Source: a virus. From it: a stretch of 64,000 nucleotides of DNA. Positions 1 through 64,000 of the stretch are shown piece by piece. Location of the stretch: UHGV virus genome UHGV-0112899. One strand, written 5' to 3'. The translations under genes were made by a program, and so were the position numbers. Every line of letters starts with the position of its first letter. Positions within the stretch are counted from its first letter, which is position 1. The notes beneath the pieces are model-generated. The model worked only from the letters and a program-made list of their open reading frames with translations. It made no database searches and had not been told where the DNA came from.

Positions 1-43
1 GCATTTATCATCTCCATAAAACAAAACTCGCCGTAGCGAGTTC

Positions 44-73
44 AGATAAAAGAAAACCCGCACTCGGCGGGTT
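44..73 (-). terminator. rho-independent terminator (minus strand)
   Basis: 7-bp stem aacccgc/gcgggtt at 55-73; on the minus strand it is followed by a T-rich run (plus-strand A-rich 45-54). Confidence 0.5.
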
Positions 74-352
74 CGCATTCGTTCAAATTGCGTTTACTTC
101 TTGGCGTTCTGCTCATCCATATCGATATACCATGGGTTGCTTCCCTTGGGCATGTTTAACGACTGCTCGCGATAGTATCTGATGCGCTCCATGAAATACT
201 CGCGTGAGTGCTCAGGTTGCTCTCATGATACCTGCTCAGTGATAACAGGTATGTTAAGGCGCTCTCTGTACTCCATGCCTGATGCTGCAAGGTCAACGTT
301 TACCTTGTTCTGTTTTTCTTTCGATTTCTCGGCGATGTTATGCCTGACATTG

Positions 353-637
353 TCAACCCGCCTCCTTCTGAACATAACGGTTATAAATCAGTCCCTGAGG
401 GCCATAAGGAAGCGGGATGTGCAACTCCTCTGGTTCAGAAACTATCCATTCCCCGGCCATCTCCGCTGGAGAGGTAATGATAAGTTGTTTGCTAATAAAA
501 GGACCACTCCTCTCAACAACAAGCTTACCATCTTCATTAATAAAAGCTTGGATGTCAGGTGTGCTTCCACACTTAGTGATGCAGCGTTTGAACATTTTGT
601 GTCCCCCCATTTTATGGACGGGGTAATTATAACACAT
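353..637 (-). CDS. hypothetical protein
   Basis: 94-aa ORF with balanced composition, same strand as the neighbouring operon; no clear RBS, start uncertain. Confidence 0.3.
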   Translation of the reverse strand: MCYNYPVHKMGGHKMFKRCITKCGSTPDIQAFINEDGKLVVERSGPFISKQLIITSPAEMAGEWIVSEPEELHIPLPYGPQGLIYNRYVQKEAG

Positions 638-721
638 TGAAATATAGTAATATTTGACGTAGATTTCTTTTGATCTATAAGCGATTTTTTAATGCTTTTA
701 AGTTATAAATACTTGTTTTCA

Positions 722-1330
722 TCACCCATCTTGCTGCGGTGCTACTATTGAAAAGTACTCACACCCTTTAGCCCAAATAGTTTTGATAGTTGTCCAAGTG
801 ACTGGAACCTTGATTTCGATTCTCCCGCTGCCGTCACAAGTTTCGCAATCATCATCACCAAAGCATTCCGGGCAGCTTATAAACGTAGTTTCTGAAAATT
901 CACCGGATAGCACACCCTTAGCGCCGTTCTCAGCGGTTAGTTTCTTCGGCACTATAACCCAACCATCCGGAGTTACCGGAGAGTTGCCCGATGGCTCGTT
1001 CAACTTGCAAGTTTGGCTTACAGGTTCGGCTTCCAGTTCTGCTATGCGCTTTTTTGCTGTTTCCAGCTCGCCCAGCAGCGCCAAGACGGTAGCCGGATTG
1101 GCTGCGGCGATGAATTCAGCATTGGCCTGCTGTTCCATTTGGAAATCTTCATCGAAACCGCTTTCAGGATGCGCTCCTTCAATTCTGCAAATGGGAAGAT
1201 ATCCAACAACTTCACGATGAATTAGTGCATCACCAGCATCAAATCTCTCCTCTCCATATTCGAGCGACCACACACCACTCGTTGCTTTCTCTGCCTTTTC
1301 ACGCAGTGCCTGATAGTCAATCTTGCTCAC
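722..1330 (-). CDS. hypothetical protein, coiled-coil with C-terminal Cys-rich motif (Ead/Ea22-like)
   Basis: GTG start 6 nt after AAGGAGG; GTGA overlap with upstream stop; CPECFGDDDCETCDGSG cysteine cluster. Confidence 0.45.
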   Translation of the reverse strand: MSKIDYQALREKAEKATSGVWSLEYGEERFDAGDALIHREVVGYLPICRIEGAHPESGFDEDFQMEQQANAEFIAAANPATVLALLGELETAKKRIAELEAEPVSQTCKLNEPSGNSPVTPDGWVIVPKKLTAENGAKGVLSGEFSETTFISCPECFGDDDCETCDGSGRIEIKVPVTWTTIKTIWAKGCEYFSIVAPQQDG

Positions 1331-1830
1331 TGGTTGCCTCCTTTGCGAATCTGTTCCGCCCATTCTTCAAGGGATTTCTCCGCATATTCACCGGACAGGC
1401 CATCAATCGGATGCGGTTCATTAGCCAACTCTTCTTTCGCTGACAAAATCATGCGTGTAACGTCGAAAACTTCACGCAAAGACTTATTGATAAATCCGTG
1501 ATTGAACGCAGCAGCAAGACGGCTTGCGGTGTAGTTAATCCCCTCGTTGCGTGCCTCCGCACGTATTTCAGCCAGGAAAGCGTCGGTGGCTGACATATTT
1601 CCTGTTGCCTTCATGGCCTTCAAAATAACCAGAACGCCATCTTGCCCAACCAACTCGGAGATAATCTCAGTGTTGTCGCCAACAACCTCACAGAATGCCT
1701 GAACAGCTTTACGAGCAAGTGCATTCTCCGCCGCCAGCGCCGCGCGCTCTTTCTCAAGTCGGGAAATTTCCGTTACATACTCAGCGTTACGCTCTGCCAG
1801 TTGTGCGGGCGTTAAACCTTCAGACTTCAT
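1327..1830 (-). CDS. hypothetical coiled-coil protein
   Basis: 167-aa ORF translationally coupled to the downstream gene. Confidence 0.5.
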   Translation of the reverse strand: MKSEGLTPAQLAERNAEYVTEISRLEKERAALAAENALARKAVQAFCEVVGDNTEIISELVGQDGVLVILKAMKATGNMSATDAFLAEIRAEARNEGINYTASRLAAAFNHGFINKSLREVFDVTRMILSAKEELANEPHPIDGLSGEYAEKSLEEWAEQIRKGGNQ

Positions 1831-2137
1831 GTACTCTCCTTTCGAAATAAACGTACTGATTAATCATTCCCAGGGGCATTTCGAGTTTTTCTGCGATCTC
1901 ACGGCGGGGAACACCACACTGATGAAGCTGCCGCGCCAGTTCTATATCGCTCTGCCGGTATTTGGCTGACTGGTGAAAGTCTCCTTTCAGAATCATGCTG
2001 ATCCGCAGTTGCCGCGCTTTAGTCCTGACAGCACCACCGGTACGCCCGATCAGTCTCCCAATACCCTCGACTGTCATAGTCCCGGCGCACTGGCGGAGTA
2101 TCATGATTTCTGCCCTTCCCCATCCCCGCCAGCTCAC
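1820..2137 (-). CDS. hypothetical small protein with HTH-like segment
   Basis: 105-aa ORF in the same operon; helix-turn-helix-like stretch GVPRREIAEKL. Confidence 0.4.
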   Translation of the reverse strand: MSWRGWGRAEIMILRQCAGTMTVEGIGRLIGRTGGAVRTKARQLRISMILKGDFHQSAKYRQSDIELARQLHQCGVPRREIAEKLEMPLGMINQYVYFERRVHEV

Positions 2138-2745
2138 GCAGAACTCCTTCTAACCAAAAGAACGCCATCTTCAGAAACAACGTTGCAGGACTTCAGGTAA
2201 TTCATTGCCTCTTTCGGTAATGGATTCTTTGGATCGGCGCTTGCCAGGGATTTCGATAACCTCATGATAAATTTGATCATTACCTTCTGACGGAGCTTGT
2301 GCTCATGAGATGCAGACAGGTAATAGGAAATGGTATGGGCTAAACGCTCACGAAGCTGTTCTGTGCCGTGATATACAGCAGCGATATCACGCAGTGCATT
2401 GACCAGTTCCCGGTAAATATGCGGAGCAACCTGGCATTCAATGTTGGTTGGTGACTCATAAATTACATTCAGCCCCAGCTTTTGAGCCAGCTCGTGCTCT
2501 GCACGAGCGCCAACTGATTCCTCCCACCCCTTGAGCAAATAGACCGCATTAGCCGAACGCACCATTGCAAGGCAAATATCCATGTATTCGCTCTGGCAGA
2601 GGCCAGCAGGTAACAGCGCCGGATTCAGAACAATATGCCCTACCTCCATCAGCTCTTTTGCTTTCGAAAAAAACGCTGTGCGGTTGTAGTCGGGATAACC
2701 AGTCATCGGACCCGCGATGTAAATTTTCATAATGCGTTTTGACAT
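2134..2745 (-). CDS. nucleoside 2-deoxyribosyltransferase-like protein (DUF4406-like)
   Basis: N-terminal MKIYIAGPMTGYPDYN motif typical of this family; ATG at 2745 with GGGGA upstream. Confidence 0.5.
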   Translation of the reverse strand: MSKRIMKIYIAGPMTGYPDYNRTAFFSKAKELMEVGHIVLNPALLPAGLCQSEYMDICLAMVRSANAVYLLKGWEESVGARAEHELAQKLGLNVIYESPTNIECQVAPHIYRELVNALRDIAAVYHGTEQLRERLAHTISYYLSASHEHKLRQKVMIKFIMRLSKSLASADPKNPLPKEAMNYLKSCNVVSEDGVLLVRRSSA

Positions 2746-2940
2746 CAAAGTTTCCCCAGGAACGTTACGCAAAAGTTGATGAGAGCAAAGAGTTCAATGC
2801 CCAGCTCAAACAACGCCAGGACAGTGAAAAACAGGGCATATAGCAACCCAATTTCTGTACCGGATTGCTGGTGGATTGCACTTATTGCGACAAGCATCAT
2901 GACCTCCTGATATAGCGTCTGAAAAAAAGTATCTTCATTT

Positions 2941-2974
2941 TGTGTTAGAAAATCAATTTTGATTTTCTAACACA
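2941..2974. promoter_or_regulatory. 34-bp perfect palindrome, putative repressor operator
   Basis: tgtgttagaaaatcaa tt ttgattttctaacaca in a divergent intergenic region; half-site recurs at five other loci. Confidence 0.5.
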
Positions 2975-3017
2975 TTTGATCAACCATAGCGGCGATGTAG
3001 ACAAACCGGGTATTTCT

Positions 3018-3593
3018 ATGAAGCAAAGCTATTGGGAGAAACAGACACAAAAAGCCCTGCAAAAACTGGCTGATCCGAAATGGCGGGAGGAACAAAGGGC
3101 AAAGCGTCTTCAGCAAGCTCAACGCCAGCAGCAGCGTGCGCGAGAAAAAGCCGCATCGCCTGAATATCGGCAAAAGAAAATTGAAAAAGCGAAGCAATAT
3201 GAACAGCGAAGAAAAGAGAAGGCCGCTTCTGCTCCTGTCAAAAAAACTCGCGCGTCACGCGGCCTGAAAGGCAGAACACTCACAGCAGATGAGCGCCGGA
3301 TACAAACTGCCATCGGTGCTCTCCCCTGCATTGCCTGCCATATGCACGGACAGCATAGCCCTGTGGTATCCCTGCACCACATCTTCGGGAGAACAGCAGA
3401 GAACGCGCATAAATACGTCCTCCCTTTGTGTAAATGGCACCATCAACACGCAGCGCCAGCAGAGATCCGCGAGCAATACCCCTGGTTGGTTCCTGTTCAT
3501 GCTGATGGAAAAATAGGCGGCAAAGCAGATTTCAGGCGGCACAATGCTGATGAAATGACGTTGTATCAGATGGTGACTGAATTAATAAATTAA
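3018..3593 (+). CDS. HNH-motif protein with basic N-terminus, Ref-like (DUF968-like)
   Basis: Lys/Arg/Gln-rich N-terminal half, then CIACHMHG...HHIFG...CKWHH Cys/His cluster; ATG at 3018. Confidence 0.45.
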   Translation: MKQSYWEKQTQKALQKLADPKWREEQRAKRLQQAQRQQQRAREKAASPEYRQKKIEKAKQYEQRRKEKAASAPVKKTRASRGLKGRTLTADERRIQTAIGALPCIACHMHGQHSPVVSLHHIFGRTAENAHKYVLPLCKWHHQHAAPAEIREQYPWLVPVHADGKIGGKADFRRHNADEMTLYQMVTELIN

Positions 3594-3607
3594 TTTTCTA
3601 ACATTTT
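3592..3607. promoter_or_regulatory. operator-like motif copy
   Basis: aattttctaacatttt matches the dispersed TGTTAGAAAAT core. Confidence 0.35.
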
Positions 3608-3924
3608 AAGTTGAATTGTGAGATCCACCGTTGTACATTCACAACCGATTGGTACACCGGTCAACTTTTTGAGACAAACCGTTTGGTTTTTCGTATGATT
3701 GCCGCCGCCATACCAATGGCGGTGCAATATAGGTGGCTGAAAAGCCCCCGTTGACTCACGGTGTTCCAGCCTTTATTGCGCCGCCACCAGACCGTGGAAC
3801 AGTCGATGGCGGCTCCGAAAGCAAGGAGTCACTACACTATGAACAGCTACTGTCTTTTCCCATCACTCGTTGTCCGCCACTCACGCGATAATCTGCATTC
3901 TTTACTCGCGCTGGGGGTGTCAAA

Positions 3925-4092
3925 ATGACCGTTCGCTACCTCAACTTTCAAATCCAGAACATCACTGGCGGTTGCTATGACTGGTTTGTCACTCTCGGAA
4001 AAGAAGTGATCACCGGGAAGCTGGATGAAGTGAAAGCTAAAGCAATGGCCTACGCCTGCAAGCAAGCCCAAAAGAAGAAAAGAAAAGCATAA
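3925..4092 (+). CDS. small basic protein (55 aa)
   Basis: ATG preceded by GGGGGTG RBS; below the ORF-track length cutoff; terminator downstream. Confidence 0.3.
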   Translation: MTVRYLNFQIQNITGGCYDWFVTLGKEVITGKLDEVKAKAMAYACKQAQKKKRKA

Positions 4093-4197
4093 GAAAACAC
4101 ACAGTTGCGCCCTGGCATTATCGTGGGGTATATTTCTACGGCACCTTAGAAAAACGGGTGCCGGGATTGGAACCCCGGATAATGCAAAAGGCGACAC

Positions 4198-4220
4198 AGA
4201 CGCCGAAAGCGTCTTTTTTT
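4198..4220 (+). terminator. rho-independent terminator
   Basis: stem agacgc/gcgtct with 5-nt loop followed by T7 run. Confidence 0.6.
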
Positions 4221-4229
4221 GTGTCATGC

Positions 4230-4400
4230 CATCGCACAGCCATGCGTAGCGTTTAGCTCAGAGATCAATGGTAGTGCTGGCTGGGCTGCCGAAAGGCAGG
4301 CCGGTTCCCTTTTGCGCCGGTAGTTCCAACCCAGTCAGTGCTACCGCCATTGAGATTGGAACCTCACGCGGTAGCTCCTTAAATTAGCAAAAGGAGGCTG
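4230..4400 (+). ncRNA. candidate structured leader / antisense-type regulatory RNA (c4-like by position)
   Basis: long-range complementarity (caatggtagtgctgg vs cagtgctaccgccattg) plus ggctgcc hairpin directly upstream of the coupled small ORF and Rha gene. Confidence 0.25.
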
Positions 4401-4405
4401 CCAAT

Positions 4406-4621
4406 ATGGCTACTATCCCTACCCCAACTCATTCTGAATTTATCTGGCGTTTCTATTCCTGCCAAAAACACCTCTATATCTGCGTAATGGCTGCTACCGA
4501 AGCAGAGGCGCGCTCATACCTTCCCGAAGAACCCTGTATTTTTGCTGCTCGCTTCACTCTTGATGCGATGGAGATCCTCAATTACTGGAATCTGCCGATG
4601 AACTGCGTGGAGGTGCACTGA
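4406..4621 (+). CDS. small protein translationally coupled to antirepressor (icd-like by position)
   Basis: AGGAGG RBS; stop overlaps the Rha start (TGATG); paralog at 55481. Confidence 0.5.
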   Translation: MATIPTPTHSEFIWRFYSCQKHLYICVMAATEAEARSYLPEEPCIFAARFTLDAMEILNYWNLPMNCVEVH

Positions 4622-5562
4622 TGAATCTGTCCATCTCTCAAAAAGCGACAATGACCAGCATTGAGATCGCGGAACTGGTGGGAAGTCGTCACTCTGATGT
4701 TAAACGCAGCATCGAAAGACTTGTTGCTAAAGGAGTTATCCAACATACGCCATTGGCTACAGTTGAGAATAATCAATCACTTAGCCCTAATAAATACACA
4801 AAAGCCTATTTCTTCGAAGGCGAACAAGGCAAGCGCGATAGTATTATCGTCGTCGCGCAGCTCTCTCCGGAATTCACCGCCCGGCTGGTGGACCGCTGGC
4901 GCGAACTGGAGAATGTCAGGGGACCGTTAAAATCAAAAGCCGAAATCCTGGCTGAAATGGCGCAAATGCATCTTGAGCATGAACGCAGGATCAACGCCGT
5001 AAATGCCCAGGTAGCCGAGGTATCGGCACAAGTGTCCAGGGTCACCGAAACACTTGAGCAGATCAAGAAAGGCAATATTCCAGAAGGCTACATTGGCTAT
5101 CGCCAGTTGGCGGCAAAATGCGGCCTGACTGAAGCCAAATGCCGCAACCTGGTCAACGCTTACCGGATACCCACTGATACGCATGAGTTTTTAACTCCCG
5201 ACGGTTTGCTTGCGCGACGCTCCATTGTGGCCCTGGCCCCCTTCCGGAAAGCCTTTAAGCAGGTTATGTCGGAGGCAGAACCACGTAACAAACGCTGGTA
5301 TCATCCCAGGATGGGGCTATTTCAGGCCATTCACCATCCTGTGCCTGAAAGTCCAAAGGCAAACCTGTCGTTGCATACCGCCAGAGAGAAGATTAAAACA
5401 GGGTATGCAACCGTATGCCGTCGAGCATCCTGGCCTGAAAGTGTCTGGGTATGGCCCGAAAGAGGCTCACGGAAAAACTGGCGCACCATTCGCGACGGCA
5501 AGATCTGTGCGATTGATTTACAGCCAGAAGATGTAGCAGCGACCGACTGGATTGTTAGTTAA
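4621..5562 (+). CDS. Rha-family phage regulatory protein / antirepressor-like
   Basis: N-terminal SIEIAELVGSRHSDVKRSIERL (Rha-type); paralog at 55705; extra C-terminal domain present here. Confidence 0.65.
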   Translation: MNLSISQKATMTSIEIAELVGSRHSDVKRSIERLVAKGVIQHTPLATVENNQSLSPNKYTKAYFFEGEQGKRDSIIVVAQLSPEFTARLVDRWRELENVRGPLKSKAEILAEMAQMHLEHERRINAVNAQVAEVSAQVSRVTETLEQIKKGNIPEGYIGYRQLAAKCGLTEAKCRNLVNAYRIPTDTHEFLTPDGLLARRSIVALAPFRKAFKQVMSEAEPRNKRWYHPRMGLFQAIHHPVPESPKANLSLHTAREKIKTGYATVCRRASWPESVWVWPERGSRKNWRTIRDGKICAIDLQPEDVAATDWIVS

Positions 5563-5600
5563 TAGATTTGCCCCGGTCATGCCGGGGCTTTAACTACTAA

Positions 5601-5939
5601 GTGACCGGACACAGCAAAATGTATGCCACGAAAAAAATTGATTTCACTTATTCTTCCGCCACAATTGAGCGGCGCTTCACCCTCATTAGAGAGTTGGAAC
5701 TGTCAAAAGTCTGGTATCAAATTCTACTGGATGAAGAGTTCTCACTGATGATAATGGCTAAAAAAGAAGCAATGCCGAATGACCGGCATAAAGTCATTGC
5801 CAGCCTTGACCTGGTGACAAACAGATACTGGGAGACAGAGGAACTGCGTGAAGCGGGAGTAATTCGTGACCTGATGGAGAGTTCCGTTCCCCGCCGCTAT
5901 CGTGCGGGAAACGAAATCTCCGTGATTAAAGGGGCTTAA
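5601..5939 (+). CDS. hypothetical protein
   Basis: 112-aa ORF; GTG or downstream ATG start uncertain. Confidence 0.35.
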   Translation: MTGHSKMYATKKIDFTYSSATIERRFTLIRELELSKVWYQILLDEEFSLMIMAKKEAMPNDRHKVIASLDLVTNRYWETEELREAGVIRDLMESSVPRRYRAGNEISVIKGA

Positions 5940-6379
5940 AGCTCACCAGCACGCTGTTTTTCAAGCGTAGATTTAACATTGGGCGCTTTCCCTTTAAAAG
6001 AATGGAAAGTGCCACATTTTTCTGTTTTAACCTCGCGCAGAGCTTCGCCATCGGCGTTCTGCCATTGATGAGATAACGTCATATCACCGCGAGAAGGAAC
6101 ATCCAGCGAGTACAACGTGTAAGTTCCCCCCATCTCGGCATACTCCTGGAACACATAGCTCATTACGTCAGATTCAGTTTTCCGGTGCGCGTTATCAACC
6201 TTATTCCCATTCAGAAATATGGCGTTCGGATAGATTTTTATATCAAACCTACCGCACTTTACCTGCAAATTCCCAGCATTAGCAATCAAAGGAAAAAACA
6301 TTAATGCCGCTATAGCCAGCTTATTCAAGTTTGATGTCTTTGTTGAAGAAAATGGTTTCTCTTTTTTTATGCGTATCAT
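5936..6379 (-). CDS. secreted protein of unknown function
   Basis: N-terminal signal peptide ending LIANA-G; GGAG RBS 8 nt upstream of ATG 6379. Confidence 0.5.
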   Translation of the reverse strand: MIRIKKEKPFSSTKTSNLNKLAIAALMFFPLIANAGNLQVKCGRFDIKIYPNAIFLNGNKVDNAHRKTESDVMSYVFQEYAEMGGTYTLYSLDVPSRGDMTLSHQWQNADGEALREVKTEKCGTFHSFKGKAPNVKSTLEKQRAGEL

Positions 6380-6422
6380 TTCATTAACTCCATACATTGT
6401 TGTCTTTTCATCCAATTTGAGG

Positions 6423-7052
6423 TTAATTAGTACAATTCATTTTTGCAGCGACTTCGGCTACCCCACGATCAATGTAAGGCTGCTCACTTAATATCTTTTG
6501 GATCTCACTACGAATGCATTCCGCTGTAGGTTGCTTAGGTGCTTGTTTTTGCTTCGCGGATCGTTCAAGTTCCATCATGTTATTGAATCCTGCCACATCA
6601 CTTTGCCGAAGCATCCCTTTCCGGATAAGAAACTGCTGCCCTTCAGGCACCCAAGCCAGCATATACAAAGGCTGCAATAGATCTCCCATTCCTTGCTGAC
6701 GATAAAGCTCAAACTGCAACACGCCGTTACTTAACACCGACATTGTGTCTTTGGTGGAATACCCTGTCTTTTGTATGGCTTTGCCTGTTTCATCTGCTGC
6801 ATATGCAAATACACAGAACTCAATGTTGCTTTTAAAGAATGGCTCTACAGGTTTCAGCGGGATATTTTCTTTCTGGCAATAGTTTGAAACTTCATCAGGC
6901 GTATAGTTTGTTTTGGCGTTTCGCAACACCTTCAGCCCAGCCTCATACTTTGCAGGTAACGCGCCTGCATAGGCAGCATTAAGAGAAACTCCCCCCAATA
7001 TAACCGCGAGCACTGCTCCCAAAACCCTTAACTTCACAAAACCATCCTTCAT
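6423..7052 (-). CDS. secreted protein of unknown function
   Basis: signal peptide MKDGFVKLRVLGAVLAVILGGVSLNAAYA; same operon as 5936-6379. Confidence 0.5.
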   Translation of the reverse strand: MKDGFVKLRVLGAVLAVILGGVSLNAAYAGALPAKYEAGLKVLRNAKTNYTPDEVSNYCQKENIPLKPVEPFFKSNIEFCVFAYAADETGKAIQKTGYSTKDTMSVLSNGVLQFELYRQQGMGDLLQPLYMLAWVPEGQQFLIRKGMLRQSDVAGFNNMMELERSAKQKQAPKQPTAECIRSEIQKILSEQPYIDRGVAEVAAKMNCTN

Positions 7053-7267
7053 GTAAACAAACTGAAGTTTTATGTTACAAAAACAAACATCTACGCCAAA
7101 ATGACTTAGGCCAAATTCAGCGCGAATAAAAAATTCAAAAAAATTGTTGACACTATTCTGGAAATCACAATCTGGACAAAATCCATTGCGCAAACGGCTC
7201 CCGTTGAAGGTTCTTTTGACGACTAACTTTCAGCCGATGCGCGGTAGGGAGTCATAACGCCAAAGCA

Positions 7268-7291
7268 GGCCGCCATGTGCGGCCTTTTTTT
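7268..7291 (+). terminator. rho-independent terminator / attenuator
   Basis: stem ggccgc/gcggcc, loop catgt, T7 run; lies 27 nt upstream of the 7318 start. Confidence 0.5.
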
Positions 7292-7317
7292 GTGCCTGCT
7301 ATCGTGGAGTAAAAGCC

Positions 7318-7971
7318 ATGCAAAAGATCGCAATATTCAGTCTTTCTACTAACAAGCCGCTGATGGCTACGGCAGTCCTGAAAGACGGCGCGCTTGTAAT
7401 TGACAAAGTAAAGCCGCTCCCTGCATCTGCTATTGAACAAAAACGAAAAATTCCACCAGCAATTGCCGAGCTGCGTAAAAGTGAATTTAAGGTGCTGGTT
7501 GACGAAATCACGCCAACCATTTCAGCCGGTACAGGTGCCAGCCAGGTAACATTAAAAACACGGCACGCCGACGGCAGAGCAGCGATCATTGTCGGCATGG
7601 AGAGATACCGGGAGCTGAAACTACAAAGGCTGCTATCCCTGCCTGACAAGAACAAAGGGGCATTTGAGATCCCCGACTCTATCGTCGATACCGAATACAA
7701 CGGCAACGGTGAAGAGGTTTATCGAGTTAACTGGCAAGATATCCGACCAGAGCACATCCTGATGATTCTGTGCTGCTATGCAACGGTATACCACAATGTT
7801 GCCAGCGCGGATTACCTGAAACAAATGACAGGAGCGGTAGAGAAAGAAAACAAAGCAGGGATAATGGCCTCGTTCCTGTCCATTATCAGCGATCAAAAAG
7901 CTAAAGCAGGAAATACCCAACCAAAATCGCTGGCCGGGCAAGTAATTGATGAAGATACGGTGATACTTTAA
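7318..7971 (+). CDS. hypothetical protein
   Basis: 217-aa ORF with GGAG RBS. Confidence 0.5.
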   Translation: MQKIAIFSLSTNKPLMATAVLKDGALVIDKVKPLPASAIEQKRKIPPAIAELRKSEFKVLVDEITPTISAGTGASQVTLKTRHADGRAAIIVGMERYRELKLQRLLSLPDKNKGAFEIPDSIVDTEYNGNGEEVYRVNWQDIRPEHILMILCCYATVYHNVASADYLKQMTGAVEKENKAGIMASFLSIISDQKAKAGNTQPKSLAGQVIDEDTVIL

Positions 7972-8302
7972 TCAACTCAGTAGCTTTGTTAACTCCCTTA
8001 ATACCAGGTAGAAGAGTAACAAAAATACTAACGCCAGTATTTGCGTGGTCAACGAGGCGTTCATAAACAGAACAATTAGCTTTAACAATTCGAGAATAAC
8101 GTCCATGTCATTCACACTATTTAATTTTTAATCTACAGCCAGCAAACAATGAAGCTGGCCCCCGCATAAAGATTAATGAAAGTCACTTGTCACCAGTGAG
8201 GGGATTTATGAACCACATCCCCCTGAACTGGTGGACTGTCTGTTTCTCGCATTTCACACCCTGCATACAGTTCCCCCCAGGTTATGACTGTGAGGAACTG
8301 TT

Positions 8303-8632
8303 ATGAGTTACAGCAGGCTCGACGATCGATGCATTGAAGACGATGTGCTGCGCGCACTATTCCATCAGGAGATGATCAAGCGGGTATCGGAGTATCACTC
8401 CGATAATTTCCAGTACACGATAAAAATTGATGAGGTTTATCGCTCAGACCTGGCGGCCTATCGCGCCTATGGCAACGCTGATTTGCGCTGGGTATTTCGC
8501 GTGCTGGTGGGCCATGAGTCAGAAATGGAAGAAATGCCGGTCGGGACAACGTTAACTCTTCCTGACGCAGCATGGCTAAGAAACAAGATTCGCGATTACG
8601 CTGGCTCGGCACCGGAGATAGAAAATGCCTGA
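8303..8632 (+). CDS. hypothetical protein
   Basis: 109-aa ORF with GAGGA RBS; 8-nt overlap with the next gene. Confidence 0.5.
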   Translation: MSYSRLDDRCIEDDVLRALFHQEMIKRVSEYHSDNFQYTIKIDEVYRSDLAAYRAYGNADLRWVFRVLVGHESEMEEMPVGTTLTLPDAAWLRNKIRDYAGSAPEIENA

Positions 8633-9821
8633 CTTCCTGAAAAATCAGGACGGGCGATATATCACTGACGGCCTGTCCTCTAAGGATTTCACACGCGTAT
8701 TTGAACTCATCAGGAAAGAGCAAAACCGCAAACGCCGCCAGGCGCACAGGACACTCACGCCGGGCAGGCTTAGGAATAAATCAGCTGAAGACATTCTTAA
8801 GCTGGGGAAAAAGAAAGGCGGCACGTTCTTTACGCGTGACGATCTGAAAGGCTTCGAAAAGCTGCGAAGCAAAGCACGCGAAAAATATGACAGCAAGACG
8901 GCTGGCATCACATACGCACAACTGGTAGCGTCCAGCCAGGCTATCGATATTAAGCGAGCAAATAACGCCGTAGACGACGGTTCTGGTATCAAAAGAGCTA
9001 CGCCCGTATCTCTTCGTCACAATGTGATTAATATCCGCGTGGAAGCGTCCGATATATCCGTTCACCAGCACCACATTGTCCGGGTACGTTTTGAAGAATG
9101 GGATCAGATGGTCGATGACATCGCAGAAGACGATAAATCAGCCCTGAAAGTCACAAAATCACTGTGTGCCGGGCGAGTGTCTTTCGACTGTGACTGCGGT
9201 CGCCATCAATACTGGTATCGCTACATCGCCACTGCGGGTAACTTTGCCCTGGCCCCGCCAAAAGAATACGCCTATCCAAAAGTTCGCAACCCTAAGCTGC
9301 AAGGCGTCGCCTGTAAACATGTGATCCACTCAATGACACGACTACAGTCTGCCAGTTGGCAGATGAGTATTGCTCGTGCGCTACAAAAGGCTGCAACGCA
9401 AATTGCATTTGGTGACGATCGCCGCCGTACAACCAAACACTTCTCAAAAGAAGACGAGAAGGAGTTTAATCGCAATCGTAGCAGTAAAACGAACGTTGAA
9501 GCCGCCAAACGCGAATGGAGGCTCTATCAGAAGCGCCAGGCAGCTTTAAGTACAAAACTGGCGAAGGACAACGGCAAGATCGACAAGCTACGTGACCAAC
9601 TGACCAGGGCCAGAAAGTTGTCAGACGCACAGAAAAAACGAGCGGCAGCAAAAGAAGCGGCCTTGCAACGTGAGAAACAGAAAAACAAGGAGCTTCAGCA
9701 ACGCCTTGCCGATCAGTTCGCACTGAAGAAGCAGGCGTTCATTGATGCGCTGGTCATGGCAGGAACGTCACCTGGGCAAGCTGAAAAAATGTTTATGGAG
9801 TACGTGAAGAAAGGTTCTTGA
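8625..9821 (+). CDS. SWIM-like zinc-finger protein with Lys-rich coiled-coil C-terminus
   Basis: CDC...CKH motif (CxC-x39-CxH) followed by a basic coiled-coil tail. Confidence 0.45.
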   Translation: MPDFLKNQDGRYITDGLSSKDFTRVFELIRKEQNRKRRQAHRTLTPGRLRNKSAEDILKLGKKKGGTFFTRDDLKGFEKLRSKAREKYDSKTAGITYAQLVASSQAIDIKRANNAVDDGSGIKRATPVSLRHNVINIRVEASDISVHQHHIVRVRFEEWDQMVDDIAEDDKSALKVTKSLCAGRVSFDCDCGRHQYWYRYIATAGNFALAPPKEYAYPKVRNPKLQGVACKHVIHSMTRLQSASWQMSIARALQKAATQIAFGDDRRRTTKHFSKEDEKEFNRNRSSKTNVEAAKREWRLYQKRQAALSTKLAKDNGKIDKLRDQLTRARKLSDAQKKRAAAKEAALQREKQKNKELQQRLADQFALKKQAFIDALVMAGTSPGQAEKMFMEYVKKGS

Positions 9822-9855
9822 TTGACAACAAAGGCGGTCATACAGACCGCCGAAC

Positions 9856-10215
9856 TCATACACCAACCAGGCTTTCAAGAGGAATGCCAAACTGGGAATG
9901 TAAACGACGAATCATAGGTAACGTTAAATTTCGTGTTCCATTTAGCACTTCGTAAACACGATTTGACTTACCAATCGCCGGTTCCAGATCCTTCACGGTC
10001 AGCCCTTGCTGTTCCATACGGAATTTAATGGCCTCAATAGGTGATGGTGGCTCAATTGGGTAATGTTTTTTCTCGTACTCCTCAATGAGAAGACACATGA
10101 CCTCAAAGAAATCACCTTCCGGGGTGTTCATTTCCGGTTCGTTATCGAACATCGGTTCGACCGCACGCAGTGCGGCCTCATAATCTTGTTCTGTACGGAT
10201 AGGTTTAATGTTCAT
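9856..10215 (-). CDS. HigA-type (XRE HTH) antitoxin-like protein, orphan copy
   Basis: C-terminal LEPAIGKSNRVYEVLNGTRNLTLPMIRRLHSQFGIP resembles E. coli K-12 HigA-type HTH; no adjacent cognate toxin. Confidence 0.5.
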   Translation of the reverse strand: MNIKPIRTEQDYEAALRAVEPMFDNEPEMNTPEGDFFEVMCLLIEEYEKKHYPIEPPSPIEAIKFRMEQQGLTVKDLEPAIGKSNRVYEVLNGTRNLTLPMIRRLHSQFGIPLESLVGV

Positions 10216-10271
10216 TAATTCCAAAGGAAAGCCCACTTGTTAAGTGGGCTTTTTGTATGTGTTTTACTATA

Positions 10272-10610
10272 TCAGGCTGCTTTTTTATTCAGGTTCCGCT
10301 GAGAAATAAATTTTTCAGCAGTATTGATACGACTTAACTCTTCCTGAACGCGCATATCATTTTCGACTTCCCACAGGTCTACTGCGGTCTGAAGATTAAT
10401 CCAAAAATCTACAGAAGTATCGAATGCTTTTGCCAGGCGATATGCCATATCCATCGTTAGCTTACGATTATTATTAACAAGAGCACTTACGGTGTTACGA
10501 TGAACATGAAGTATTTCTGCTAACTCGTTGATCTTAAGCTCTAACGGCTCCAGGTATTCGTACAGCAGGATATCACCTACAGTCGTCGGTTTTCTGGTTG
10601 CCTGTTTCAT
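10272..10610 (-). CDS. higA: HigA antitoxin (XRE HTH)
   Basis: VGDILLYEYLEPLELKINELAEILHVHRNTVSALVNN...FWINLQ HTH signature; downstream of higB. Confidence 0.7.
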   Translation of the reverse strand: MKQATRKPTTVGDILLYEYLEPLELKINELAEILHVHRNTVSALVNNNRKLTMDMAYRLAKAFDTSVDFWINLQTAVDLWEVENDMRVQEELSRINTAEKFISQRNLNKKAA

Positions 10611-10681
10611 TTTTTGCCCTTACTAGCGTGCGTATTAAGTGGACTCTGGTCAGTACCCGGTCCATCCGCCGGGTATTTGTT

Positions 10682-10984
10682 TTAGTATTTGTGAGGGTCG
10701 AGATACAAGTCCTCGGCCTTTCCGTTAACCCACTTAAAAATTAACCTGTATTGCTTATTCACCCTTATTGATGAATAGCCGTTTAGCTTCCCTGACAATT
10801 CCTCATACCGATTACCTGGTGGTGATCTCAAGTCCTTCCAAGTAGTTGCAGCATTGATAATATCCAGCTTCCGCAACAATGTAATCTGAATATCAGAAGG
10901 TATCTTTTTGTGTGGTATTGAAAATTCAAAAAAATCATCAAGCCACTCATCCCTGAAATTCTTTATGTTAATCTTTTTGCTCAT
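10682..10984 (-). CDS. higB: HigB toxin (RelE/ParE superfamily)
   Basis: 100 aa; ...PPGNRYEELSGKLNGYSSIRVNKQYRLIFKW... signature; toxin-first gene order. Confidence 0.7.
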   Translation of the reverse strand: MSKKINIKNFRDEWLDDFFEFSIPHKKIPSDIQITLLRKLDIINAATTWKDLRSPPGNRYEELSGKLNGYSSIRVNKQYRLIFKWVNGKAEDLYLDPHKY

Positions 10985-11147
10985 CGATCATTTTATCCTC
11001 CATGATTATTAATGAATGTCATAATGATAGCGCACCGTTGCACCGTGCGCAAGTGCATATTGTAACAATTCCCCTCCTCCATCCAAAATCACAATCTCCC
11101 GAAAATCTTCCTTTCGATACCTGATAAATCGACCTTTGAGGACGCTT

Positions 11148-11939
11148 ATGGGCCGTTTTGATGAATGGCTTGCTGATGATGCAAGCCTGATGAGAAAGGG
11201 AACAGAACATGACAGCACGCAGAGAGAAGAGACAACGACGGTTGAAGCGAATGAAGGAAGCACAACGGAAAATGGGAATGTCAGTGCAGGGCCATTCAGT
11301 ATTCTGGAAGAGCACGCCGCCACCCAATCTAATAGCCATGATAATTGGCCTGATAATGCTGGTGACTCTGTTACGGAAGTGATTGAACCTGACATCGCTC
11401 CCCTACCGGCATCGCTCGCTAACAGAGAACCAAACCAGCAGCTTAAAACCCGATATAACGGACATAAAGCGTTCAACGACCAGATCCGCGCCGATTGGAT
11501 GCTCATTATTGAATCAAGCCCTGACGCGTTCGAGGCGCTTTTATACCGCCCGGCTGATGGCACCTATGGCGTCGTAAACGATGAAACAGGTGAAGAGTCT
11601 TTCACGCAACTGGACAACAACCAGCGTGAGCTTACCTATCTGGAACCGGAAATCGTATACGTCCTGGATAACCCGGACGGAAGGGATTCGTTTCATGCCA
11701 TTGATGCCGATGGAGAACAGGATGGTCTTGCTGATGAAGTGCTAATCCTGCGTATTGCTGCAAACAACGTACCTGTTGGTTCAATCCTGGAATGGAACGA
11801 AGAAATGGCGAATGGCCTCGCCCGCCGCTGGTGGTACGTGCATCGAATCTTCAGCTACGGAACACAACACGTCGGCTCCCTTTATTACTGCATCCCGGCC
11901 AGGAACTTTGATACCACTCAAAACGGAGTGATCGAATGA
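11148..11939 (+). CDS. hypothetical protein (possibly tail/baseplate-associated)
   Basis: ATG 11148 after GAGGA; ATGA coupling to the next gene. Confidence 0.4.
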   Translation: MGRFDEWLADDASLMRKGTEHDSTQREETTTVEANEGSTTENGNVSAGPFSILEEHAATQSNSHDNWPDNAGDSVTEVIEPDIAPLPASLANREPNQQLKTRYNGHKAFNDQIRADWMLIIESSPDAFEALLYRPADGTYGVVNDETGEESFTQLDNNQRELTYLEPEIVYVLDNPDGRDSFHAIDADGEQDGLADEVLILRIAANNVPVGSILEWNEEMANGLARRWWYVHRIFSYGTQHVGSLYYCIPARNFDTTQNGVIE

Positions 11940-12703
11940 CACCCAACAAAACTCTCCTGTCCCGCATTGGCGAGTGGCAGACAACGCGTACTGGAAAATT
12001 CCAGACAACTGGTCTGGAAAGAGTGGATAACGCTTTTGCTACGCTAATCAGTGACATTTTTTCTGACGTAACGCTGGTGGAACCAGCAAAAGAAGAAAGG
12101 CGCTTTGCATCATTCCTGAGTCGCCCACCAGCGGAGCGTGTTTATGTTGCCCGTTTTGATAACGCGGTCGAGTTCCTTAAAGCGGTTCGCCGTGCTAATG
12201 CCGGGCAAGGGAGAAAGCCAGAGAATCCGAACATTAATCGCGATGCACTCCCTCTGATTAATATCTCGCGCTCAATGGATATCAGCTATATCAACAATGA
12301 CCAGCAGATAGACCGCAAAAGATGTGATCACTTCTGCGAACCTGGCAGCGGTATGCCTTTAGTAGCCCTGGAATACACCCAGGCAAATCTGACGTATGAC
12401 GTTACATTAATGGCGACGGATAAGGCGACCATGAGTCTGATGTGTAACTCGCTAGGAGCACGTCTTCGCTTGATGGCAGGAACGCAGTTTGAAGCAACAA
12501 CCCCGCTGGTACGAGTACCCGTCCCGCTAATTTGCGCGATTCAGGATGCTAAAGACATCAGTTTTACTGATGTTTCAGCCCCAATTGGGGAAGAGCGTAT
12601 TTATGCTGCACAAACGGCAATTAGTGTTATAGCAGACGTGATCACCGCCTGGGAGCTGGACGCGAAACGAATTATTACTGAAACCTCTCTGAGAATGGGG
12701 TAA
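11936..12703 (+). CDS. hypothetical protein (possibly tail/baseplate-associated)
   Basis: 255-aa ORF coupled to flanking genes. Confidence 0.4.
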   Translation: MTPNKTLLSRIGEWQTTRTGKFQTTGLERVDNAFATLISDIFSDVTLVEPAKEERRFASFLSRPPAERVYVARFDNAVEFLKAVRRANAGQGRKPENPNINRDALPLINISRSMDISYINNDQQIDRKRCDHFCEPGSGMPLVALEYTQANLTYDVTLMATDKATMSLMCNSLGARLRLMAGTQFEATTPLVRVPVPLICAIQDAKDISFTDVSAPIGEERIYAAQTAISVIADVITAWELDAKRIITETSLRMG

Positions 12704-12706
12704 GCC

Positions 12707-13687
12707 ATGTCCCAGGAGCTACAGCAATACTTTCTACAGTCCATTACCATCAACGGAAACAAAGTGCCCAGGGAGTGGATATTCACTGCCGTATATGTGG
12801 AAAAGGCAAACCTGCGAGCACCATTGCTGAAACTGGAAATTCACGACATTACCGGCACCATAATTGATGACTGGAAAACAAAATACGGCGCAGCACTGGT
12901 TGCAGAGATGGGAGATCCACAAGGCAATTCAGGCACGTTTAAAACAACTTTTTTCGTAACATCTGCGGTGCTGGCTGGTGATGTCATCACGGTCATTGCA
13001 GTCAGTGAAGACGTTCGGATATTTAAGATCCCCGCTATACGGGCTAACCTGCATACAAATAAAACGCCTGATACCATTTTCAAGACGTATACCGGTACAC
13101 TGAAAATCGCCTCCAGCGCATTGAAACGAAGCTGTACGTACCATCTTTCCGCCGGGGAAAAACCCTCCAAAATGCTATCTGAAATGGCCCGCGATAAAGG
13201 CGCTTTATGCTGGGCCTGCCGTGGTCAGTTTAACTTTTATACATTAGCTGACCTTATGAAAGCCAAACCATCATTCACCTATGAAGGGAACAACCCCAGG
13301 GCGGAATACACGATTTCAAAAATGAGGCTTATACAGCAAGAGTATGCCGTTACGGCAAATACTCAGTATCGATTTACCGGCTATTCAATGACTGAAGGCT
13401 ATGTCGAATATGGCGATAGCTCACTTCCAATACGCTATATATCCGATCCGGATATGGAAACTCTGCGCAATATGCAATTGTCGCTCGTACCCAAAATGGA
13501 TATTGAGGTCGCGGGTAATCCCGACATCACGCCGGGAATGGTTATTGAGATCCTCGTGTATCGTTACGACCAGGAAAATAAGCTGGACGAATCGTTGCCT
13601 CGTAAGCTGCTGGTGAAAAACGTAGCCCATTTTGAAGACCGGATCGGCTATACAACACGAATGATATTAGGAGTACCCAACCAGTGA
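12707..13687 (+). CDS. putative baseplate hub / tail protein
   Basis: 326 aa, immediately upstream of the spike-like gene; assignment by position and size only. Confidence 0.3.
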   Translation: MSQELQQYFLQSITINGNKVPREWIFTAVYVEKANLRAPLLKLEIHDITGTIIDDWKTKYGAALVAEMGDPQGNSGTFKTTFFVTSAVLAGDVITVIAVSEDVRIFKIPAIRANLHTNKTPDTIFKTYTGTLKIASSALKRSCTYHLSAGEKPSKMLSEMARDKGALCWACRGQFNFYTLADLMKAKPSFTYEGNNPRAEYTISKMRLIQQEYAVTANTQYRFTGYSMTEGYVEYGDSSLPIRYISDPDMETLRNMQLSLVPKMDIEVAGNPDITPGMVIEILVYRYDQENKLDESLPRKLLVKNVAHFEDRIGYTTRMILGVPNQ

Positions 13688-14361
13688 AACGCAGAGCGCA
13701 AATCGTAGGGACCAAACACCCTGCCGGACTTATGCGAGCGCAGGTCCGCATACTGCCTGACTGGGACGGTGTACCGGATGAAGACCTCCCATGGGCAGAG
13801 TATCAAATGCCTATCGGTAACGCCTTTACACCTACAGTCAGCGGCGATTTAGTCTGGGTCGAATTTCCTTATCTGGATGCTAAAGGCAGGATAGACACGC
13901 GCCGACCTTTAATCGTTGGCGCGGCGCAGGATGCCCCAGGAGGCGTACCAAATGTGCCTCCGGAAGCCTCCGGACAAGGAAGTGGATGGTCGCCAGAAGA
14001 AGTTGATGGTGCTCCTGCCCGCCCCCAGTTTTCGGCGACTGAAGATTTTGTTATTCACCGAAACAATATCCTTGAGGTCAGAACGGCTGGCGGTGGCTAT
14101 GAAATAGCAAACACCGCCGCAGGATCAAGGATAGGGATGAACGAATCCGGCCAGATTTACATAATCGGCCCGGCGAATATAGTGCTTAATGCTGGTGGTG
14201 AGGTTAACGTCAAATCAAGCAGCAAAACCAATGTATCCTCTGATGGAGACGTTAATGTAAAAGGCAGCAATGTAACCGTCGCCGCTGATGGTGATATAGC
14301 CCTGAAAGCTGGTGGCGCGCTAAAAGCAACAGCGAGCAATTTCTCCTTTGTAAAGGGATAG
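13684..14361 (+). CDS. baseplate spike protein (gpV-like)
   Basis: N-terminal VRILPDWDGVPDEDLPWAEY...GDLVWVEF OB-fold-like motif and C-terminal beta-helix-like repeats. Confidence 0.45.
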   Translation: MKRRAQIVGTKHPAGLMRAQVRILPDWDGVPDEDLPWAEYQMPIGNAFTPTVSGDLVWVEFPYLDAKGRIDTRRPLIVGAAQDAPGGVPNVPPEASGQGSGWSPEEVDGAPARPQFSATEDFVIHRNNILEVRTAGGGYEIANTAAGSRIGMNESGQIYIIGPANIVLNAGGEVNVKSSSKTNVSSDGDVNVKGSNVTVAADGDIALKAGGALKATASNFSFVKG

Positions 14362-14367
14362 CAAAAT

Positions 14368-14415
14368 GCAAAACTGTGTTAGATAATTGAGTTTTATTTT
14401 CTAACACAGTTTTGC
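14368..14415. promoter_or_regulatory. 48-bp near-perfect inverted repeat with operator core
   Basis: gcaaaactgtgttagataa ... ttttctaacacagttttgc between the spike gene and rdgC. Confidence 0.5.
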
Positions 14416-14420
14416 GAAAC

Positions 14421-15326
14421 ATGAGATTAGTCGCCTTTAAAAACATATACGTCTATCGCCTTGCCCGCGAAATTAAACTGGACTCAACCACCGTTAGTGA
14501 TGCCTTAAGCCAATTCACATTCACTCCATGCGCATCACAAGAAATGGCAAAAGTCGGATGGGTGCCGGTTCTGGCTGACAACCTGATCCATGAATACCAC
14601 GGTTTTCTACTTCTCCAGCAACAGCGAGAAATTAAGCTCCTGCCCTCCCATGTCATTAAGGAGGAAGTGCAGAAAAAAGTGGAAAAGCTCGAAAATGAGC
14701 AATCTCGTAAGCTGAAGAAGTCGGAAAAAAACACCCTGAAGGATGAAGTTCTCCACTCTTTGTTGCCTCGCGCATTCACTCGCAAATCATTGTCGCGAAT
14801 CCTTATTGATCGCGACAACTATCTGGTCTTCGTAGAAGCTTCCAGCGCCAGAAAAGCAGAAGAAATGCTGGCGCTCTTACGTAAATCACTTGGCAGCCTG
14901 CCAGTGATTCCATTCACGCCGATAGAACCGCTCGAAATGACTATGACCGAATGGTTCAAGTCAACATTTCCTCAAGGCTTTAAAGCAGGCGAAGAAGCCA
15001 TATTGAAATCTCTGTTCGATGACGGCGGCGCAGTTCGTTGCAAGAAAGTAGACCTACAGTCAGAGGAAATAATGACTCATATTGAAGCCGGAAAAGTTGC
15101 AACAACAGTTGCAATCAACTGGCAGGACCGCGCGACCTTCAGGTTAAACGATGACATGAGCATCAAAGCACTGACGTTTTGCGATGATCTCTATGACCAG
15201 AACGATGACATCGACCGTGAAGATGTTGCCCAGCGATTTGATGCTGACTTCATTCTGTTCACAAGCGAATTATCCGCGATGTTTAGCTCGCTGGTGGAGG
15301 CCATTGGCGGTGAAGCAGAGCATTAA
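14421..15326 (+). CDS. rdgC: recombination-associated protein RdgC
   Basis: strong full-length similarity to E. coli RdgC (FKNIYVYRL, FTPCASQEMAKVGWVP, KLKKSEKNTLKDEVLHSLLPRAF, DREDVAQRFDADFIL). Confidence 0.85.
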   Translation: MRLVAFKNIYVYRLAREIKLDSTTVSDALSQFTFTPCASQEMAKVGWVPVLADNLIHEYHGFLLLQQQREIKLLPSHVIKEEVQKKVEKLENEQSRKLKKSEKNTLKDEVLHSLLPRAFTRKSLSRILIDRDNYLVFVEASSARKAEEMLALLRKSLGSLPVIPFTPIEPLEMTMTEWFKSTFPQGFKAGEEAILKSLFDDGGAVRCKKVDLQSEEIMTHIEAGKVATTVAINWQDRATFRLNDDMSIKALTFCDDLYDQNDDIDREDVAQRFDADFILFTSELSAMFSSLVEAIGGEAEH

Positions 15327-15342
15327 TAACCGACCGCTGGCG

Positions 15343-15990
15343 GTGAGTCTTTGTGATTATACAGGGAATATGGTTTCCCCCTGGCTGGAACACGGCATTG
15401 ATGCAGTCATTGTCGATCCGCAACACCAGGAGTCCGGCAGCCAATTGATGGAGTCAGGTGCTGTACTCACACGTATCAGCGCAATTATTGACAGTGATGA
15501 GGTCTACAATTTCCTTCGGAAAAATTTGCACAGAGTTGTATTTTTAGCCGGTTTCCCTCCATGTACTGACCTGGCTGTATCTGGCGCACGCTGGTTCGCA
15601 GATAAAGCAAAAAAAGATCCGGTTTTCCAGTTCAAAGCAATGCAGGTTGTCTGGCAGTGTTACGACATTGCAAAGATGATTGGTTGCCCGTACATGATTG
15701 AAAACCCGGTCAGCCAAATATCGACATTCTGGCGTAAACCTGATCACATATTCCATCCTTATCACTTCACTGCATATTGCAAGGAAGACAATTACACCAA
15801 AAAAACATGCCTGTGGAGCGGACAAGGATTCATCATGCCAACTCCGCGAATCGACAAGTCGTTAGGTGATCCAGATAACCGAATACACAAGGCACCGCCA
15901 GGGCCTGAAAGAGCGAATTTTCGTAGCGCGACACCTTACGGTTTTGCAAGAGCTGTATTTGAAGCAAATAAGGAGGGAATCCGTGGCTGA
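15343..15990 (+). CDS. short C5-cytosine methyltransferase-like protein
   Basis: GFPPCTDLAVSGARW (PC-motif-like) and MIENP (ENV-like); only ~215 aa; start GTG 15343 or ATG 15370. Confidence 0.3.
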   Translation: MSLCDYTGNMVSPWLEHGIDAVIVDPQHQESGSQLMESGAVLTRISAIIDSDEVYNFLRKNLHRVVFLAGFPPCTDLAVSGARWFADKAKKDPVFQFKAMQVVWQCYDIAKMIGCPYMIENPVSQISTFWRKPDHIFHPYHFTAYCKEDNYTKKTCLWSGQGFIMPTPRIDKSLGDPDNRIHKAPPGPERANFRSATPYGFARAVFEANKEGIRG

Positions 15991-16900
15991 TATTGGTGCT
16001 AAATTTATTTCTTATAGCGACAATCATCGTCCTGCGGCGGAAGCCACTATCAGCCATATGCGACGTATTCGCTCGGAGGACGAATTTGATCGCCCAGTCT
16101 TTAAGTGGGTCGGCGGCAAATTTTCTGCACTGCCCATTATCTTCGAACACCTGCCCCACGGAAAACGGTTGATAGAACCTTTCGTTGGAGGTGGCGCTGT
16201 TTTCACTAATGCCGGATTTAAAAGCAACCTGCTGAACGATATCAATAATGACCTGATTAACTTCTATCAGACATTGCAGCGTGAAGGGCATTCTCTTATC
16301 ACACTGGCATATCGTTTTTTTCAGGATTACAACTCTGCTGATGCATTTTTGAATGTTCGCAATGCATTCAACAATGGTGCTTATGATTCCCTTCACCATG
16401 CAGCGGCGTTCCTGTATCTCAATCGTCATTGTTTTAATGGCGTCACTCGCTATAACCGTAAAGGAGAGTTCAACGTCGGATATGGAAAGCAGAAATCACC
16501 CCACTTCCCTCTCGCGGAAATGGAGGCGTTCCTGGCTGACGATATTTCAAAGTATTCGGAATTTGTGTCCGGCGATTTTGCTGGTGTAATTGAGGCTGCC
16601 GGGAATGATGATGTGATTTTCTGCGATCCCCCCTATGAACCATTGCCCGACACTACCGGATTTACAAATTACTCAGGGCATAGCTTTAGGTTTGAAGATC
16701 AACAACGGCTGGTGTCACTGCTGGTGGATGCCCACAGACGCGGAGCGAAAATTGTGATAACAAACAGTGGTGCGCCTAACATTCGCGAACTTTACGTTGG
16801 CAATGGCTTCAAGGTGTATCCTATGCCATCCCGTCGCTCTGTATCCTGTAAAGCATCAACGCGAATGATAGCTAACGACATTATAGCCACACTTAATTAA
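15983..16900 (+). CDS. dam: DNA adenine methyltransferase (Dam family)
   Basis: FKWVGGKFS, EPFVGGGAVF, FLYLNRHCFNGVTRYN, DPPY motifs; GTG start after AAGGAGGG. Confidence 0.85.
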   Translation: MADIGAKFISYSDNHRPAAEATISHMRRIRSEDEFDRPVFKWVGGKFSALPIIFEHLPHGKRLIEPFVGGGAVFTNAGFKSNLLNDINNDLINFYQTLQREGHSLITLAYRFFQDYNSADAFLNVRNAFNNGAYDSLHHAAAFLYLNRHCFNGVTRYNRKGEFNVGYGKQKSPHFPLAEMEAFLADDISKYSEFVSGDFAGVIEAAGNDDVIFCDPPYEPLPDTTGFTNYSGHSFRFEDQQRLVSLLVDAHRRGAKIVITNSGAPNIRELYVGNGFKVYPMPSRRSVSCKASTRMIANDIIATLN

Positions 16901-16901
16901 G

Positions 16902-16926
16902 AAAAGCCCCATATGGGGCTTTTATA
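16902..16926. terminator. bidirectional rho-independent terminator
   Basis: stem aagcccc/ggggctt with atat loop flanked by A/T runs; between convergent dam and partition operons. Confidence 0.6.
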
Positions 16927-16939
16927 ACATCAAACAAGC

Positions 16940-17030
16940 ACCGTTACGGTACACTAACAACACCATTCTGGTACTAAAAAGGAATCAAAGTAGCCTCAAA
17001 ATAACACATGGACCCAAAACGGTGTCATTC
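16940..17030. repeat. partition-site-like repeats (two direct, one inverted copy of CACCNTTNNGGTAC)
   Basis: caccgttacggtacactaa, caccattctggtactaaa and inverted gacccaaaacggtg; related copy at 18149-18176. Confidence 0.4.
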
Positions 17031-17035
17031 CGGCG

Positions 17036-17323
17036 TCATTTTGTATCCTCAGACTCTGCAAGCATGAGGATAGCATGGCGGATCATATTCAATTTGCTGC
17101 GATTATGCTTTTTGCTTAACGCATCAAGTACCTGGTACTCGTATTCATTGAAGCCAACACGAATGGATTTAAAATCACGTGGGGCGTCCTTATCGAGCAC
17201 TTTGTTGTCTTCTGGTTGCTCACCCGGCACCAAATCAGCTTTGCTGGCAAAAGCCTCAATTCGGCGTTCAAGATCGAGGTCTTTTACTTCGGGGGCTTTT
17301 ACCGATTTACGAGGCTTAATCAC
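17036..17323 (-). CDS. ParG-like ribbon-helix-helix partition protein
   Basis: 95 aa; C-terminal RHH-like segment; GTG start after AAGGAG; coupled to the upstream ATPase. Confidence 0.55.
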   Translation of the reverse strand: MIKPRKSVKAPEVKDLDLERRIEAFASKADLVPGEQPEDNKVLDKDAPRDFKSIRVGFNEYEYQVLDALSKKHNRSKLNMIRHAILMLAESEDTK

Positions 17324-17957
17324 TTAATAACTCCTTAACCAACATCTGGATTTCACCTTTAGCTTTCCCGTTGTCCATCTCAACAACGCCCTTCCCTTCA
17401 GCCATACAATCGCGGTAAACCTTGCGATCGCGAATGATGGTTTTCAGCAACTTCAGTTGCGGATATTCAGCCAGGTACTCTTTGGCCTCATTGGCTTCAT
17501 TCACAACCGGATTGGATGGGGCCATTGTTAAAACTGCGCACGCCTTAATGCTAGGATTAGGCATCAGATCCAAAGCCTCTTCAAAGACTTCAACAAAATG
17601 CGCCAGCGTGTCTAAATCTGGCTGAGATGGCCTGAATGGAACAAGCAAAACATCCGCCGCAGTAATACCGGTGCGCATCTCTTTGCTATCACGACCAGCG
17701 GTATCAACAACCACAAATTCATAACGCTTGTCCAGATCAAGAAGTGTTTCACGAATATTCCCAAACTTCTGGACGCAATGAATTACTGGAGAAACCTCTG
17801 CCGCATTACGGTCCGATGCCCAACGGGCAGATGTTCCTTGCTTATCTGCATCAAGTAGAACTACGTCCTTATTTGCGCGGGCAAGCTCCGCACAAATGTT
17901 TACGCTGGTGGTTGATTTGCCACAGCCACCTTTTTGGCTGGCTACCAATATAATCAT
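17316..17957 (-). CDS. parA: ParA/ParF-type partition ATPase
   Basis: deviant Walker A ASQKGGCGKSTT; 213 aa (small type Ib ParA). Confidence 0.8.
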   Translation of the reverse strand: MIILVASQKGGCGKSTTSVNICAELARANKDVVLLDADKQGTSARWASDRNAAEVSPVIHCVQKFGNIRETLLDLDKRYEFVVVDTAGRDSKEMRTGITAADVLLVPFRPSQPDLDTLAHFVEVFEEALDLMPNPSIKACAVLTMAPSNPVVNEANEAKEYLAEYPQLKLLKTIIRDRKVYRDCMAEGKGVVEMDNGKAKGEIQMLVKELLSD

Positions 17958-18099
17958 ATCCGTCCCTCGGTGTTATTTTGGTATCAAAATGGCTCCAAAC
18001 AGAAGCCTTATTGATGCGGTTTTGGCTCTATAGTGGAGTCACTATGCTTTGCAAAAGTATAACACTAAACACTCGAAATTTGCCCTCTGTTGCATCCTG

Positions 18100-18176
18100 T
18101 TTAACACGAAATCAGCCTCAAAGTGGAACCAGACACAAAACAGCACCACAACAACACCGTTTTGGTACTAAAAGAG
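18100..18176. repeat. partition-site-like repeat upstream of the ParF-like gene
   Basis: caacaacaccgttttggtactaaaagag matches the motif at 16957-16983. Confidence 0.4.
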
Positions 18177-18200
18177 CACCAAATTAGAACCATAACAGTA

Positions 18201-18224
18201 TAAAAAAGGCTGCAAATTGCAGCC
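18201..18224 (-). terminator. rho-independent terminator (minus strand)
   Basis: stem ggctgca/tgcagcc with 3-nt loop; followed by T-run on the minus strand. Confidence 0.6.
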
Positions 18225-18242
18225 TTTGAAGATGTAGATTTG

Positions 18243-18608
18243 TTAATCAGGGAGTGAGTTTGCCAAATTCTGTGCAGAGCGGCTTTTCGAAACGCCAGGT
18301 TTTTTAACATCCGCTGAGGCTGAGGGGTTTCCTTCAGGGTTTTCCCGAACTTCAGGCGAAATTTCAAGAAATGAAACCAGCATTTTTCTGATCACTTCAG
18401 GGCTATTATCACCGGATAAAAGCGATGCCAACATGGGAGGTAATCTGCTATCAACCTCGCCAAGAGCGATACCTGCAAGCATCGCTGTGCGCGCCATATC
18501 ATTGCGATCTCTTAATGGATGGCCCTCAAGTTTTGCATCAGCATATTGCTCACTGGCGTTAAGACCAGGACGAAGATAAAACAATACTTTTCGACGTTCC
18601 TGAGACAT
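18243..18608 (-). CDS. parR: ParR/StbB-like partition adaptor
   Basis: 121-aa ORF immediately downstream of parM; assignment by position and size. Confidence 0.5.
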   Translation of the reverse strand: MSQERRKVLFYLRPGLNASEQYADAKLEGHPLRDRNDMARTAMLAGIALGEVDSRLPPMLASLLSGDNSPEVIRKMLVSFLEISPEVRENPEGNPSASADVKKPGVSKSRSAQNLANSLPD

Positions 18609-18618
18609 GGCAACCTCA

Positions 18619-19578
18619 TCAACCGATAGATTTTAGACCATAGACAAGAGCAAGTTGTGGATCATCAGCAACGAAAAACCTATCGTCACGAATGTTTACC
18701 TGCTCACGGATAGCATCAGCAACAAGCGGCGCGCCGCCACCAATGACCATAACATGCGTGTATCCTTTGAAATCACTGATCACATCCAGTACGCGTGTAC
18801 GGAGTCGTTCTATGCTTGACGAAATGGCTTTCTTAACATCATCAATAGCAGACGGATCGTTAATATTGTCGGTCAAATAATCCTCATCATCACGATTAAT
18901 GATTAATTGATCGACATTATAATTAGAGGTTTCGGTATTCGCTTTTGCAAGTGCCTGTCTGACCTCTTTAGTTACCAGCGAAACGCCGAGATTAGAATCG
19001 CCAAATACGCGAGAAACGGCGGTCATTTGCCCGGCGACCATCGACACATCCAGAGTAGTCCCACCAAGATCAACAATAAGCACAGAATGCGCTGGCACAA
19101 GGCTGTCGCACAGACCGATCCCTGCGGGTATTGACTCCGGGCGCACAGTCACTTTTTTGATAGTAAAAACCTGACCTTTGTTAAGGGTGACTGGTCGCAT
19201 CAGGCTGGCCTTTTTCCGCTCAATATTTTTCATGTTGTATTGTGCGTCGTCGTCATAAAACTCTGCCAGTGGCAACGTGACAACTATTTCCACTTCTTGA
19301 GGCTCAATGCCACTTGTAAGCAGGGCATGATGAACAGCAAGCACATTAAGCGGGCTGTATTGCCATTCCACATTATTCGTCGGCAGCACATCCGGCGAAA
19401 TCAAGTCATATGAATATTTTTCGTCATCAATGATGTAGTTAAACGGCTTTCCTGCGCCAAATGTGGCGGACCATCCACGTTTAAAACTGTTCGGACAGAT
19501 ATGGGTTCGAGTTTCCCCGTCTTGTTCCCACAGCATTTTGATATTGGTAGAACCATCGTCGATAAAAATGCGCATCAT
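18619..19578 (-). CDS. parM: ParM/StbA actin-like partition ATPase
   Basis: N-terminal MRIFIDDGSTNIKM and VDLGGTTLDV, VIGGGAPL actin-fold motifs; 320 aa from ATG 19578. Confidence 0.75.
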   Translation of the reverse strand: MMRIFIDDGSTNIKMLWEQDGETRTHICPNSFKRGWSATFGAGKPFNYIIDDEKYSYDLISPDVLPTNNVEWQYSPLNVLAVHHALLTSGIEPQEVEIVVTLPLAEFYDDDAQYNMKNIERKKASLMRPVTLNKGQVFTIKKVTVRPESIPAGIGLCDSLVPAHSVLIVDLGGTTLDVSMVAGQMTAVSRVFGDSNLGVSLVTKEVRQALAKANTETSNYNVDQLIINRDDEDYLTDNINDPSAIDDVKKAISSSIERLRTRVLDVISDFKGYTHVMVIGGGAPLVADAIREQVNIRDDRFFVADDPQLALVYGLKSIG

Positions 19579-19589
19579 ATTGCTCCACT

Positions 19590-19770
19590 TCTGAGACACA
19601 TTTGAGAAAGAATTGAATTTTATATGAGAAAACAAAATAAGACCAGAAGTTAGATAGCGTAAAAAGCATCAAACTAGAGACGTAAAAGAGACACAAAAGA
19701 GACTTAGATGATACATGATGTACCCATGATACCCTTTTGAGACAAATCAGAGACAAATATGAGAAGTAAG
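19590..19770. repeat. parC-like centromere: two clusters of ~11-bp GAGAC(A/G) iterons
   Basis: agagacgtaaa/agagacacaaa/agagacttaga and ttgagacaaatc/agagacaaata/tgagaagtaag flanking a central segment, upstream of parM. Confidence 0.5.
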
Positions 19771-19827
19771 AAATCTGAAGAGTGAAAATCACAAAGTGGA
19801 GAAGATTTAAGAAAAAGGAGGTGTTAG

Positions 19828-20112
19828 ATGAGTGCAATAGCGACCAGTGACACAGTTTGTTCTGGTCATGGAGGATTCCCTCCGCGACCTGTAGCAGAAA
19901 CAGTTTCCTGGTTTACCGTAAATGGAAAGCCAGTAGTTGTAGATGGGGGAGCGTTCCCCAGCCATACAGACGGAAATAGCGCGCACCCCGGATCAGCCGT
20001 ATCGACGCGCTCATGGTTTGCAATAGGCGGGAAAGGAGTTGTTTGTGTGGGAGATCCCCTTTCTTGTGGCTCAGTCATCGCCAATGGTGAGGCAATTTTT
20101 CAGGTGTCATAA
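19828..20112 (+). CDS. PAAR-like spike-tip protein
   Basis: 94 aa; VGDPLSCGSVIANGEAIF and CSGHGGFPP motifs; AGGAGG RBS. Confidence 0.4.
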   Translation: MSAIATSDTVCSGHGGFPPRPVAETVSWFTVNGKPVVVDGGAFPSHTDGNSAHPGSAVSTRSWFAIGGKGVVCVGDPLSCGSVIANGEAIFQVS

Positions 20113-20906
20113 TGCTTGATTCAATCGCTGAAGTTAATGCATTCAAAATTCTAAATGCATCAGGCACAACTACGCCTGCATCTATCACGCTAAGTAAAAC
20201 AGCGTCATCCAATGCCAGTTCTCTGGAAGAGAATATCCAGGCTCTTATCCTGAAGGATAAAGCATACCCGGCGTCGGTGGTTTCATGGGTCAATCAGCTT
20301 TCTGTCTTTTCAGAACAACTGAAAACTGTCAGTGCAGAAGCAACCAATTTAGCCGACTCGCTGTCTCCGTATACTTCGCCAACTGAATTACTTCAGATGA
20401 AAATTGGCTGGGAATGTTACGTCAAAGGTAATGAGTTATCTCCTGCGCCAGAATTTGCTCTCGTAACAGTTATGGGAGATACCCTGCATCCGCAATCGCT
20501 TATTGACGCGTTGGCAGCATTTGAACTGGTGCCAATCACTTCAGCCATGACCGCTATAAATGCAAAAGTTCAGGCGTCAAGCGGGGAGGCTTCAGGCAAC
20601 GGAAGTTCCACCGGAACAACACAGCAACCAGCACTAACAGAAGAAGAGATCAAAGCACTAAAAGACGCAGTGGAAGCAGCAACAGAACAAATAAATGCAA
20701 TAAACAACACGAGCAGTAGTCTCTCAACACTTGTACAGCAAGTTAAGGACTCTACCGGAAAAGCCAAACAGGGACTGGAGAATGCTGTAGCTATTACGTT
20801 AACCGGTTCTCTACTGGGCGATGAAGTAATGAGTCCGGCAATCAGTTTGATCATGCCACAAGGTGTGATCGATGCGCTCCAAAGCAACACTAAAAAGGAA
20901 CCATAA
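20112..20906 (+). CDS. hypothetical protein
   Basis: 264-aa ORF coupled (TAATG) to the PAAR-like gene. Confidence 0.45.
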   Translation: MLDSIAEVNAFKILNASGTTTPASITLSKTASSNASSLEENIQALILKDKAYPASVVSWVNQLSVFSEQLKTVSAEATNLADSLSPYTSPTELLQMKIGWECYVKGNELSPAPEFALVTVMGDTLHPQSLIDALAAFELVPITSAMTAINAKVQASSGEASGNGSSTGTTQQPALTEEEIKALKDAVEAATEQINAINNTSSSLSTLVQQVKDSTGKAKQGLENAVAITLTGSLLGDEVMSPAISLIMPQGVIDALQSNTKKEP

Positions 20907-20976
20907 CTACACCATTTTAGCCCATAAATGGTTACAAATTGGTACACATATCACACCAACAAAAAATCTGAAGAGG

Positions 20977-21435
20977 ATGGTTTTGAAAAAGATAATTTTG
21001 ATAGTAGTTGCGCTTTTAGCCATTTATGGAATTTACCGTACTACGGCGGCAGTTATCGATCACATCAGGTATATCCGTTCCCTGGAAGACTCAAAATCAC
21101 AACTTGAAAGCGAGAACAACACGCTTTCTACCGCATTGCAGTTAAGTGAAAAATCGCGATCTGCCATGATGGCTGAAAACGAAAGAATTAAAACACTGGA
21201 GAAGGAGTACCAGCGCAAAACAGCAGAACTGAATACCAGCCTGATCAAACAACGGGAGGAAAGCCAGAATGAAATTACTCGTCTTGAAACTGCTTTACGC
21301 AATGCTGGGGTTAATGATGTGCGTGTGCCTGATGACGTTATCAGGATGCAGCGGGAACGGGCAAAAGAAATCAATCAGCGTGCCAGTGAAAATTACCGTA
21401 GAAGCCACCAGCAAACCACAGGCAAATCTGATTGA
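20977..21435 (+). CDS. Rz-like i-spanin
   Basis: N-terminal transmembrane helix followed by coiled coil; contains the embedded Rz1-like ORF. Confidence 0.5.
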   Translation: MVLKKIILIVVALLAIYGIYRTTAAVIDHIRYIRSLEDSKSQLESENNTLSTALQLSEKSRSAMMAENERIKTLEKEYQRKTAELNTSLIKQREESQNEITRLETALRNAGVNDVRVPDDVIRMQRERAKEINQRASENYRRSHQQTTGKSD

Positions 21436-21601
21436 TTATACCCCTTGCATAGTGCCAGAGGACACGCCTGTGCTGTTAAACAAGTATCCGGCATACACTG
21501 AACAGTTATTCAGCACTATCGATGAATGCAACCAAAGAAACGCACTGAATAACCAAAGAAACAGGGAGATTTGGGAAGGGAAGGGGGATCAAGGCTCCTG
21601 A
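21269..21601 (+). CDS. Rz1-like o-spanin lipoprotein
   Basis: +1-frame ORF overlapping the Rz-like gene; lipobox LSGC. Confidence 0.5.
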   Translation: MKLLVLKLLYAMLGLMMCVCLMTLSGCSGNGQKKSISVPVKITVEATSKPQANLIDYTPCIVPEDTPVLLNKYPAYTEQLFSTIDECNQRNALNNQRNREIWEGKGDQGS

Positions 21602-22047
21602 AGCCAGATGTCCTGGCTGTCAGCTTCTTCGAAACCGTGACAGACGTTAAAGTCACTCAAGCGATACTGGCGCTGACGGCCTCTATTTCGCTCATGCCAA
21701 TGCATATATCCACCAGCAAATGCCAGCGGACAATCGCTATAGTCGATGTAGCCAATACCATTACCCAAACGCGCTTCGCGCGCCCCGGCTTTCCAGGACA
21801 GCAGAAAAGAGTCACGATCTGCCAGCATGACTACAAAATCATCCGGATCGCCTATGCAGTGAAGAATGCCTGCCTTGCATAACTGTTTGAGTGCCTTAGA
21901 CTGACTCAGGATGTCTTCACCGTAATACTGAAAACAATCATCAACAATAGCGGGATAGCCAGCGGGTGGATTCAGTCTGGTTGGTATAGCTGACGCGATA
22001 GCCAGCATTAAACGATATTGTGTTTTCGATGGGTTCGCGTGACTCAT
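21589..22047 (-). CDS. hypothetical protein
   Basis: ATG 22047 after AGAGGA. Confidence 0.45.
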   Translation of the reverse strand: MSHANPSKTQYRLMLAIASAIPTRLNPPAGYPAIVDDCFQYYGEDILSQSKALKQLCKAGILHCIGDPDDFVVMLADRDSFLLSWKAGAREARLGNGIGYIDYSDCPLAFAGGYMHWHERNRGRQRQYRLSDFNVCHGFEEADSQDIWLQEP

Positions 22048-22058
22048 GTTTCCTCTAC

Positions 22059-22451
22059 TCACTGTCTCCATGCATTTTTCAGCTCCGGAATATCAGCCAT
22101 TTCAACCAGCTTCCGAAGCCCCGCGCTGACCTTCCCATTACCAACCGCAGCAAGCCAATCCCTTACTGACTTCGGCATATAAAGAGTGGTCGTTACAGGA
22201 TCTTCCACTCTTACAGGCGTGCCAATTTGAGGCCACTTAACAGATACCAAAACGTCAGAAGGCGGGGTAAGCGCGGGAACATTAAGAATAGCCTTTCCTG
22301 AATGGAGAATCACGATTCGTTCAGCCAGGGAAAGAATGTCTCTTTCAGTAAGGATTGATGACAGTTGAGCTTCTACAAGGCATCTGCTGCTTGTATTCAG
22401 AGAATGGCTTTTAGCACCATTTTTGTATGAAACGAAGATCTTGTACGCCAT
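22059..22451 (-). CDS. hypothetical protein
   Basis: 130-aa ORF adjacent to the operator cluster. Confidence 0.45.
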   Translation of the reverse strand: MAYKIFVSYKNGAKSHSLNTSSRCLVEAQLSSILTERDILSLAERIVILHSGKAILNVPALTPPSDVLVSVKWPQIGTPVRVEDPVTTTLYMPKSVRDWLAAVGNGKVSAGLRKLVEMADIPELKNAWRQ

Positions 22452-22453
22452 TT

Positions 22454-22531
22454 GTTCTAATGTTTTATGTTAGAAAATTAAGATTAAACCATACTAACAC
22501 AAGATTGTTAACGAAAATTATTTTTCTAATG
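22454..22531. promoter_or_regulatory. cluster of three operator-like motifs in a divergent promoter region
   Basis: gttctaatg (22454-22462), tgttagaaaat (22469-22479), ttttctaatg (22522-22531). Confidence 0.45.
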
Positions 22532-22610
22532 CTATTGACTAAATAACAAAGTGAGTATTGTCACCTCGTCAAAAGAATCTTCACGCCGCGCCCGAATTTA
22601 GGGTTTAACC

Positions 22611-24308
22611 GTGAACAAGAACATTGAGCCAGCTCGTAAGCGCGAGCGCGAGATTATGAATCGGGCGGCAAGCGTCATGGCTATGACCGTCGATCCAACC
22701 ACTGATGCTGCCGGTAACATGATTACCGACAACGAAGTGATGATGGCTAACCTGGAAAAAGCTATCCAGAAAGAGCCAATGTTTGAAGGCGTTGGACCAG
22801 AAGCAGCTCGCCAGATCATTGGTAGCTGGGCCATGTCTATTCATGAATACAAACGCCAGCATGGGCATTATCCGGCAAGCGATGTATTAGCCAACGCCCA
22901 TGTAGCACTTGAGCGCCTGATGATGGAGTCCGCTAAAGAGACGCATGAAGGCGCTGGCAAAGCCATGTTTGAATCAGTAGCCAAGGACATGCGCACCTCC
23001 GATGGTGTAATGAAGGTTGCACAATATGCCGCACTGATCCTGCCTGCTTCTCTCGGCGCAGCCACCAGCGACGCATGTACGTTTATCCCTTGTGATCGTG
23101 ATGAAACCAATATTTACGAGCTGACCAACGTTGCTGGTACAAAATTCGGTACATTCGAGCAGGGCGATGAACTGAACATGCAGTCTGCTGGCGTGTATTC
23201 GCAGATGAAACGCCTGTACATCCTGACCGAAAAAGGCGATGGCAGCAAAACCACCTTCCAGTTTGATATCCAGAACTTCGAAGGCCAGGCCTGCCCGCTG
23301 CGCCAGGGCTACAACAAACTGCTGATTAACCGCAAACCGTCCAAAGTAGATGATGGTGACGGCAACCTGTATTTCAACGACAAAGACGTCAACGGCAACT
23401 CTTTCTCTGCTACAGCAAAAGTTAAATACGATACCGGCGTTATCGATATCACCTTTAATGAAGCACCAGCAGAAGGCACAGAAATCGCTGTTCAGGTTGA
23501 AATCAACATTGAACGCAATCCGAGCCTGATACCAGTCATTAACCAGTCCATGCGCAATTACGCCCTGCGCCCGTCGCAGTACGTGATCGCATCCGAACAT
23601 ACGGTTATGACAGCATCTGACCTGAGCCGTGAACACGGACTCGAACTGGCAGCATTGCAATTCTCCGCAATGCGCAACTGGATTTCCCACGAAATCGATA
23701 TGATGCGCCTGCGCACTCTGGTATTCCACACAGTTTACGGTCGTGAATTTGATGTGGCACTGCCAGAAGCGCAGAACTACGAATCGTGGGTTGGTTTAAT
23801 TCGCCATGTAGTGAACGCGCTGTCACAGGACATGGCTGACCGCACCCTGACTACCGGTATCCGTGGTGGCTTTGCTGGTGGCGATGCTGCTAACTTCCTG
23901 CGTTCCTTACCGCCGCAGCACTTCCAGTTGGCACCGGGCTATGTACAGTCGCCGTACATTCAATACATCGGCACCCTGTTTGGTTCCATTCGTATCTACG
24001 AAGTGCCGAAGCCTATCTGCAAACAATTCCAGGAACATGGCTACGACTTTGGCCTGGACGACATCTACTTCTATGGTCGTGGCGAAGGCATTGGTAAAGC
24101 TGGCCTGGTCGCTGGTGATGCTGTGCCTGCTATTCCGTATGTCCACGAAACAAATCCAGCCCTGGTAAACCGCACCACTCTTTGGGGTACAGCAATCAAC
24201 GATGTGCATCCGCGCAACGGTGAGAACTATTTCACTCGCCTTCGCCTGACACGTTCGAAAGAAGGTGCGATTGACATGTTGAGCGGGCAAATCAACGAAA
24301 AAAAGTAG
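22611..24308 (+). CDS. putative major capsid protein
   Basis: 565 aa; followed by an Ig-like small protein and a terminator; assignment by size and context only. Confidence 0.35.
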   Translation: MNKNIEPARKREREIMNRAASVMAMTVDPTTDAAGNMITDNEVMMANLEKAIQKEPMFEGVGPEAARQIIGSWAMSIHEYKRQHGHYPASDVLANAHVALERLMMESAKETHEGAGKAMFESVAKDMRTSDGVMKVAQYAALILPASLGAATSDACTFIPCDRDETNIYELTNVAGTKFGTFEQGDELNMQSAGVYSQMKRLYILTEKGDGSKTTFQFDIQNFEGQACPLRQGYNKLLINRKPSKVDDGDGNLYFNDKDVNGNSFSATAKVKYDTGVIDITFNEAPAEGTEIAVQVEINIERNPSLIPVINQSMRNYALRPSQYVIASEHTVMTASDLSREHGLELAALQFSAMRNWISHEIDMMRLRTLVFHTVYGREFDVALPEAQNYESWVGLIRHVVNALSQDMADRTLTTGIRGGFAGGDAANFLRSLPPQHFQLAPGYVQSPYIQYIGTLFGSIRIYEVPKPICKQFQEHGYDFGLDDIYFYGRGEGIGKAGLVAGDAVPAIPYVHETNPALVNRTTLWGTAINDVHPRNGENYFTRLRLTRSKEGAIDMLSGQINEKK

Positions 24309-24449
24309 CAGTGGCGAACGTGTCAGTTTCACCAACGGCAATTGAAGTAAACGAAGGTGAAACTATCGCCGCAAGCACTTCAAAGACACGAAAAACACCC
24401 AAAAAGAAGTAAGACAAGCCCCTGAATAGGGGGCTATATGGAGGAAAAA

Positions 24450-24728
24450 ATGGCTGATATTCAGGTAACTATTACCCCACCAAATGCGACAGATAAAACT
24501 TTCACTGTCGAATCCGATCATCCGGAAATTGTGAGTGTTGATGGAACCACATGCACCGCAGTATCTGCTGGTACTGCGGTACTAACCATCAAAACTACAG
24601 ATGGAAATAAAACAGCAACATGCACTGTAACGGTTAATGAAGCCGCAGTAAGTGTCAACTCTGTCAGCGTTGATCCGTCAACCAAAGAAGTGACGGTAGG
24701 TGACAGCTTCACGGTCGGCGAAGCCTGA
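24450..24728 (+). CDS. Ig-like (Big_2-like) domain protein, possible decoration protein
   Basis: Thr/Val-rich beta-sandwich-like sequence; GGAGGA RBS; terminator immediately downstream. Confidence 0.45.
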   Translation: MADIQVTITPPNATDKTFTVESDHPEIVSVDGTTCTAVSAGTAVLTIKTTDGNKTATCTVTVNEAAVSVNSVSVDPSTKEVTVGDSFTVGEA

Positions 24729-24730
24729 TA

Positions 24731-24765
24731 AAAGCCTCCCCATGCAAATGGGGAGGCTTCTCTCA
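24731..24765 (+). terminator. rho-independent terminator
   Basis: stem agcctcccca/tggggaggct with tgcaaa loop followed by T-rich tctct. Confidence 0.5.
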
Positions 24766-24793
24766 TCCGCTCGATAAAGAGGAAAAGAGCAGC

Positions 24794-26449
24794 ATGAATA
24801 AAATTGGTTTTTCTGTTGGTCAGGCGGCGGGCGTTGCGGTAGCGGACGTAAATGCCGATGCTATTCTGTCCAACACATCTGGCGGTGCTTCCGTCTTTGC
24901 CGGGCTGGTGATTTCCCGCAGAGGAGCACCAGGCAAGGTTTTGCAGGTTACAGCAGCCAACTATCAGAGCGTGTTAGGTTCACCTCTTCACCCGCGCACC
25001 GGGGCCGCATTTGAACCATATCGCCACGTTGAACGCGCAGTAAAAGGCGGCACCGGTTATGTGGTTCGCGTATGCGCAAAAGACATGAAAGTACCGGGCA
25101 TTGCCGTTTCTGTTCAGGCCAGGTCGAAAAGCACCAAGTCAGCAAAAACTCTGCAAATTGCTCCGACCGAAGCAACGGTAAATATCGGCGATACACTGAC
25201 CGTTCGTGCCGTTTCTGGAGCCACTTCTCCGGTAACTTTCGCTGCAAGCGAAACACCTGAAATTTCCGGCAGTGAACTGGCTATTTTCTACATAAAGGAC
25301 GGTGATGCTTCGACAAACCGCACGTTATCACTGACCCGTGAGGACGAAGAAAATGACCTGTTCACTCTGGAACTGAAAGAGACACAGACCGATGGTTCTG
25401 TAGAAACTTTGGAAAGCTACCAGGTTTCTTTCGATCCGGATGCAACGAACGATATGGGCCAGCCAGCATGGATTCCTGCGTTGTTAGAAAGTCAGTCCTC
25501 CAGGCTTGGAGCTGTACTGGCTGATGGTGCCGAAGACTCCGCTCACTTGCTGACTTTCGAAGATGTAGCGTTTGAAGGCGGTACAGATGGCGATCTGTCC
25601 TCAATTGACGCTGATGATTATCTGAAAGCGTTAGAGGTTCTCGAAGCGTCAGAAGTTAATTATACCGCACTGCTTTCTATGGGCTGCTACGACGCATCCG
25701 TGCTGGCAAAAATTAATTCGCTGGCAGAAGACGTTCGCGTGGATATGTTCTACGACCTGAAATGTGCTCAGACTGGTGATAACGCTATCGCGGAAGCTAA
25801 ATCACATGGTTTCGGCAAATCCCACCAGGCTGCACGTTATCACTTCCCGTACTCATGCCGTGACACTTTCAGCGGTATGAATGTGGTTTACGGAATCAGT
25901 TGTGATGCGTTCGTGGCAAAAGCGAAAGGCGTTGCGCTTGTGTCTGATGTAGGCGGCTGGCATTACGCCCCGGCTGGTCTGTCTCGCGCAATCATTGATC
26001 GCCAGAACATCACCAGACTCTCCGGAATTGGCACAATCGATCGTGAAGCGTATGTGACCGCTCGTATTAACCCTGTAAGCGTTGCAGCGGATGGTTCTGT
26101 CTACATCGACGACTCCCTGACGACATACAGCAAAAATAACTATCTGCGATTCCAGCACGTTTCATCACTGATGAATGCAATTGCCCGCAATTTCTATGAA
26201 GTTGCTCAGGCAATCAAGCATGAACCTGATGGCGTTACGCAGGAAAGTCTGACTAACGCACTGACAGATCTTCTGGACCGTTTTTATGCGGCTGGTGCGC
26301 TGGTTACACCACGCGATGAATCTCAAGGTTCTGACCCTTATGTGGTCAAGGTAACTCAAAAAGACATCGACTTGTGGGAAGTGGAATGGTCCGTGTGCCC
26401 AACAGGCACTGCCCGTCGAATCCTCGGCAAACCAATCCTGATGCGTTGA
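24794..26449 (+). CDS. virion structural protein, possibly tail sheath
   Basis: 551 aa with internal Ig-like insertion; AGAGGA RBS; assignment tentative. Confidence 0.3.
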   Translation: MNKIGFSVGQAAGVAVADVNADAILSNTSGGASVFAGLVISRRGAPGKVLQVTAANYQSVLGSPLHPRTGAAFEPYRHVERAVKGGTGYVVRVCAKDMKVPGIAVSVQARSKSTKSAKTLQIAPTEATVNIGDTLTVRAVSGATSPVTFAASETPEISGSELAIFYIKDGDASTNRTLSLTREDEENDLFTLELKETQTDGSVETLESYQVSFDPDATNDMGQPAWIPALLESQSSRLGAVLADGAEDSAHLLTFEDVAFEGGTDGDLSSIDADDYLKALEVLEASEVNYTALLSMGCYDASVLAKINSLAEDVRVDMFYDLKCAQTGDNAIAEAKSHGFGKSHQAARYHFPYSCRDTFSGMNVVYGISCDAFVAKAKGVALVSDVGGWHYAPAGLSRAIIDRQNITRLSGIGTIDREAYVTARINPVSVAADGSVYIDDSLTTYSKNNYLRFQHVSSLMNAIARNFYEVAQAIKHEPDGVTQESLTNALTDLLDRFYAAGALVTPRDESQGSDPYVVKVTQKDIDLWEVEWSVCPTGTARRILGKPILMR

Positions 26450-26492
26450 TTTATCTTCCCCGCTGAAACGCGGGGATGAATGAGGTTTCCTA

Positions 26493-27239
26493 ATGAAAAA
26501 CTATTCTGTTGTTGATCCATTCATGCGCGCGCTATTTGCAGGCAAAACAGCCGATAACGCAGATACAGCCATACTGGAAAGCGCCAAAGATTCTGGTTGT
26601 TTTGAAAGTGGCGATAACGCCATCCTGGAAAGTGCCAAGAATGGAACAGATGGCGCGGATATCGAAGCCGCAATGATGGAAGCGGTGGAATCCCGTGCAC
26701 AAAGTGACATCCGCAGTCTGGCAGCTTCAATGCTGGCGAGCTGGGTAGAAGATGGCGACCCTGAAGCGGATTCATTTGATGCGCTGGCAATCACAATGGC
26801 TGGCCTGGCCGACATTGACGAAGACACGGAACTGACCGACGAACAGGTTGACGCATATAACGACGCACTCGCGGCGTTGGCTAACGCGGCTGTGGCCCTG
26901 GGCGCTGATCAGGACGACGTCACCGAGATGATCGATGACGAAGATGACGCGGCAGCAGAACGCGTATTTGACGCACTGTCAGAAAGCGATAGTGAAATGA
27001 TGGAAGAAGCCATTGCGATTTACACCGTTGCTGGTGGCAATGCAGCAATGCTCGAAGCTGTCAGCAAAAAAGTCGTTCGTGATGGCAAGGTTACTATCAT
27101 CCGCAAACGCCCGCGCCCGCGTCGCATGACGTCCTTACAAAAGCAGGCGCTGAAAAAAGCTCGCCGTAAGGCACATACGTCGATAGCTAACACTCGCCGC
27201 CGTAAGTCTATCCGCATCCGCAAAAAACGCGGTCTGTAA
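26493..27239 (+). CDS. hypothetical protein, acidic with basic C-terminal tail
   Basis: Asp/Glu-rich body and RKRPRPRR...RRRKSIRIRKKRGL tail. Confidence 0.45.
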   Translation: MKNYSVVDPFMRALFAGKTADNADTAILESAKDSGCFESGDNAILESAKNGTDGADIEAAMMEAVESRAQSDIRSLAASMLASWVEDGDPEADSFDALAITMAGLADIDEDTELTDEQVDAYNDALAALANAAVALGADQDDVTEMIDDEDDAAAERVFDALSESDSEMMEEAIAIYTVAGGNAAMLEAVSKKVVRDGKVTIIRKRPRPRRMTSLQKQALKKARRKAHTSIANTRRRKSIRIRKKRGL

Positions 27240-27257
27240 TGATGTAAGCCACCTGTA

Positions 27258-27875
27258 ATGGTGGCCTGTTTGGGAGAAATAGCAGTGATTTGCGGCGCGA
27301 TCATGGCAGACGGCATAAGCCCGCTAATGAAAGCCTACATCAAGTCAAGTGAGGATATGGTAGTCGGATATATCGGCGAAGGTTCCTCTGCCGAACTATC
27401 GTCTCTGTGGCAGTCGCCATTTGAAGATAAAGCGATGGGCAGCATGTTAGGCGCTATTAGCGAGGCTGCATCATCTCTTGCAGGCATCGTGCAGACATCA
27501 TCAGGGTACACGAGTAAAAGCCGGTTCAACTCCACCCTCGTGTGGGAAGGGCAACAACCGCCGGAATTTACCCTTGTCCTGGATTTTTTAGCTACATCCA
27601 GCGCAAAAATTGAGGTGAATGACGCCATCACGACGTTGCTGAAAATGGCATCGCCAGAACTAAACGACATTACGCCTTTTGGTCGAGTCCCGGAGGCCGT
27701 AACGATAAATATCGGCAGGAACGTGATGTTAACGAACGTTGTGATCAAAAGCGTCAGCTATCAGCTTGACGCCCCGCGCACATCGGAAGGCTATTTCACC
27801 CACAACACGGTCACTCTGCAATGCAGTGGCAACACATCTATTAACCGCAGCAATATCTCATCTGTTTTTGTTTAG
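27258..27875 (+). CDS. hypothetical structural protein
   Basis: 205-aa ORF in the structural cluster; start uncertain. Confidence 0.4.
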   Translation: MVACLGEIAVICGAIMADGISPLMKAYIKSSEDMVVGYIGEGSSAELSSLWQSPFEDKAMGSMLGAISEAASSLAGIVQTSSGYTSKSRFNSTLVWEGQQPPEFTLVLDFLATSSAKIEVNDAITTLLKMASPELNDITPFGRVPEAVTINIGRNVMLTNVVIKSVSYQLDAPRTSEGYFTHNTVTLQCSGNTSINRSNISSVFV

Positions 27876-27883
27876 GAGTAATT

Positions 27884-28375
27884 ATGGCCGGTTTTTCAAA
27901 CACAAAAGCCGATCTCGCCTTCCTGAAAGCCAGATTCAACAAGAACCTGGCAGCAGGCGAAAAATTAATTGGCACTGAATATTGGATGACCATTAAGGGA
28001 TACGAAAATCTGTCAGTGCTGATCCGCACCGCGCAGTTACCGGAAATGACGCGTGAAGACGTAGAAGATTACGCTCCAGGCGGTATGAAGTTCAACCAAC
28101 ACGGCCCGCTGCGTAACTCAGGTGAATTTCAGGTTACCTGTGCGGAGACGATTGAAGGTGTTGTACTCGCTGCCGTCAAAGAGATGGTTTATCAGAAGAA
28201 ATATCTGGATATCTCTTTCCAGGCTGCCGCTGAATCTAACAGCGGTGACAGCAAAGGTCTGTCACGTACTTACTCACACTGCAAAGTGTATTCCGATGCC
28301 GTTGATTTCTCATCAGAAGATGTAACGGCGGTTGTCAGACCGACCCTGCGTATTGTGTACAACTGGGTTGAGTAA
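27884..28375 (+). CDS. putative tail tube protein
   Basis: 163 aa with AGGAG RBS; assignment by size and position. Confidence 0.3.
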   Translation: MAGFSNTKADLAFLKARFNKNLAAGEKLIGTEYWMTIKGYENLSVLIRTAQLPEMTREDVEDYAPGGMKFNQHGPLRNSGEFQVTCAETIEGVVLAAVKEMVYQKKYLDISFQAAAESNSGDSKGLSRTYSHCKVYSDAVDFSSEDVTAVVRPTLRIVYNWVE

Positions 28376-28426
28376 TACCGATCCCGCTCAAAAGAGCGGG
28401 ATTATCCCCCTCCGTCCGGAGTATTT

Positions 28427-28978
28427 ATGACACCTTCTGAACTATTAGAAAGCGTTAAAGCGCGATTCAATCCTCTTCTTGTACGGGAAGAGGAAACACT
28501 GAAAGCATTCCTGCTCAAAGCGTTGACTACTTACCAGGACAGGGCAGGCGTAGTTAAGGCGTTAAAGCTGGAGAAATCAGACGGCACGGCGATCCCTGTT
28601 CCGGATGATTATCTGTCTCTGGTCCACGTCACTGACCACAACGGGCTTCTGGTTTACGCCGACGAGATTGCCGGTTTTGTCGAACTTGAGCTTACCGGTT
28701 CTGAACGCTGGCCTTTCAAGATGCAATACCTTGTAAATCTCCGCGATCGCAACCTGGATGAGTGGCAAGTGCCACCTGCGATTATCGGAATGCTTGAGGA
28801 ATATCTTGAAGCACTTATCAATGTCCGCAACGTTGCCCGCCAGCGAAGGGCGTCAATTGATGGCAAGTTTGATTACTCCGATCTTCCTGATGAGGCGACG
28901 CTCTACGCGCGTGTTCAGGAGATAGAAGAAAAAATGGCAGCCAACCGGGCCATTATCCCTGGTGCTACCATTTTTTAA
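28427..28978 (+). CDS. hypothetical structural protein
   Basis: 183-aa ORF with GGAG RBS. Confidence 0.45.
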   Translation: MTPSELLESVKARFNPLLVREEETLKAFLLKALTTYQDRAGVVKALKLEKSDGTAIPVPDDYLSLVHVTDHNGLLVYADEIAGFVELELTGSERWPFKMQYLVNLRDRNLDEWQVPPAIIGMLEEYLEALINVRNVARQRRASIDGKFDYSDLPDEATLYARVQEIEEKMAANRAIIPGATIF

Positions 28979-28991
28979 CACGGAGGGCTAC

Positions 28992-29699
28992 GTGAGTATT
29001 TTTAGTGCTACAACGCAAACGCTAGCCAGTGCGGTATCGTTTAGCGCGAAATCGTTCACCAGCAACCTTATCAGCGACATTCTGGATAGAGCGGTGTCTG
29101 GCAGTGGCGTTAGTGGGAGCTACGGCAATGACATCGCTTACGGAAAGAACGTAGTTGCTACGGCTATGCGTATCCGCTATGCCCAGGGCTGGCAGTGGAC
29201 GGTAGACGTAGACGGATTAAGCGGCTTTGATATGTTCGTTAAGGACATCACTTACAGTAGCGGGAATATTGAAACAGAAAGCAAAATCATTGGTAGCGTC
29301 GAGTTCAATAAGCCAACGCACGTAACCGCCGGGCCGGTAACAATGACGGTCAGAGACACAGAAGACGGCAAAATAATGAATTGGTTCAAAGAGCGCCGCG
29401 CTCGTGTAACCAATAGCGATGGTACGCTAAACCTGCCGCCAGATTATCTCATGAATATCAGGCTATACCGCGTTACACAGGAAGGCGGGAAAGAGCTGGA
29501 AGAGGAAATGCGTGTATTTCCGACTCAGATAGGAGAGATCAGCCGCTCACGTGATCAGGTGTCCGAATTCTTGTCCTATCCGATCACGTTCCAGCGATAC
29601 ACATCTGCCGGTTCCGGCCTGTCCGCATTAGTCAATGGAGCTGCTGGTTTAGCAACAAGCGCACTTAAAAGCGCCGCCAGCAACGTGATCAAGTTTTGA
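28992..29699 (+). CDS. hypothetical structural protein
   Basis: GTG start 4 nt after GGAGGG; an alternative start at 28962 is possible. Confidence 0.4.
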   Translation: MSIFSATTQTLASAVSFSAKSFTSNLISDILDRAVSGSGVSGSYGNDIAYGKNVVATAMRIRYAQGWQWTVDVDGLSGFDMFVKDITYSSGNIETESKIIGSVEFNKPTHVTAGPVTMTVRDTEDGKIMNWFKERRARVTNSDGTLNLPPDYLMNIRLYRVTQEGGKELEEEMRVFPTQIGEISRSRDQVSEFLSYPITFQRYTSAGSGLSALVNGAAGLATSALKSAASNVIKF

Positions 29700-29741
29700 A
29701 ATGCAGTATTAAAGTGCGAGAAGGTGGGGAAGGGGCAAACT

Positions 29742-30035
29742 TGAGGGCAATATCTACACCTGCTGTTTACGTCAATGATGGCATTTTTTACACATCACAA
29801 CAAAATCAACGCGTTACAACCATAAAACATTCAACAGTAGTGCGATAAAAATAGCTATAGCATACGATGCCATCTGAGGGTGATTTTTACACATTCCTTA
29901 TTAATCAATAAATTACAAATAATGTTAGCCGTTAAAGATCCAACCAACTAACTAATGATGTAAGAATTGCCCTCAATCTCCCATCTTTAAGGGCAAATCC
30001 TACACCTACAGAGAGGTGTAGAAATTGCCCTTAAG
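29742..30035. repeat. control-type iterons downstream of rep (incA-like), mixed orientation
   Basis: tgagggcaatatctacacct, tgagggtgatttttacaca, inverted gatgtaagaattgccctca, and inverted pair ttaagggcaaatcctacacct/aggtgtagaaattgcccttaa. Confidence 0.6.
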
Positions 30036-30786
30036 ACTGCTGATAGGTGAATTTTATTTTTGTAACTCTGCCACCTTCTGTAACCTCTGAGAAAACTATT
30101 TTCATTTTTGTGTTTTTTTCGATTTCAGCTACAGCTTTTGCCAGAAAGCTTCTCTTAAATTCGGCGTACCGTTGATAGCTTTTGGGAAGACCATAACGCT
30201 CCCGCATCCATTCAACGCCAAGTATAGCGAAGCCGCTCCCATCATCCTTTCTATACTGGCATAAGGACTCATAAAGCCGCATAGAATAAGGGTTTGTCAG
30301 GCGAGACACTTCAGTAAAATTCAGCCTCGTGAACCTCTTATCAAGCAGAGTAAAAAACGGCATGAGATATGGATTCAGATGAATAATGTAAGTCCCCCGG
30401 CGTGGTGAGTAAGCCTCCTTAATCATCCAGGGATAAGACTCATAACTGTCTTCTGATTCGGTTGATTCATCAGGGTTATATATCGTGACTTTCTTCTCAC
30501 TAAGTCCGGAGATAGCTTTACGAATATCCTTGCTGGCTTCAGCAGAGGGCAAATTATACATCTCTGCATATTCGTTGACCGTCAACTCACAGGCACCTGA
30601 ACCAAGAACGCCATCCTTAGAAGCATAGCGAAGTCTTCCCACCACAATAAACAACAGTCGCTTTTGGTCGCGTGTCAGGTGATAAGCCGCCTCTGTGATC
30701 TCATTGGCCTGCGCCAAGCTACGGCTAATTGGTGTCGCTGATTCAATCAGACTGACGGCTTTTGCCGTTAATTCCGCTCTGTTCAT
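30031..30786 (-). CDS. repE: replication initiator, Rep_3 family (RepE-like)
   Basis: strong similarity to F-plasmid RepE (TEAAY..RDQKR, NPYSMRLYESLCQYRK.DGSG, PKSYQR); 251 aa from ATG 30786. Confidence 0.85.
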   Translation of the reverse strand: MNRAELTAKAVSLIESATPISRSLAQANEITEAAYHLTRDQKRLLFIVVGRLRYASKDGVLGSGACELTVNEYAEMYNLPSAEASKDIRKAISGLSEKKVTIYNPDESTESEDSYESYPWMIKEAYSPRRGTYIIHLNPYLMPFFTLLDKRFTRLNFTEVSRLTNPYSMRLYESLCQYRKDDGSGFAILGVEWMRERYGLPKSYQRYAEFKRSFLAKAVAEIEKNTKMKIVFSEVTEGGRVTKIKFTYQQS

Positions 30787-30810
30787 AACCCTGTGTGATC
30801 CTTCAAATGG

Positions 30811-30930
30811 TGAGGGCAATTTTTACATCACTTTGAGGGCAATTACTACACCTTTTGAGGGCAAATCTTACACCTGCTGAGGGCAAATCTTACACCTCAA
30901 TAGCTTAATTGAGGGCAAATCTTACACCTT
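30811..30930. repeat. origin iterons: five direct repeats of TGAGGGCAAATCTTACACCT
   Basis: copies start at 30811, 30834, 30856, 30879, 30911 with mostly 22-23 bp spacing. Confidence 0.8.
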
Positions 30931-30959
30931 GGTCCTCTACAAGCCCCGCCACCCCTGGC

Positions 30960-31069
30960 CTCCGCGATGCCTAAAAAGGATCTAAAAAGGATTAAAAAGA
31001 GAAAAAGGTTTATAAAAATACTCTGTGGATATGTGAATTGCGTCACTTAAGGTGTAAAAATCACCCTCA
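30960..31069. other. origin-associated AT-rich region, DnaA-box-like site and inverted iteron
   Basis: A-rich 30975-31020; TGTGGATAT (31024-31032, 8/9 to DnaA box); inverted iteron aggtgtaaaaatcaccctca at 31050-31069. Confidence 0.5.
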
Positions 31070-31172
31070 ATAGTTGCTGTTCGATCGACAAAGATCCTTA
31101 TTCAATACTCCCACAAATCACACACTCCCTATCCTCTGAAAAACTAACTGAACCTAGCTTTCGGAGGAATCC

Positions 31173-31997
31173 TTGAACATTCCCAAATTCCCATTGCCTT
31201 CACAGCCTGAAATAGAAATTCAGTTTCATGCACCTACTGTGAAAGATGCCCTGAAATATTCAGACATCAATCCGGCAGAAGACGAGGCAACCACAACAGA
31301 ATACCTCAATGCTATGCAAGACGGCGAAATTAACGACAGCTCAAACTGGACAGTTCAGGATCGCAGAACCGCGCTTTGGTGGATCTTTGTTAATTCCAGG
31401 CCTGATGCCGTCATGACTTACTCATACGAGTGTGGTCACTGTGGAAACGTTCATCACGCAGATATTAACCTTTCAGACCTTGCCGAAACGGTAGAAATCC
31501 TGACTGTCCCGCCGTTTATTAAAACTATGGTCCCTATAAACGGAGTACCAACCGAGTGGACGCTTAAACCACTAACAGGGAAAGGAGCTGAATTGCTTGA
31601 GCGTATGCGCGCCACTTTGCCTGATATGAAAACTCCAGAGTACAGTGCTGAGGTTGCTCGTCTCCGCATAGCTGAGTTGGCCTTGTGTACATCTCTGAAC
31701 GACGATCCAGAAGACTTCACACAAGCTGCAAACAGACGATTCGATATCATTGAAAACATGGCTCTGGAAACCGAGTTTACCCCTCTGGTAGCTCGCATTC
31801 AGCTCATGCAGAAAGACCTTCGCCACGGCTTAAAAATGGCTATTGAACGAGGCACAAGCCGCCTGATCCTACCGCCACAACGCTGCAAAAACGCTAAGGA
31901 GGGTGCAGACGTGACTACCACGCTGTACGCCCCATTTCTCAATAGAGAATTTATCCCATCAATTAGATCTGAATGGATGGCTAACCATTATCAATAA
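31173..31997 (+). CDS. hypothetical protein
   Basis: 274-aa ORF; TTG start 7 nt after GGAGG. Confidence 0.45.
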   Translation: MNIPKFPLPSQPEIEIQFHAPTVKDALKYSDINPAEDEATTTEYLNAMQDGEINDSSNWTVQDRRTALWWIFVNSRPDAVMTYSYECGHCGNVHHADINLSDLAETVEILTVPPFIKTMVPINGVPTEWTLKPLTGKGAELLERMRATLPDMKTPEYSAEVARLRIAELALCTSLNDDPEDFTQAANRRFDIIENMALETEFTPLVARIQLMQKDLRHGLKMAIERGTSRLILPPQRCKNAKEGADVTTTLYAPFLNREFIPSIRSEWMANHYQ

Positions 31998-32048
31998 CCT
32001 GACGTTATACGGCTACCAGCCAGTTAGTGACGTTGAACAATTACCGCA

Positions 32049-35000
32049 GTGGCGGGCACTCCATATGGAAAAAGCACTGGAAGAGAAATACAAAGCCCAC
32101 GCCAAAAAAACAGGGTGATCACCGCCGATGTAAGTGAGGTTATTTTGAACGATAAAAAAGACCGAATAGCGATAATCGACGCAATACAAACGGCAAACGC
32201 GAAAGAGCTAGCTGCGCTTTCAGAAATAAAAAAAGCACTTGAGTCTTACGGACGCAATCCTGATACCAGCGACGCACCACAAGGACGCGTAAGTCGTCGC
32301 CTGGCCCGAACAGGGAAAGCAGGGGCGCAACGCAACAGTTTCACACAGGGGCCGTATAAAGACCGGCTCCCTACCAGGAAACAGAGATTACGTATAAACA
32401 ACACTAGCGAGATAGATAATCCGCAAAAAGCAGCAGCAGATCACCGCACCGCTCATTCGGAATCAAAAACAGCACCGCTGGCTGAAGGCAAAGCCACGAA
32501 GTCATCACCTGAGCGCATTCAATCGCTCACTCCTGACATTCAGCCTGCAAGGCAAGAACAACCAGTTAGAGAAAACCAGAGCATCGCTGGTGCACCGTTA
32601 CGGGATAGCAACGGACGATTTGCCTCTCAGAAAAAAAACGAGGATCTCGCACGCCAGAATGAGCTACGCGCACAGGCAAAACTACAGGTTGGGTTCCTGC
32701 GAAAACTCGGTTCCATTATGGGGGTTGATGGTTCAGGGAAAGCCGACGATGGAGCTGTAACCGATGCTGCCGGGGTAGGGGCTGGTGGTCCACTATGGAT
32801 GGCAGCACGGGGCGTATTTGATATCAGCCGCGAGATTACTGGTAAGGCTAAATCATTGAAAGAATGGATAGATAATGGCAACGACAAGGCGGCTGGCGCA
32901 CCGGTGGTCGCAAAAGCCCCCGCCATTACTTACCCGGCACCTGACAATGAAAGGAAGACTCCAGATAACGCGCCCGGTTCAGCAAAGGCATTTACTGAAG
33001 CCGTTAAAGAAAAATCTGTGCGTGCGATCGAAGAACAAACGAAAGTTCTTCAACGCAACGACAGCCAGATAATTGATGAGCTGGAAACTGTATCCGAAGA
33101 GATCCGGAAGCTAAGAAAGTCCCAGGAGAGTGGGCTAAAACTGAGCGACCTCCTCGGCGGTGGCAGATTACGTACCAAAATATCCCCTACACGCGGTCGT
33201 AGCAGTGCACGTGGTGGCAACACGGGCCGCACTGGAGACAGTAAAGAAAACAAGGGCAAGAAGGGAAAAAACACCAGCAAACCTACTGAGACGGGCAGGA
33301 GTCAGGAAGGCAAAGAGGGGAAAAAAAATCAGCCAGGCAAAAACAACAGTGCGGGCGAGGAAAAAAATCGGACAAAAAATGCTGGTGGGAACGAGGGTAG
33401 TACCTCACCAAAATCATCGGGTGATAAATCTTCAGTTAAAACCAGAGCAGGTAAGGTCACTCAAGAAAGCGTAGCCAAAACGGCGGCTGGTGGAGCGGCA
33501 GGGAAAGACGCTGGTAAAGCGGCAACTTCCGCTGGGGAAAGCCTTACCAGGAAAGAGGCGGGTAAGGTTGCCGTTGCCACTGGTGAAAACATCGCGAAAA
33601 AAGAAGCTGGAAAAGTGGCTCTCAAAGCTGCCGGAGGTGTTGCCGCAAGGGCCGGATTCAGGGCGATTCCAGTCATCGGCCAGGTGGCTATGGTTGGTTA
33701 TGATGCCGTAGACGGCTACAGCGACACAGAAGCGCAGAGGGCGACTTATAACCTGAAGGAAGGGCAGGACGTTACAACACAGCAAAAGAGCGCCTACGCC
33801 GCTGCTAACGTCCTGGATATGGGCGGTCTGGTGACGGGAGCGGCTAACCTCATTGGCGAGGGGATGTCCGCGCTAGGCTTTGAAGGTGTCGGACAAAAAC
33901 TTCAGAGTCTTGATACCAGCAATATTGCTCGCGGCATAAATAGTTCTATCGACGCGTCGAAGAACGCATTCAGCAGCCTAAAAGAATCGTTCTCATCAAG
34001 CAGCGAAGGCACTGCGCAGGTTAAGAAAGCCGTTGAAGATGGCACCAAGCAAACGGTAGCCGCAATTAATGATCTGGCCCGACAGCTACAGGGCGGGCGC
34101 AGAGGTGAGGATGGCGTGGGTGAACACGGCTACAAATCGCCAGACGAATTTAAAGCGCCTGAAAAAAATACAATAACGACTGATCTGAATATAGGCGGAA
34201 GCAACGCCAAGAACAGGAATTACCGGAATAACAACCTGGGGAACCTGGTTTTTGCAAATCAGGAGGGGGCGGTACTGGAAGCGCCGAACGCGAAAGGCGA
34301 ACAGCGTTTTGCGCGGTTTAATACGCCCGAAGAAGGGATTCGGGCATTGGCAAACCAGGTATCGAGTTATTACAACGGTACAAGTGCTGCCGCTGGGTAT
34401 CAGAAGCTGCAAACAGTATCCAGCATCATTTCAAAATGGGCACCACCAACAGAGAACAACACCAATCAGTACATTGAAAACGTCAGCAAATATCTAGGGG
34501 TATCCCCCAACGATAAAATAGACGTTAGCAACCCTGAAGTTATGACGCACCTTGTTCGCGCTATTGCGACGAAGGAGGGGGGTAACCCGGCGGTTAACAA
34601 CAATTTCATCAAAACAGCTCTTGGTTCATTCAACGCTAAAACTGGGCGTTGGGAAGGGCAATTCAATGATGAAACGCTGGAACACATTAATAAAATCCAG
34701 AAGGAAAAGGGCGGTCCTCTAATCGCTCGCAACTCCCAATATAGTGTCGGTAGCAAAGTCAAATACGCCAACGGCTCATCTTCTGCTATTCCTGCGTCAA
34801 GCGTAGCCCAGGCTGTAATGCCTAGCCCTACTGACGTGGTTCAACACGCACAGGCAGCTAAAAAACCGAAGGCAGCTCAACAGGAAAATGCCCAAGCGAT
34901 CAGCCACGCGAAAGCTAGTGGCAATTCTTCCGCCGCAGCCGGATTGACGGAGCGGTTAATGAGTGCAGACGGTGTTGGGGGCGTCATCGCCGGGATAGTT

Positions 35001-35912
35001 GGGGGAGATCCCAATATGGGGCTAAATCTCGGCCCTGTCAGTTCTCCGGAAGAGATGTCCTCGTTAGCAGCAAAAGCCAAGCAATTGGATAAGTTTCTTG
35101 TTGAAAAAATATCCAGAGCAACGGGCAAAAACTTTAGTTTCCAGAAGGCGGAACAGATCGCCGATATCACTACGGCTATACAGCAAAAGCGCAACGTTAA
35201 CCGCGATACAGAAACCATTGGCCTGCTTCCGGAGAGTCCGGCAACCATCAGCGAGAAGCGTGCCACATCGACACCGGCGGGTGTGCAGATGTACGACAAC
35301 GGCTACAAGGTGGTTGAAGGTGAGGACAGGGGCTTCTTTGGCTCGCTATTTGATTCAACTGTGTCAGGGCTTAACCAGGTAGGCTCCGCCGTCCTCCCCG
35401 CCGTTGGAGATAACCTCTCGCGACTTGTGGGCGGTATTGATAGCACCGGAATGTTAAATGACTTTGTATTGCAGTCCTCTGGACAGAATACCGATGTTGC
35501 TCGCGCTATTAGTCCGTTAACAAGGAGTGTTGGCGGTTGGCTGAATGGTGGCATACAGAAAACGGCGGATACGATCAGGGACACAACTGGCGCAATCAAT
35601 CAAAGCCTGTTTGCTTCGGGCGTGGCTGCTAAAGAACCGTTCCTTGCAATGCCTCCGCAGCTACCAATCGTCACGGACCTCGCACGAAGCGGAATAAGGC
35701 AGATGCTAACAACAGATACCGCAAATAACGATCCGGCTATGTTGAAAGCACTGGAGAACGTTTATTCCGTTCTTAAAGAGATTCTTGGCGTAAGCAAAGA
35801 CAACCGCAAAGGCGATCAGGACAAAGTTGTGAACACATCACAACCACAACCTCGTCAGCGTGCCAGCACGACTATCAATGACCCATCTCTTGACAAATTA
35901 CTGGAGGATTAA
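32049..35912 (+). CDS. tape-measure-like protein with putative transglycosylase segment (Sit-like)
   Basis: 1287 aa with Lys/Gly-rich low-complexity region and EGGNPAVNN-containing segment; precedes baseplate genes; non-ATG start uncertain. Confidence 0.45.
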   Translation: MAGTPYGKSTGREIQSPRQKNRVITADVSEVILNDKKDRIAIIDAIQTANAKELAALSEIKKALESYGRNPDTSDAPQGRVSRRLARTGKAGAQRNSFTQGPYKDRLPTRKQRLRINNTSEIDNPQKAAADHRTAHSESKTAPLAEGKATKSSPERIQSLTPDIQPARQEQPVRENQSIAGAPLRDSNGRFASQKKNEDLARQNELRAQAKLQVGFLRKLGSIMGVDGSGKADDGAVTDAAGVGAGGPLWMAARGVFDISREITGKAKSLKEWIDNGNDKAAGAPVVAKAPAITYPAPDNERKTPDNAPGSAKAFTEAVKEKSVRAIEEQTKVLQRNDSQIIDELETVSEEIRKLRKSQESGLKLSDLLGGGRLRTKISPTRGRSSARGGNTGRTGDSKENKGKKGKNTSKPTETGRSQEGKEGKKNQPGKNNSAGEEKNRTKNAGGNEGSTSPKSSGDKSSVKTRAGKVTQESVAKTAAGGAAGKDAGKAATSAGESLTRKEAGKVAVATGENIAKKEAGKVALKAAGGVAARAGFRAIPVIGQVAMVGYDAVDGYSDTEAQRATYNLKEGQDVTTQQKSAYAAANVLDMGGLVTGAANLIGEGMSALGFEGVGQKLQSLDTSNIARGINSSIDASKNAFSSLKESFSSSSEGTAQVKKAVEDGTKQTVAAINDLARQLQGGRRGEDGVGEHGYKSPDEFKAPEKNTITTDLNIGGSNAKNRNYRNNNLGNLVFANQEGAVLEAPNAKGEQRFARFNTPEEGIRALANQVSSYYNGTSAAAGYQKLQTVSSIISKWAPPTENNTNQYIENVSKYLGVSPNDKIDVSNPEVMTHLVRAIATKEGGNPAVNNNFIKTALGSFNAKTGRWEGQFNDETLEHINKIQKEKGGPLIARNSQYSVGSKVKYANGSSSAIPASSVAQAVMPSPTDVVQHAQAAKKPKAAQQENAQAISHAKASGNSSAAAGLTERLMSADGVGGVIAGIVGGDPNMGLNLGPVSSPEEMSSLAAKAKQLDKFLVEKISRATGKNFSFQKAEQIADITTAIQQKRNVNRDTETIGLLPESPATISEKRATSTPAGVQMYDNGYKVVEGEDRGFFGSLFDSTVSGLNQVGSAVLPAVGDNLSRLVGGIDSTGMLNDFVLQSSGQNTDVARAISPLTRSVGGWLNGGIQKTADTIRDTTGAINQSLFASGVAAKEPFLAMPPQLPIVTDLARSGIRQMLTTDTANNDPAMLKALENVYSVLKEILGVSKDNRKGDQDKVVNTSQPQPRQRASTTINDPSLDKLLED

Positions 35913-35917
35913 GACCG

Positions 35918-36292
35918 ATGCTTTATGAGATTGATGCCCGCCTTCAGACAAACGAGAGCGGGGTGGTAATCGCTGAAGGCGACACAAACGCCTGGATAGC
36001 CCGACTCGATGAATGGCTACGGACACCAAATGGCAGCGTTTACGGATTGCCGTCATGGGGGAATCCGATGGAGGAGTTCAAACACGAATCCTTCGGTTCT
36101 GATACGTCACACATTGTTGAAGTGGCGATTGAAGCGCGAATGATGACGAAGCTACAGCAGGACTTACCAGGGCTTGGACTCCAGGCGATCCGCTGCGCGA
36201 CTGTCTCTGAAGACCAGTTACTAATTAGCTTCCAGGCAAAAGGAGGCACCGTGAATGTTGTTATGCAGAAAGATAGCGGAGATACAGCGTGA
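35918..36292 (+). CDS. baseplate wedge protein (gp25/GpW-like)
   Basis: 124 aa directly after the tape-measure-like gene; GGAGGA RBS. Confidence 0.4.
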   Translation: MLYEIDARLQTNESGVVIAEGDTNAWIARLDEWLRTPNGSVYGLPSWGNPMEEFKHESFGSDTSHIVEVAIEARMMTKLQQDLPGLGLQAIRCATVSEDQLLISFQAKGGTVNVVMQKDSGDTA

Positions 36293-37719
36293 GTATTACC
36301 GAATTACTGGACAAGTTTAATGCCAAGCTGAACGAAAACCCCTGGTGGGCGCGATTTGTAAACAGCCAGTTTATTCAAATGCAGTCCGTTTTGGGCGCGC
36401 AGATTGTTTATATTGCGCGTACATTTGCAAGCCGTGCACTTACAGAAGGATTCATTTCCACCGCGACGCGTAGAGCAAGTATTCTCGCGGCAGCGGAAGA
36501 CCGTGGCTATGTCGGTCGTTTGGTCGATGCGTCATACGGCACTGTTTCCATCACCAACAAAACCGACAGGGATATTACTCTACCCGGAGGGGCTGAATTA
36601 CTGACAAGTGACCAGACACCAATTGCAACCAGCAGTAGTGTTGTTATCCCTGCTGGTGAAACAGTACCCGGCATAGAAGTAAAACAGCATGAAGCAGTCA
36701 GCGTAACGTTCGACGTGGTGCAAGAAACACCATTCTTGACGCTGTTACTTTCCCGTGAGTTAACAGCAGAAGTCGCCAGCCTGGAAGTTGTCGTGATAAC
36801 TAATGGTGTCGAGGAAAAATGGACACATAACCCCCTGTTCCGCATGTCCAGGGATAACAGTAAACATTATGTGTTGGTTTATAAGCCGACAGAACAGATC
36901 GGCGTGCGCTTCGGTGATGGATCAATGGGGATGATGCCAGCGGCAGGGAGTCAGGTACGCATTGATATTATGGCAAGCCTCGGTGATTACACGCTGGCTG
37001 AAGGCCAGAAACTTGAACCAGCAGGGAACATCTCCGGGTATGTCGAATCACTGGAAGTAAAAACCGATTCGATCATTTCTGGCGGTGGTGGCATGGAAAC
37101 TACCGAGGAAACCCGAAACAGGGCGCAGTATTATGTGGCCTACGATGAGCAGGTTGTTTGGGGCGGTGATTACCGCCAGTTCATTCAGAACGTGGTCAGT
37201 GGCACGTCATGGCTTAACGTGTGGGGGGAGGCGCTACAGGAGAAAATCACGGGCTTTGATGTGCGTAATATCAACAAAATTTTCTTTTGTGGGCACAAGC
37301 CCGGCGTAACACAGGAAGCTCTGAAAACAGAGATATTATCAGCCCTTGAGAGTATCCCTAATGAGCTGAATAAGAAGTTCGAATACGTCGCCACCAATGA
37401 ACAGCCGTTCAACATCAAATTTACCGGTATCGTAAAAAAGAGTGTGCTGGTGGATGACGCGCTAACTGCAATTAAAGCGGCACTGGAGGAGAACTTCGGT
37501 AAAGACTCCATGTCATTTAGCCAGCTATTGCAGAGTGATGACGATTCACAGCAATGTTATGCACAGGTCAAAGTAAAAGATATCTGGCGAGTAATCGAAT
37601 CGCTGGATATGTTCCTGTCTTATGACGTGGCTACGCAGAACATGAAAGAAGCTGTGTACTTTAATGATTTTGTTTATCTGGACGTGGAATCATCAACGTT
37701 CAGCATAACCTATCCGTAA
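36289..37719 (+). CDS. putative baseplate protein (J-like)
   Basis: 476 aa, coupled to the wedge-like gene; assignment by position. Confidence 0.3.
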   Translation: MSITELLDKFNAKLNENPWWARFVNSQFIQMQSVLGAQIVYIARTFASRALTEGFISTATRRASILAAAEDRGYVGRLVDASYGTVSITNKTDRDITLPGGAELLTSDQTPIATSSSVVIPAGETVPGIEVKQHEAVSVTFDVVQETPFLTLLLSRELTAEVASLEVVVITNGVEEKWTHNPLFRMSRDNSKHYVLVYKPTEQIGVRFGDGSMGMMPAAGSQVRIDIMASLGDYTLAEGQKLEPAGNISGYVESLEVKTDSIISGGGGMETTEETRNRAQYYVAYDEQVVWGGDYRQFIQNVVSGTSWLNVWGEALQEKITGFDVRNINKIFFCGHKPGVTQEALKTEILSALESIPNELNKKFEYVATNEQPFNIKFTGIVKKSVLVDDALTAIKAALEENFGKDSMSFSQLLQSDDDSQQCYAQVKVKDIWRVIESLDMFLSYDVATQNMKEAVYFNDFVYLDVESSTFSITYP

Positions 37720-37728
37720 GAGGTCACA

Positions 37729-38571
37729 ATGCAGAATAACTGGCTAAAAGAGCGTCTGACGCAATTTAAACAGGATTCTAAATTGTGGGCCGCCTTTGTT
37801 GATACGATTCAGGACGTGTGGAATGAATCGGTTGAACCTATTCTCACGCGAATAAGCAACCGTAAATCGTTTTTCACAATGGCAAGGGAGGATATGGACA
37901 CTCGCATTGCTGAATATGGTCGTTTCTTTGTTATCACAGAAACGGACAAAACACGCAGGCCAATGCTATTAGCTCAACGACTGGATGAGGTGCACTTCAA
38001 AGGAACAGTAAGGCCGATAGAGCAAACGTTCTGGCGTGAATTTGGCACAATCCCCGTCTCATGGGAACCTTTGTATGCGCCTGTCGATACAGAAAAACAT
38101 CCCTATGGTTCATTCTTCGCGACCGCAAATGAAATACCGACCGCTCAGGCACAATATGGTGAGTTTTTCCTGACATCCAGAGGGCTGGTTGTCGTCAACC
38201 AAAATAAGCTGTATCGAGCTTATGATAGCGATGACCGAGACGTTGCTGTACAGAAGCTACTTGCTGATTTTGATACGGTTATAGCGCCGCTATTGCCATT
38301 GCATATCGTGTTTGATGGTGTTTCTTTCCAGTTAAGCGCAACATTGCCGGAAATGGCGGAGATCCTGAATTGCTTATCTGCGGAAGTGTCCTTTATTGAG
38401 GGGGTGTACACGACGCAAGAGATGGTCGATGAGCTATCTATTAGCGATACGATCATTCAAATAGGCGGCATCCAGTTCGCAGGAAGGCCAGACCGGACGA
38501 CGGAAAGAGTGCTTCATCTCGATGAACTCCCGCTCGACGCCTGGGCGCTGGATTATAATTTTGCACCTTAG
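37729..38571 (+). CDS. putative baseplate/tail protein
   Basis: 280-aa ORF within the baseplate cluster. Confidence 0.3.
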   Translation: MQNNWLKERLTQFKQDSKLWAAFVDTIQDVWNESVEPILTRISNRKSFFTMAREDMDTRIAEYGRFFVITETDKTRRPMLLAQRLDEVHFKGTVRPIEQTFWREFGTIPVSWEPLYAPVDTEKHPYGSFFATANEIPTAQAQYGEFFLTSRGLVVVNQNKLYRAYDSDDRDVAVQKLLADFDTVIAPLLPLHIVFDGVSFQLSATLPEMAEILNCLSAEVSFIEGVYTTQEMVDELSISDTIIQIGGIQFAGRPDRTTERVLHLDELPLDAWALDYNFAP

Positions 38572-38687
38572 CAAACCAGGCCCCGCCAACCTGGGTGGGG
38601 CCATTTCTCAAAACAAAAGACCACTGGAAATCACAAACTGAACATACTGCCCTTCGATTTATTGCTTGTTAAAGGGGCTATGTTCGT

Positions 38688-39134
38688 ATGGCTGAAACTT
38701 TAAAATCCCAAAGCGATTCCAGTATTTACAAGGCGCAACTCCTTTCTTACTACTACTCTCGCCGTGCAGAGTCTGCAATCGGCAGAGGTGAGCGTTTTGT
38801 TATGACAAAGGCTTATTGGTGCAAGTCCGATCTTGTGACGGTAAATAGTGCTGGTGGCTGGACTATTTCTGATATTCCGCTCGACTTCAAGTTAAGTGAT
38901 GCACAGCATTTTGCTGAATCCAATCTCATTCTTTCCAGCCTCGATGGTGTCATTACGATTAATGCCGCTTTTCCACAAGAAACGATGCCGGACGATACAC
39001 CTTACGATTTCAATACGCTGGTTCTCGTAGATGCAGAGGATCAGGCTTTTGGGGTTGTTTGTACTCAACAGGACACCTTATTCAAAGGTAAGCGATACAG
39101 CTTGCTCATGACCATTGAACAGGTCGAGGGATAA
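38688..39134 (+). CDS. hypothetical tail-associated protein
   Basis: 148-aa ORF immediately upstream of the tail fibre gene. Confidence 0.35.
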   Translation: MAETLKSQSDSSIYKAQLLSYYYSRRAESAIGRGERFVMTKAYWCKSDLVTVNSAGGWTISDIPLDFKLSDAQHFAESNLILSSLDGVITINAAFPQETMPDDTPYDFNTLVLVDAEDQAFGVVCTQQDTLFKGKRYSLLMTIEQVEG

Positions 39135-39136
39135 TT

Positions 39137-42100
39137 ATGTGCGCAGATAAAGTAAAGAACATTGTCACCTTATCTTCGGACATTTCCGCTCCACTAATTG
39201 CAGACATGCAATACTTTGAGCTGTATAGCACCGAAGCTCTAAACAGGAAGATGAAAAATATCGTTCTGCCCGGTGTGTACTGTGGGTTTGAACCGGTGCC
39301 AGGGGATGGCCTGTTTGTGCGGATTACATCCGAGAAAACAGAGGGAAGAGGGGCGGCTTCAGTTGACGTGGGTAAATGTCAGATATCCGTGCAGCAAGTC
39401 AGTGATGTTGTTGTTCCTGTAGAAGCAGGTGTAACGACAATCATCGTTCTTGAAGCTAATTACGAACATGGAGTGAAAACCAGCCAGGTAGATAGTTCAT
39501 CGGATATTAGCGCAGCGAGAATTATAGCTCTCGTTGATGAGGGCATAGCATCTAACCAGATTGAGCTATGCCGAGTGATCGTGCCTGACAATGCTCAAGC
39601 CGTTACCGCAGATATGATTAGCACTAAATATCGCGCTAATCGTGCTGTAGGTGTTGAGTTCTCCAGTGCTTTGGATAGTGACGAAGAATATAAAGCTGCA
39701 ACCCCCCTTGCTATCAGCACGTTAAATAAACTTAAAGCTCCGGTTGATAGCCCGGAATTTATAGGTATCCCTACATCTCCAACTCCGGAACAAGGTACAA
39801 ACAGTACACAAATCGCAAACGCTGCCTTTGTTCAGGCCGCTATAACCGCACTTATTGATGGTTCTCCTTCAGCGTTGGATACGCTGAAAAAAATTGCAGA
39901 TGCAATAAACAATGATCCCCAGTTTAGCCAGACGATTAATGATGCTTTAGCTCTTAAAGCGCCGTTATTAAGCCCGGCATTTACGGGGGTTCCAACAGCT
40001 CCTACGGCGTCACAAGGTACGAACAACACTCAGATTGCAACAACCGCTTATGTTCGTGCCGCTATTTCTGCATTGGTCGGCTCATCACCAGAAGCTCTTG
40101 ATACTCTTAATGAGCTTGCTGCGGCGCTGGGCAATGACCCGAACTTTGCGACTACAATGACAAATGCCCTGGCAGGTAAGCAGCCTCTCGACGCAACCTT
40201 AACCGCGCTCGCTGGCCTGGCGACGGGGGCAAATAAATTACCGTACTTTACCGGAACAGACACTGTAGCCCAGACTGATTTAACGTCAGTCGGTCGCGAT
40301 ATTCTTGCTAAAACAAGCACACTGGCTGTTATCCAATACCTTGGTTTAAGAGAACTCGGAACCAGCGGAGAAAAGCTCCCCCTGTTGAGCACAGCTAATA
40401 CCTGGAGTGCACGCCAGACTTTCAGCGCGGGGATCACTGGTACGCTGACCGGGAACGCCGATACTGCGACGAAATTAAAAACAGCCAGAAAGATTAACGG
40501 TGTGGCATTTGATGGGTCGGCAGATATTACTCTGACCCCTGAAGATCTTGGCTTAACGGATATTGCTTCTCAAGCTGGTAACGCAGTTCAGCGTTCTGGC
40601 GACACAATGGGGGGGCAGCTAAAAATTGGCACAATAAATGCCCTTCGAATATTTAACCAGGACTTTGGCCTTATCTTCAGGAGATCCGAGGAATATCTTC
40701 ATCTTATCCCGACAAATGAAGGGGAGGGTGAAAATGGTGACATCGGGCCATTAAGACCATTTTCTATAAACTTAAGAACTGGGTTGGTGTCCATCGGTAA
40801 CGGCGTAAAAGTTGGCGGTGGTATTACTGGTAATTTGACGGGAAACGCAGATACTGCCACAAAGCTCAAGACAGCTCGAACGATCGGCGGAGTGTCATTT
40901 GATGGCAGCGCCAATATCGACCTGCCTGGCGTGAATAAAACGGGTAATCAGAGCACTACCGGCAATGCTGCAACCGCAACGAAACTTCAGACGGCAAGAA
41001 CAATCGGCGGGGTGGCATTTGATGGCACTGCCAATATCAACCTGCCGGGTGTGAACATTGCTGGTAACCAGAACACAACAGGTAATGCTGCAACCGCTAC
41101 AAAACTGCAAACAGCCCGCACAATCAACGGTGTTAAGTTTGATGGTTCTGCGAACATTTCGATACCAACAATTACGTCCAGAGGGCGTGTTACTGCGCTC
41201 ACCAGTACAACGCAAGGTGCTACTACTGGATTGCAGATGTATGAGGCGTACAACAACGGCTATCCTTCTGCTTACGGGAATGTGCTTCATCTTAAGGGCG
41301 CAGCTGCCGCTGGTGAAGGCGAGTTGTTCATAGGTTGGAGCGGTACAAGTGGTGCTCATGCGCCTGTACATGTACGTTCACGACGAGATGCTGATACAGC
41401 CAGTTGGTCTGAGTGGGCGCAGGTCTACACATCGAAAGATTCCATCCCTGGTGTAAATACCACGGGCAACCAGAACACAACTGGGAACGCGGCGTCTGCA
41501 ACGAAATTACTAACGGCAAGAACTATTGGTGGTGTTTCATTTAATGGCACCGCAAATATCGACCTGCCGGGCGTGAATAAAACAGGTAATCAGAGCACTA
41601 CCGGCAATGCTGCAACTGCAACGAAACTTCAGACGGCACGCACAATCGGCGGGGTTTCGTTTGATGGTACAGCAAACATCAATCTTCCGGGCGTTAATAT
41701 TGCCGGAAATCAAAATACAAGTGGTAATGCAGCTACAGCGACAAAGTTAAAAACTGCCAGAAAAATAAGTGGAGTGGCTTTTGATGGTTCTGCAGACATC
41801 AGATTAACGGCAAGTCATGTTGGTGCGTTACCAACAACAGGTGGTACTGTTACCGGTGAAATTATATCCAGCAGCCAAAATGCTATACGCCTAACTTATA
41901 ATAATAACTATGGATTCCTAATAACTAATACTGGATATAGTTTCCAGATATCAACCACTGGGCAAAATGTTAATGGTGATGTCGTTTACACTCCATTAAA
42001 GATAGATGGCGGTGATGGTCGCGTAGAATTAGGACGTGCTGATGGTCATGTAAGGGTTATGGGGAATTTATCTGCCGCTGGTCAGATTACCCCTGGTAAC

Positions 42101-42406
42101 TATAGTAATTTCAACACGAAATATCAGGCTAAAAACACAGCATATGCCAACATTCATGGATGGCATAAGGATACATCAACTAAGGTGATGATGCAGTGGG
42201 GGTTTATAACAAATTTAACTCCAGGAAGCGTGGTTAAATTTCCGACTGCTTTTCCTGAGGCGTGTGCGGTAGTTGTGATTTCGCCTCACAGCGGGAATGC
42301 TGTCAATTCAATTCTTTATACATACAACCACTCAGCCACTGGTTTTACAGTGAAAAGTAGCTCCACTGATAAAATATATGCACAGTATGTTGCTTATGGG
42401 TATTAA
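39137..42406 (+). CDS. tail fibre protein with internal tandem repeats
   Basis: 1089 aa; many copies of GN(A/Q)xT(A/T)TKL(K/Q)TAR(T/K)I(G/N)GV.FDG.A(N/D)I; followed by a tail fibre assembly gene. Confidence 0.7.
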   Translation: MCADKVKNIVTLSSDISAPLIADMQYFELYSTEALNRKMKNIVLPGVYCGFEPVPGDGLFVRITSEKTEGRGAASVDVGKCQISVQQVSDVVVPVEAGVTTIIVLEANYEHGVKTSQVDSSSDISAARIIALVDEGIASNQIELCRVIVPDNAQAVTADMISTKYRANRAVGVEFSSALDSDEEYKAATPLAISTLNKLKAPVDSPEFIGIPTSPTPEQGTNSTQIANAAFVQAAITALIDGSPSALDTLKKIADAINNDPQFSQTINDALALKAPLLSPAFTGVPTAPTASQGTNNTQIATTAYVRAAISALVGSSPEALDTLNELAAALGNDPNFATTMTNALAGKQPLDATLTALAGLATGANKLPYFTGTDTVAQTDLTSVGRDILAKTSTLAVIQYLGLRELGTSGEKLPLLSTANTWSARQTFSAGITGTLTGNADTATKLKTARKINGVAFDGSADITLTPEDLGLTDIASQAGNAVQRSGDTMGGQLKIGTINALRIFNQDFGLIFRRSEEYLHLIPTNEGEGENGDIGPLRPFSINLRTGLVSIGNGVKVGGGITGNLTGNADTATKLKTARTIGGVSFDGSANIDLPGVNKTGNQSTTGNAATATKLQTARTIGGVAFDGTANINLPGVNIAGNQNTTGNAATATKLQTARTINGVKFDGSANISIPTITSRGRVTALTSTTQGATTGLQMYEAYNNGYPSAYGNVLHLKGAAAAGEGELFIGWSGTSGAHAPVHVRSRRDADTASWSEWAQVYTSKDSIPGVNTTGNQNTTGNAASATKLLTARTIGGVSFNGTANIDLPGVNKTGNQSTTGNAATATKLQTARTIGGVSFDGTANINLPGVNIAGNQNTSGNAATATKLKTARKISGVAFDGSADIRLTASHVGALPTTGGTVTGEIISSSQNAIRLTYNNNYGFLITNTGYSFQISTTGQNVNGDVVYTPLKIDGGDGRVELGRADGHVRVMGNLSAAGQITPGNYSNFNTKYQAKNTAYANIHGWHKDTSTKVMMQWGFITNLTPGSVVKFPTAFPEACAVVVISPHSGNAVNSILYTYNHSATGFTVKSSSTDKIYAQYVAYGY
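40440..41800 (+). repeat. intragenic repeat blocks in the tail fibre gene
   Basis: ~120-bp repeat units; a ~200-bp segment at 40928-41120 recurs near-identically at 41572-41770. Confidence 0.6.
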
Positions 42407-42437
42407 AAATATAGTTAATTAGAATGAAGGTGCTTAA

Positions 42438-42860
42438 ATGGCAAAGTATTACAGCAAAGAGACTGGTGGTTTCTACGACGACAGACTAAAAGAAGATTAC
42501 GATAAAAACGGTTCATGGCCGTCCGATACTGTACATATACCTGATGACTTATATGATGAATTGTTATCAGGGTATGGCAATGGGAAAATAATAATTGCAA
42601 ATGGCGATGGTTATCCAATGTTATCTGACCCACAACCTATGAGCTTAGAGGATAGAGTCAGCATTGCTGAAAACACCAAAAGTAGTCTTATGAATGATGT
42701 GAGCATAAAAATATCAACGCTTCAGGATGCTGTTGATATGGATATTGCCACTGATGAGGAAATAGAAATGTTGACAAAGTTAAAGAGGTATAGAGTTCTT
42801 CTTAATAGAGTTGACACTTCTGTTGATGCAGATATCTCATGGCCTGAGATGCCTGTATAA
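42438..42860 (+). CDS. tail fibre assembly protein (Tfa-like)
   Basis: 140 aa; MAKYYSKETGGFYDD...DLYDELLSG signature typical of tail fibre assembly chaperones. Confidence 0.65.
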   Translation: MAKYYSKETGGFYDDRLKEDYDKNGSWPSDTVHIPDDLYDELLSGYGNGKIIIANGDGYPMLSDPQPMSLEDRVSIAENTKSSLMNDVSIKISTLQDAVDMDIATDEEIEMLTKLKRYRVLLNRVDTSVDADISWPEMPV

Positions 42861-42903
42861 ACAATCATAACAATCCAATCAGCACTGCTTTTTTGATATT
42901 TCA

Positions 42904-42930
42904 AGCCCTCTTTTGTTGAGGGCTTTATTA
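42904..42930 (+). terminator. rho-independent terminator
   Basis: stem agccctc/gagggct with T-rich loop, followed by tttatt. Confidence 0.55.
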
Positions 42931-43320
42931 GTGAGTGCTTTTGTGACCTTTTTTAGTAATACAATCCTTTGGTACAAAAAAGCCGCCGTCCAGTCAATGA
43001 CGGCGGGCAAAATGAACACTCAGTTAGTTGTATCTGAGAGGGGGGCATTATATTCACTGAATGACGCTTGTGAAGACTCACATGTCATCATTTTGTCCTC
43101 AAGAATCAGCTCACATCTTGCGCATTCAAGCGTATTTCTCTTTAAAGCCGTGTTTGGACCATTTTGTTGATACGCGAATTTGGCATCCTCCACGCTCTGA
43201 GTGACGAGGTTTACGGACCACCGGGCCATCATATGCATCCATTTTGTGTGAATGGCATTTAGTCGGGAAATAACAAACTGGATAAGTTGAAGCCGCGTTA
43301 AACGTCATTTCTGGAGGGGT

Positions 43321-43647
43321 ATGTTTGCAGATTATGAAAATCTGGCTGTAGCAGTCATAACATCCCTGCTGAGTGGAACCGGCGTATTCCTTCTCGGAGT
43401 TAGAGACGGGCGCATTTCTGCGTCACTGCTCAACCTCGCGAGTGAATTGTTTACTGCAGTAACTGCCGGGCTTGCGGGGTTTTGGGTGGCTGATAGCTAT
43501 GAATGGCCGGAAGGCATCATTTACTGCGTTGTTCTGATTGCCAGTAACAACGGAAGTGAAATTTTACAGGGCTTGAAGTCCAGAGCTAGTAACGTCTTGA
43601 ATCTCTTAAGCGTAATAGCGAGTGGGGGAAAAGGTGGAGAGAAGTAA
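43321..43647 (+). CDS. putative holin (LydA-like)
   Basis: 108 aa with three predicted hydrophobic helices; GGAGGGG RBS. Confidence 0.4.
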   Translation: MFADYENLAVAVITSLLSGTGVFLLGVRDGRISASLLNLASELFTAVTAGLAGFWVADSYEWPEGIIYCVVLIASNNGSEILQGLKSRASNVLNLLSVIASGGKGGEK

Positions 43648-44093
43648 TGGGTGACTTTGGAAATTATTTCATTTTTATCATGGCATTTGTTGCCGTTATT
43701 GACCGTTTCTTATTTCGTCGCAAGAGTGTTGATATTTTGAGCATTGGCGAAGCTGTAGTGAAAGAGTCTGCTATAGCGTTTCCCGTGTCGCTTCGCGTTA
43801 AGCGAAGCTGGGTAAGCAATGCACAAATCGAATATTGGTTGCAGGACTTGAAAAATCCATCTGTGGTTATTTCGGGGAAAACAAGACCAGTTGACGCATC
43901 AAAACGCGGTGAGAGAGAAGAATATTTGCTCATCGACACGAAATATCTTGAGCCAGCGAAGTGGGATCTAAAGGTCACATTGACTAACGGTAATTGCCGC
44001 CTGAATCCGCTTTATCGCATTTTCCCTATCAATGACTGCATAGAACGTCAGTTTATGATTGAAAAGTGTGAAGGAGACTGGAATGTCAAATAA
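43647..44093 (+). CDS. membrane protein, possible antiholin (LydB-like)
   Basis: 148 aa with N-terminal hydrophobic helix; TAATG coupling to the holin-like gene. Confidence 0.3.
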   Translation: MGDFGNYFIFIMAFVAVIDRFLFRRKSVDILSIGEAVVKESAIAFPVSLRVKRSWVSNAQIEYWLQDLKNPSVVISGKTRPVDASKRGEREEYLLIDTKYLEPAKWDLKVTLTNGNCRLNPLYRIFPINDCIERQFMIEKCEGDWNVK

Positions 44094-44700
44094 ATCTAAT
44101 TATGTTCTTCTTAATTATGATGAGTTAAACGAAAAGGGGCTGGCAAAACTCGTCAAAGAAATCGGTAAAGGAGGCTACAAGATAGCGAGGGTGATCCCCG
44201 CCAGTAATGGCAGGAAGAAAGACGGGATCATGACGCGCACGTTTACCCTTATCGGAATCGATGAGCAGACGATGGACGTTCAGGTTAATGATACTGGTGA
44301 TATTTCTGGTGTAAAACTGAACGGAAAAATTGTTCCTTTCAAGCCAGTTAAAACGCTGATGGCTTTAGGGCAATCACTGGCTGCTTTATTTAATAAAGGC
44401 GCATCATCATTTCAGAAATCATTGGCGCGTAAGTTAGCTCGTGCGGCGAAAGATATTGATGATGGGAATAAGAAAATAAAAGGCGTTAAGTCCAATGCGC
44501 AGAAACTAGCAGAGGCAAAGGAATCTCGCGATGCGATCCGCGAGGATATTGAAAGGGCCAAAGAAAAATTAAATCAGGTGCAAGGTAATTCAGACCGCGC
44601 AACAAGAGAAACTGAAATCATTAGAACCGAGATGGCGCAGGAACTGGCGAAAACTCGCGTATTGAAAGAAGAAATAGCGCGCCTGGAGGAAGATGCATGA
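44083..44700 (+). CDS. Hdf-like protein (homologous to a DarA-like fragment)
   Basis: 205 aa; coiled-coil segment resembles part of the downstream 641-aa protein; AGGAG RBS. Confidence 0.35.
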   Translation: MSNKSNYVLLNYDELNEKGLAKLVKEIGKGGYKIARVIPASNGRKKDGIMTRTFTLIGIDEQTMDVQVNDTGDISGVKLNGKIVPFKPVKTLMALGQSLAALFNKGASSFQKSLARKLARAAKDIDDGNKKIKGVKSNAQKLAEAKESRDAIREDIERAKEKLNQVQGNSDRATRETEIIRTEMAQELAKTRVLKEEIARLEEDA

Positions 44701-46622
44701 TAAAGAAACCTATTCGAATAAATATCCAGTCCACTTTTGCAGATACGCTCACTGGATATACGCCTAATCGTTGGGTGGCGGAAGATATCACCGAGGATGA
44801 TTTACTTATCGAGCCTGCGACGCTGGAAGATATCGAGCTGGCCTATATGGGCAACGAAATTTTGGTAACTACCAATGAGGCAATGTTCGAAGCTTTAACC
44901 ACAACAAAATTGCGGTTAGCGCAAACAATGCGAGCATTTGTCCGGGCGCTTAATCGCGGCCTGAATGGCACTGACATTGCTGCGGGTACGGATGAGGCAG
45001 GTGAATATGAAGACGGACGTAATAGTATCGGTGGGGCAATCATTGGGCGCGTGCGCCGGGTTGCTAATATCCCTGTTGTAACAGCACAAATACCTCTAAC
45101 CGATGGACAAACGACAAGCATAATTTTCCATTCTCCAACCGCAGACGGCACAAGAATTAAAGGGGATGACGAGCTGGTTGCGTTTCAGTTTCTTCTTAAC
45201 AAAAGAAACGTTACGCATGTTGTTGCGCCAATCGGTGGGCGTGATGTATCTCTGAGCCAGGTGTGTCAGGCGCTTTCTAACCTCATTGAGCGTAACAGTG
45301 CAAAATTCAAAAAAGCAAAGGAGCGCCAGGACAAAATGAAGGCTGATATTGAGGGGTATCTCAATGAAGCCGACAAGCTGGCAGAAGAACGTTCTGTGCT
45401 GATTGAGCAGGTTGAAGACGCACAGCGGGGGCTGGCAGAGAAACGCTCAACACTCAATGATATGCAGAATAAATTAGACGCACAAAAAGCCCTTAACGGG
45501 GAATTGCAGGCTAAGCGCGATAATTTATTGTCAGCTAAGAGCCAAGGAACTAAAGAGCGTGCCTTCAATGATCAACTGCGACACATAAAACATAATCTTG
45601 CTACAGAAGGCCAAACAACGCTGGATAATGGTGCTGTAGTTAAGTATGTCACGTCAGGCAGTGATAGCTTTGTCACGATTGAGGCACCAGAAGGCAATTT
45701 CAGTATTGATGTCAGTGCTGTTAAAGGTGGGAGTTCAGCGGACGCTGCAACCAAATTACTTAAAGCCTATCGTGAACATAATGCTGATCAATACAAAGTG
45801 GATGTGTTGCCGGGCCAGCCTGAGCCAACTGATCAGCCGCAGCCTGAACAGGAGCCACAACCAGCATCACATCCTGATCCCCTGGAGGTTGGTAAATATC
45901 GCTATGCGCTACAATCTCGCCCGGCGGGTGTTGGTGCGGTTCCTGAAGGAAATAAAGCTGTACTTGACCGTCCTGATCAGGCTGATCCGTATTACGAATA
46001 TGCTCGTCACGGAATCATTACGTATGACCGCAAACTGACAGACGAAGAAGTCAGTCAGTACGAATTACGCTATCTGCCTGATGACGATGAACTGAGAGGG
46101 ATGGCGAACGAGCTGGTTGCGTCCAGCATGGTAAAACATATTGATGGCTATGTAGATCTGTTTGGAAGTGACCTGAAAACATTCAAGGCGCAAGTTAAAA
46201 TTCTTTTCCGCAAAGCGTTCCCGAACGTGGCATATCCACTTGGTGATGGGGAGAACCTTTTCATTATGGACGTGTATAACGCCCTTCAAAATCATTCAAG
46301 CGAAGTAAAAACAGATCCTGTAGTTGAGCCAGAATCGCAACCTGCACCAGCACCAGAACAGGAGCCGGAGCCAGAAGAAGCGGGTGAATCAGCAAGCGAA
46401 GCTGACCAGGAAGCAGATAAAGCGCTTGAGTACCTGAAATCCGTTCCGGAGCAGTTCACATCCCGCGATCTGACGGTCATAAGTGCTGAACTTGATCATG
46501 TGCAGGAAGCTGCAAACGCTCTTATCAGTGCTGGTCGATATGACGAGAACGAAGCAACTGTAGGTGCAGCCGTTGACTACCTGATCAATATTCTGGCTGA
46601 AATTCAGCAGGGAGGTGCTTAA
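44697..46622 (+). CDS. DarA-like antirestriction protein
   Basis: 641 aa; size and operon position match the P1 darA operon; no catalytic motif seen. Confidence 0.4.
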   Translation: MIKKPIRINIQSTFADTLTGYTPNRWVAEDITEDDLLIEPATLEDIELAYMGNEILVTTNEAMFEALTTTKLRLAQTMRAFVRALNRGLNGTDIAAGTDEAGEYEDGRNSIGGAIIGRVRRVANIPVVTAQIPLTDGQTTSIIFHSPTADGTRIKGDDELVAFQFLLNKRNVTHVVAPIGGRDVSLSQVCQALSNLIERNSAKFKKAKERQDKMKADIEGYLNEADKLAEERSVLIEQVEDAQRGLAEKRSTLNDMQNKLDAQKALNGELQAKRDNLLSAKSQGTKERAFNDQLRHIKHNLATEGQTTLDNGAVVKYVTSGSDSFVTIEAPEGNFSIDVSAVKGGSSADAATKLLKAYREHNADQYKVDVLPGQPEPTDQPQPEQEPQPASHPDPLEVGKYRYALQSRPAGVGAVPEGNKAVLDRPDQADPYYEYARHGIITYDRKLTDEEVSQYELRYLPDDDELRGMANELVASSMVKHIDGYVDLFGSDLKTFKAQVKILFRKAFPNVAYPLGDGENLFIMDVYNALQNHSSEVKTDPVVEPESQPAPAPEQEPEPEEAGESASEADQEADKALEYLKSVPEQFTSRDLTVISAELDHVQEAANALISAGRYDENEATVGAAVDYLINILAEIQQGGA

Positions 46623-46990
46623 TGGCTATCTCTGTTTTAGAACGCCTGAAATTAGGTAAAGAGCTATCAGATCTAATGCAGGCGCAGAAAACCGCGCCAG
46701 TATTGCAACGCGTCTCAATTGGTAAGCAGATTGTTGATGTGATGCTTAAACTGGGGCTTGGGGCTGCGGCCCAATCAGTATCGGATCCGCAGGCGCAGCC
46801 AGATACTGTTGCAGGTGACATTCCTAAGATAGTGACAGACTTCCTTGGAGGTGCATTCACAAAGTCCACGCAAATGGAATTTATTGATGCGCTACGTGGG
46901 ATCTCAAACTATGTAGGCGAGTTCCTTACGTTGGAACAGGCTAAAGAGCAGACCATAAGCTGGGTGAAAGCCAACGGTTATGCAGGGTAA
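46622..46990 (+). CDS. DdrA-like small protein
   Basis: 122 aa, TAATG-coupled to the DarA-like gene. Confidence 0.35.
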   Translation: MAISVLERLKLGKELSDLMQAQKTAPVLQRVSIGKQIVDVMLKLGLGAAAQSVSDPQAQPDTVAGDIPKIVTDFLGGAFTKSTQMEFIDALRGISNYVGEFLTLEQAKEQTISWVKANGYAG

Positions 46991-47083
46991 TCAAAGGGGC
47001 TGAAATGCCCCTTTCACTTTCCTGTAAGTCCATAAATCACACACTTTTTACACTTCCTGCTTTCTATGTAAGGGGAGTGTATT

Positions 47084-50000
47084 TTGAACAAGTCAGTTAC
47101 TTCCGCGCTATCCGAAGCAGCAGACATTAACAGTGTTATTGCGCTGGTTTCTTCATTAGAGAGGCGAGAAACACGCCAGGGGCGCAGTAGTTACGTAGTC
47201 ACCAGTAAAGGGGCAGAGGTAAAGACGGCTTTTAAGGTCGTTGATGCCAGCAGTCTGATCATTTCGAACAACCTTGACGGTACGATTAATCCGGCCTTCC
47301 CGGAAGAACTCCAACCACGAGATCGTACCCGGCTATCCAGCAAACTCCAGGTTAACCGTATTGCCTCCAATTTACGCCCGGCACAATTAACGGATTCCGG
47401 TATGAGCAGCCACGGAGCGCCGATAGTTGGTCCGGACAACGTTGTTGAATCCGGCAACGGAAGGAGTATGGGTATCTGGCGTGCCTATGAGCAAGGACAG
47501 GCGGATGAGTATCGCCAGTACCTGATCGACCATGCGAAAGAGTTTGGTCTGAATCCTGACGAAATTTCGCAAATGTCTATGCCCGTACTGGTGCGAGAAA
47601 GACTCACAGATGTAGACCGCGCTCAATTTGCCCGCGATTCAAACATTAGCGATCTGCAAGAGATGGCAGCAAGTGAAAAAGCGTATGCGGATGCGCAATT
47701 TCTCACTGAGAGCGTCATGGCGCTATTTAATCCTTCAGATGATGGAAATCTGCTGGCGCGGTCCAATGATGCGTTTATTCGTGCGTTTTTGCGCGAAATT
47801 GGCGATACAGCGACGGCAGGCTTGCTTACTGCCGATGGGCGTCCCACGAAACAGCTTATCGATCGCATCCAGAATGCAATTTTTGCCAAAGCGTACAAGG
47901 ATGAAAGGCTTGTTCGGTTGGTGGCGGAAGAGCCAGATCCGGAAATGCGTAACATCCTTACCGCATTAAATACGGCAGCCAGCGATTTTGCGCAAATGCA
48001 GTCGCTTTCAGGTGATGTTCACCATGACACGGTAACCGGACTGGTAGACGGTATAGAGCAATTGAATGGTCTGGATAAACAGGCTATTGCCGCGCTACAG
48101 GAAGCAATTAACCTTGTTCGTGAAGCAAAAGATAACGGTCAGGCAGTAGAAGAGGTGATCGCACAGCGTGGATTGTTTGGAGATAGCACTCCGGAAGCAG
48201 AAGCGCTTGCTCTGTTTATTGTTGCCAACAACCGAAGCGCTAAGCGAATGGGGGCAGCTTTCAAGAAACTGGCGCAAAAAATTAACGATGAACTTATTCA
48301 CCAGCAACAAGCGTTAGGCGATATGTTCGGCGGCGGAGATGTCGATCTGCGTAGCATTTTATCTGCCGTTTCTGATGAAATTGAGGCTGAGTATGGCGAA
48401 GGTAAAGGGCTTAATTTCGCCATGTTCGAATCGGTTTCGGGAGATGTCGAACCATACATTTCAAAGCTAATTGCTGATGCGACCAGCGTGGAGGACTTGA
48501 TCCGAATCGTGAAGGCGTCAGAAAAAATTAAGGAGTCCGCAAAAAAAATAAAGCGCAATGTATTTTTGGAACTTGGTTTTTATATTCGCAATGTCACCGT
48601 TAATGAGATTAAGGCGTGGGCTAAACGTTATGGATACAGCAACGCTGTGTTAACAACGATGTTATTGTCTTATCAACGCAGCAATTTTTATGCTAACGCA
48701 CTGCGTGACGCGATTGAAAAAGGAGATGAAGCTCCTTCACTCGCAGATGAAAGAAATATTGATTGTGACATTGAAACGTTTTGCAATATGTCAGAAGAAG
48801 GCGTGCCCGCTGAACAATTTATACGTGTTTTACATAATGCAGCAAAACATATTCCTGATGACTTTAGCATTGATGAATTGCGCAATGGTTGTCTTGTTTG
48901 GTTAGGTAACTATTTAAAATCTCCAGCGTCTATTGCAGAGAAAACAGCTTTAAGATTTAGAAAGGAAATGAATAAAGCTGGAAGCGCAGAAGAGATGGTG
49001 CGCATAATCCAAAATACTTTGAAGTTATTCAAAAAGAGCTTGCATAATATCAACGATATTATGGCGGCTGGTAGGAAAATAACAGCCAGCGTCGGAGTTA
49101 GCTCCGAACTAACGGCAGAGGAGATCGCTGATGCGTATATTGAGACACTTGTCAGGCTTAAGGAGATAGTGGAATTAGCAGAGCATTCCTCATATTACGG
49201 AATCAAGGAGCGCGTTGACTTTACTATAGAACAAATCAATAAAGTTAGGTCAAATAAGGAAAAACTCACTGACTACCTTGCTGAGGTTTTGCACCAGAAT
49301 GATCATGGGATTGGATATGATCTGAAAAAAATGCTTGTTTTTAATCTGGACATACCGGAAGACTTGCAAGCAGAATTATATGAAATAGCTTCATTAACAC
49401 GTGGACAAAAAGCCTATCCTAATGCGCTTGAAAATGTAGTACATAAAAAAGTCAGAGCCGCATTTGACATGATTCTTGAATCGTCAAATGTGTCACATGA
49501 CCAGTCTAAGGAATGGAGTCGTGGGATTGCTATTTCTGATGAAGCAGAGCAGTTAAGTGGTCACGATAATGAAACTTTCTCCCGTAAAGCATACAGTATT
49601 CGCGAGACAATTGAAAAAGCCTATATTATTTCAGGAGGGACTTTATCTACATTAAAAAATATTAACCACAAGAACAATGTTCGTGCTTTTGCAAGTCGAA
49701 ATGGGAATATAACAATTGATGCTAATAGTGATCATGAGCGTGTATTATGGCATGAAATAGGTCACCATATAGAACATTCAAATCCCCATCTATTGGAGAG
49801 GGCCAAAGCCTTCATTAAATCAAAAACTAACGGTAAAGTTTCTTATCATAATATTGGTAGCCGTGGCAGTGCTGAGTATTTGGTGCGAACCGACCTAAGT
49901 CATGGATATATGTCTAAAATTTATATGGAAAATACGGTAAGTTCTGTCAGCGGCAGATTTATATCAAAGCCACCTGCATTAAGCAATTGCAGGGCGACTG

Positions 50001-50125
50001 AGATTTTTTCTATGGCCTTGCAGATGTATGCCGATCCTGAGCAGGCGACTAACTCTGTATTAAACAATGACGGCGTGCTGGAATTTTTCTTGGGATGTAT
50101 GAAGGAGTTGCAAAATGAAGTATAG
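47084..50125 (+). CDS. DdrB-like large protein with HExxH motif
   Basis: 1013 aa; HEIGHH at about nt 49751-49768; operon position matches ddrB; TTG start. Confidence 0.4.
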   Translation: MNKSVTSALSEAADINSVIALVSSLERRETRQGRSSYVVTSKGAEVKTAFKVVDASSLIISNNLDGTINPAFPEELQPRDRTRLSSKLQVNRIASNLRPAQLTDSGMSSHGAPIVGPDNVVESGNGRSMGIWRAYEQGQADEYRQYLIDHAKEFGLNPDEISQMSMPVLVRERLTDVDRAQFARDSNISDLQEMAASEKAYADAQFLTESVMALFNPSDDGNLLARSNDAFIRAFLREIGDTATAGLLTADGRPTKQLIDRIQNAIFAKAYKDERLVRLVAEEPDPEMRNILTALNTAASDFAQMQSLSGDVHHDTVTGLVDGIEQLNGLDKQAIAALQEAINLVREAKDNGQAVEEVIAQRGLFGDSTPEAEALALFIVANNRSAKRMGAAFKKLAQKINDELIHQQQALGDMFGGGDVDLRSILSAVSDEIEAEYGEGKGLNFAMFESVSGDVEPYISKLIADATSVEDLIRIVKASEKIKESAKKIKRNVFLELGFYIRNVTVNEIKAWAKRYGYSNAVLTTMLLSYQRSNFYANALRDAIEKGDEAPSLADERNIDCDIETFCNMSEEGVPAEQFIRVLHNAAKHIPDDFSIDELRNGCLVWLGNYLKSPASIAEKTALRFRKEMNKAGSAEEMVRIIQNTLKLFKKSLHNINDIMAAGRKITASVGVSSELTAEEIADAYIETLVRLKEIVELAEHSSYYGIKERVDFTIEQINKVRSNKEKLTDYLAEVLHQNDHGIGYDLKKMLVFNLDIPEDLQAELYEIASLTRGQKAYPNALENVVHKKVRAAFDMILESSNVSHDQSKEWSRGIAISDEAEQLSGHDNETFSRKAYSIRETIEKAYIISGGTLSTLKNINHKNNVRAFASRNGNITIDANSDHERVLWHEIGHHIEHSNPHLLERAKAFIKSKTNGKVSYHNIGSRGSAEYLVRTDLSHGYMSKIYMENTVSSVSGRFISKPPALSNCRATEIFSMALQMYADPEQATNSVLNNDGVLEFFLGCMKELQNEV

Positions 50126-50408
50126 CATTGTGAGTCCCGCTGGGATTAGAGGGATTGTTGAATGCTCTGATGACGGCACATTGCGTATATTTGAAGGCGA
50201 TATTTCGGAAGAAAATATTGCGCAAGATTTACGCTTTATCAACACAAATTCCGCAATGGGGATCGTGAATACCATTCATGCCGATGGGGTGTTTGTTCTG
50301 CGGAGCCTGGAAACTGTTGGCTGGGAGGTTGAGTGGCCAGAGGTGGAAGGAGATCCTGACGACGAAGACGATACTGGCGAATCATATCAAGACATTGATG
50401 TGAATTGA
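50115..50408 (+). CDS. small acidic protein
   Basis: 97 aa with acidic C-terminus DPDDEDDTGESYQDIDVN; AGGAG RBS; overlaps the previous gene end. Confidence 0.5.
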   Translation: MKYSIVSPAGIRGIVECSDDGTLRIFEGDISEENIAQDLRFINTNSAMGIVNTIHADGVFVLRSLETVGWEVEWPEVEGDPDDEDDTGESYQDIDVN

Positions 50409-50421
50409 TATGATTGATAAT

Positions 50422-50444
50422 CCCGCCGTCAGGCGGGTTTTTTT
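50422..50444 (+). terminator. rho-independent terminator
   Basis: stem cccgcc/ggcggg with gtca loop followed by T7. Confidence 0.65.
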
Positions 50445-50706
50445 AGCGTGGTGTAAGAATAAATTCAGGATGCTCTCCAGCAAGCAATAACAGGTACTCA
50501 AATTCACCAGCCATAAGGCGTCTCGGTTTATTTCTATCTTCTTTGAATTGCCAAGCCCGGAGTTGATACCCCATTTTGTGGGCTAACTCCGTTTGCGTTA
50601 GCCCCATTCGCTGGCGGATTTCAATTATGGTTTCCGGGGTGTTTGGTGGGAGTTGTTTCACAATATGCCCTTTGCCAATGCTGTGATTCGCAACGAAGTA
50701 TATCAT
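50443..50706 (-). CDS. XRE-family HTH protein
   Basis: 87 aa; IIEIRQRMGLTQTELAHKMG helix-turn-helix. Confidence 0.55.
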   Translation of the reverse strand: MIYFVANHSIGKGHIVKQLPPNTPETIIEIRQRMGLTQTELAHKMGYQLRAWQFKEDRNKPRRLMAGEFEYLLLLAGEHPEFILTPR

Positions 50707-50718
50707 CGTTGAATCGAT

Positions 50719-51023
50719 TCACAGAGCTGCGCCGAACAGACCGCAGCATGGCATCCCTTCATCACAGTACCTGGCCCATTCTTTTTGGCATTCTTCTGTT
50801 TGCGCGTATTGGCTTAACGCGTCATCCAGCATATCCCAGGCCTTATAGGAATCCTCTGCAACGCTAAACAAAGTCCTGCCTTCCCGGCTTAGAATTTGCA
50901 GATTGTAAATGTTTTCATTGCTCAGACATGCGTGGCTGATATGCATGTAAACCGACCATGCAGGAACTCGATTTTTGATAGCAAGTTGGTGTAATTTGGA
51001 ATTAATTAAAGAGCTTTTCATGG
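50719..51023 (-). CDS. hypothetical protein upstream of the HTH gene
   Basis: 101 aa from ATG 51023 with GGAG RBS; 12-nt gap to the HTH gene. Confidence 0.4.
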
Positions 51024-51204
51024 GATTTCTCCGCAGCAAAGTGGTCAACTTTTTCAATCTTAATACGCACAATGTGCATATGCAAGTTTTATTCTTCACT
51101 TTGTTACGAGAGGGGCCAGCCAATATTTCTAGTTGAAAAGATCCATCATCAAAAATCACATACTGATTATGCTGCCGCAAACTGAAAACATTTCGCGGTG
51201 ACTC

Positions 51205-52890
51205 ATGGCAACGAAAGACAAAAACAAAGGCTTTCTGTCGGCATTGAAGAAAGCCTTCAACAGTGGCGATGTCACGCCTGCTGATCCGGTCGTTTTTACA
51301 AGCGGTCATAGTGTCGTTGCGCGTTCTGGTCTGTCTGCTTTACGTCCGGGTATCCTGGGTGGCAATAGCGATGGCATGACAAGCGCGGCAGATACAGTAT
51401 CAATTTCGGCAGAACTGCCCGGCGACCGCCTGCAAAAATACAACATACTGGAGACGATGGCGAAAAGTCCGACTATCTCCACAGCATTAAACATTCACAT
51501 TGCGCATTCTCTGGCTCCATCAAAAAAAACAGGCCTCGCATTTATTCTCGCTCCGAAAAATGGGGCAGATAAGGAGGCTGTAAGTCGATGTGAGGAATTG
51601 ACCGCTGATTTAAGCTCAATGATTAATGATGGCCTGCCATCGTGGGCCATGATCATGGCTATTTTCGGTGTGTCGTATATCCGTCCATATGCAGAGCAAG
51701 GGAAGGGGATAACTGGAATTGAGTCGAGCTATTACACGCTCCCTCATTTCGTTCAGGAGTTTTATCGCGGTAGCCAACTTGTCGGATTCAGCGGTGATTA
51801 CATTCTGGATACGCATACTTTGCGCAGAGTTATAACCGAACCATGGAATCTGGTTTCCATGAAAAACCCGTACTGGACGCCTCAGCATAATGTAATGCCA
51901 GTAACTTACGGCACTAAAGGCTATTCCTTGCTTAGTGAACAGCAGGACAAGCCGTTAATGGAGACGCAGAACTACGGTACGTCATTTCTTGAATACAGTT
52001 ATGAACCCTACCTGAATTTATGTGCCGCGCTTGCTGCGCTGAAAGCAACGCGAAACAACGCTGCAAAAATTGATCGCCTGATTGCACTCACAACGAACAC
52101 GATAGATCCGGTAAATGCGGCGAATTATACGCGCGGGGTCAGCCAGGCACTGAAGCGTCATAGCGACCTCGTAGCGCAACGGTCGATTAATTCTAATGCT
52201 CTCCCATCTGTACTTAACCATCTGATACCCGTCATGGGGGATGGGAAGAACGGGATCACCATTGATACGCAATCTATACCCGCAGATATCAGTGGTATCG
52301 AAGACGTTATGTTTCATCTCCGACAGCTCGCGGCAAGCCTCGGTATTGACGCAACAATGCTTGGCTGGGCTGATCAGATGAGTGGTGGACTTGGAGAAGG
52401 CGGTTGGCAGCAAACAGCTATCCAGGCCGCCTTACGCGCGAACTGGATCAGACAGGCCGCCCAGCGGACTATTTATCGGCTTCATGACATTCACCTCGCT
52501 TATAAATACGGGAAGGTTTACACCGAAAAAAACCGTCCTTATGACGTGCAATTCAACTCAATGAACACAGCTATCCAGGAAGAGGAAAACCGAGAGCTGG
52601 ATGCGCGCGCCAACTTCGTAGCTGTCATCTCGCAAATAATGGACCAGATCCAGAACAACCCGAAACTGGCGGGTAGCGACGCGTTTATGCGTTATCTGTT
52701 CACCGAACAGCTTTGTATCGACGATGACACTCTCAACGTAATGATCAAAGAGTTTAAAGCGAATGAATCAGAGCAAAACAACGAGCATGGTATGTACGAA
52801 TCCGCGCCGTTGTCGTCCGGTGACGATCCGGAAAACTGGACGCAAGAACAATTAATCAACTTTGCAAAATTTGTGATGAGCAATAATTAA
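51205..52890 (+). CDS. putative portal protein
   Basis: 561 aa without Walker motifs, followed by a protease/scaffold-like gene; assignment by context. Confidence 0.35.
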   Translation: MATKDKNKGFLSALKKAFNSGDVTPADPVVFTSGHSVVARSGLSALRPGILGGNSDGMTSAADTVSISAELPGDRLQKYNILETMAKSPTISTALNIHIAHSLAPSKKTGLAFILAPKNGADKEAVSRCEELTADLSSMINDGLPSWAMIMAIFGVSYIRPYAEQGKGITGIESSYYTLPHFVQEFYRGSQLVGFSGDYILDTHTLRRVITEPWNLVSMKNPYWTPQHNVMPVTYGTKGYSLLSEQQDKPLMETQNYGTSFLEYSYEPYLNLCAALAALKATRNNAAKIDRLIALTTNTIDPVNAANYTRGVSQALKRHSDLVAQRSINSNALPSVLNHLIPVMGDGKNGITIDTQSIPADISGIEDVMFHLRQLAASLGIDATMLGWADQMSGGLGEGGWQQTAIQAALRANWIRQAAQRTIYRLHDIHLAYKYGKVYTEKNRPYDVQFNSMNTAIQEEENRELDARANFVAVISQIMDQIQNNPKLAGSDAFMRYLFTEQLCIDDDTLNVMIKEFKANESEQNNEHGMYESAPLSSGDDPENWTQEQLINFAKFVMSNN

Positions 52891-52903
52891 CCGGAGGGAA
52901 ATA

Positions 52904-53902
52904 ATGCAATCACTGAATACCGTTACGGATCGCTTCTCCCTGGTAGAGAAAATCCGCAAACACACACCTCAGAACAATCGCAATTACGTTATCCAGTCGG
53001 TACGAGACACATTCAACTCGCCAGAAACAAAAGAGCGTATCGCACTGGGTGAGATGTATGGTTATTACGGTCATGGTCGCCGGGCGATGCACTATAACAA
53101 AACGAAAAGCCTGGACTTGCCGGAAGTCTCTGTTGTGATGGTAGATGGGAAGCCTGTTGTATTGGAGAACGTGCCGTCAAACAGGACTATCGACATTTCA
53201 ATTGACGACAACGGCATTGTTACCCATACACAGGAAATACTGGATACGGACACCGGACGTATTGTTCAGGGTATGATTAATTCTGGCGCAGGTGGTTGGT
53301 CATGGGCTACATCTGGTCCAGATTACTCTGTATCCCTGGTAAAGTCTTTTCACGGTTTTGATTACGTAACTGTGCCTAACTATATCAGCCTCGACAAGAA
53401 AAGCCTGATGCTTGAATCAGCAGAAGAACGCGACGCGGCGATTCATGCGGCACTTATCGAACAAGGTTTTACCGATAATGCTGCTACGGATCTGGTTCAC
53501 CACTTTTCAGCAATGAAGAGTCAGCAAGCCATATTCGAATCAGCACAACGTGAAGTTCTGGAGTCGGAACTGATACATCTTGAAGTGGAAAATATGCAGC
53601 TTCGCGACAAACTACGCGACCAGGCCGCGATGATGGAAAGCCAGGGGGAGAACGCGAAGAAATGCCGCCGTATTTTGCGTGATGCTATCCAGGAAATGCC
53701 TGTTTTTATCAGCGCAGAACAGCGCCGGGCGCTCTGCCGTATGCAGTCAGAGGATGATGCACGCATTGTCGCAGCGATGCTTGAATCCCTGGGGGCTAAT
53801 GCCACTTATGGTCTGCCAATATCAGCCAATAAACAACAAGAAATACCGGTGAAAGAGAACAAGACGGTGACTCCGCTGATCTTTGTGTCTAAGAGGATGT
53901 GA
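52904..53902 (+). CDS. putative prohead protease / scaffold protein
   Basis: 332 aa with coiled-coil C-terminus; GGAGGG RBS. Confidence 0.3.
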   Translation: MQSLNTVTDRFSLVEKIRKHTPQNNRNYVIQSVRDTFNSPETKERIALGEMYGYYGHGRRAMHYNKTKSLDLPEVSVVMVDGKPVVLENVPSNRTIDISIDDNGIVTHTQEILDTDTGRIVQGMINSGAGGWSWATSGPDYSVSLVKSFHGFDYVTVPNYISLDKKSLMLESAEERDAAIHAALIEQGFTDNAATDLVHHFSAMKSQQAIFESAQREVLESELIHLEVENMQLRDKLRDQAAMMESQGENAKKCRRILRDAIQEMPVFISAEQRRALCRMQSEDDARIVAAMLESLGANATYGLPISANKQQEIPVKENKTVTPLIFVSKRM

Positions 53903-53917
53903 GCTAAAAGCTAGCTT

Positions 53918-53950
53918 AATTTTCTAACACAGTGTGTTTTTATACACTGT
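53918..53950. promoter_or_regulatory. operator-like motif with adjacent inverted repeat
   Basis: aattttctaacacagtgtg plus IR acagtgt/acactgt. Confidence 0.4.
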
Positions 53951-54016
53951 TGATCCGACGGCACGTGATCGAGTAGGATCGCGGTCACTGCTCCGGTAGC
54001 GACTGCCAAAAAAAGC

Positions 54017-54042
54017 AAAAGCCGCTGAGTAGCGGCTTTTGG
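54017..54042. terminator. rho-independent terminator (potentially bidirectional)
   Basis: stem aagccgct/agcggctt with gagt loop flanked by A-run and T-run. Confidence 0.55.
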
Positions 54043-54101
54043 GTGTATAAATCCACTGGCATAGATTTATACGGTAGATAGATTTTTCACGGAACTATCT
54101 G

Positions 54102-55064
54102 GTGAGTATTTTAAATTCAGTTTCAGTTACTTTCAACACTTCTGAGTATAAAAACAACACTGAATACCACAAAAAAATCAAAGGTCATCAGTTGAGTTTT
54201 TTTGCTCGTCATAGCGGTTTTCTTTCCCCTTCACATAGCGCCATTATTGCCGAGTTCGCCAACCTGGCAGGAGCTACCGATGAATACATGATCCGTCGCT
54301 CATATGCGGATATGTCCGAGATTACAGGACGCAGTATTTCTACTGTGCGCCGGGCATTTGCCGAAGCGACGAAGTGCGGAATGCTTGTTAAGCAGCATCA
54401 GGTAGCGAATAACAATGCTCAGGTGTGTAACGTGTACCGGTTTACAACACAATTTCTCCACTTCATTCATGTAGCAATGGAGATAGGGAGTAAGCAGGGC
54501 ATCAAATTTGCCAACGCCACAAAACTGGTTAAGCAGTTGATTTCAAAGGTTCGTTATTTTTTTGAAACTGGGAACCCCCTGTTCAAATTGAACAAGTCCC
54601 CCCATGTTCAAAATGAACAGCCAATAGAAAATAAGAGTCACTCTATAGCCAAAAGAAGAGAAAGATCATGCGCGGTTCAGCCAAAGGCTTCACCAGCAGA
54701 TAGTTCTCAAGCGGATAATGGGGGGCTGGATAAAAAACCAGTAATCAGGGAAGAACATACCAACCACTGCCTGGCGGCGGCAAAAGCGAGAGCTGCAAAG
54801 CGTCGTTCAGATGAGGGGCACGCAAAACGGCAGGCTCTGTATCGTACCGCTGAAAAGCTGGCAAAAAAATTTGCATGGATACGTAGTGCCGCTACAGCAG
54901 TGAATAAGCCTAAACAATCCAGTGCCCTGGATTTCTCAATGGATTATTCTGGCTCCCAGGGGTGTGCAACCATTGGTGAAGCCTTTGACCTGATGAAACA
55001 GCGTGGCTATCGGTCTGAATTTGACCGGGAAGACTGGTCAATTCCGGAGGGCTTTCGGGGATGA
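54102..55064 (+). CDS. HTH-containing protein, possible replication initiator (RepL-like by position)
   Basis: 320 aa; HTH-like SISTVRRAFAEATKCGML; flanked by operator-like motifs; GTG start uncertain. Confidence 0.3.
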   Translation: MSILNSVSVTFNTSEYKNNTEYHKKIKGHQLSFFARHSGFLSPSHSAIIAEFANLAGATDEYMIRRSYADMSEITGRSISTVRRAFAEATKCGMLVKQHQVANNNAQVCNVYRFTTQFLHFIHVAMEIGSKQGIKFANATKLVKQLISKVRYFFETGNPLFKLNKSPHVQNEQPIENKSHSIAKRRERSCAVQPKASPADSSQADNGGLDKKPVIREEHTNHCLAAAKARAAKRRSDEGHAKRQALYRTAEKLAKKFAWIRSAATAVNKPKQSSALDFSMDYSGSQGCATIGEAFDLMKQRGYRSEFDREDWSIPEGFRG

Positions 55065-55121
55065 TGTTGCGATTGACTGTACAATAACCGTGCGGCGGGA
55101 ATTTCATCGCTCGAAAATGTA

Positions 55122-55221
55122 TGTTAGAAAATTAAATTGATGTTTCTAATCAAGAATGTATGATTTATATCGTCACTAAAAAACAGCATCTGATAAAAAT
55201 TCTGTTGATCTTTCTAATGTT
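55122..55221. promoter_or_regulatory. cluster of three operator-like motifs
   Basis: tgttagaaaattaa (55122-55135), tgtttctaatc (55141-55151), tttctaatg (55211-55219). Confidence 0.45.
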
Positions 55222-55239
55222 CAGGCTTATATTCATGCC

Positions 55240-55470
55240 GTCGTAGCAAATTCTGCGACCGGGTTTAGCAGCCTGAATGTTAGTGCGGACAACCGCAGAT
55301 ATCCGATATTGCGGTATTTTTGTGTCCGTAAAACCGCGTTACGCCCAAATTATGGTGGGGCGTGATGGGGAGGCTTCGGCCTGCTGGTTTCACTAACGCC
55401 AGTCTGCTAACCCCGTCACGTCCTGCCACCTGTTTAGCAGCGGGTAGCAGGTTGTTAAACCTGTTAGTGA
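55240..55470 (+). ncRNA. candidate structured leader / regulatory RNA of second immunity cassette
   Basis: multiple complementary segments (gtttagcagcc / cctgtttagcagcgggtagcagg) upstream of the coupled small ORF. Confidence 0.2.
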
Positions 55471-55480
55471 GGCCGTAACT

Positions 55481-55705
55481 ATGGTTAATGCCAATCCTTG
55501 CTCACGTCCAGAATTCATCTGGCGTTTTCACTCCCTGCAAAAACACTGCGATCACTTCGCAATTGCCGCAACTGAAAAAGAAGCCCGTTCTCTGATCCCT
55601 GATCAGTATGGCGTTCTCACTGGTCGTTTCTCTACTTCCCCACAACCAAACACCAATCCCTGGTATCGCAATATTACCAATCCCGGCATTGCGGAGGCTC
55701 ACTGA
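55481..55705 (+). CDS. small protein coupled to antirepressor (icd-like by position), paralog of 4406-4621
   Basis: shared EFIWRF...AATE.EARS motif with the first copy; TGATG overlap with the Rha gene. Confidence 0.5.
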   Translation: MVNANPCSRPEFIWRFHSLQKHCDHFAIAATEKEARSLIPDQYGVLTGRFSTSPQPNTNPWYRNITNPGIAEAH

Positions 55706-56412
55706 TGGATATCTGCATTCTCGAAAAGCCATCAATGACCAGCATTGAGATCGCGGAGCTGGTGGGAAAACGTCATGACAATGTGAAACGCACTATTGAG
55801 ACATTAGACAAAGGTGGCGTTATTGTTCGTCCTCAAATTGAGGTTTTCGAAAAAATCAATAACTTAGGACTACGACGTAGTGTTGAGGCTTACGTCTTCG
55901 AAGGCGAGCAAGGCAAGCGCGATAGCATTATCGTCGTCGCGCAGCTCTCTCCCGAATTCACCGCCCGGCTGGTGGACCGCTGGCGCGAACTGGAAGAACA
56001 AGTACGCCAGCCGTTGACCGAAATAGAGATGATCGCTGCAATGGCTGCAAATGCAGTTCAGCAGCAAAAGCGGCTTCATGTTGTTGAGTCAAAGGTTAGC
56101 CAGGTTGCTGAAACCGTCGAGCAGATCAAGAAGGGCAACATGCCAGAAGGTTACATTGGCTATCGTCAGTTAGCGGCGAAATGCGGCCTGACTGAAGCCA
56201 AATGCCGCAACCTGGTCAACGCTTACCGGATTCCCACAGATACGCATGAGTTTATGACGCCAGAGGTGGTATTGTCGCGTCGTACTATTGTGGCCTTATC
56301 TCCCTTCATGAATGCCTTTACCCTGATGATGTCGGAGGCTGAACACCGAGGAAAACGCTGGTATCACCCAAGGATGGGACAATTCCAGGTGATCGGTTGG
56401 GGAGGCGAGTGA
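55705..56412 (+). CDS. Rha-family phage regulatory protein / antirepressor-like, paralog of 4621-5562
   Basis: SIEIAELVGKRHDNVKRTIETL; ~105-bp and ~110-bp stretches near-identical to the first copy. Confidence 0.65.
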   Translation: MDICILEKPSMTSIEIAELVGKRHDNVKRTIETLDKGGVIVRPQIEVFEKINNLGLRRSVEAYVFEGEQGKRDSIIVVAQLSPEFTARLVDRWRELEEQVRQPLTEIEMIAAMAANAVQQQKRLHVVESKVSQVAETVEQIKKGNMPEGYIGYRQLAAKCGLTEAKCRNLVNAYRIPTDTHEFMTPEVVLSRRTIVALSPFMNAFTLMMSEAEHRGKRWYHPRMGQFQVIGWGGE

Positions 56413-56609
56413 TGGATATCATGCAGGCGGTAAAAAAAATCAGGGAAGGACAGGCTGAAGTGTGCCGCCGTAAAGCATGGAGTGTTGGTATATGGATCTG
56501 GCCTGATAATTGCTCTACTACCGGATGGTTTTGTATTAATGGATGCCAGATCCGGGAAGTCGATTTATCGACGGCGGATGCAGTCGGTAATGATTGGATC
56601 GTAACTTGA
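56412..56609 (+). CDS. small protein homologous to the C-terminal domain of the 4621-5562 product
   Basis: VCRRKAWSVGIWIWPD...DWIVT vs VCRRASWPESVWVWPE...DWIVS; TGATG coupling; GGAGG RBS. Confidence 0.5.
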   Translation: MDIMQAVKKIREGQAEVCRRKAWSVGIWIWPDNCSTTGWFCINGCQIREVDLSTADAVGNDWIVT

Positions 56610-56617
56610 AGTGTGAT

Positions 56618-56641
56618 GCCCCGGCCTGGCCGGGGCTTTTT
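56618..56641 (+). terminator. rho-independent terminator
   Basis: stem gccccgg/ccggggc followed by T-run. Confidence 0.55.
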
Positions 56642-57132
56642 CATGCCTCATTAGTTGAGGTTGCTGCGTCGCCGACAGGTAACAGAGCTGTATTGCGTGG
56701 TTCGCCAGCAGGCCAGCGATAGCCAGACACTCTTGATGTTGGGAATGCGCGAATATTAACAGCATCCCCCTGGTTCCCACCCAAGACAAGCAGATCGCCA
56801 TTGGCGCGGCGTCCGACAACAAAGCCTACATGCCCACCGCCTGCGCGAGTAAATACAACGATACATCCGTATGCCGGTGTATCTAATTTCTCGCCCCAAT
56901 CCAGATAGGATTTTGCCGACTCAAATCTTGTTGAGCGGATGCCTACACGTTCCAGCATTGCACCGACAAATGCTGCGCACCACGGCGTTTCATCGTCTTT
57001 AATTCCACCGCGCTTAATATCCCGCCAGAACTGGACGATCTCAGGATTGTGTTTCGCTCCTTTTATTTCGGTGACTCCAATATTTTTACGGGCTTCAATA
57101 AGCCAGCGAGGTTCATTATTGATCATAATCAT
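56641..57132 (-). CDS. putative peptidoglycan hydrolase (TIGR02594-like / CHAP-like)
   Basis: 163 aa; GVTEIKGAKHNPEIVQFW...TPWCAAFVG signature with candidate catalytic Cys. Confidence 0.45.
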   Translation of the reverse strand: MIMINNEPRWLIEARKNIGVTEIKGAKHNPEIVQFWRDIKRGGIKDDETPWCAAFVGAMLERVGIRSTRFESAKSYLDWGEKLDTPAYGCIVVFTRAGGGHVGFVVGRRANGDLLVLGGNQGDAVNIRAFPTSRVSGYRWPAGEPRNTALLPVGDAATSTNEA

Positions 57133-57319
57133 GCTCCGAATGAAAAAAGAGCAATAACTATGTTGAGAATGTGATTTCTATTACACCAAACATTATTAAA
57201 CGGCATTCATCTTTAACTTTATTCAATGTATTATCTAACAGAAAAGTTAAGTTGCGCTAAGTTAATGATAACACTGGTTATTATTTGTTTGCGTTATTTA
57301 TTTGAGAAAAGAGAAAGTT

Positions 57320-57817
57320 ATGAAAAAAGCAATATTAGCGACTATTGTTTGTGCATTTGCATTATCAGGATGCGCTCCGGTTCAGACATACAACAAGCCT
57401 CAGCAAGTAAAACAGTTTGTTAAACGCCCAGCATTCCCTGTAGAGGAATATCAGGCATTGCCGAAAAAAGGCACAGGTAAGGTTAAGGGGGAATTATTTG
57501 GAGTAACTCGCGGAGGGGATGTGAAGATTGGTGCTGGCTCCAATATCATACTGCGTCCGTATACTTCATATATCAAAAATACCCCCAAAATTGATTACGA
57601 CACTCAGACCTTAGAAATAATCGACGGCAGGGTTGCGGAATATGACAGAACTGTCCTGACTGATGCTCAAGGCAAATTTGAGTTCGAAAACGTACCACCA
57701 GGCCAGTATGAAGTGATTGGTTCGTTCAGTTGGTATGCTGGAAATTTCCCGCAAATCGTTCTTCTGAACAAAATCATTACCGTTAAGAACGGTGATGTTA
57801 TCCAGGTTCAACCATGA
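57320..57817 (+). CDS. lipoprotein with carboxypeptidase-regulatory-like domain
   Basis: signal peptide with lipobox ALSGC; TDAQGKFEFENVPPGQYEV beta-sandwich-like motif. Confidence 0.55.
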   Translation: MKKAILATIVCAFALSGCAPVQTYNKPQQVKQFVKRPAFPVEEYQALPKKGTGKVKGELFGVTRGGDVKIGAGSNIILRPYTSYIKNTPKIDYDTQTLEIIDGRVAEYDRTVLTDAQGKFEFENVPPGQYEVIGSFSWYAGNFPQIVLLNKIITVKNGDVIQVQP

Positions 57818-57928
57818 TCCCCTTTTGAGTAAGAACCTTCGGGGTGTGATTCTGCGAAATTAACACACTCCATACCCTCTCAAACCGTACCGCTTAAGGC
57901 GGATTTAACGGTTTTGAGGGGGCTTCCT

Positions 57929-60900
57929 TTGGACAAAATAATTGATTCAATTAGCCAGGCCACCAGCATTGGGGCGCTGATTGAAATTGTTAGTCGGTTG
58001 CATAAACCGCGAGCTGTAGTGACCTTTGGCGTTAAGAAAGTCGATGGCGTCAGTATTCAGAAAACACGCCGGGCAGCAAACAACGCCGCAGTAAATCTTC
58101 TTAATTCCCTTCCGCCTGGCTTCGATGGGGCGAAATTAACTGACGAACAGCGCCAGATTCTTGCCGGGTATACCGGTGAAGGCGGCCTGACAGATGGTGA
58201 GGGCAGCCAATACGAATACTATACGCCACAGTTTATGGCAGAAGGTATATGGGATCTCTTCGGCGACTACGGTATTGATAGCGGTCACGTACTGGAACCG
58301 TCAGCAGGCACAGGTATTTTCCAGGAGACAAAACGGCAGGGCATGATAATGACCAGCGCCGAACTGTCTCCGATCTCCGGTCGAATAAACCAGCTTTTGC
58401 ACCCGGAAGATGATGTGAATATCGGGGCGTTTGAGGCGCTGGCGGCGAAAGATGCAATGTATGACCACGCAGTTGGTAACGTACCGTTTGGCGAAGGGCG
58501 TTCCGGCGTCGCCGGGCTTGATCCGGCATATGCAAACGAGAAGAACGTTGGCAATTATTTTGTGCTGCGCACGATCGACAAGGTTAAGCCTGGTGGACTA
58601 ATTGTATTGGTGGTGCCGAATGGCATGACCGATGGTACGAAATACAAAAAATTGCGCGATAAAGTCAGCCGTAAAGCGGAATTTTTGGGCGCGCATCGTA
58701 TGCCTTCTGGTACGTTCAGCGAATCCGGTACAGATACCGTGGTGGACGTATGGGTATTGCGTAAACACCCGGAAGCCTTTCTGGAGATGATCCCCGATAC
58801 GGATGATTCGACGCTCAAATCGGCAAACGTCCTTTGGGATACCTTCCTCAAAGGAAAATGGTTTACAACCGAAGGGAAGCGATTTGTTTACGGCGATATG
58901 GAGCGTACCAGCTTCCGCAATACCCTGGTGGTGAAAAAGGACGGTCGTGTATCCAATGAGTCGATGAAAACCGCTCTATCGCGCCGCTTTGAAAGCCGCA
59001 TTAATTGGGATTTGCTCGGCGTAACTACTCAGGCATGGCAGGGCGCGAAAGTGGGCGATAAACGCCTTGTAGGCGGCATCTGGCATGAGTTTGATGGCCT
59101 GAAATGGGTCAAGGACACGACAACCAAATCCTCCGCGCTTGATGTAAGCCGATATGGTGTTTCGACGTTTGGCGATCTGCAGATCGCGTTTCAGTCAACA
59201 AATGGCATTCTGGCGTTGTCATGGGACCAGATATCGGCGATCGCGTCCGACTATCCATCGGTTATCAGTGATGAAGTAGCGGCAATGATTCGCTTTGCTG
59301 GCAAGCAGAGAGAAAAAGACAGAGAACGCGTTATGCGCGGCGCACTGATAGGGCAGTTGATCAACAAGGCGCTTGATAAGCGTAATCTGGGGGAAAATGT
59401 TGATGATGAACTTGCTGATGCCGCGCGCCTGGCGGAAGCCGAAATTGCGAAGTATGGTCCGCCGCACGCGATTAAGCTGAATGGGATTGCTGAAGCTGGC
59501 GCTAAAAACTGGATGACTTTCACTGGCAACGTGAAACAGGACGGCTCTGCTTCTGACCTCCTTGCTGGACGACTTGATGTAACGGATGGTGCTGCCGGTA
59601 TTGACTTTACACGCCCGGAACAAGTTGTAACCCACCTTTTCAGTGACGTGGCACTTAATCCAATCACACTGGACGATTTTCGTGAGGCGTTTGCTGGCGA
59701 ACTGCCAGGAGACGACGATGCTGCTCTGGAATACCTGGCGAAATTTGATGATATCGCTATTGATGGGTATGGCTGCCTGCTGCCGATGGACCGCGCCACC
59801 AGCGGCGATATTGCAACCAAAACAGCATTGCTGGTGGGCTGGCGTGATGCGTCAACAGGTGAGCAGAAAGCGAACTTTGAGCGTCAGTTGGCGAAAATCG
59901 AAGAGAAACGCATTTTTACGCCGCTAAATAAAGTCACCGTTAATCTGAACGCCCGCTGGCTGGATCGCCGCTTGATAAAAGAGTTCCTGGCAGAGCAGGG
60001 CTATGACGAGTTTAAGTATACAGAACCCGACCTTAAGGTTGAGGACGGCATTCTGGTATCTCCGGACGATTACGAAGGTAAGGACGGGGTATTTACTGGC
60101 TATCAACTACGAACCGTAAACGGCAAAAACGGGAATGAGTTCAAGAAGGCCAACAATAAAGACGGCTTCCTGAACCAGTTAGAAAACTACCTGAACGGCA
60201 TTAAACCGCGTGGGCAGAACGCTAACGAGTACCTGGATAAGATTGCTCAACTGGAAATTAGCTTCAACGACTGGTTACGCACTCACCCGCAGGCTGATCA
60301 GATAGCCCGCGACTATAACGACGCATTTAATGGCTTCATCCCGTTTACGCATTCTGACGCACCGCTTGGCCTGGAGGGGATTAGTGGGAAGCGCATTCCT
60401 CTGACTTATCAGAATGAAGAAGTTCGTCGCTTATCAGAAGATGGGCGCGGCATCATGGGATTTGGCACCGGGCTGGGTAAAACCACGACCGCGCTTGCGC
60501 TTGAAGCGTATAACTTCGAAACAGGTCGCACTAAACGCACGTGTATTGTTGTTCCGAAGGCGGTTTATCAGAACTGGTATCACGAGGCACAGAGTTTCTA
60601 CAGTGCTGATGCCTTCGCCAATATGATGTTTATCGGTTTGGATGAAGTTCGTGATGACAGCGGAAATATTCTGACCGCGCCGGTGCTTGATGAAAATGGC
60701 GAACCACGCCTCGACAGTAACGGGCTGCCTCTTACCCGAAATGTTGTGAAAGAGTCCGCCAGTGCCGTTATCGTTCAGCGCATGAACATGATCCCGTCGT
60801 CAAATTGGCGAACGGTCATCATGACAAAAGAGCAATTCGCGTCTATCCCGCTACGAGAAGAAACCATTGAGGAAAACTCACAGCAAGCGGTCTTTAATGC

Positions 60901-63900
60901 TGTGGAAATGGGGCGTCTTGACCTGGCATCTGGCAAACACCGTGACGCGCAGAAGAAGAACAAAATTAAGGACCAGGCCGCAAATACCGGTACAACGAAG
61001 AAGCAGAATATCCCGTACTTTGAGGATATGAACTTCGATAGCGTGATAGCCGACGAAGGGCATAACTACCGCAACTCCTTTAGCGCCGGGCGCGAAGCGG
61101 GGCAACTGGCATATTTGCCTAACCCGGCAGTATCCAAAATGGCTCGTGATATGGCTGTAAAAGCTGCGTACATGATGAAACGCAACAACGGGCGTGGTGT
61201 GGTTATGCTGACGGCAACACCGCTGGTGAACAGCCCGATTGATGCTTTCAACATGCTGTCTACTGTCATTCCGCAGGAAGAGTGGATGCGCATGGGCATC
61301 ATTACGCCGGATGATTTCGTTCGCGTGTTCGGTAAAACAGCCACAGTTCAGGTTCAGAAAATTTCCGGTGAGGTGGAAGAGAAGCAGGGGCTGGTGGGCT
61401 TCCAGAACCTGGATGGTCTGCGTGGTATTTTCCATCGCTGGACTACTCTGAAGACTGCTGCGGACGTCGGGGCGACGGTAAAAATCCCTGATATTGTCGA
61501 GAATACCTTGCAGATCCCGATGACAGGAGAGCAAGAGGCCATTTACGAAGAACTTCGTAAGCGTGCACAGGAGTTAAGTAGTAAAGATGCGCTGACGGTC
61601 GATGAAAACGGGCATATCACAAACGAAAAACCGGATGATTTCATCTTCTCCATCATCCGCGACATGGATAAGGTTGCTATAGATCCTGATCTGTATGCCA
61701 GTGCGATTACATTCCAGTTCCCCGTTGAGCTTGCAGACAAGGTAAAAGCTATTGCTGATGCCCTGCCAAAAGTAGCTGGCGGTAAAGTGGCAGATGATGC
61801 GGACGAGGCCGAAGAAGATGGCGCTGGTGGGCTGGTCAGTACGCGTACCAGCAAGGTAGTGAAGACCACCTTTAGCGAACATCCGTCGCATGTTGAAATA
61901 CGTGCTGGCATTGAACTGGAAGCTGAAATACTGAAGGCCATTGCGGCTGCCGGTATTGATATGCAGCAGGTATCACACCCCATCCCGCCGAAGTATGCCG
62001 CGCTGATCGAAAACCTTCGTGAAGGTCTGAAGAACGGTAAACAAATCGTCTTCATTGATGAAAAAGCCCAGCACCAGAAGCTGCGCCGTATTATTGCCAG
62101 TGCACTGCAAATGCCGGAGCAGGAGATAGGCATTATCAATGCGACGACAGTTAGCCAGGCTGGCGGCGTCAAGCTGAAGAAGGTGAATAAGCCGACTGAA
62201 CCTACGCCAAATAAAAACGGTGAATACAAAGAAGGCGCATGGGAAACCTACTACAGCAAACTTGCCCAATATGAGGATTATCTCTCAGCTAAAAATGATG
62301 CTGGCCTTGAGGGCATGGAAGGTATTGCCGCCGACTATAACGAAGGTCGCACGCGCATCATAATCTGTAACAAGAAGGCTGAAGTAGGTATTAACTTGCA
62401 CATCGGGACAACCGATATCCACCATCTGACACTACCCTGGACTCCTGCCAGTATCGACCAACGTAATGGGCGCGGCGCTCGGGTAGGCTCACCACAAGAA
62501 AAGGTCAATGTTCACTACTATTGTGGCAAAGGCACATTTGATGACTTCCGTCTGGATACGCTGAAACGTAAGAAGGACTGGATCAATATGGTGATGACCT
62601 CCGACATGTCAGAGATCGCCAATGGTGATGCGGATGACGCAGATGAACGCGCCATTATGCTGGCGGCAAATCCGGAAGAACGCCGTGCAATCATGAGTCG
62701 TCAGGCGCAAGAGCGTGAAGAACGTCTGAAACTGAAAGCCCTACGCGAAGCCAATAATGCTCTCGATAACTACCTGAAAGCGGCGAATGCTGCCGGGAAA
62801 GATATCGGCATGATGGAGACAGAACTGAAAAGCGCGATGGAGCAGGTAGAGCATTACCAGCGCAATCTTGACGACCTGATTAAAGCGGGGACGAACAGGA
62901 ACGGGCAGAAATATGTTCTGGAACAGTTGCGAGACTACAGAAAACGTGTGCGGGAGCTACGCTTTGCGATCACCAGAGCTAAAGACGCTGACACCGTTAT
63001 GAAACGTTCTCGTGGTGATCTGGAACGTGCGATTAAAGCCGGGGTTCTGGAGCTTGATGCCGATGTATTGCAGAACCCACAGGAGTATGTACGCACTGAG
63101 AAAAATATCTTGTTGCACAAGGACAGCCATTATCGCGCGATCATCGATGAGAATCACAATACGACAGCAATTGTTCGTGTTACCGCCATTGATGCGGAAA
63201 GGGGCGGGTGTACGTGCCGCATATCCTGGCTGGATGTGGCTAGTCGTTACTCTCGTTCTCCGGGTACGGCATTATTTTTGCCCTTTAACCTGATAATTGA
63301 ATCGGTAACCTTTGAAGAGGGAGTTGCAGAATCGCGTGAAACAGCTGCACGTGGTGTTCAATGCCACCAGCTATCAACAACACTTACGCGCGATCAGTTC
63401 TATGATGCTATTCGCAATGGGGTAATGAATGTCACTGCCGGGAAGCCTGGTAGAGTATGGGGCGGTGGTTCAGCTATTAAATACTGGGCTTATCGCACCG
63501 ATGATGGTCAGATTGCACTGTCATCGGCTTATGATGGCGTAATAGGTCAAAAAATCGGGCGAGCATCGGATATAGCGCCTGAGCGGTGGATTTACCCTGA
63601 TGGCAACGATGAGGCGCTGAAGCGTGAAGTGGCAAAAATACAAGCCAGTGATAACCCGCTGAATATCGTGGACGGCGAGGGATTCCTCCAGGCATTGTAT
63701 GGGTATGATTACATCCAGGGAATGCAGGCATGGGGCGCACAGGCAACGATGGATGATGTTGTCCAGGAGTTCGAAAACTGGATGGCTGGGCGTGGTCTGT
63801 CAGGTCGTTCGCTTAATAAAGTCACTTCTGAAGATATTCTTAGCTTGTTCCGCAAACCGTCCGGAGAAGGTCTGGAATCATTCTGGAGGACCGTGCTGGC

Positions 63901-64000
63901 ATACCGTTTATTCCAGGGCAGAATGAAAGCCTTTAGCAATATCGATGATATTGAACGGATGTTTAATCAGGTCAAGATCGCGAAAATTAAGACGAAGATC
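57929..64000 (+). CDS. giant N6-methyltransferase plus SF2 helicase fusion protein (DarB-like), 3' end beyond window
   Basis: single open frame over 2000 codons; EPSAGTG and NVPFG methyltransferase motifs; GTGLGKTT, DEGH and QRNGRGAR helicase motifs; TTG start after GAGGGGG is tentative. Confidence 0.6.
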   Translation, partial: MDKIIDSISQATSIGALIEIVSRLHKPRAVVTFGVKKVDGVSIQKTRRAANNAAVNLLNSLPPGFDGAKLTDEQRQILAGYTGEGGLTDGEGSQYEYYTPQFMAEGIWDLFGDYGIDSGHVLEPSAGTGIFQETKRQGMIMTSAELSPISGRINQLLHPEDDVNIGAFEALAAKDAMYDHAVGNVPFGEGRSGVAGLDPAYANEKNVGNYFVLRTIDKVKPGGLIVLVVPNGMTDGTKYKKLRDKVSRKAEFLGAHRMPSGTFSESGTDTVVDVWVLRKHPEAFLEMIPDTDDSTLKSANVLWDTFLKGKWFTTEGKRFVYGDMERTSFRNTLVVKKDGRVSNESMKTALSRRFESRINWDLLGVTTQAWQGAKVGDKRLVGGIWHEFDGLKWVKDTTTKSSALDVSRYGVSTFGDLQIAFQSTNGILALSWDQISAIASDYPSVISDEVAAMIRFAGKQREKDRERVMRGALIGQLINKALDKRNLGENVDDELADAARLAEAEIAKYGPPHAIKLNGIAEAGAKNWMTFTGNVKQDGSASDLLAGRLDVTDGAAGIDFTRPEQVVTHLFSDVALNPITLDDFREAFAGELPGDDDAALEYLAKFDDIAIDGYGCLLPMDRATSGDIATKTALLVGWRDASTGEQKANFERQLAKIEEKRIFTPLNKVTVNLNARWLDRRLIKEFLAEQGYDEFKYTEPDLKVEDGILVSPDDYEGKDGVFTGYQLRTVNGKNGNEFKKANNKDGFLNQLENYLNGIKPRGQNANEYLDKIAQLEISFNDWLRTHPQADQIARDYNDAFNGFIPFTHSDAPLGLEGISGKRIPLTYQNEEVRRLSEDGRGIMGFGTGLGKTTTALALEAYNFETGRTKRTCIVVPKAVYQNWYHEAQSFYSADAFANMMFIGLDEVRDDSGNILTAPVLDENGEPRLDSNGLPLTRNVVKESASAVIVQRMNMIPSSNWRTVIMTKEQFASIPLREETIEENSQQAVFNAVEMGRLDLASGKHRDAQKKNKIKDQAANTGTTKKQNIPYFEDMNFDSVIADEGHNYRNSFSAGREAGQLAYLPNPAVSKMARDMAVKAAYMMKRNNGRGVVMLTATPLVNSPIDAFNMLSTVIPQEEWMRMGIITPDDFVRVFGKTATVQVQKISGEVEEKQGLVGFQNLDGLRGIFHRWTTLKTAADVGATVKIPDIVENTLQIPMTGEQEAIYEELRKRAQELSSKDALTVDENGHITNEKPDDFIFSIIRDMDKVAIDPDLYASAITFQFPVELADKVKAIADALPKVAGGKVADDADEAEEDGAGGLVSTRTSKVVKTTFSEHPSHVEIRAGIELEAEILKAIAAAGIDMQQVSHPIPPKYAALIENLREGLKNGKQIVFIDEKAQHQKLRRIIASALQMPEQEIGIINATTVSQAGGVKLKKVNKPTEPTPNKNGEYKEGAWETYYSKLAQYEDYLSAKNDAGLEGMEGIAADYNEGRTRIIICNKKAEVGINLHIGTTDIHHLTLPWTPASIDQRNGRGARVGSPQEKVNVHYYCGKGTFDDFRLDTLKRKKDWINMVMTSDMSEIANGDADDADERAIMLAANPEERRAIMSRQAQEREERLKLKALREANNALDNYLKAANAAGKDIGMMETELKSAMEQVEHYQRNLDDLIKAGTNRNGQKYVLEQLRDYRKRVRELRFAITRAKDADTVMKRSRGDLERAIKAGVLELDADVLQNPQEYVRTEKNILLHKDSHYRAIIDENHNTTAIVRVTAIDAERGGCTCRISWLDVASRYSRSPGTALFLPFNLIIESVTFEEGVAESRETAARGVQCHQLSTTLTRDQFYDAIRNGVMNVTAGKPGRVWGGGSAIKYWAYRTDDGQIALSSAYDGVIGQKIGRASDIAPERWIYPDGNDEALKREVAKIQASDNPLNIVDGEGFLQALYGYDYIQGMQAWGAQATMDDVVQEFENWMAGRGLSGRSLNKVTSEDILSLFRKPSGEGLESFWRTVLAYRLFQGRMKAFSNIDDIERMFNQVKIAKIKTKI

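Follow-up and report, generated by a model that had tools for sequence, protein, structure and literature searches.

The locus considered here raises two questions: (i) why is a gene for a PAAR-like protein found kilobases away from the other baseplate genes of the same phage genome and (ii) what is the 264-aa protein whose gene begins within the stop codon of the PAAR-like gene. The window, by which we mean the whole 64,000-nt stretch of viral DNA that was analyzed, is a D6-like, P1-related phage-plasmid of Escherichia coli. The region is matched at 99% identity by ~90-kb non-mobilizable plasmids of E. coli and E. marmotae, and similarity to phage D6 (a P1-related plasmid prophage) is partial, with 48% coverage and 90% identity. 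Orthologs of the P1 baseplate proteins gp5, gp6, PmgA, BplA and Gp16 are all encoded in the window. The features referred to below are as follows:

12707–13687, + strand: baseplate hub gene (P1 gp6 ortholog; PDB 9vzk_1 Gp6, E 9e-76), overlapping the start of the spike gene
13684–14361, + strand: spike gene (P1 gp5 ortholog; PDB 9vzk_q Gp5, E 3.2e-54; 77% identical to D6 gene 5)
14412–19635, no strand assigned: putative inserted accessory block in the spike–tip interval, with an hrdC/rdgC-like gene, two methyltransferase-region genes, a small ORF, ParA, ParR and ParM
17316–17957, − strand: ParA, upstream of the tip gene
18243–18608, − strand: ParR (Plasmid_stab_B), upstream of the tip gene
18619–19635, − strand: ParM, upstream of the tip gene
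19815–19830, + strand: ribosome-binding site AAGGAGGTG and ATG of the tip gene
19828–20112, + strand: predicted spike-tip gene, ortholog of P1 upfC and T4 gene 5.4 (PAAR-like, 94 aa, 9.4 kDa, ATG start)
20102–20114, + strand: predicted translational coupling site (AGGTG 20102–20106, stop TAA 20110–20112, start ATG 20112–20114)
20112–20906, + strand: P1 upfB ortholog (264 aa, ATG start, 27.5 kDa, pI 4.5, all-helical)
20872–21601, + strand: spanin pair downstream of the tip and partner genes (P1 ppfA/mlp equivalents; phrog_214, phrog_89 and phrog_456 'Rz-like spanin')
35918–36292: wedge gene, PmgA match
36289–37719: wedge gene, BplA match
37729–38571: wedge gene, Gp16 match

The first-pass annotation placed the pair between the partition locus and the spanins, more than 5 kb from the spike gene at 13684 and 15 kb from the other baseplate genes, and all of this agrees with the assignments above. 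ParA, ParR and ParM lie upstream and the Rz-like/Rz1-like pair lies downstream; the spike gene ends 5.47 kb ahead of the tip gene and the PmgA, BplA and Gp16 wedge genes begin ~15 kb beyond the pair. The spanin ORFs run from 20872 to 21435 (Rz-like) and from 21269 to 21601 (Rz1-like, the o-spanin). The i-spanin itself likely starts at about 20977, leaving about 70 nt between it and the upfB-like gene.

The PAAR-like character of the 94-aa product, originally proposed from motifs, is upheld by profile searches. The protein scores 30.0 bits (E 6.2e-7) against the Pfam PAAR_motif family (PF05488), for which the cut-off is 27 bits, and matches phrog_281 with an E value of 1.7e-28. The solved structure of P1 UpfC (PDB 9vyi_A) aligns with residues 1–94, that is, over the whole protein (E 6.2e-36), and T4 gp5.4 (5iv5_ZA) is matched with an E value of 6.7e-7; identity is 88% to D6 orf57 and 57% to P1 UpfC. 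In an alignment of 10 tips ranging from P1-like proteins through T4-like gp5.4, residues His14, His46, His53 and Cys80 are invariant, and we take these positions to be the apex metal ligands of published PAAR structures. From sequence comparison, we assign the 94-aa protein as a PAAR-type spike tip of the T4 gp5.4/P1 UpfC subgroup. Its cognate spike is encoded in the same genome, at 13684–14361, by the gene that matches P1 Gp5, and the tip gene itself is preceded by a strong Shine–Dalgarno sequence (GGAGG, 19817–19821).

Two better-known systems help to place this protein. T4 gp5.4 forms a homologous PAAR-type cone on the gp5 β-helix, although a lysozyme domain is part of T4 gp5 and is absent from P1-type gp5. 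The PAAR proteins of type VI secretion systems (T6SS), such as Vibrio cholerae VCA0105 (PDB 4jiv), belong to the same fold family and cap a trimeric spike; 4jiv_D matches residues 12–88 of the window protein with an E value of 1.6e-4. Unlike its T6SS counterparts, however, the 94-aa phage tip is not extended at either terminus, has no T6SS genes in its vicinity and is not accompanied by an effector/immunity pair.

The 264-aa partner is almost certainly the ortholog of P1 UpfB. A tblastn comparison with P1 UpfB gives 31% identity over 97% of the length (E 3e-19), D6 orf56 is 58.6% identical and phrog_1559 matches the protein at full length (E 2.9e-101, positions 1–261 of 263). No Pfam family (at E below 0.001) and no PDB chain was found for it by sequence. 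The UpfB family appears to be narrow and uniform: a UpfB profile run against 1.84 billion representative proteins recovers 70 clusters, and the near-full-length matches are all 240–265 aa long with a single matched stretch. A Pfam scan of 47 family members gave nothing below an E value of 0.008. The AF2 model of the window protein (pLDDT 88, pTM 0.79) is composed of ten helices and of helices only, including a 58-residue helix at 177–234 that follows a Gly/Ser-rich, disordered linker at 158–176. The protein is acidic and has no arginine; its maximum Kyte–Doolittle value in a 19-residue window is 1.48, and no signal peptide, lipobox or transmembrane segment was found in its sequence.

The pair therefore corresponds to P1 upfC/upfB, for which structural roles have already been published between 2022 and 2026. 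Gonzales et al. predicted in 2022 that UpfC is gp5.4-like, and in that study deletion of P1 upfC caused no plaque defect, UpfC was not detected by LC-MS/MS of virions and UpfB is unmentioned for the virion in the main text (PMC9024508). A delta-upfB mutant was also built, and among 29 P1 single-gene knock-outs only five, all in pmg genes, were defective (PMC9024508). Both upfB and upfC were likewise non-essential in a CRISPRi screen of P1 (PMC10695390). In the 2026 cryo-EM analysis of P1, UpfC was built as a monomer on the gp5 trimer, and UpfB was assigned, by fitting an AlphaFold3 model into a map of medium resolution, to a novel tripod that is anchored on UpfC; gp5, UpfC and UpfB together were suggested to be a membrane-piercing apparatus (PMC12810830). 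The tripod description is repeated in PMC13611949, but the stoichiometry of UpfB is inconsistent between the two accounts, given as 'three trimeric' in PMC12810830 and as 'three copies' in PMC13611949. In a further preprint, on the baseplate of P1, UpfC is modeled and UpfB goes unmentioned, and no UpfB chain is deposited in the PDB.

The P1 pair (PDB 9vyi, 9vzk) has the same gene order as the window pair, the same baseplate partners (gp5, gp6, PmgA, BplA and gp16) and the same spanin pair after it; the P1 map reads upfC, upfB, ppfA, mlp, and ppfA and mlp are regarded as the P1 spanins (PMC9025707). The two loci differ in the strong divergence of UpfB noted above and in their surroundings. In P1 the neighbors of the pair are oriR/repA/parAB and a dmt promoter under C1 control, and in the window a ParMRC-type partition locus. 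In D6 (NC_050154), which is of the same genome type, the local gene order around orf57/orf56 agrees with that of the window between P1 genes 24 and 21, but the glnS gene found in D6 between dmt and par is missing from the window element.

The coupling of the two ORFs, also claimed from the first reading, is evident at the junction, where the TAA and the ATG have one base in common (TAATG) and AGGTG sits in the last codons of the tip gene, ahead of the 264-aa ORF. We compared this arrangement across 34 related loci, drawn from IMG/VR together with one Citrobacter genome, the latter being the single locus returned by a scan of species-representative genomes. A UpfC homolog lies directly upstream of a UpfB homolog, and a spanin pair lies downstream, in all 34. 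In 33 of the loci the stop codon overlaps the start codon (TAATG or TGATG), and in the remaining one (L027) the two abut as TAGATG; the form AGGTn-N4-5-T(A/G)ATG, or TAGATG, with the AGGT site inside the end of upfC, describes every junction. Conservation of UpfC across the loci (59–100%) is always above that of UpfB (34–100%). Since the pair is retained at all of the related loci, these are real genes and not chance ORFs. Opposite-strand ORFs of 59–125 aa inside the pair were also considered and rejected as spurious; conservation tracks the + strand frames. Note that in the P1 record upfB is annotated as overlapping upfC by 49 nt, while a conserved ML(D/E) start is located 8 nt after the upfC stop.

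More distant P1-like contigs speak to the first of the two questions. In the contig we call L040, hub, spike and tip are contiguous, with the spike stop at 2036 and the PAAR gene start at 2040; the tip is followed by a lysis cassette whose last genes encode the i- and o-spanins, UpfB begins at the o-spanin stop and the major capsid protein comes next. A second contig, L039, reads hub, spike, tip, five small genes, UpfB and major capsid protein. In both of these contigs UpfB is directly before the major capsid gene and is separated from the tip by 1.5–2.7 kb of lysis genes. In the third contig, L038, a 2.4-kb methyltransferase-containing block stands between spike and tip, UpfB and then the major capsid protein come after the tip, and spanins are absent from this location; here the adjacency of tip and UpfB is kept although UpfB is only ~20% identical. 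Homologs of hub, spike, major capsid and sheath flank the region in all three contigs, and the UpfB gene of P1-like phages is always located between the spike and major capsid genes.

From these gene orders we reconstruct the ancestral block as gp24, hub, spike, tip, variable genes, UpfB, capsid, sheath and gp21. The accessory block of the window is missing between spike and tip in L040 and L039, and the methyltransferase block stands in its place in L038. Because the tip directly follows the spike in distant P1-like contigs, the 5.5-kb gap in the window can be read as an insertion of recombination, methylase and partition genes, and the remote position of the pair as the result of this insertion having split the ancestral structural block. 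The spike–tip interval would then be an insertion hot spot that took up plasmid-maintenance and DNA-modification genes, and the comparison explains why the tip genes of P1-type phages are found apart from the other baseplate genes.

For the second question, we consider it probable that the pair encodes the tip and tripod of the cell-puncturing device as one translationally coupled module. By homology with P1 UpfC and T4 gp5.4, one copy of the 94-aa PAAR cone would cap the blunt end of the trimeric gp5 β-helix spike, and a metal site at His14, His46, His53 and Cys80 probably makes the cone more rigid. Ribosomes terminating on the tip gene would go on to translate the 264-aa gene. The UpfB-like protein would be a three-legged tripod anchored on the tip below the spike, as assigned in P1 virions, and would be the first part of the tail-tube assembly to be driven into the envelope on sheath contraction. 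A virion role for the 264-aa protein would follow, by analogy, from the assignment made in the P1 map. We infer that the window phage has the same virion arrangement as P1 and the same dispensability of the two proteins for plaque formation, and that the tripod may act in envelope penetration or sensing and would not be delivered as an effector.

An alternative that we judge unlikely gives the 264-aa protein a role in assembly only, as a factor or chaperone that helps to fold the tip or load it onto the spike and is then discarded without entering the virion. A chaperone would account for the translational coupling and the conserved adjacency no less well than a structural partner, UpfB is unreported in P1 virion mass spectrometry and dispensable like the tip itself, and no atomic model of it has been built. 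However, the P1 cryo-EM map has extra density on the tip that is fitted by the UpfB model, and a chaperone of 264 aa would be unusually big for a cone of 94 aa. The PAAR structures of T4 and T6SS that were matched here, moreover, were deposited with no such partner chain. The neighborhood offers a different interpretation, in which the protein is a lysis or envelope protein that works with the downstream spanins and is no part of the virion. Indeed, upfB is on the same strand as the spanin pair and upstream of it in P1, in D6 and in all 34 close loci, in L040 the o-spanin gene that closes the lysis cassette is immediately followed by UpfB, and a weak PHROG match to an Rz-like spanin (E 0.08) is seen. 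We nevertheless regard this role as very improbable, because the protein is acidic and soluble and carries none of the export or membrane-anchoring signals searched for, its gene is coupled to the tip gene with ~70 nt before the likely i-spanin start, L038 keeps the tip–UpfB pair without adjoining spanins and P1 cryo-EM assigns UpfB to the virion.

The first-pass annotation had suggested that the downstream protein could be a spike-associated cargo or adaptor, and the two halves of this suggestion part company. Association with the spike stands, in the form of the P1 UpfB tripod on UpfC (PMC12810830), but cargo or adaptor in the T6SS sense does not. Such a protein would ride on the PAAR tip as an effector or adaptor and be delivered into the cell, and the position of the gene directly after a PAAR gene has been likened to T6SS PAAR–cargo pairs; the 264-aa protein would also be the leading element entering the cell. 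Against this, the Pfam scan of the 47 UpfB family members revealed no toxin or enzyme domain and none of the adaptor domains DUF4123, DUF1795 and DUF2169. A Foldseek search of the AF2 model against the PDB gave no match with an E value below 0.05, the structures returned being generic helical bundles of low identity. No immunity-like gene and no T6SS genes are found nearby, where the neighbors are partition, spanin and capsid genes, and the gene belongs to the conserved core of P1-like phages, to which it is restricted. Delivery as a T6SS-style cargo is thus extremely unlikely, and the tip-plus-tripod module remains the reading that we prefer.

Within this module the two proteins have not evolved at the same pace. 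Relative to D6, most proteins of the region are 76–96% identical, but UpfB is 58.6% and ParR 59% identical. The divergence is confined at the DNA level: identity to D6 falls to ~50–60% across 20153–20777 (UpfB residues 15–222) and is 80–100% on both flanks. Across the UpfB family, the conserved parts are the N-terminal 14 residues, a block at 85–118 and the C-terminal ~45 residues. The UpfB allele of the window is a minority type, found in 7 of 122 plasmid records and in 4 of 33 IMG/VR loci, and its nearest other relatives are only 60% identical. The pattern in the core could reflect cassette replacement or fast evolution of an exposed part of the tripod. Conserved termini and tip together with a diverged core would be expected of a protein that docks on the tip through its termini and contacts, through its core, a bacterial surface or periplasmic target that varies. 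It is conceivable, though we think it doubtful, that the tripod protein is an exchangeable, host-envelope-specific module and not a passive cap.

Possible relatives of UpfB outside the P1-like phages were examined in two directions. In T4-like genomes a small gene, 5.1, abuts 5.4, but it lies upstream of the tip gene and not downstream as upfB does. An AF3 model has led to the proposal that gp5.1 binds gp5.4 (PMC13611949). As a sequence analog of UpfB we rejected gp5.1, given that JS98 gp5.1 (179 aa) aligns with the UpfB profile at an hhalign probability of 0.1%; gp5.1 has no Pfam family.

The second direction is DUF7217 (PF23854), found in FelixO1-like and Ackermannviridae phages, whose members resemble UpfB in size (~240 aa) and in their helical fold. 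These proteins are the best Foldseek matches of the AF2 model in BFVD (E 6.6e-4, TM about 0.5), and hhalign of the UpfB and DUF7217 alignments gives a weak, collinear match over 150 columns (E 0.002, probability 13.5%). An N-terminal motif, Q-x-x-F-x-x-L-x-x-G-G-x-x-x-P, is common to both. The Pfam DUF7217 model, however, matches none of the 47 UpfB family members, and the gene context, which we followed through Wc4, VpaE1, HP1, Se_EM1 and Coodle, differs from that of upfB: DUF7217 genes occur either in a tRNA cluster that precedes terminase or between a major capsid gene and a tail-completion gene, and none of their neighbors is annotated as PAAR. The relationship is weak and collinear but not significant, and we treat it as unproven. 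If the structural link is real, similar tip-associated helical proteins may be present in FelixO1-like and Ackermannviridae phages.

We also examined the region for signals that might govern expression of the pair. The P1-type late promoters LPsit and LP23 have AACAA(A/G)TGACT-N5-TA.AAT in common, and the sequence ACAAAGTG precedes the tip gene by 37 nt and the capsid gene by 65 nt. This box occurs seven times in the window against 2.8 expected, several of the copies are intragenic and the −10 elements are poor. A P1-like late-promoter box before the tip gene is suggested by this similarity at a level that is not significant. A sigma-70 scan of 19400–21800 found nothing, and no RNA family of Rfam was found between 17000 and 23000.

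The exact pair is present in 17 of 5,426 complete E. coli genomes and is plasmid-borne in every case. In those 17 genomes the label is 'hypothetical protein', or the match covers an annotation for just one gene of the pair. In the RefSeq and PLSDB records of the ~90-kb plasmids, both genes are called 'hypothetical protein' or the tip gene is absent from the feature table. The D6 record, by comparison, notes the similarity to upfC and annotates orf56 as 'similar to P1 gene upfB'. For the window and its plasmid relatives, the annotation can now be clarified as a predicted spike tip (UpfC-like) and a putative tip-associated tripod protein (UpfB-like).

Between parM and the tip gene, a PAAR-type upfC orthologue, the intergenic spacer contains a run of short repeats in which three copies are followed by a gap and then by three further copies.

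Window 19677–19770, parM–tip gene spacer: iteron array of GAGAC-type repeats with 11-bp spacing

In its sequence organization, this array looks like a parC centromere of the ParMRC type. Because the iterons stop only ~60 nt before the start of the tip gene, binding of ParR to them could influence the promoter region of the tip operon. Compared with the D6 locus (L001), ParM and ParA are conserved (93% and 96% identity, respectively), whereas ParR (window 18243–18608, minus strand; L001 7761–8099) is just 59% identical and the parC-like spacers (window 19636–19785 versus L001 9069–9290) cannot be aligned, with identities of 17–52%. This combination of diverged ParR and spacer with conserved ParM and ParA suggests that partition or incompatibility specificity has been switched relative to D6. 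The two elements also differ in the interval from the methylase to the par genes, which in D6 is occupied by a glutaminyl-tRNA synthetase gene (L001 4622–6283) and in the window measures just 136 nt (16900–17036).

A possible late-promoter element is present between the iterons and the tip gene. The 8-mer ACAAAGTG, at 19791–19798 (37 nt 5′ of the tip gene), recurs at 22546–22553, 65 nt 5′ of the major capsid gene, and is also found upstream of D6 upfC (L001, about 9290). Its sequence is reminiscent of the −22 box found in LPsit and LP23, two late promoters of P1. The window contains seven copies where 2.8 are expected, some of them intragenic.

The core of the UpfB-like gene (20153–20777) forms a sharp island of divergence from D6, with DNA identity of ~50–60% inside and 80–100% outside, and no closer donor for this segment was found in any database searched. 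The 264-aa product (20112–20906) contains no arginine, one histidine and one cysteine, and serine and alanine together make up 25% of its residues. The best viral fold matches to its model are helical DUF7217 proteins of ~240 aa from FelixO1-like and Ackermannviridae phages:

L044 25633–26355, minus strand: DUF7217 protein
L045 3776–4504: DUF7217 protein
L049 2995–3729: DUF7217 protein

These proteins share with the UpfB-like protein an N-terminal motif, Q-x-x-F-x-x-L-x-x-G-G-x-x-x-P. In FelixO1-like phages, the DUF7217 gene lies within a tRNA cluster, immediately upstream of the terminase.

In a distant P1-like contig (L040), the tip and UpfB-like genes are separated by a complete lysis cassette.

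L040 2530–5001: peptidoglycan-binding glycosidase, membrane protein, lysozyme, i-spanin and LysC-type o-spanin

Lysis and tip genes share one variable slot in this lineage.

In the P1 record, the annotated start of upfB (L003 3944–4789; 63982–64827) falls 49 nt within upfC. Since ML(D/E/N) forms the N terminus of every homologue and the P1 alignment opens at L003 4001, 8 nt past the upfC stop, the annotated start is probably too far upstream. The 94-aa tip gene is missing from the PLSDB feature table of plasmid pEC361_3 (L002 9077–9612), and several near-identical Escherichia coli RefSeq plasmids have a single ‘hypothetical protein’ beneath the two-gene match. Where either gene is listed in pEC361_3 or the RefSeq plasmids, it is named ‘hypothetical protein’.

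What the first reader, a model, noticed from the sequence alone, without database searches (positions are those of the whole stretch)
22454..22531. Three operator-like sites in the divergent region between two unknown genes and the capsid-like gene
An ~160-bp intergenic region carries three copies of the motif in both orientations. It separates a minus-strand pair of unknown genes (21589-22451) from the plus-strand structural operon. Multiple sites in one region suggest cooperative control; one of the unknown genes could itself be a regulator such as a late-gene activator.
Basis: inference. Interest (0 to 1): 0.45.

Follow-up and report, generated by a model that had tools for sequence, protein, structure and literature searches.

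The report
One repressor operator beside capsid promoter
The gap between two unknown genes and the capsid gene of this D6-like (P1-related) plasmid prophage holds one conserved binding site for the phage's master repressor, sitting on the promoter of the unknown genes, plus a separate standard late promoter for the capsid gene; this is ordinary P1-style regulation, not a new control system.

Summary
The window is a D6-like plasmid prophage of E. coli, a relative of P1. The 159-bp gap (22452-22610) and the three TTCTAA copies exist, but they are unequal.

- **Copy 2 (22463-22482, minus strand)** carries the exact core ATTTTCTAACA. This core occurs 7 times in the window against 0.07 expected. 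It is invariant in 23 variants of this region.
- **The same motif** lies upstream of c1, lpa, repL, ref, hrdC/dmt and icd/ant in D6 and in the closest complete plasmid. That is the regulon of the P1 C1 repressor, and the motif resembles the P1 operator ATTGCTCTAATAAATTT.
- **Copy 3 (22517-22536)** is a marginal match (16 bits) and poorly conserved, but it sits where P1 operators sit relative to a -35 hexamer.
- **Copy 1 (22452-22462)** does not fit the motif (-11 bits).

Copy 2 overlaps the -10/+1 of a conserved leftward promoter. So the 130-aa and 152-aa genes are most likely C1-repressed early genes.

The capsid gene has its own late promoter, AAATAACA-N7-TATTGT (22541-22561). Nine other late operons share this pattern (10 copies against 0.51 expected). 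An Lpa homologue is encoded elsewhere on the complete relatives.

Neither unknown protein shows a recognisable regulatory fold.

The parts
22463..22482 (-). 20-mer CTTAATTTTCTAACATAAAA, core ATTTTCTAACA at 22478->22468.
   Evidence: Exact core. 24.6 bits with a matrix trained without it. TGTTAGAAAA is invariant in 7 diverged loci and in 23 unique variants.
22517..22536 (+). Candidate weak or auxiliary operator (copy 3), ATTATTTTTCTAATGCTATT. Its last two T's are the first two bases of TTGACT.
   Evidence: 16.2 bits, marginal. Scores 11.5 in D6, 14.9 in the Salmonella type, and 9 or less in L015, L017 and L018. It varies among 23 variants. Its geometry relative to the -35 hexamer equals that of the strong operator 2958-2977 and of P1 Olpa, Odmt, Oc4 and Oc1e.
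22452..22462 (+). A look-alike that overlaps the 5' leader and start codon of orf52. Not an operator by the motif.
   Evidence: -11 bits. Not conserved: CGTAATG, TTTAACG and ATTAAAT in relatives. Its convergent arrangement with copy 2 is not the arrangement used by the paired operators of this phage.
22506..22511 (-). -35-like hexamer TTAACA of the inferred leftward promoter of orf52-orf53.
   Evidence: Conserved as TTAACA, TTCACA, TTATCA or TTATTT at the same column. 17-bp spacer to the TTTAAT hexamer. Inference only: the consensus scan found no promoter.
22483..22491 (-). Extended -10-like element TGGTTTAAT of the leftward promoter. An alternative hexamer is TAATCT at 22486->22481.
   Evidence: TGnTT(T/A)AAT is conserved in all seven lineages. 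The operator core starts 4 bp downstream, so it covers the predicted +1 (about 22476). Inference.
22541..22561 (+). D6-type late promoter of the capsid operon: box AAATAACA (22541-22548), 7 nt, then -10 TATTGT (22556-22561).
   Evidence: Pattern AAATMACA-N8-A-N3-T occurs 10 times against 0.51 expected, each upstream of a late operon and co-oriented with it. Present at orthologous places in D6. Block conserved in relatives. P1 has its predicted LP23 at the equivalent place.
22535..22540 (+). TTGACT, a -35-like hexamer 15 bp upstream of TATTGT. Possibly a weak sigma-70 promoter overlapping the late promoter.
   Evidence: TTGAC is invariant in relatives. The other nine late promoters lack it. P1 is annotated with a predicted sigma-70 promoter overlapping LP23. 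Inference.
22059..22451 (-). orf52-like gene, 130 aa, unknown function (phrog_7830).
   Evidence: AlphaFold2 pLDDT 76.7. No fold match.
21589..22047 (-). orf53-like gene, 152 aa (start ATG at 22047 behind GAGGAA), unknown function (phrog_8101).
   Evidence: Small family: 23 clusters among 1.8 billion representatives. Invariant CHG (CHGF nearly so) and G-x2-H (residues 113 and 116). The model is unreliable, pLDDT 48.5.
22611..24308 (+). Major capsid protein gene (P1 gene 23 / D6 orf51 homologue), first gene of the rightward late operon.
2938..2977 (.). Paired operator (two abutting 20-mers, minus then plus) upstream of the ORF 2976-3593. By position this is the D6 ref homologue; I did not compare the proteins.
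   Evidence: D6 has a site at the orthologous place, 76632.
3589..3608 (+). Operator downstream of that ORF and ahead of the first icd/ant-type region.
   Evidence: D6 counterpart at 75975.
7068..7087 (-). Operator-like site (18.6 bits) for a leftward simB-like gene. It is back-to-back with the late promoter at 7162-7182, the same layout as the finding.
   Evidence: D6 counterpart at 72197.
14372..14411 (.). Paired operator immediately upstream of the hrdC/dmt-type operon.
   Evidence: D6 pair at 64111-64150. P1 has Odmt at the equivalent place.
53915..53934 (+). Operator upstream of the repL-type gene.
   Evidence: D6 counterpart at 22462. P1 has OrepL.
55117..55136 (-). Operator ahead of the second icd/ant-type region. 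A weak partner lies at 55137-55156.
   Evidence: D6 counterpart at 21262. P1 has Oc4.

Best explanation
The intergenic region holds two back-to-back promoters of different temporal classes. This is the normal logic of a P1-type plasmid prophage.

(1) Leftward promoter. It is sigma-70-like: -35 TTAACA, a 17-bp spacer, and an extended -10 TGnTTTAAT. It drives the orf52-orf53 pair. The prophage's C1-type master repressor, encoded outside the window, binds the asymmetric operator at 22463-22482. That operator covers the predicted transcription start. The pair is therefore silent in the lysogen and is switched on early after induction or infection, together with lpa, repL, ref, hrdC/dmt and the antirepressor regions.

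(2) Rightward promoter. The capsid operon is read from a D6-type late promoter (AAATAACA-N7-TATTGT, 22541-22561). This promoter is presumably activated by the Lpa homologue, and lpa itself carries a C1 operator. The capsid operon is thus controlled by C1 only indirectly, through the cascade C1 -| lpa -> late promoters.

(3) The weaker site at 22517-22536 abuts the conserved TTGACT. It may let C1 also damp a basal sigma-70 promoter overlapping the late promoter, or help C1 at the strong site. The two sites lie about 54 bp, roughly five helical turns, apart. This step is uncertain.

(4) The first copy (22452-22462) is not a site.

Shown: the motif family, its statistics, its conservation and its locations. 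Inferred: that C1 is the binding protein, the exact promoter elements and starts, and the early timing of orf52-orf53.
For: Identity of the element. The window is 79.6% identical to phage D6 over the region and 99.6% identical to a 90-kb E. coli plasmid.

Motif.
- ATTTTCTAACA occurs 7 times exactly against 0.07 expected.
- The independent matrix gives copy 2 24.6 bits.

Regulon. In the rest of the closest plasmid and in D6 the same motif lies:
- 14-33 bp upstream of c1;
- 73-92 bp upstream of lpa, where P1 Olpa lies 71-87 bp upstream of lpa;
- upstream of repL, ref, hrdC/dmt, pdcB and the icd/ant regions.

Likeness to P1. The P1 operators read from the annotated record give ATTGCTCTAATAAATTT (consensus also in PMC8546580). 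The D6-type core shares TCTAA and 7 of 11 positions with it.

Proteins. A C1 homologue (21% identity over 241 aa, E 1e-7) and an Lpa homologue (34% identity) are present on the complete relatives.

Conservation. TGTTAGAAAA is invariant in 7 diverged loci, including a Klebsiella contig, while mean column identity is 58%. It is also invariant in 23 unique variants.

Leftward promoter. The -35 and TGn-10 elements are conserved, with the operator directly downstream.

Late promoter. The pattern occurs 10 times against 0.51 expected. Every copy is upstream of a late operon and co-oriented with it. By position these are the mat, gene 7, upfC, gene 23, pmgB/sit, R, lydA, ddrB, prt and lysozyme homologues. 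The pattern is found at orthologous sites in D6. P1 has its predicted LP23 in the same place.

Parallel case. The same operator-plus-late-promoter layout recurs at 7068-7182.

Early-gene context. Distant orf53 homologues sit in clusters of small co-oriented genes next to Ref-like RecA-dependent nuclease genes.
Against: - No binding or transcript data exist. C1 is assigned by analogy and by location only.
- The consensus promoter scan found no sigma-70 promoter in 22300-22750.
- The proposed -10, TTTAAT, lacks the usual A at position 2. Several alternative hexamers (TAATCT, TAATTT, TAACAT) are possible, so the start site is uncertain by about 10 bp.
- orf52 has no clear Shine-Dalgarno sequence.
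- The C1 homologue is very distant from P1 C1 (21% identity).
- Lxc, the P1 co-repressor, is reported absent from D6-like elements (PMC6799933).
- The late box is not the 9-bp inverted repeat of P1, and it lies 2 bp further from the -10.
- Copy 3 could be chance in an AT-rich stretch. 7% of mononucleotide shuffles of the 159-bp region reach 12 bits.
- I could not read the D6 genome paper.
Confidence: 0.75

Rival explanations
1. C1 directly represses the capsid operon. Sites 2 and 3 would cooperate, by looping over about 54 bp, to shut both divergent promoters. The three or two sites would then form a true cooperative switch.
For: Copy 3 overlaps the conserved TTGACT by 2 bp. That is the same geometry as the strong operator 2958-2977 has with TTGATC, and as P1 Olpa, Odmt, Oc4 and Oc1e have with their -35 hexamers. 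A site of 11.5-16.2 bits sits there in three lineages. P1 is annotated with a predicted sigma-70 promoter overlapping LP23.
Against: Copy 3 is marginal. Its core differs between lineages (TTTTTCTAATG, TTTTACTAAAC, TTTTCTAAAAG, TTTTGCTAATG) and it is lost in L015, L017 and L018. The TTGACT-to-TATTGT spacer is only 15 bp. Late promoters need the activator anyway, so direct repression is not required. Copy 1 is not a site.
Confidence: 0.2
2. The motif is bound by a regulator other than C1. One candidate is the product of orf52 itself, acting as an autoregulatory ribbon-helix-helix-like protein on the local inverted repeat TTCTAA-N9-TTAGAA. Another is some other phage regulator.
For: The C-terminal part of orf52 (TLYMPKSVRDWLAAVGNGKVSAGLRKLVEMA) has a strand-helix-helix pattern. 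It aligns in the expected register to a hand-typed set of ribbon-helix-helix proteins (pairwise P 0.005). Copies 1 and 2 form a 6-bp inverted repeat.
Confidence: 0.07
3. The copies are chance AT-rich words in a promoter region and have no regulatory role.
For: The short words are not enriched. Copy 1 scores -11 bits and copy 3 is marginal.
Against: Copy 2 is an exact copy of an 11-mer that occurs 7 times against 0.07 expected. It is invariant across diverged relatives while its flanks vary.
Confidence: 0.03

Closest known systems
C1 repressor operators of phage P1: 22 dispersed, asymmetric 17-bp sites, consensus ATTGCTCTAATAAATTT (PMC8546580; annotated in NC_005856).
   Same: The sites are dispersed, asymmetric and AT-rich, with a shared TCTAA core. 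They lie at the promoters of c1, lpa, repL, ref, dmt/hrdC and c4-icd-ant. They overlap -35 or -10 elements. A C1-family repressor is present. The operator upstream of lpa lies at nearly the same distance in both phages.
   Different: The consensus differs: (T/A)TTAATTTTCTAACA(T/C)A, which matches the P1 consensus at only 7 of the 11 core positions. C1 is only 21% identical. Paired sites are two abutting divergent 20-mers at fixed spacing (TGTTAGAAAAT-N8-ATTTTCTAACA). P1's bivalent Oc1ab instead consists of two convergent sites that overlap by 6 bp. P1 has no orf52-orf53 unit and no operator next to gene 23. Lxc is reported missing in D6-like elements (PMC6799933).
P1 late promoters such as LP23, LPsit and LPpac: a -10 TAnnnT plus a 9-bp element at -22, activated by Lpa (PMC10695390; NC_005856 annotation).
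   Same: There is a conserved box at fixed distance upstream of an nAnnnT hexamer. There is generally no -35. The promoters lie upstream of the same late operons, including gene 23. An Lpa homologue is present.
   Different: The box is AAAT(C/A)ACA, whereas P1 has A(A/T)(G/A)TGACT(T/A). It is not an evident inverted repeat. Its start lies 15 nt, not 13 nt, from the start of the -10. The pattern is absent from the P1 late promoters examined.
Orthologous region of phage D6 (NC_050154, orf52/orf53 to orf51, record positions 54075-54232).
   Same: Same genes, same strong operator (TTTGGTTTTCTAACACAAAT, 23 bits) and same late promoter (AAATCACAAAGTAGGTATTGT).
   Different: About 80% nucleotide identity. 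D6 scores lower at copy 3 (11.5 bits). Its copy 1 reads AACTCTAATGA, which resembles the P1 operator (12 of 17 positions by my reading) but not the D6-type motif. The record annotates no regulatory sites here.

Membership tests
P1-type C1 repressor operator | A C1-family repressor is encoded by the same element. | tested here: met
   Not in the window. It is present on the closest complete plasmid (L006 13373-14410, annotated 'phage repressor protein') and in D6 (orf1, noted as 'similar to P1 gene C1'). BLASTP against P1 C1 gives 21% identity over 241 aa, E 1e-7.
P1-type C1 repressor operator | An asymmetric sequence of about 17 bp, related to ATTGCTCTAATAAATTT, present in many dispersed copies. 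| tested here: met
   7 exact 11-mer cores in the window against 0.07 expected. Eleven further sites scoring at least 12 bits lie in the remaining 28 kb of the closest plasmid, and 19 lie in D6. The core shares TCTAA and 7 of 11 positions with the P1 consensus read from the record.
P1-type C1 repressor operator | Sites lie at promoters of the immunity, early and replication genes (c1, lpa, repL, ref, dmt, c4-ant). | tested here: met
   compared with the P1 annotation.
P1-type C1 repressor operator | The site overlaps core promoter elements so that a bound repressor excludes RNA polymerase. | tested here: inconclusive
   Conserved -35 and TGn-10 elements lie directly upstream of copy 2. The consensus scan found no promoter and no start site is mapped.
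P1-type C1 repressor operator | Physical binding of C1 to the site. | not testable with these tools
   Needs a gel-shift or footprinting experiment.
P1-type C1 repressor operator (copies 1 and 3 of the finding) | Match to the family motif and conservation. | tested here: not met
   Copy 1: -11 bits and not conserved. Copy 3: 16.2 bits, marginal and variable between lineages. On its own copy 3 is inconclusive rather than excluded.
P1-type Lpa-dependent late promoter (22541-22561) | A TAnnnT-type -10 with a conserved upstream element at about -22, shared by the late operons. | tested here: met
   10 copies against 0.51 expected, all upstream of late operons. Orthologous copies in D6.
P1-type Lpa-dependent late promoter (22541-22561) | The upstream element is a 9-bp inverted repeat like AAGTGACTT. 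| tested here: not met
   The box is AAAT(C/A)ACA, not palindromic, and 2 bp further from the -10. So this is a variant of the kind, not the P1 sequence.
P1-type Lpa-dependent late promoter (22541-22561) | An Lpa-family activator is encoded by the element. | tested here: met
   L006 17317-17709 is 34% identical to P1 Lpa, E 3e-16. D6 orf4 is annotated as Lpa-like. The gene lies outside the window.
Lpa-like late activator (orf52 or orf53) | Sequence similarity to Lpa. | tested here: not met
   BLASTP E values of 1.7 and 14.
Ribbon-helix-helix DNA-binding protein (C-terminus of orf52) | Profile or fold match to ribbon-helix-helix families. | tested here: inconclusive

The most novel reading that the evidence does not exclude
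orf52-orf53 is a previously unrecognised module of the C1 regulon, specific to D6-like elements. orf52 would be a small ribbon-helix-helix-type DNA-binding protein that, once derepressed, acts on the adjacent capsid late promoter or on its own promoter. That would add a second tier of control to head-gene expression. C1 bound at 22463-22482 and 22517-36 would form a loop that silences both divergent promoters in the lysogen.
Probability: 0.06. Interest if true: 0.5.

Novelty: new member of a known kind. Interest (0 to 1): 0.22.

Why it matters
The result gives a working regulatory map for D6-like plasmid prophages, which are common in E. coli and Salmonella: 121 plasmid records match this region.

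- It supplies an operator consensus and a late-promoter consensus. Both differ from those of P1, so they can be used to annotate these elements and to predict immunity specificity.
- It places two conserved genes of unknown function in the repressor-controlled early class. That narrows where to look for their role. Host takeover and DNA metabolism are candidates, given that distant orf53 relatives sit beside Ref-like nuclease genes.

It does not reveal a new regulatory principle.

Tried and rejected
- **Short words as the motif.** TTCTAATG, TTTCTAA and TTAGAAAAT with 1 mismatch are not above chance. I replaced them with the 11-mer core and a 20-mer matrix.
- **The TTAGAAAAT palindromes as Lpa boxes.** Rejected. 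The P1 late boxes are AAGTGACTT-like, and the palindromes sit at early-gene promoters.
- **AAGTGAGTA at 22549-22557 as a P1-like late box.** It is not repeated elsewhere. The shared box is AAATMACA.
- **TTGACNAAATNACAA as the shared late motif.** Not enriched.
- **C1, Lpa, Coi or PacA homologues inside the window.** None found by tblastn. c1, lpa and the pac genes (pacA, pacB) lie in the 26 kb of the plasmid outside the window.
- **Copies 1 and 2 as a P1-style bivalent operator** (convergent, 5-bp overlap). Rejected. Copy 1 fails the motif, is not conserved, and this phage's paired sites use a different, divergent geometry.
- **A partner for copy 2 in that divergent geometry** (22483-22502). 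Below 7 bits and not conserved.
- **Protein families.** Pfam, NCBIfam and PADLOC give nothing for either protein. PHROGs gives only families of unknown function.
- **Solved structures.** Sequence profile searches find nothing meaningful.
- **orf53 structure.** pLDDT 48.5, unusable.
- **afdb50 fold library.** Not available.
- **Rfam and the capsid leader.** No RNA family in the region and no unusual fold.
- **Papers.** The D6 genome paper and the P1 genome paper could not be read.

Full report
**What the window is.** The region 20000-26000 matches Escherichia phage D6 at 79.6% identity. The stretch 21400-23000 matches a 90-kb E. coli plasmid, NZ_AP027414, at 99.6%, and about 120 other non-mobilizable plasmids of E. 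coli, Salmonella and Shigella. D6 is a P1-related plasmid prophage, and its record labels genes by their P1 counterparts. In D6 terms the finding lies between orf52/orf53 (hypothetical) and orf51, the major capsid protein (P1 gene 23). The window covers roughly D6 positions 12.7-76.7 kb. The genes c1, lpa and pacAB lie outside it; tblastn with the P1 proteins found nothing inside the window.

**The observation.** The intergenic region is 22452-22610, 159 bp. The three copies are TTGTTCTAATG at 22452-22462 (+), TTAGAAAAT at 22470-22478 (which reads ATTTTCTAA on the minus strand) and TTTTTCTAATG at 22521-22531 (+). The short words themselves are not enriched.

Listing every TTCTAA with its context revealed a longer family, (T/A)TTAATTTTCTAACA(C/T)A. 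The core ATTTTCTAACA occurs 7 times exactly against 0.07 expected.

I trained a 20-column weight matrix on 15 sites outside the finding and scored the three copies:

| Copy | Coordinates | Score | Null expectation |
|---|---|---|---|
| 2 | 22463-22482 (-) | 24.6 bits | 0.03 sites per shuffled window at 20 bits or more |
| 3 | 22517-22536 (+) | 16.2 bits | about 0.9 per shuffled window at 15 bits or more |
| 1 | 22448-22467 (+) | -11 bits | no match |

**What the motif is.** P1's annotated record gives ten C1 operators that I read directly. They yield ATTGCTCTAATAAATTT, the published consensus for P1's 22 dispersed operators (PMC8546580). The D6-type motif shares the TCTAA core and 7 of 11 core positions.

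The locations are more telling. In the 28 kb of the closest plasmid that the window lacks, and in D6, strong matches lie at these places:
- 14-33 bp upstream of c1;
- 73-92 bp upstream of lpa, where P1 Olpa lies 71-87 bp upstream of lpa;
- upstream of repL, ref, hrdC/dmt and pdcB;
- ahead of both icd/antirepressor regions.

Within the window the strong sites are these. Their D6 counterparts are, and the gene names are assigned by position against the D6 map:
- 2938-2977 (ahead of ref);
- 3589-3608 (ahead of icd/ant);
- 14372-14411 (ahead of hrdC/dmt);
- 53915-53934 (ahead of repL);
- 55117-55136 (ahead of the second icd/ant region).

That is the P1 C1 regulon. The complete relatives encode a distant C1 homologue (21% identity, E 1e-7) and an Lpa homologue (34% identity). 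I therefore read the motif as the operator of the D6-type C1 repressor. Binding itself is inferred.

**Conservation.** I collected the orthologous region from D6, from Salmonella-type plasmids, from two metagenomic contigs and from a Klebsiella contig, through homologues of orf52. I added 21 IMG/VR contigs found with a pattern from the conserved capsid leader.

- In the 7-sequence alignment, mean column identity is 58%, but TGTTAGAAAA (copy 2) is invariant. It is also invariant in all 23 unique variants.
- Copy 3 varies: TTTTTCTAATG, TTTTGCTAATG, TTTTACTAAAC, TTTTACTAATG, TTTTCTAAAAG, TTTGCCAAAAG. Its score falls from 16.2 to 7-9 bits in the more distant loci.
- Copy 1 varies freely (CTCTAATG, CCGTAATG, TTTTAACG, ATATTAAA).

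**Promoters.** Read on the minus strand, the alignment shows a conserved -35-like hexamer (TTAACA, TTCACA, TTATCA or TTATTT; window 22511->22506). A 17-bp spacer follows, then a conserved TGnTT(T/A)AAT (window 22491->22483). The operator core begins 4 bp further on. A repressor on copy 2 would therefore cover the predicted start. The orf52 ATG follows about 25 nt later.

This promoter is an inference from conservation. The simple consensus scan reports none, and the hexamer TTTAAT lacks the usual A at position 2. Overlapping alternatives exist (TAATCT, TAATTT, TAACAT).

On the plus strand there is a second conserved block, TTGAC-AAAT-ACAA-GT--TA. Searching for its parts showed that AAAT(C/A)ACA, followed after 7 nt by nAnnnT, occurs 10 times in the window against 0.51 expected. 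Each copy lies 30-140 nt upstream of a late operon and points the same way. By position these are the mat, gene 7, upfC, gene 23, pmgB/sit, R, lydA, ddrB, prt and lysozyme homologues. D6 has the pattern at the orthologous places.

P1 late promoters have the same logic: a 9-bp element at -22 plus TAnnnT, activated by Lpa (PMC10695390). Examples are LP23 AAGTGACTT-TCAA-TAAAAT and LPsit AAATGACTA-CTCG-TAGAAT. Their box sequence differs from the D6 type. The capsid gene of this element therefore has an ordinary late promoter at 22541-22561 and needs no local activator.

**Copy 3.** One fact speaks for it. Its last two bases are the first two of the invariant TTGACT. The strong operator 2958-2977 sits in exactly that way on TTGATC, and P1 Olpa, Odmt, Oc4 and Oc1e overlap their -35 hexamers by 1-3 bp. 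P1 is also annotated with a predicted sigma-70 promoter overlapping LP23. C1 at copy 3 could thus damp a basal rightward promoter (TTGACT-N15-TATTGT), or cooperate with copy 2, which lies about 54 bp away. Given the marginal score and the poor conservation, I put this at roughly one in three.

**Paired operators.** Where this phage has paired sites, they are always two abutting 20-mers, minus then plus, giving TGTTAGAAAAT-N8-ATTTTCTAACA. Examples are 2938-2977, 14372-14411 and 55117-55156 in the window, two pairs in the rest of the plasmid and two in D6. Copies 1 and 2 are arranged the other way round. This is a further argument against copy 1.

**The two proteins.**
- Both proteins belong to PHROG families of unknown function. 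Neither hits Pfam, NCBIfam or PADLOC.
- orf52 has only close relatives, 53% identity or more, all next to the capsid gene of D6-like elements.
- The C-terminal segment of orf52 looks like a ribbon-helix-helix motif by eye. It aligns in register with a hand-typed set of such proteins, but the probability is only 7%, and Pfam finds nothing. This remains a lead only.
- orf53 belongs to a small family: 23 clusters among 1.8 billion representatives. CHG (CHGF nearly so) and G-x2-H (residues 113 and 116) are invariant. Its model is unreliable, pLDDT 48.5.
- Distant orf53 homologues lie among small co-oriented genes next to Ref-like RecA-dependent nuclease genes, without an orf52 partner. This fits an early-gene role.
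- Neither protein resembles Lpa.

**Verdict.** There is one real, conserved repressor operator on the promoter of a lineage-specific early gene pair. It sits back to back with a standard late promoter for the capsid operon. A second weak site is possible, and the third copy is a look-alike. The same back-to-back layout occurs at 7068-7182 in the window.

This is P1-style regulation in a P1 relative, with a different operator sequence and a different late-box sequence. I could not read the D6 genome paper, so these consensus sequences may already be published. The public D6 record annotates no regulatory sites.

Noticed in passing
window 7162, 11086, 19786, 22541, 31115, 38628, 43268, 47034, 51153 (+) and 57177 (-): A late-promoter consensus specific to D6-like elements: AAAT(C/A)ACA-nnnT-nnn-(T/C/G)AnnnT. 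It occurs 10 times against 0.51 expected, each time upstream of a late operon. It is conserved at orthologous places in D6 and differs from the P1 late box.
   Followed up: yes
window 2938-2977, 14372-14411, 55117-55156; L006 2720-2759 and 21844-21883; D6 64111-64150 and 80704-80743: Paired operators always have the same fixed geometry: two abutting divergent 20-mers, TGTTAGAAAAT-N8-ATTTTCTAACA. P1's Oc1ab instead consists of two convergent, overlapping sites. This suggests the repressor binds as a dimer at these places.
   Followed up: partly
window 7068-7182: A second divergent region with the same layout as the finding. An operator-like site (18.6 bits) faces a leftward simB-like gene, and 75 bp away a late promoter faces the mat-like gene.
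   Followed up: partly
window 22566-22610: The 5' leader of the capsid gene (GTCAAAAGAAnCTTCACGCCGCGCCCGAA..TAGGG.TTAACC) is far better conserved than the promoter region upstream of it, even in the distant contig L017. The predicted RNA fold is not unusual (z -0.34) and no Rfam family matches. I have no explanation for the conservation.
   Followed up: partly
L040 1012-1452 and 1659-2306; L041 2380-3024 and 4001-4450; L042: Distant homologues of the 152-aa protein sit within 1-2 kb of Ref-like RecA-dependent nuclease genes (PF16786) in unrelated metagenomic contigs, without an orf52 partner.
   Followed up: partly
D6 L001 4679-4695 (record about 54216-54232): In D6 the position of copy 1 reads ATAACTCTAATGATTTG, which matches the P1 operator consensus at 12 of 17 positions but does not match the D6-type motif. 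It may be chance, or a relic of a P1-type site.
   Followed up: no
window 19618-19637 (-) and 57226-57245 (+): Two further marginal operator-like matches (about 14 bits), one at the start of the ParM/StbA-like partition gene and one near the lysozyme late promoter. At this score chance is a sufficient explanation.
   Followed up: no

Follow-up and report, generated by a model that had tools for sequence, protein, structure and literature searches.

The rep gene and its iterons

The window, that is, the whole 64-kb stretch of viral DNA that we analyzed (UHGV-0112899), carries a replication initiator gene and 13 iteron-like sites between positions 29742 and 31069 (1.33 kb). The gene, rep, runs on the minus strand (30786..30031), so that "upstream" of rep means higher coordinates, and encodes a 251-aa RepE-like initiator of the Rep_3 family (WH1 + WH2). 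Its ATG start at 30786 is supported by the Rep proteins of relatives, which all begin MNR... or MD.... The initial annotation, made from the letters alone, had proposed close alignment with RepE of the F plasmid and similarity to Rep_3 initiators, and our searches bear this out: the protein matches Pfam Rep3_N (PF01051, 2.6e-29, residues 36-187) and Rep3_C (PF21205, 3e-15, residues 202-259), both exceeding the curated cut-offs by far, and its nearest characterized relative is F RepE (50% identity over 228 aa, E 2e-86), with the RepE chains in the PDB (1rep, 2z9o, 7uxy) matched at E of about 1e-73. Compared with Rep of phage D6, the protein is 98.4% identical, and with a dN/dS of 0.018 at a dS of 0.47 rep is under strong purifying selection. 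In the 300 nt that precede the ATG, 32 out of 32 substitutions relative to D6 spare positions 2-20 of the iterons as well as the DnaA box. Most of the RepE residues that contact single-stranded unwinding-element DNA (as listed in PMC10602881) are identical in Rep, namely N22, R47, L142, R145, F146, Q171, and Y172 in an alignment read by eye. Rep has Glu at the equivalent of RepE R118, and the DNA-binding triplet R205-R207 of RepE is K-R-S; dimerisation and DNA contacts of Rep may therefore differ from those of RepE in detail.

Upstream of rep lie five direct repeats of about 20 bp on the plus strand, which read TGAGGGCAA....ACACCT. Iteron 1 (30910..30929), which adjoins a GC-rich spacer, and iterons 2 (30878..30897), 3 (30856..30875), and 4 (30834..30853) were located by repeat and pattern search and by comparison with relatives; iteron 5 (30811..30830) is nearest to rep. 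Their starts are spaced 23, 22, 22, and 32 bp apart from the rep-proximal end, close to the 22-23 bp initially noted for most of them, and the array ends 24 nt from the ATG. Iteron 5 is a variant (TGATGTAAAAATTGCCCTCA in rep sense) that is identical in a relative with 78% Rep identity (L006). It contains an extended -10-like sequence, TGTAAAAAT, which we infer to be a candidate rep promoter element. A simple sigma-70 scan did not find a rep promoter, and terminators were no more frequent there than by chance.

Eight further sites complete the set. One lies within rep at +234 (30544..30563, plus strand, two mismatches), where the rep-sense sequence AGATGTATAATTTGCCCTCT encodes E-M-Y-N-L-P-S. 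This site is the longest nucleotide-identical run in comparisons with rep genes of 72% and 57% identity, for which synonymous sites are saturated; it is found neither in the 78% relative nor in F. Another stands alone beyond the DnaA boxes at -283 (31050..31069, minus strand, two mismatches), inverted with respect to the origin array; it is invariant in five D6-like elements, and relative L008 carries three inverted sites of this kind at the same place. Both of these sites had been missed initially. Downstream of rep we found six sites, not the four to five first described, although the mixed orientation and the inverted pair that overlaps the rep stop codon were described correctly. The first (+753; 30014..30033, minus strand) is inverted and has the rep stop codon TAA (30033..30031) as its last three bases. 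Its partner at +790 (29988..30007, plus strand, one mismatch) forms the left arm of the pair, whose members are 90% complementary across a 6-nt gap and fold at -35.2 kcal/mol in rep-sense RNA (z -6.0). The site at +811 (29956..29975, minus strand, one mismatch) is inverted and kept in D6-like elements, and the one at +903 (29875..29894, plus strand, TGAGGGTGATTTTTACACAT, two mismatches) is 95% complementary to the isolated site at 31050-31069. Farthest from rep are a degenerate plus-strand site at about +1002 (29776..29795, TGATGGCATTTTTTACACAT, two mismatches) and a perfect plus-strand match at about +1036 (29742..29761, TGAGGGCAATATCTACACCT, zero mismatches), a putative control iteron. Known RNA families were also considered for the region and rejected as chance: two Rfam matches scored far below the gathering scores, and one of them was the iteron palindrome itself.

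The repeats are concentrated around rep. When we searched the window with the pattern TGAGGGCAANNNNTACAC, allowing at most two mismatches, 13 matches fell inside 29742-31069 and one elsewhere; with at most three mismatches, 26 matches were observed where 5.2 +/- 2.3 were expected, and 0 out of 100 shuffles reached that number. Their positions are also conserved. Five D6-like elements were compared: between -283 and +811 all nine sites are invariant, the site at +903/904 occurs in five out of five, and only the two most distal positions vary. Of these, the site at about +1036 recurs at an equal distance from the ATG in the five elements, while the site at +1002/+1003 was found by script in three out of five (the window, pPSS-10_3, and an E. 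marmotae plasmid); D6 has a more degenerate copy, TGAAGGCATTCTTTACACAT (L001 5822), which was recognized by eye near +1003. The distal downstream region of the window (about 350 bp, 29600-29950) is a minority allele, present in about 6-17 records compared to about 75-98 for the D6 type. Although D6 cannot be aligned to it by megablast, D6 retains iterons at about +904 and +1038. Farther relatives (78%, 72%, and 57% Rep identity) have five or six iterons and keep the 22-bp phasing. The iteron half TTGCCCTCA is invariant across the more distant relatives, and the other half depends on the lineage.

Origin elements and comparison with F and P1

From higher to lower coordinates, the origin consists of DnaA box(es), an AT-rich element with T5 tracts, a GC-rich spacer, the iterons, rep, and the downstream iterons. 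The putative DnaA boxes (31024..31040, minus strand) comprise ATATCCACA (31032..31024), which reads TGTGGATAT in the window and agrees with the DnaA-box consensus at 8 out of 9 positions, and a degenerate tandem box, CAATTCAC (31040..31033), so that the origin has one good box only. Tandem boxes occupy the equivalent place in F (TTATCCACTTATCCAC) and in relatives L006 and L010, and D6 and L008 have one box each. The adjacent AT-rich element (30972..31019, 48 bp, minus strand; GC about 0.23 in a 60-nt window) carries five T5 tracts in rep sense, spaced 8-12 nt apart, and one GATC. Both this element and the DnaA-box-like site had been noticed at the outset. In position and T-rich polarity the element equals the unwinding element of F oriS, and in single-stranded unwinding-element DNA RepE is known to bind a thymidine pentamer (PMC10602881). 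The GC-rich spacer (30930..30971, GC 0.60) contains a short rep-sense dyad, GCCAggggTGGC (30948-30959), and, ahead of iteron 1, AGAGGA, which is conserved; D6, L006, L008, L010, and F each have a dyad of another sequence at the equivalent place. The order of DnaA box, unwinding element, and iterons is common to F and three more distant relatives.

The resemblance to the F replicon RepFIA (mini-F) extends beyond this order. We read the comparison from the F plasmid itself; pO157 RepFIA was dropped as a comparator because an IS element abuts repE there. RepE has the same length as Rep (251 aa) and belongs to the same fold family. The mini-F origin likewise shows tandem DnaA boxes, a T-rich unwinding element ending in CCTTTTTAG, a GC-rich dyad spacer, and iterons phased at about 22 bp, and the half-site ATTGCCCTCA within the RepE iteron is common to both. 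In both replicons a second iteron cluster begins at the rep stop, with sites at +753, +811, and +903 in the window and at +758, +813, and +904 in F. This F cluster, incC, exerts negative copy-number control and determines incompatibility (PMC13028717). The window has an incC-like cluster of six sites, the first of which contains the rep stop, in mixed orientation, whereas the visible incC sites of F all point one way.

There are five origin iterons in the window and four in F, and the second iteron half-site is GGTGTAAG in the window compared to TGTGACAA in F; F has neither an intragenic site nor an inverted iteron past the DnaA boxes. In F, a promoter and inverted-repeat operator segment, GTGTGACAATCTAAAAACTTGTCACAC, precedes the ATG, whereas in the window iteron 5 occupies the sequence up to 24 nt from it. 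An operator of the F type (TGTGACAA-N9-TTGTCACA before the ATG in F) was found in none of the window, D6, L006, L008, and L010, where the iterons reach to 24-34 nt from the ATG. The dimer-based autoregulation of F can therefore not simply be transferred to the window replicon. A candidate operator formed by iteron 5 and downstream sequence (CCCTCA-N5-TGAAGG, GTGAT-N28-ATCAC) was dropped because it is not conserved in L006, L008, and L010. F further has an adjacent partition locus, sopABC, which rep in the window lacks. Because one iteron half-site differs from the F iterons (TGTGACAAATTGCCCTCAG), the replicon does not count as IncFIA; its Rep is only 50% identical, and MOB-suite assigns it to rep_cluster_1704 and not to IncFIA. 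The description as a RepE-like iteron replicon is right in that the replicon is F-like, but it falls outside IncFIA, lacks the F operator, and has its partition genes outside the module.

The replicon also shares its logic with oriR of P1 (incC iterons - repA - incA iterons; IncY), a phage of a type related to the host phage of the window: in both, the initiator gene is flanked by origin iterons and downstream control iterons. In P1 the origin iterons extend to the start of the rep gene, and the promoter lies within them. The origin iterons of the window extend to the rep start as well, and the promoter is probably inside them. The flanking iteron sets of P1 are described in PMC10999674 (citing Chattoraj and Schneider 1997). 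At the level of sequence, no counterpart of Rep was found in P1 or P7 by tblastn against 50,697 phage records, P1 included (E <= 1e-3), while D6 was found. Homology to P1 RepA being undetected, the replicon does not group with IncY, and we rejected the note "Similar to P1 repA?" in the D6 record since sequence similarity could not be detected. The two replicons also differ in genomic position, and in the window the partition genes lie away from rep. The PlasmidFinder type that we had expected, p0111, was rejected, as p0111 is a P1-type rep according to the literature and the D6 rep is outside the scheme.

Host element and distribution

The element that hosts the replicon is a D6-like, P1-related phage-plasmid; the window has 100% identity to the E. 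coli plasmid pMUB-MIN14-1 and about 90% to phage D6. The element is syntenic with D6, and the replicon region aligns with D6 at about 90% identity over 78% of a 1.6-kb query (megablast). The module is flanked by a homologue of the tail tube gene (tub) on one side and by homologues of PmgB and Sit on the other. In P1 a single late operon holds tub and pmgB at a distance of 14 bp; relative to this arrangement the module sits between the two genes, antisense to both. Other D6-like phage-plasmids (P1-g2; 'repB' of pYU39_89) carry the same module with the same iteron map between their tub and pmgB homologues. The genes for ParM/StbB and for a ParA-like ATPase are found some 10-13 kb from rep, outside the module, in line with the separation of replication and partition genes reported for the D6-like subgroup (PMC7969092). 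The initial proposal of a plasmid-type replication and copy-control module on a phage genome is supported by the Rep family, the mini-F-like order, and the D6-like flanks.

We found the replicon in 94 out of 5,426 complete E. coli genomes (about 1.7%), in all cases on plasmids and never on a chromosome (0 instances). The rep open reading frame is intact in 108 plasmid records (at least 95% identity), the plasmid records that carry the replicon are about 90 kb and non-mobilizable, and rep_cluster_1704 is the only replicon type that MOB-suite assigns to these plasmids. D6-like phage-plasmids are present in Salmonella and Shigella as well. A defective 75-kb natural deletion variant without tail genes keeps repB and persists as a plasmid (PMC6799933). 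D6-like elements carry the lytic replicon repL too (PMC6799933; bioRxiv 10.1101/2025.09.12.675607).

The replicon is real and complete, and it is already annotated in public records, with its gene named in published work: PMC6799933 describes gene 42/repB of D6 as a gene for plasmid replication that is "associated with iteron sequences". By itself it is an ordinary, textbook iteron replicon that raises no new question. It shows that unrelated plasmid replicons have been swapped into phages of the P1 group, namely IncY, p0111, and this F-like one. Since D6-like elements occur in about 1.7% of complete E. coli genomes and their replicon is reportedly not covered by the common plasmid-typing scheme (bioRxiv 10.1101/2025.09.12.675607), annotation and typing benefit from an exact map of the 13 putative Rep sites and the origin elements, as does the design of incompatibility or curing tools.

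Proposed function and alternatives

We propose that the module is very probably a low-copy theta-type plasmid replicon that keeps the D6-like phage as an extrachromosomal prophage and is an evolutionary relative of mini-F ori2-repE-incC. Its anatomy, homology, conservation, and exclusively plasmid location are established, and by analogy with F and P1 we infer how binding, melting, autoregulation, and copy control would proceed. Given the homology with RepE, Rep monomers would bind the five phased iterons at 30811-30929 and host DnaA the box(es) at 31024-31040, and the two would jointly open the neighbouring AT-rich element (30972-31019). Its T5-tract strand may be held by iteron-bound Rep through a loop-back contact, after which host helicase and replisome would be loaded. 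Transcription of rep would probably start from a promoter overlapping iterons 4 and 5, and iteron occupancy would repress it as in P1, and not via the distinct dimer operator that F uses. Copy number would be limited, and incompatibility defined, by the inverted far site, the intragenic site, and the six downstream sites, all of which would titrate Rep and form pairs with the origin iterons through looping or handcuffing.

It is very unlikely that the module is instead a relic or secondary replicon, with the prophage kept by an unrecognised origin or by low-level repL activity. The window spans only 64 kb of an element of about 90 kb, and repL is indeed also present on D6-like elements, but in P1 repL is the lytic and not the prophage replicon. 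The low dN/dS of rep, the substitutions that avoid the iterons, the intact reading frame in the 108 plasmid records, and the single replicon type assigned to these plasmids all argue against a relic.

We give similarly little credence to the idea that replication is secondary and that Rep and its iteron array mainly regulate or insulate late transcription, as a roadblock or loop between tub and pmgB, or that late antisense read-through turns off plasmid replication on induction. Consistent with such a role are the antisense position of the module between genes that are nearly contiguous in the P1 late operon, the strong hairpin of the inverted iteron pair at the 3' end of rep, a candidate late promoter 46 nt past the outermost iteron, and our scan, which found no convincing terminator after tub. 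However, the idea is speculative, the canonical origin elements are all present, and the same anatomy recurs in a P1-like contig near darB/ddrB-like genes and in an ordinary Nissabacter plasmid. Because close relatives in other contexts keep it, the anatomy is independent of the tail-gene setting. That the repeats arose by chance, or serve as a signal for recombination or packaging independently of Rep, has a negligible probability: the 13 weak matches elsewhere in the window (12 with three mismatches, one with two) contrast with 13 sites of at most two mismatches around a Rep_3 gene, with the half-repeat TTGCCCTCA in common with the RepE iteron of F, and with site positions kept across diverged relatives.

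While we regard the module as a plasmid replicon, we speculate, as an unlikely addition, that its antisense placement might be functional. On induction, read-through from tub might cross the control iterons and rep in antisense and shut off Rep synthesis and plasmid-mode replication while the phage goes over to its lytic replication, and in lysogeny Rep at the 13 sites might insulate the late promoter that adjoins the module; the conserved intragenic iteron might then be an additional, undescribed copy-control site. A P1-type late promoter overlapping the iteron at 31050-31069 was rejected. With a weight matrix built from six annotated P1 sites (AAGTGACTT-N4-TAnnnT), the best score was 9.1 in 29600-31300 and 7.0 upstream of pmgB, compared to 16.9-22.8 for true sites. 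The candidate D6-type late promoter for pmgB-sit (31115..31135, plus strand, AAATCACACACT-N3-TATCCT) adjoins the replicon but lies outside it and is conserved in D6. Its motif has 7 matches where 0.57 are expected, for a pattern that is partly self-derived, and it also occurs upstream of plus-strand open reading frames at 38628, 47034, and 51153.

Initiator gene and site map

We found rep on the minus strand (30786..30031), starting with ATG and encoding 251 aa with the Pfam domains of a Rep_3 initiator (Rep3_N, 2.6e-29; Rep3_C, 3e-15). The initial annotation had likened the protein to F-plasmid RepE, and a BLASTP comparison with the translated repE of plasmid F bears this out (50% identity, 68% positives over 228 residues, E 2e-86); the closest solved structures are those of F RepE (1rep, 2z9o, 7uxy; E about 1e-73). 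Most of the RepE residues for which contact with single-stranded origin DNA is reported (listed in PMC10602881) are identical in the alignment (N22, R47, L142, R145, F146, Q171, Y172); the R205-R207 triplet is K-R-S in the window Rep, and R118 is aligned with Glu. No sequence relation between this protein and P1 RepA was found. Compared with the copy in phage D6, rep has a dS of 0.47 and a dN/dS of 0.018.

Iterons were searched with the pattern TGAGGGCAANNNNTACAC at two or three mismatches at most, and counts were compared with shuffled sequence. With up to two mismatches, 13 matches fall in 29742-31069 and one in the remaining 62.7 kb; with up to three, there are 26, against 5.2 +/- 2.3 in shuffles, none of which reached 26. 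Thirteen weak matches lie outside 29742-31069 (12 with three mismatches and one, at 36038, with two; others include 16814, 17473 and 18758, and three are in or near partition genes), compared with about 5 expected by chance over the whole window and 11 in the largest shuffle. This excess is probably a compositional effect.

Read in the direction of rep, the module begins with an inverted iteron (31069-31050) beyond the DnaA boxes, which follow as a degenerate and then a good copy (31040-31024; cAATTCAC-ATATCCACA). Next come a 48-bp AT-rich element (31019-30972; GC about 0.23, five T5 tracts), a GC-rich spacer (30971-30930) and five direct origin iterons (30929-30811; spacing 32, 22, 22 and 23 bp), the last of which is 24 nt from the rep ATG. 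An iteron-like site lies inside rep (30563-30544), and the first downstream iteron contains the rep stop codon (30033-30014), with five further sites beyond it (30007-29988, 29975-29956, 29894-29875, 29795-29776 and 29761-29742). The five origin iterons, A/T-rich stretch and DnaA-box-like site initially described were all recovered, as were the mixed orientation of the downstream iterons and the pair at the rep stop, but the downstream count of four to five was too low, there being six. The head-to-head pair at 29988-30033, which holds the stop codon, is predicted to give the rep message a 3'-end hairpin (-35.2 kcal/mol, z -6.0). As read, it is not a canonical terminator, because the U-tract is absent after it; its second arm (+790 from the ATG) occurs in D6-like elements only.

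Relationship to mini-F and proposed operation

One script was used to map the sites in the ori2-repE-incC region of plasmid F (mini-F, RepFIA), in five D6-like elements and in three relatives at greater distance (L006, L008 and L010; 78%, 72% and 57% Rep identity). All share the origin order of DnaA box(es), T-rich element, GC-rich spacer and iterons, and the architecture is kept in the distant relatives, with one iteron half-site varying with lineage. The DnaA boxes are tandem in F, L006 and L010; the T-rich element ends in CCTTTTTAG in F and relatives alike; the spacer has a short dyad and AGAGGA; and the iterons are phased at 22 bp with an invariant TTGCCCTCA half. Downstream sites also lie at similar offsets from the ATG (+753, +811 and +903 in the window; +758, +813 and +904 in F). 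The GC-rich dyad between the AT-rich element and iteron 1 (30948-30959) is in the same place in L001 (the D6 record), L006, L008, L010 and L012, with a different sequence in each relative (GCCAggggTGGC, GCCAgtagTGGC, GCCAcggcTGGC, CCTTGTGccaCACAAGG, GCAGCCCTTGcaggaCAAGGGCTGC; GCCTtgtAGGC in F) and the conserved AGAGGA after it; 4-bp versions of the dyad are not significant alone.

In F, a promoter and an inverted-repeat operator (TGTGACAA-N9-TTGTCACA) come after the four origin iterons, whereas in the D6 type five iterons (six in L010) extend up to 24-34 nt from the ATG, and comparison with F revealed no such operator between iterons and ATG. The second iteron half-site is GGTGTAAG in the window, against TGTGACAA in F. 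Orientation of the downstream sites is mixed in the window, and the visible F sites all face the same way; F has no equivalent of the intragenic site or of the inverted one on the far side of the DnaA boxes. Judged by sequence, the module and mini-F are the same replicon family by descent, and the module is not IncFIA; the operator and F iteron identity were looked for and not found.

By analogy, we infer that the module works like mini-F (for F replicon behaviour, see PMC13028717 and PMC10602881). Given the homology, Rep monomers on the five phased iterons, with DnaA at its boxes, would melt the AT-rich element. RepE contacts a single-strand thymidine pentamer (PMC10602881), and the T5 tracts fit such a contact; the strand that carries them, taken relative to the iterons, is the one seen in F. 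Since the layout leaves no space for a promoter-operator apart from the iterons, iterons 4 and 5 most likely overlap the rep promoter. On our reading, iteron 5 contains an extended -10-like TGTAAAAAT, and this variant iteron recurs in L006, whose other iterons differ; a simple promoter scan confirmed no rep promoter. It would follow from the overlap that rep is autoregulated by iteron occupancy. The counterpart in F of the six downstream sites is incC, which lowers copy number, determines incompatibility and has been proposed to loop to the origin (PMC13028717), and the six would play the same role, with the intragenic and far-side inverted sites as possible additional partners.

Conservation of the sites

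Within 300 nt upstream of the rep ATG, none of the 32 substitutions between the window and D6 hits the DnaA box or iteron positions 2-20, and just two are in the AT-rich element. Nine sites from -283 to +811 occupy identical positions in the five D6-like elements, and the site at +903/904 is present in all five. Megablast does not align the distal ~350 bp to D6, the divergence being too great; iterons nevertheless persist in D6 at about +904 and +1038, and by eye a further, more degenerate one can be made out near +1003. Two alleles of the distal part (29600-29950) occur among D6-like plasmids, with no megablast alignment between them: the window type in only about 6-17 records and the D6 type in about 75-98, both with iterons at about +904 and about +1037/1038. 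In L006, the downstream iterons (4760-5290) lie within three ~179-bp tandem repeats, each with an oppositely oriented iteron pair.

The intragenic site (30544-30563) encodes E-M-Y-N-L-P-S. No longer stretch of identical nucleotides than its 20 nt is shared with the 72%- and 57%-identical rep genes, in which identical residues elsewhere match in codon at only about 41%. F does not have the site, and the 78% relative has lost it. The pattern suggests selection at the DNA level, possibly for an extra Rep-binding site.

The host element and the setting of the replicon

Three ~90-kb E. coli plasmids, e.g. pMUB-MIN14-1 (NZ_CP069647.1), match a 1.6-kb query around the module at 100% identity, and Escherichia phage D6 matches at ~90% across 78% of the query. 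D6 is annotated around rep with a tail tube gene (P1 tub homologue), "replication initiation protein" (gene 42), PmgB-like and Sit-like genes, and among the records compared this order is common to D6, the window and three further plasmids. On these sequence matches and the shared gene order, the element is a D6-like, P1-related phage-plasmid; D6-like elements form subgroup P1-g2 (PMC7969092). The sole replicon type assigned to D6-like plasmids (the window match and three others) is rep_cluster_1704. The replicon occurs in 94 of 5,426 complete E. coli genomes, at 101 sites, every one of them plasmid-borne and never chromosomal. We count this plasmid-only location, together with the low dN/dS and the site conservation, as evidence of function. 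In a defective 75-kb variant, loss of tail, baseplate and lysis genes has left repB in place, and the element persists as a plasmid (PMC6799933).

The gene has been annotated as "putative plasmid replication initiation" in D6 and "RepB family plasmid replication initiator protein" in RefSeq, described in pYU39_89 as "repB associated with iteron sequences" (PMC6799933) and used as a D6 marker in surveillance work (bioRxiv 10.1101/2025.09.12.675607). The reading as a plasmid-type replication module is real, correctly interpreted and already known. In the literature, the D6 genome paper being outside our scope, we found no experimental dissection of the D6-type replicon. Our additions are minor: the fine map, the operator absence, conservation of the site inside rep and a proposed location between late units.

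The P1 genes tub and pmgB, which belong to the LPsit late operon, are separated by 14 bp; in D6-like elements a 1.47-kb replicon lies between the two, in antisense orientation. The P1 late-promoter matrix detected no P1-type late promoters at the replicon/pmgB region; its best matches (51907-51889 and 8188-8170, minus strand; scores 16.3 and 15.7, against 16.9-22.8 for true P1 sites) are away from the main plus-strand morphogenesis genes. A different motif, AAATCACA(C/A)ACT-N3-YAYMCT, distinct from the P1 box AAGTGACTT-N4-TAnnnT, lies 38 nt upstream of pmgB (31115-31135, plus strand), is conserved in D6 and recurs at 38628-38648, 47034-47054 and 51153-51173 (plus strand). It stands 30-40 nt upstream of plus-strand ORFs (pmgB, a tail-fibre R-like ORF and the ORFs at 47084 and 51205), with 7 matches at up to three mismatches against 0.57 expected, the pattern having been derived from three of them. 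This candidate may be a D6-type late promoter, in which case pmgB-sit would form a late unit of its own, with the replicon placed between two units.

In F and P1, partition genes adjoin the replicon. Here they lie ~10-13 kb away (17316-19635, minus strand) and encode ParM (StbA_N/ParM domains, 2.4e-69), a Plasmid_stab_B/StbB-like protein and a ParA/MipZ-like ATPase, a separation already published for the P1-g2 subgroup (PMC7969092). The cassette is modular, judging from the different genomic settings of its relatives: the 57% relative is in an ordinary Nissabacter plasmid, and the 78% relative is at another site in another P1-like contig, near DdrB-ParB-domain and DarB-like proteins and not tail genes. 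The latter replicon also neighbours HigB/HTH toxin-antitoxin genes, and the DarB-like gene encodes a 2,234-aa helicase.

Follow-up and report, generated by a model that had tools for sequence, protein, structure and literature searches.

A probable P1-type lysis and antirestriction operon of a D6-like phage-plasmid, with a predicted metallopeptidase in DdrB and a small acidic gene at the ddrB stop codon

The window analyzed here is a 64,000-nt stretch of the virus genome UHGV-0112899. An ORF listing of the window returned, as previously described, seven open reading frames on the plus strand between positions 43321 and 50408. A preliminary description had matched the first six to P1 lydA-lydB-hdf-darA-ddrA-ddrB by size and order, taken them to be coupled, and named BLASTP against the P1 Dar proteins as the check on this idea. 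In that comparison every one of the seven products proved to be a homologue of its counterpart in the P1 darA operon (NC_005856, P1_gp027 to gp021), in the same order, with 34-44% protein identity and E values from 1e-14 to 0. Since significant homologues were found for all seven, the ORFs are clearly not chance. The P1 counterparts, in order from lydA to hxr, are annotated at 109, 147, 203, 639, 121, 995 and 102 aa, nearly the same sizes as here, and there too junctions overlap. The relationship to phage D6 is closer. The order lydA-lydB-hdf-darA-ddrA-ddrB on one strand matches the D6 annotation as well as that of P1, and the six products share 80-97% protein identity with those of D6 orf30-orf25 (NC_050154, annotated "similar to P1 lydA ... 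ddrB"), ddrB being compared over its N-terminal half. Sizes and order thus stand, but coupling does not hold throughout. Overlaps of 1-11 nt are present at five of the six junctions; between ddrA and ddrB, in contrast, lie 93 nt with a stable hairpin, so translational coupling does not extend to all six genes.

The operon opens with a lydA homologue (108 aa, positions 43321-43647, plus strand, as are all genes of the operon) that resembles P1 LydA (41%, 2e-23), D6 LydA (93.5%) and the PHROG holin profile (1e-38). Its match to the Pfam LydA holin model is weak, at 20.5 bits against a cut-off of 28.4. As in P1 LydA, there are two hydrophobic segments, with Kyte-Doolittle peaks at residues 9 and 39, and this small protein is followed directly by a LydB-family gene, as expected of a LydA/LydB pair. 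The start of that gene (lydB, 148 aa, 43647-44093) shares 1 nt with the lydA stop. Its product, a homologue of the LydA antagonist or antiholin, matches Pfam LydB (1.5e-24), the PHROG lysis-determining protein (4e-68) and P1 LydB (34%, 6e-29). P1 homology and the Pfam, NCBIfam and PHROG profiles agree with the earlier claim that a holin/antiholin pair heads a Dar-like operon.

The next frame overlaps lydB by 11 nt and encodes an Hdf homologue of 205 aa (44083-44700; Pfam DarA_N, 7e-18; PHROG Hdf-like, 3e-72; P1 Hdf, 40%, 1e-29; D6 Hdf, 80%). The ORF itself opens at a TTG at 44059, giving 213 aa; D6 Hdf aligns from residue 9, which is the ATG at 44083 used here. The darA homologue (641 aa, 44697-46622), for an internal head and antirestriction protein, matches both Pfam DarA_N (7e-40) and DarA_C (2e-19), P1 DarA (41%, 2e-144) and D6 DarA (82%), and scores 1154 bits with the NCBIfam equivalog anti_RE_DarA, for which the cut-off is 350. 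Together with LydB and ddrB-ParB, both DarA models are above their Pfam cut-offs. The ddrA homologue (122 aa, 46622-46990) is assigned from PHROG DdrA-like (2e-47), P1 DdrA (34%, 5e-21) and D6 DdrA (87%). As in P1, the partner gene darB is present but unlinked: tblastn with D6 DarB gave 94.7% identity over aa 1-2014 in a plus-strand frame without a stop codon between 57833 and the end of the window, with the homologue itself, about its first 2014 aa, running from 57929 off the end at 64000. In D6, darB is followed by ulx; the corresponding position here lies beyond the window end.

The largest gene of the operon, ddrB (1013 aa, 47084-50125), starts with a TTG behind a AAGGGGAG Shine-Dalgarno sequence, and its product aligns with P1 DdrB end to end (44%, E = 0) and over its full length with PHROG 2299 (1516 bits). 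DdrB falls into three parts: its N-terminal module contains a ParB/sulfiredoxin-like domain, its middle is helical and evolves fast, and its C-terminal domain, with the motif HEIGHH, is a predicted zincin metallopeptidase. This layout is shared with P1 DdrB, which carries the same HExGHH motif. Identity to P1 in 50-residue windows follows these divisions, at about 56-84% for aa 50-450, about 18-32% for aa 450-875 and about 41-56% from aa 876 onwards. The N-terminal domain (aa 42-173, 47207-47602, plus strand) belongs to the DdrB-type ParB/sulfiredoxin superfamily defined by Iyer et al. in 2017 (PMC5512222); it matches Pfam ddrB-ParB (1e-41) and has the conserved arginine motif ESGNGR, identical in P1 DdrB. 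By tblastn, full-length DdrB matches P1-like phages. One tblastn match, to the P1 antisense ORF iddB inside ddrB, was ascribed to conservation of ddrB on the opposite strand and was not taken as a gene.

The C-terminal domain (aa 780-1013, 49421-50122, plus strand) is zincin-like, and HEIGHH, at aa 890-895 (49751-49768, plus strand), is its predicted zinc-binding and catalytic HExxH motif. This assignment is not new: the P1 record has "possible metallopeptidase" for DdrB, and Iyer et al. (2017) came to the same view, naming P1 DdrB as an example of a predicted MPTase among their "polyvalent proteins", proposed to process DdrB itself, which is packaged as a ~76-kDa fragment (PMC5512222). The window DdrB shares with those proteins the C-terminal HExxH domain, the fused DdrB-type ParB domain and the character of a multidomain, virion-delivered protein; it differs in nothing substantive and is a further member, the autoprocessing role being a proposal throughout. 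An HExxH sequence can arise by chance in a long protein, and one could suppose that HEIGHH is such a case and the C terminus no peptidase. Consistent with that, Pfam and NCBIfam contain no peptidase model matching this region, Foldseek of the domain against the PDB gave nothing significant, a search of PDB chains with the full-length DdrB sequence gave nothing real, and peptidase activity is only predicted for all DdrB proteins. We nevertheless find a chance motif barely credible. P1 DdrB (aa 872) and the long DdrB variants that were inspected one by one keep the wider motif LWHExGHHxE(Y/F/H)SNP; in an alignment of 28 sequences its G, H, H and E never vary, its first H and E hardly ever; and among the 120 best homologues, 69 have HExGH at 103-134 residues from the C terminus. 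In addition, a confident model of the C-terminal domain has a zincin fold, with a mixed sheet and an active-site helix, and the alignment offers invariant E931 and E973 (E152 and E194 of the fragment) as candidates for the third zinc ligand. The suggestion that HEIGHH is a possible metalloprotease signature is thus borne out by motif conservation and by the modeled fold.

Compared with the M34-type zincins (the Pro-Pro endopeptidases PPEP-2 and PPEP-3, and anthrax lethal factor) and with MtfA, the DdrB domain has 11-15% sequence identity, and in the model the resemblance is one of fold, not of family membership. Nothing points to Pro-Pro specificity for the DdrB domain.

Overlapping the end of ddrB by 11 nt, and with its own GGAG Shine-Dalgarno sequence, is a gene for a 97-aa protein of pI 4.05 (50115-50408, plus strand). 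The net charge of the product is -18, and its last 22 residues include 11 acidic and no basic ones, so the overlap and the strongly acidic C terminus noted before are both present. The preliminary description did not recognize that, judged by sequence, this gene corresponds to P1 hxr (41%, 1e-14). A model of the protein shows a beta-rich core and a disordered acidic tail. In searching for homologues, a word-indexed search returned four hits with the 97-aa protein and two with the DdrB C-terminal fragment; the full-length DdrB query and an exhaustive HMMER search did better. The Hxr profile also matched a 2616-aa repetitive, apparently cell-surface protein (P0135, five stretches), which was judged a repeat-driven coincidence and left unused.

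The operon is closed by an intrinsic terminator at 50422-50444 (plus strand), found by a terminator scan, in which CCCGCC-GTCA-GGCGGG is followed by T7 (fold -13.1 kcal/mol). The hairpin between ddrA and ddrB, at 46993-47014 (plus strand), has the form AAAGGGGC-TGAAAT-GCCCCTTT, behind which comes a weak T tract; it folds at -14.8 kcal/mol (z = -3.8) and could be an attenuator or an mRNA-stabilizing element. The gap is 93-94 nt in D6 too, but 12 nt in P1; in other phage-plasmids this junction carries inserted genes. For the promoter, a consensus scan for the P1-type late promoter (AAGTNACTT, 4 nt, TANNNT) found no match upstream of lydA, in which the operon differs from that of P1, and matches across the window were not above chance; a sigma-70 promoter scan likewise stayed at the chance level. 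The sequence upstream of lydA reads AAGTTGAAG-CCGC-GTTAAA; its 9-mer differs at four positions from that of the Lpa-dependent P1 LPdar (AAGTTACTT, 4 nt, TACCAT). Because D6 deviates as well, the missing LPdar-type promoter says little about membership in the dar operons.

Taken together, these data indicate, with a probability of roughly 0.9, that lydA-lydB-hdf-darA-ddrA-ddrB-hxr, up to the terminator at 50422-50444, make up the late operon for lysis and antirestriction (dar) of a D6-like phage-plasmid of P1 type. The operon type is already known, the dar operon being one of the late operons, with LydA and LydB among its products (PMC9025707), and this one is an ordinary dar operon of a P1/D6-type E. 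coli phage-plasmid except for the small acidic gene. The flanking portal (prt), pro and repL genes are likewise shared with D6. Relative to P1, lydC, cin and the upstream invertible C-segment are missing, with a 24-aa cin remnant still in place, whereas D6 retains cin and an invertible tail-fibre segment. Downstream, an XRE-type gene pair stands where P1 has isaB and IS1.

All functional assignments are carried over from P1 at 34-44% identity to a phage known from its sequence alone, and the pathway would run as follows. LydA would act as a holin whose action is delayed by LydB. Hdf and DarA would enter the procapsid first and set head size, and would be required for loading DdrA and DdrB, with DarB and Ulx to follow. 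The internal head proteins would be ejected with the DNA and shield it from type I restriction enzymes; the loading order and the role against type I restriction have been described for P1 (PMC12810830), and DdrB is present in P1 virions (PMC9024508). Following the P1 proposal, the most likely substrate of the peptidase in head assembly would be DdrB itself or a neighbour. For the most part this confirms what was known: a capsid-delivered Dar antirestriction system behind a holin/antiholin pair is carried by P1-type phage-plasmids, including the D6-like ones, and DdrB has a predicted metallopeptidase at its end.

In the P1 annotation, Hxr aa 23-80 are 28% identical to the Xre repressor, and the name has been taken over into later gene tables, from which the 97-aa product would be an Xre-type HTH repressor. 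An HTH profile search of the 97-aa product found no match, and the beta-rich model gives the label no support either; the protein is probably no repressor, and we give the HTH reading very little credence. The label "Xre homologue", repeated across many annotations, looks wrong. The idea of the preliminary description that the product is a DNA mimic, acting against restriction in the manner of Ocr or ArdA, has more in its favor, given the pI and charge, the position inside an antirestriction operon and the acidity kept in all 12 positional counterparts. Yet the charge appears, in the model, to be packed into a short disordered tail rather than spread over a rigid DNA-shaped surface, and the model has no structural match to any known protein, DNA mimics included. 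Moreover, Hxr goes unmentioned in the paper on the P1 virion proteome, both in its main text and in the table there of proteins detected (PMC9024508), and the gene is not lost on its own but jointly with the peptidase half of DdrB. We consider a DNA mimic unlikely.

Our best guess, instead, is that the 97-aa protein acts together with the DdrB peptidase half, perhaps as a chaperone or an inhibitor. All 12 sampled peptidase-bearing ddrB loci have a coupled small gene at the ddrB stop, encoding 90-121 aa with a pI of 4.05-4.33, while the three ddrB genes that contain ParB but lack the peptidase half have no such gene. Xanthomonas phage Rb1 has a peptidase of the same type without the ParB module and without an acidic neighbour gene, and no Hxr-like domain was found fused to its peptidase-only protein. 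The small downstream proteins fall into two families whose homology hhalign did not support (probability 0.6%), and so these are positional analogues only. As read from sequence, Hxr and the peptidase are tied by genetic linkage only. More specifically, and as a tentative proposal, the acidic protein at the ddrB stop may not be a repressor at all but serve the DdrB zincin specifically, as an inhibitor, a chaperone or a cofactor that times cleavage in head assembly; the two would form a conserved module in P1-like phage-plasmids, with the partner drawn from at least two families that show no detectable likeness in sequence. If true, this would account for the joint loss of partner and peptidase half in most D6-like elements. 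The constant pairing of peptidase and small acidic protein offers a concrete and cheap hypothesis for the role of DdrB processing.

This loss maps to a 2.7-kb variable segment (48431-51152), delimited by comparison with D6 and with plasmids, that contains the ddrB middle and peptidase, the hxr-like gene and two minus-strand genes. An 87-aa XRE-family HTH gene convergent with the operon (50443-50706, minus strand; PHROG transcriptional repressor, 4e-6; weak matches to Pfam HTH_3 and MqsA), labeled XRE family regulator in plasmid records, belongs to this segment and not to the dar operon. D6 lacks the segment, with a DUF4145 gene and orf23 in its place; its DdrB ends at 454 aa, and it has neither peptidase domain nor hxr. 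The same holds for most D6-like phage-plasmids, in which DdrB ends after about residue 450 and hxr is absent. Since most of them do without both, the peptidase half and Hxr are dispensable or narrow in role, and the D6-like phage-plasmids with and without them provide a ready-made natural comparison for the role of that half. At 99% identity or more, the segment occurs in 6 complete E. coli genomes, as against 99 with the D6-type ddrB 5' half, and in plasmid pEC361_3 it is cleanly deleted.

The preliminary description took a run of six genes for a P1-type dar operon led by a holin/antiholin pair, and this reading is supported by gene order, size, BLASTP and domain profiles. At 43321-50408 on the plus strand, an ORF listing gives seven ORFs of 108, 148, 213, 641, 122, 1013 and 97 aa; the P1 (NC_005856) counterparts, in the same order, are 109, 147, 203, 639, 121, 995 and 102 aa. 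The third ORF, hdf, would be 205 aa if started at the ATG at 44083. BLASTP of the window products against the annotated proteins of P1 and phage D6 (NC_050154) matched all seven to P1 at 34-44% identity: LydA (41% to P1, 93.5% to D6), LydB (34%, 94%), Hdf (40%, 80%), DarA (41%, 82%), DdrA (34%, 87%), DdrB (44% over its whole length, 97.6% to the 454-aa DdrB of D6), and the 97-aa product, which is 41% identical to P1 Hxr and has no counterpart in D6. Pfam identifies LydB, DarA_N (in Hdf as well as in DarA), DarA_C and ddrB-ParB, and the PHROG matches are to holin, lysis-determining protein, Hdf-like and DdrA-like families. The NCBIfam equivalog "antirestriction phage head protein DarA" scores 1154 bits (cut-off 350). 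As a system this is known, with annotation in both P1 and D6; what we add is a linkage between the DdrB peptidase and an acidic partner, a correction of the Hxr label, and the existence of natural deletion variants.

Coupling of the six dar genes, as proposed, held except at one junction. Five of the operon's gene junctions are overlaps of 1-11 nt, but ddrA and ddrB are separated by a 93-nt gap containing a stable hairpin (46993-47014, -14.8 kcal/mol, z = -3.8), 3' of which ddrB starts with a TTG behind a strong Shine-Dalgarno sequence. The 97-aa gene (50115-50408) starts 11 nt ahead of the ddrB stop, has its own GGAG, and is directly followed by a canonical intrinsic terminator at 50422-50444. 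Given the overlapping junctions and the position of this terminator, lydA through the 97-aa gene form one transcription unit. The ddrA-ddrB junction (46991-47083), which in the window holds only the stable hairpin, is an insertion hotspot in related phage-plasmids: of the sampled loci, L003 carries GerE and SSB genes there, L005 has a peptidase M15 gene, and in L006 a five-gene DnaB block sits on the opposite strand. A scan of the window for the late-promoter pattern of P1 found no perfect match upstream of lydA; the sole perfect match (AAGTGACTT, 4 nt, TAATCT), at 8170-8188 on the minus strand, could point to a late operon in another part of the phage.

By megablast, D6 matches at 86.8% identity across 43266-48417, and 120 PLSDB plasmids from E. 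coli, Salmonella and Shigella are matched, 119 of them predicted to be non-mobilizable. The operon is flanked by P1/D6 tail fibre, portal (prt), pro and repL genes. From these matches and flanking genes we infer that the window is part of a D6-like, P1-type phage-plasmid. An unlinked partner, a darB homologue (57929-64000 on the plus strand and continuing past the window end; 94.7% identity with aa 1-2014 of D6 DarB), would together with the operon complete the Dar system; the ORF listing covers only ORFs that close inside the window and so does not include it. In P1 and D6, a Cin invertase gene and an invertible tail-fibre C-segment (S'/U') lie just upstream of lydA; both are absent from the window. 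Since the 42860-43320 region retains only a 24-aa cin remnant (43092-43163, minus strand, matching aa 11-34 of D6 Cin at 71% identity), tail-fibre type switching is probably beyond this phage. A minus-strand terminator-like hairpin remains at 42983-43006.

The function of the operon would follow that in P1, where the dar operon is a late operon encoding the holin LydA, its antagonist LydB, and antirestriction and head-morphogenesis functions (PMC9025707). By the same analogy, Hdf and DarA would be incorporated early. In P1, the Dar proteins exit the head with the DNA and shield it from type I restriction systems (PMC12810830); DdrB, DdrA, DarA and Hdf have all been detected in P1 virions (PMC9024508). 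In a CRISPRi screen of P1 in a laboratory host, lydB alone scored as essential, and hxr and the other operon genes were non-essential (PMC10695390).

The HEIGHH of DdrB (residues 890-895; HELGHH at 872 in P1) had been put forward as a possible metalloprotease signature. Conservation and modeling bear out a predicted metallopeptidase. Across 28 aligned sequences the core positions of the motif are invariant or almost invariant, and the long DdrB variants that were inspected one by one retain the extended form LWHExGHHxE(Y/F/H)SNP; in 69 of the 120 best homologues, HExGH sits 103-134 residues before the C-terminus. AlphaFold2 models residues 780-1013 confidently (pLDDT 94.9, pTM 0.91); a Foldseek search of this model against the PDB gave no significant match, and the modeled domain is a predicted zincin, nearest in shape to the M34/lethal-factor type. 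The metallopeptidase reading is not new: the P1 record already lists DdrB as a "possible metallopeptidase," one phage record labels ddrB a "putative metallopeptidase," and Iyer et al. 2017 (PMC5512222) described the C-terminal MPTase of P1 DdrB and proposed autoprocessing to a 76-kDa form in heads. The N-terminal domain is the "DdrB-like ParB" of the same paper, with a conserved arginine motif, ESGNGR. Elsewhere this module is joined to InPase, PBECR2 or lytic transglycosylase domains (e.g., P0038, P0107, P0113 and P0095), and homologues with extra domains reach about 1500 aa. Where present, the HExGH domain stays C-terminal. These varied partners fit the "polyvalent protein" picture.

We sampled ddrB loci from other phage-plasmids. 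In all 12 peptidase-bearing loci (the window, P1, Cronobacter phage JK004 and nine contigs from Klebsiella, Enterobacter, Leclercia, Edwardsiella and metagenomes; besides the window, loci L002-L006, L008, L012 and L015-L018), the ddrB stop is overlapped or directly adjoined by a gene for a strongly acidic protein of 90-121 aa (pI 4.05-4.33, net charge -11 to -21). In contrast, none of the three informative ParB-containing loci without the peptidase (D6, plasmid pEC361_3 and a Vibrio DdrB with an InPase domain) has such a coupled gene; L019, with InPase and no peptidase, ends at a contig edge and was left out as uninformative. Among the small proteins at least two groups can be told apart, without detectable mutual sequence similarity: one comprises the Hxr type and more distant GWxVxWP-like members, and the other carries a DGRGxPM motif. 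Profile-profile comparison did not join them. Xanthomonas phage Rb1, with the same type of peptidase and no ParB module, has no small acidic neighbor gene. The 12/12 versus 0/3 distribution suggests that the small acidic protein serves the peptidase half of DdrB, although this is linkage, not proof. The 97-aa product may be a DNA mimic or a chaperone, as proposed earlier; the mimic version appears less likely, because the charge is concentrated in a short floppy tail.

The 97-aa gene is the counterpart of P1 hxr, whose product the P1 annotators labeled "possible repressor; homolog of Xre" from 28% identity. Neither the 97-aa product nor P1 Hxr matches an HTH profile, even at permissive thresholds, and the label is unsupported. 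The family is small, with 13 representatives among 1.84 billion proteins searched, and is characterized by the GWxVxWP motif, an acidic tail and a C-terminal (I/V)N. The P1 virion proteome paper (PMC9024508) names Hxr neither in its main text nor in the table of detected proteins given there.

Homology with D6 ends at 48417, near DdrB residue 445 and the end of the well-conserved N-terminal module, and resumes at 51153; between these points D6 has a DUF4145 gene and orf23. The window instead carries a 2.7-kb variable segment (48431-51152) with the middle of ddrB, the peptidase, hxr and two minus-strand genes, and pEC361_3 has a clean deletion there. The D6-type ddrB 5' half occurs in 99 of 5426 complete E. 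coli genomes, plasmid-borne in all, versus 6 with the segment at 99% identity or more. These counts and the two variants indicate that hxr and the peptidase half come and go as a unit and that natural elements can do without them. The lydA-to-ddrB stretch is nearest pEC361_3 (about 94-95%), a different plasmid from the six that match the segment at 99% or more, which argues that the operon is a recombinational mosaic. On the minus strand at 50443-51309 lies an 87-aa XRE-type HTH gene, preceded on that strand by a 196-aa ORF for which no family was found. Read at 196 aa, this ORF overlaps the start of the portal gene; the annotation of a related plasmid gives its counterpart a shorter length, 100 aa. 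The layout of the pair and its weak MqsA/HipB-type matches suggest a toxin-antitoxin-like or regulatory role.
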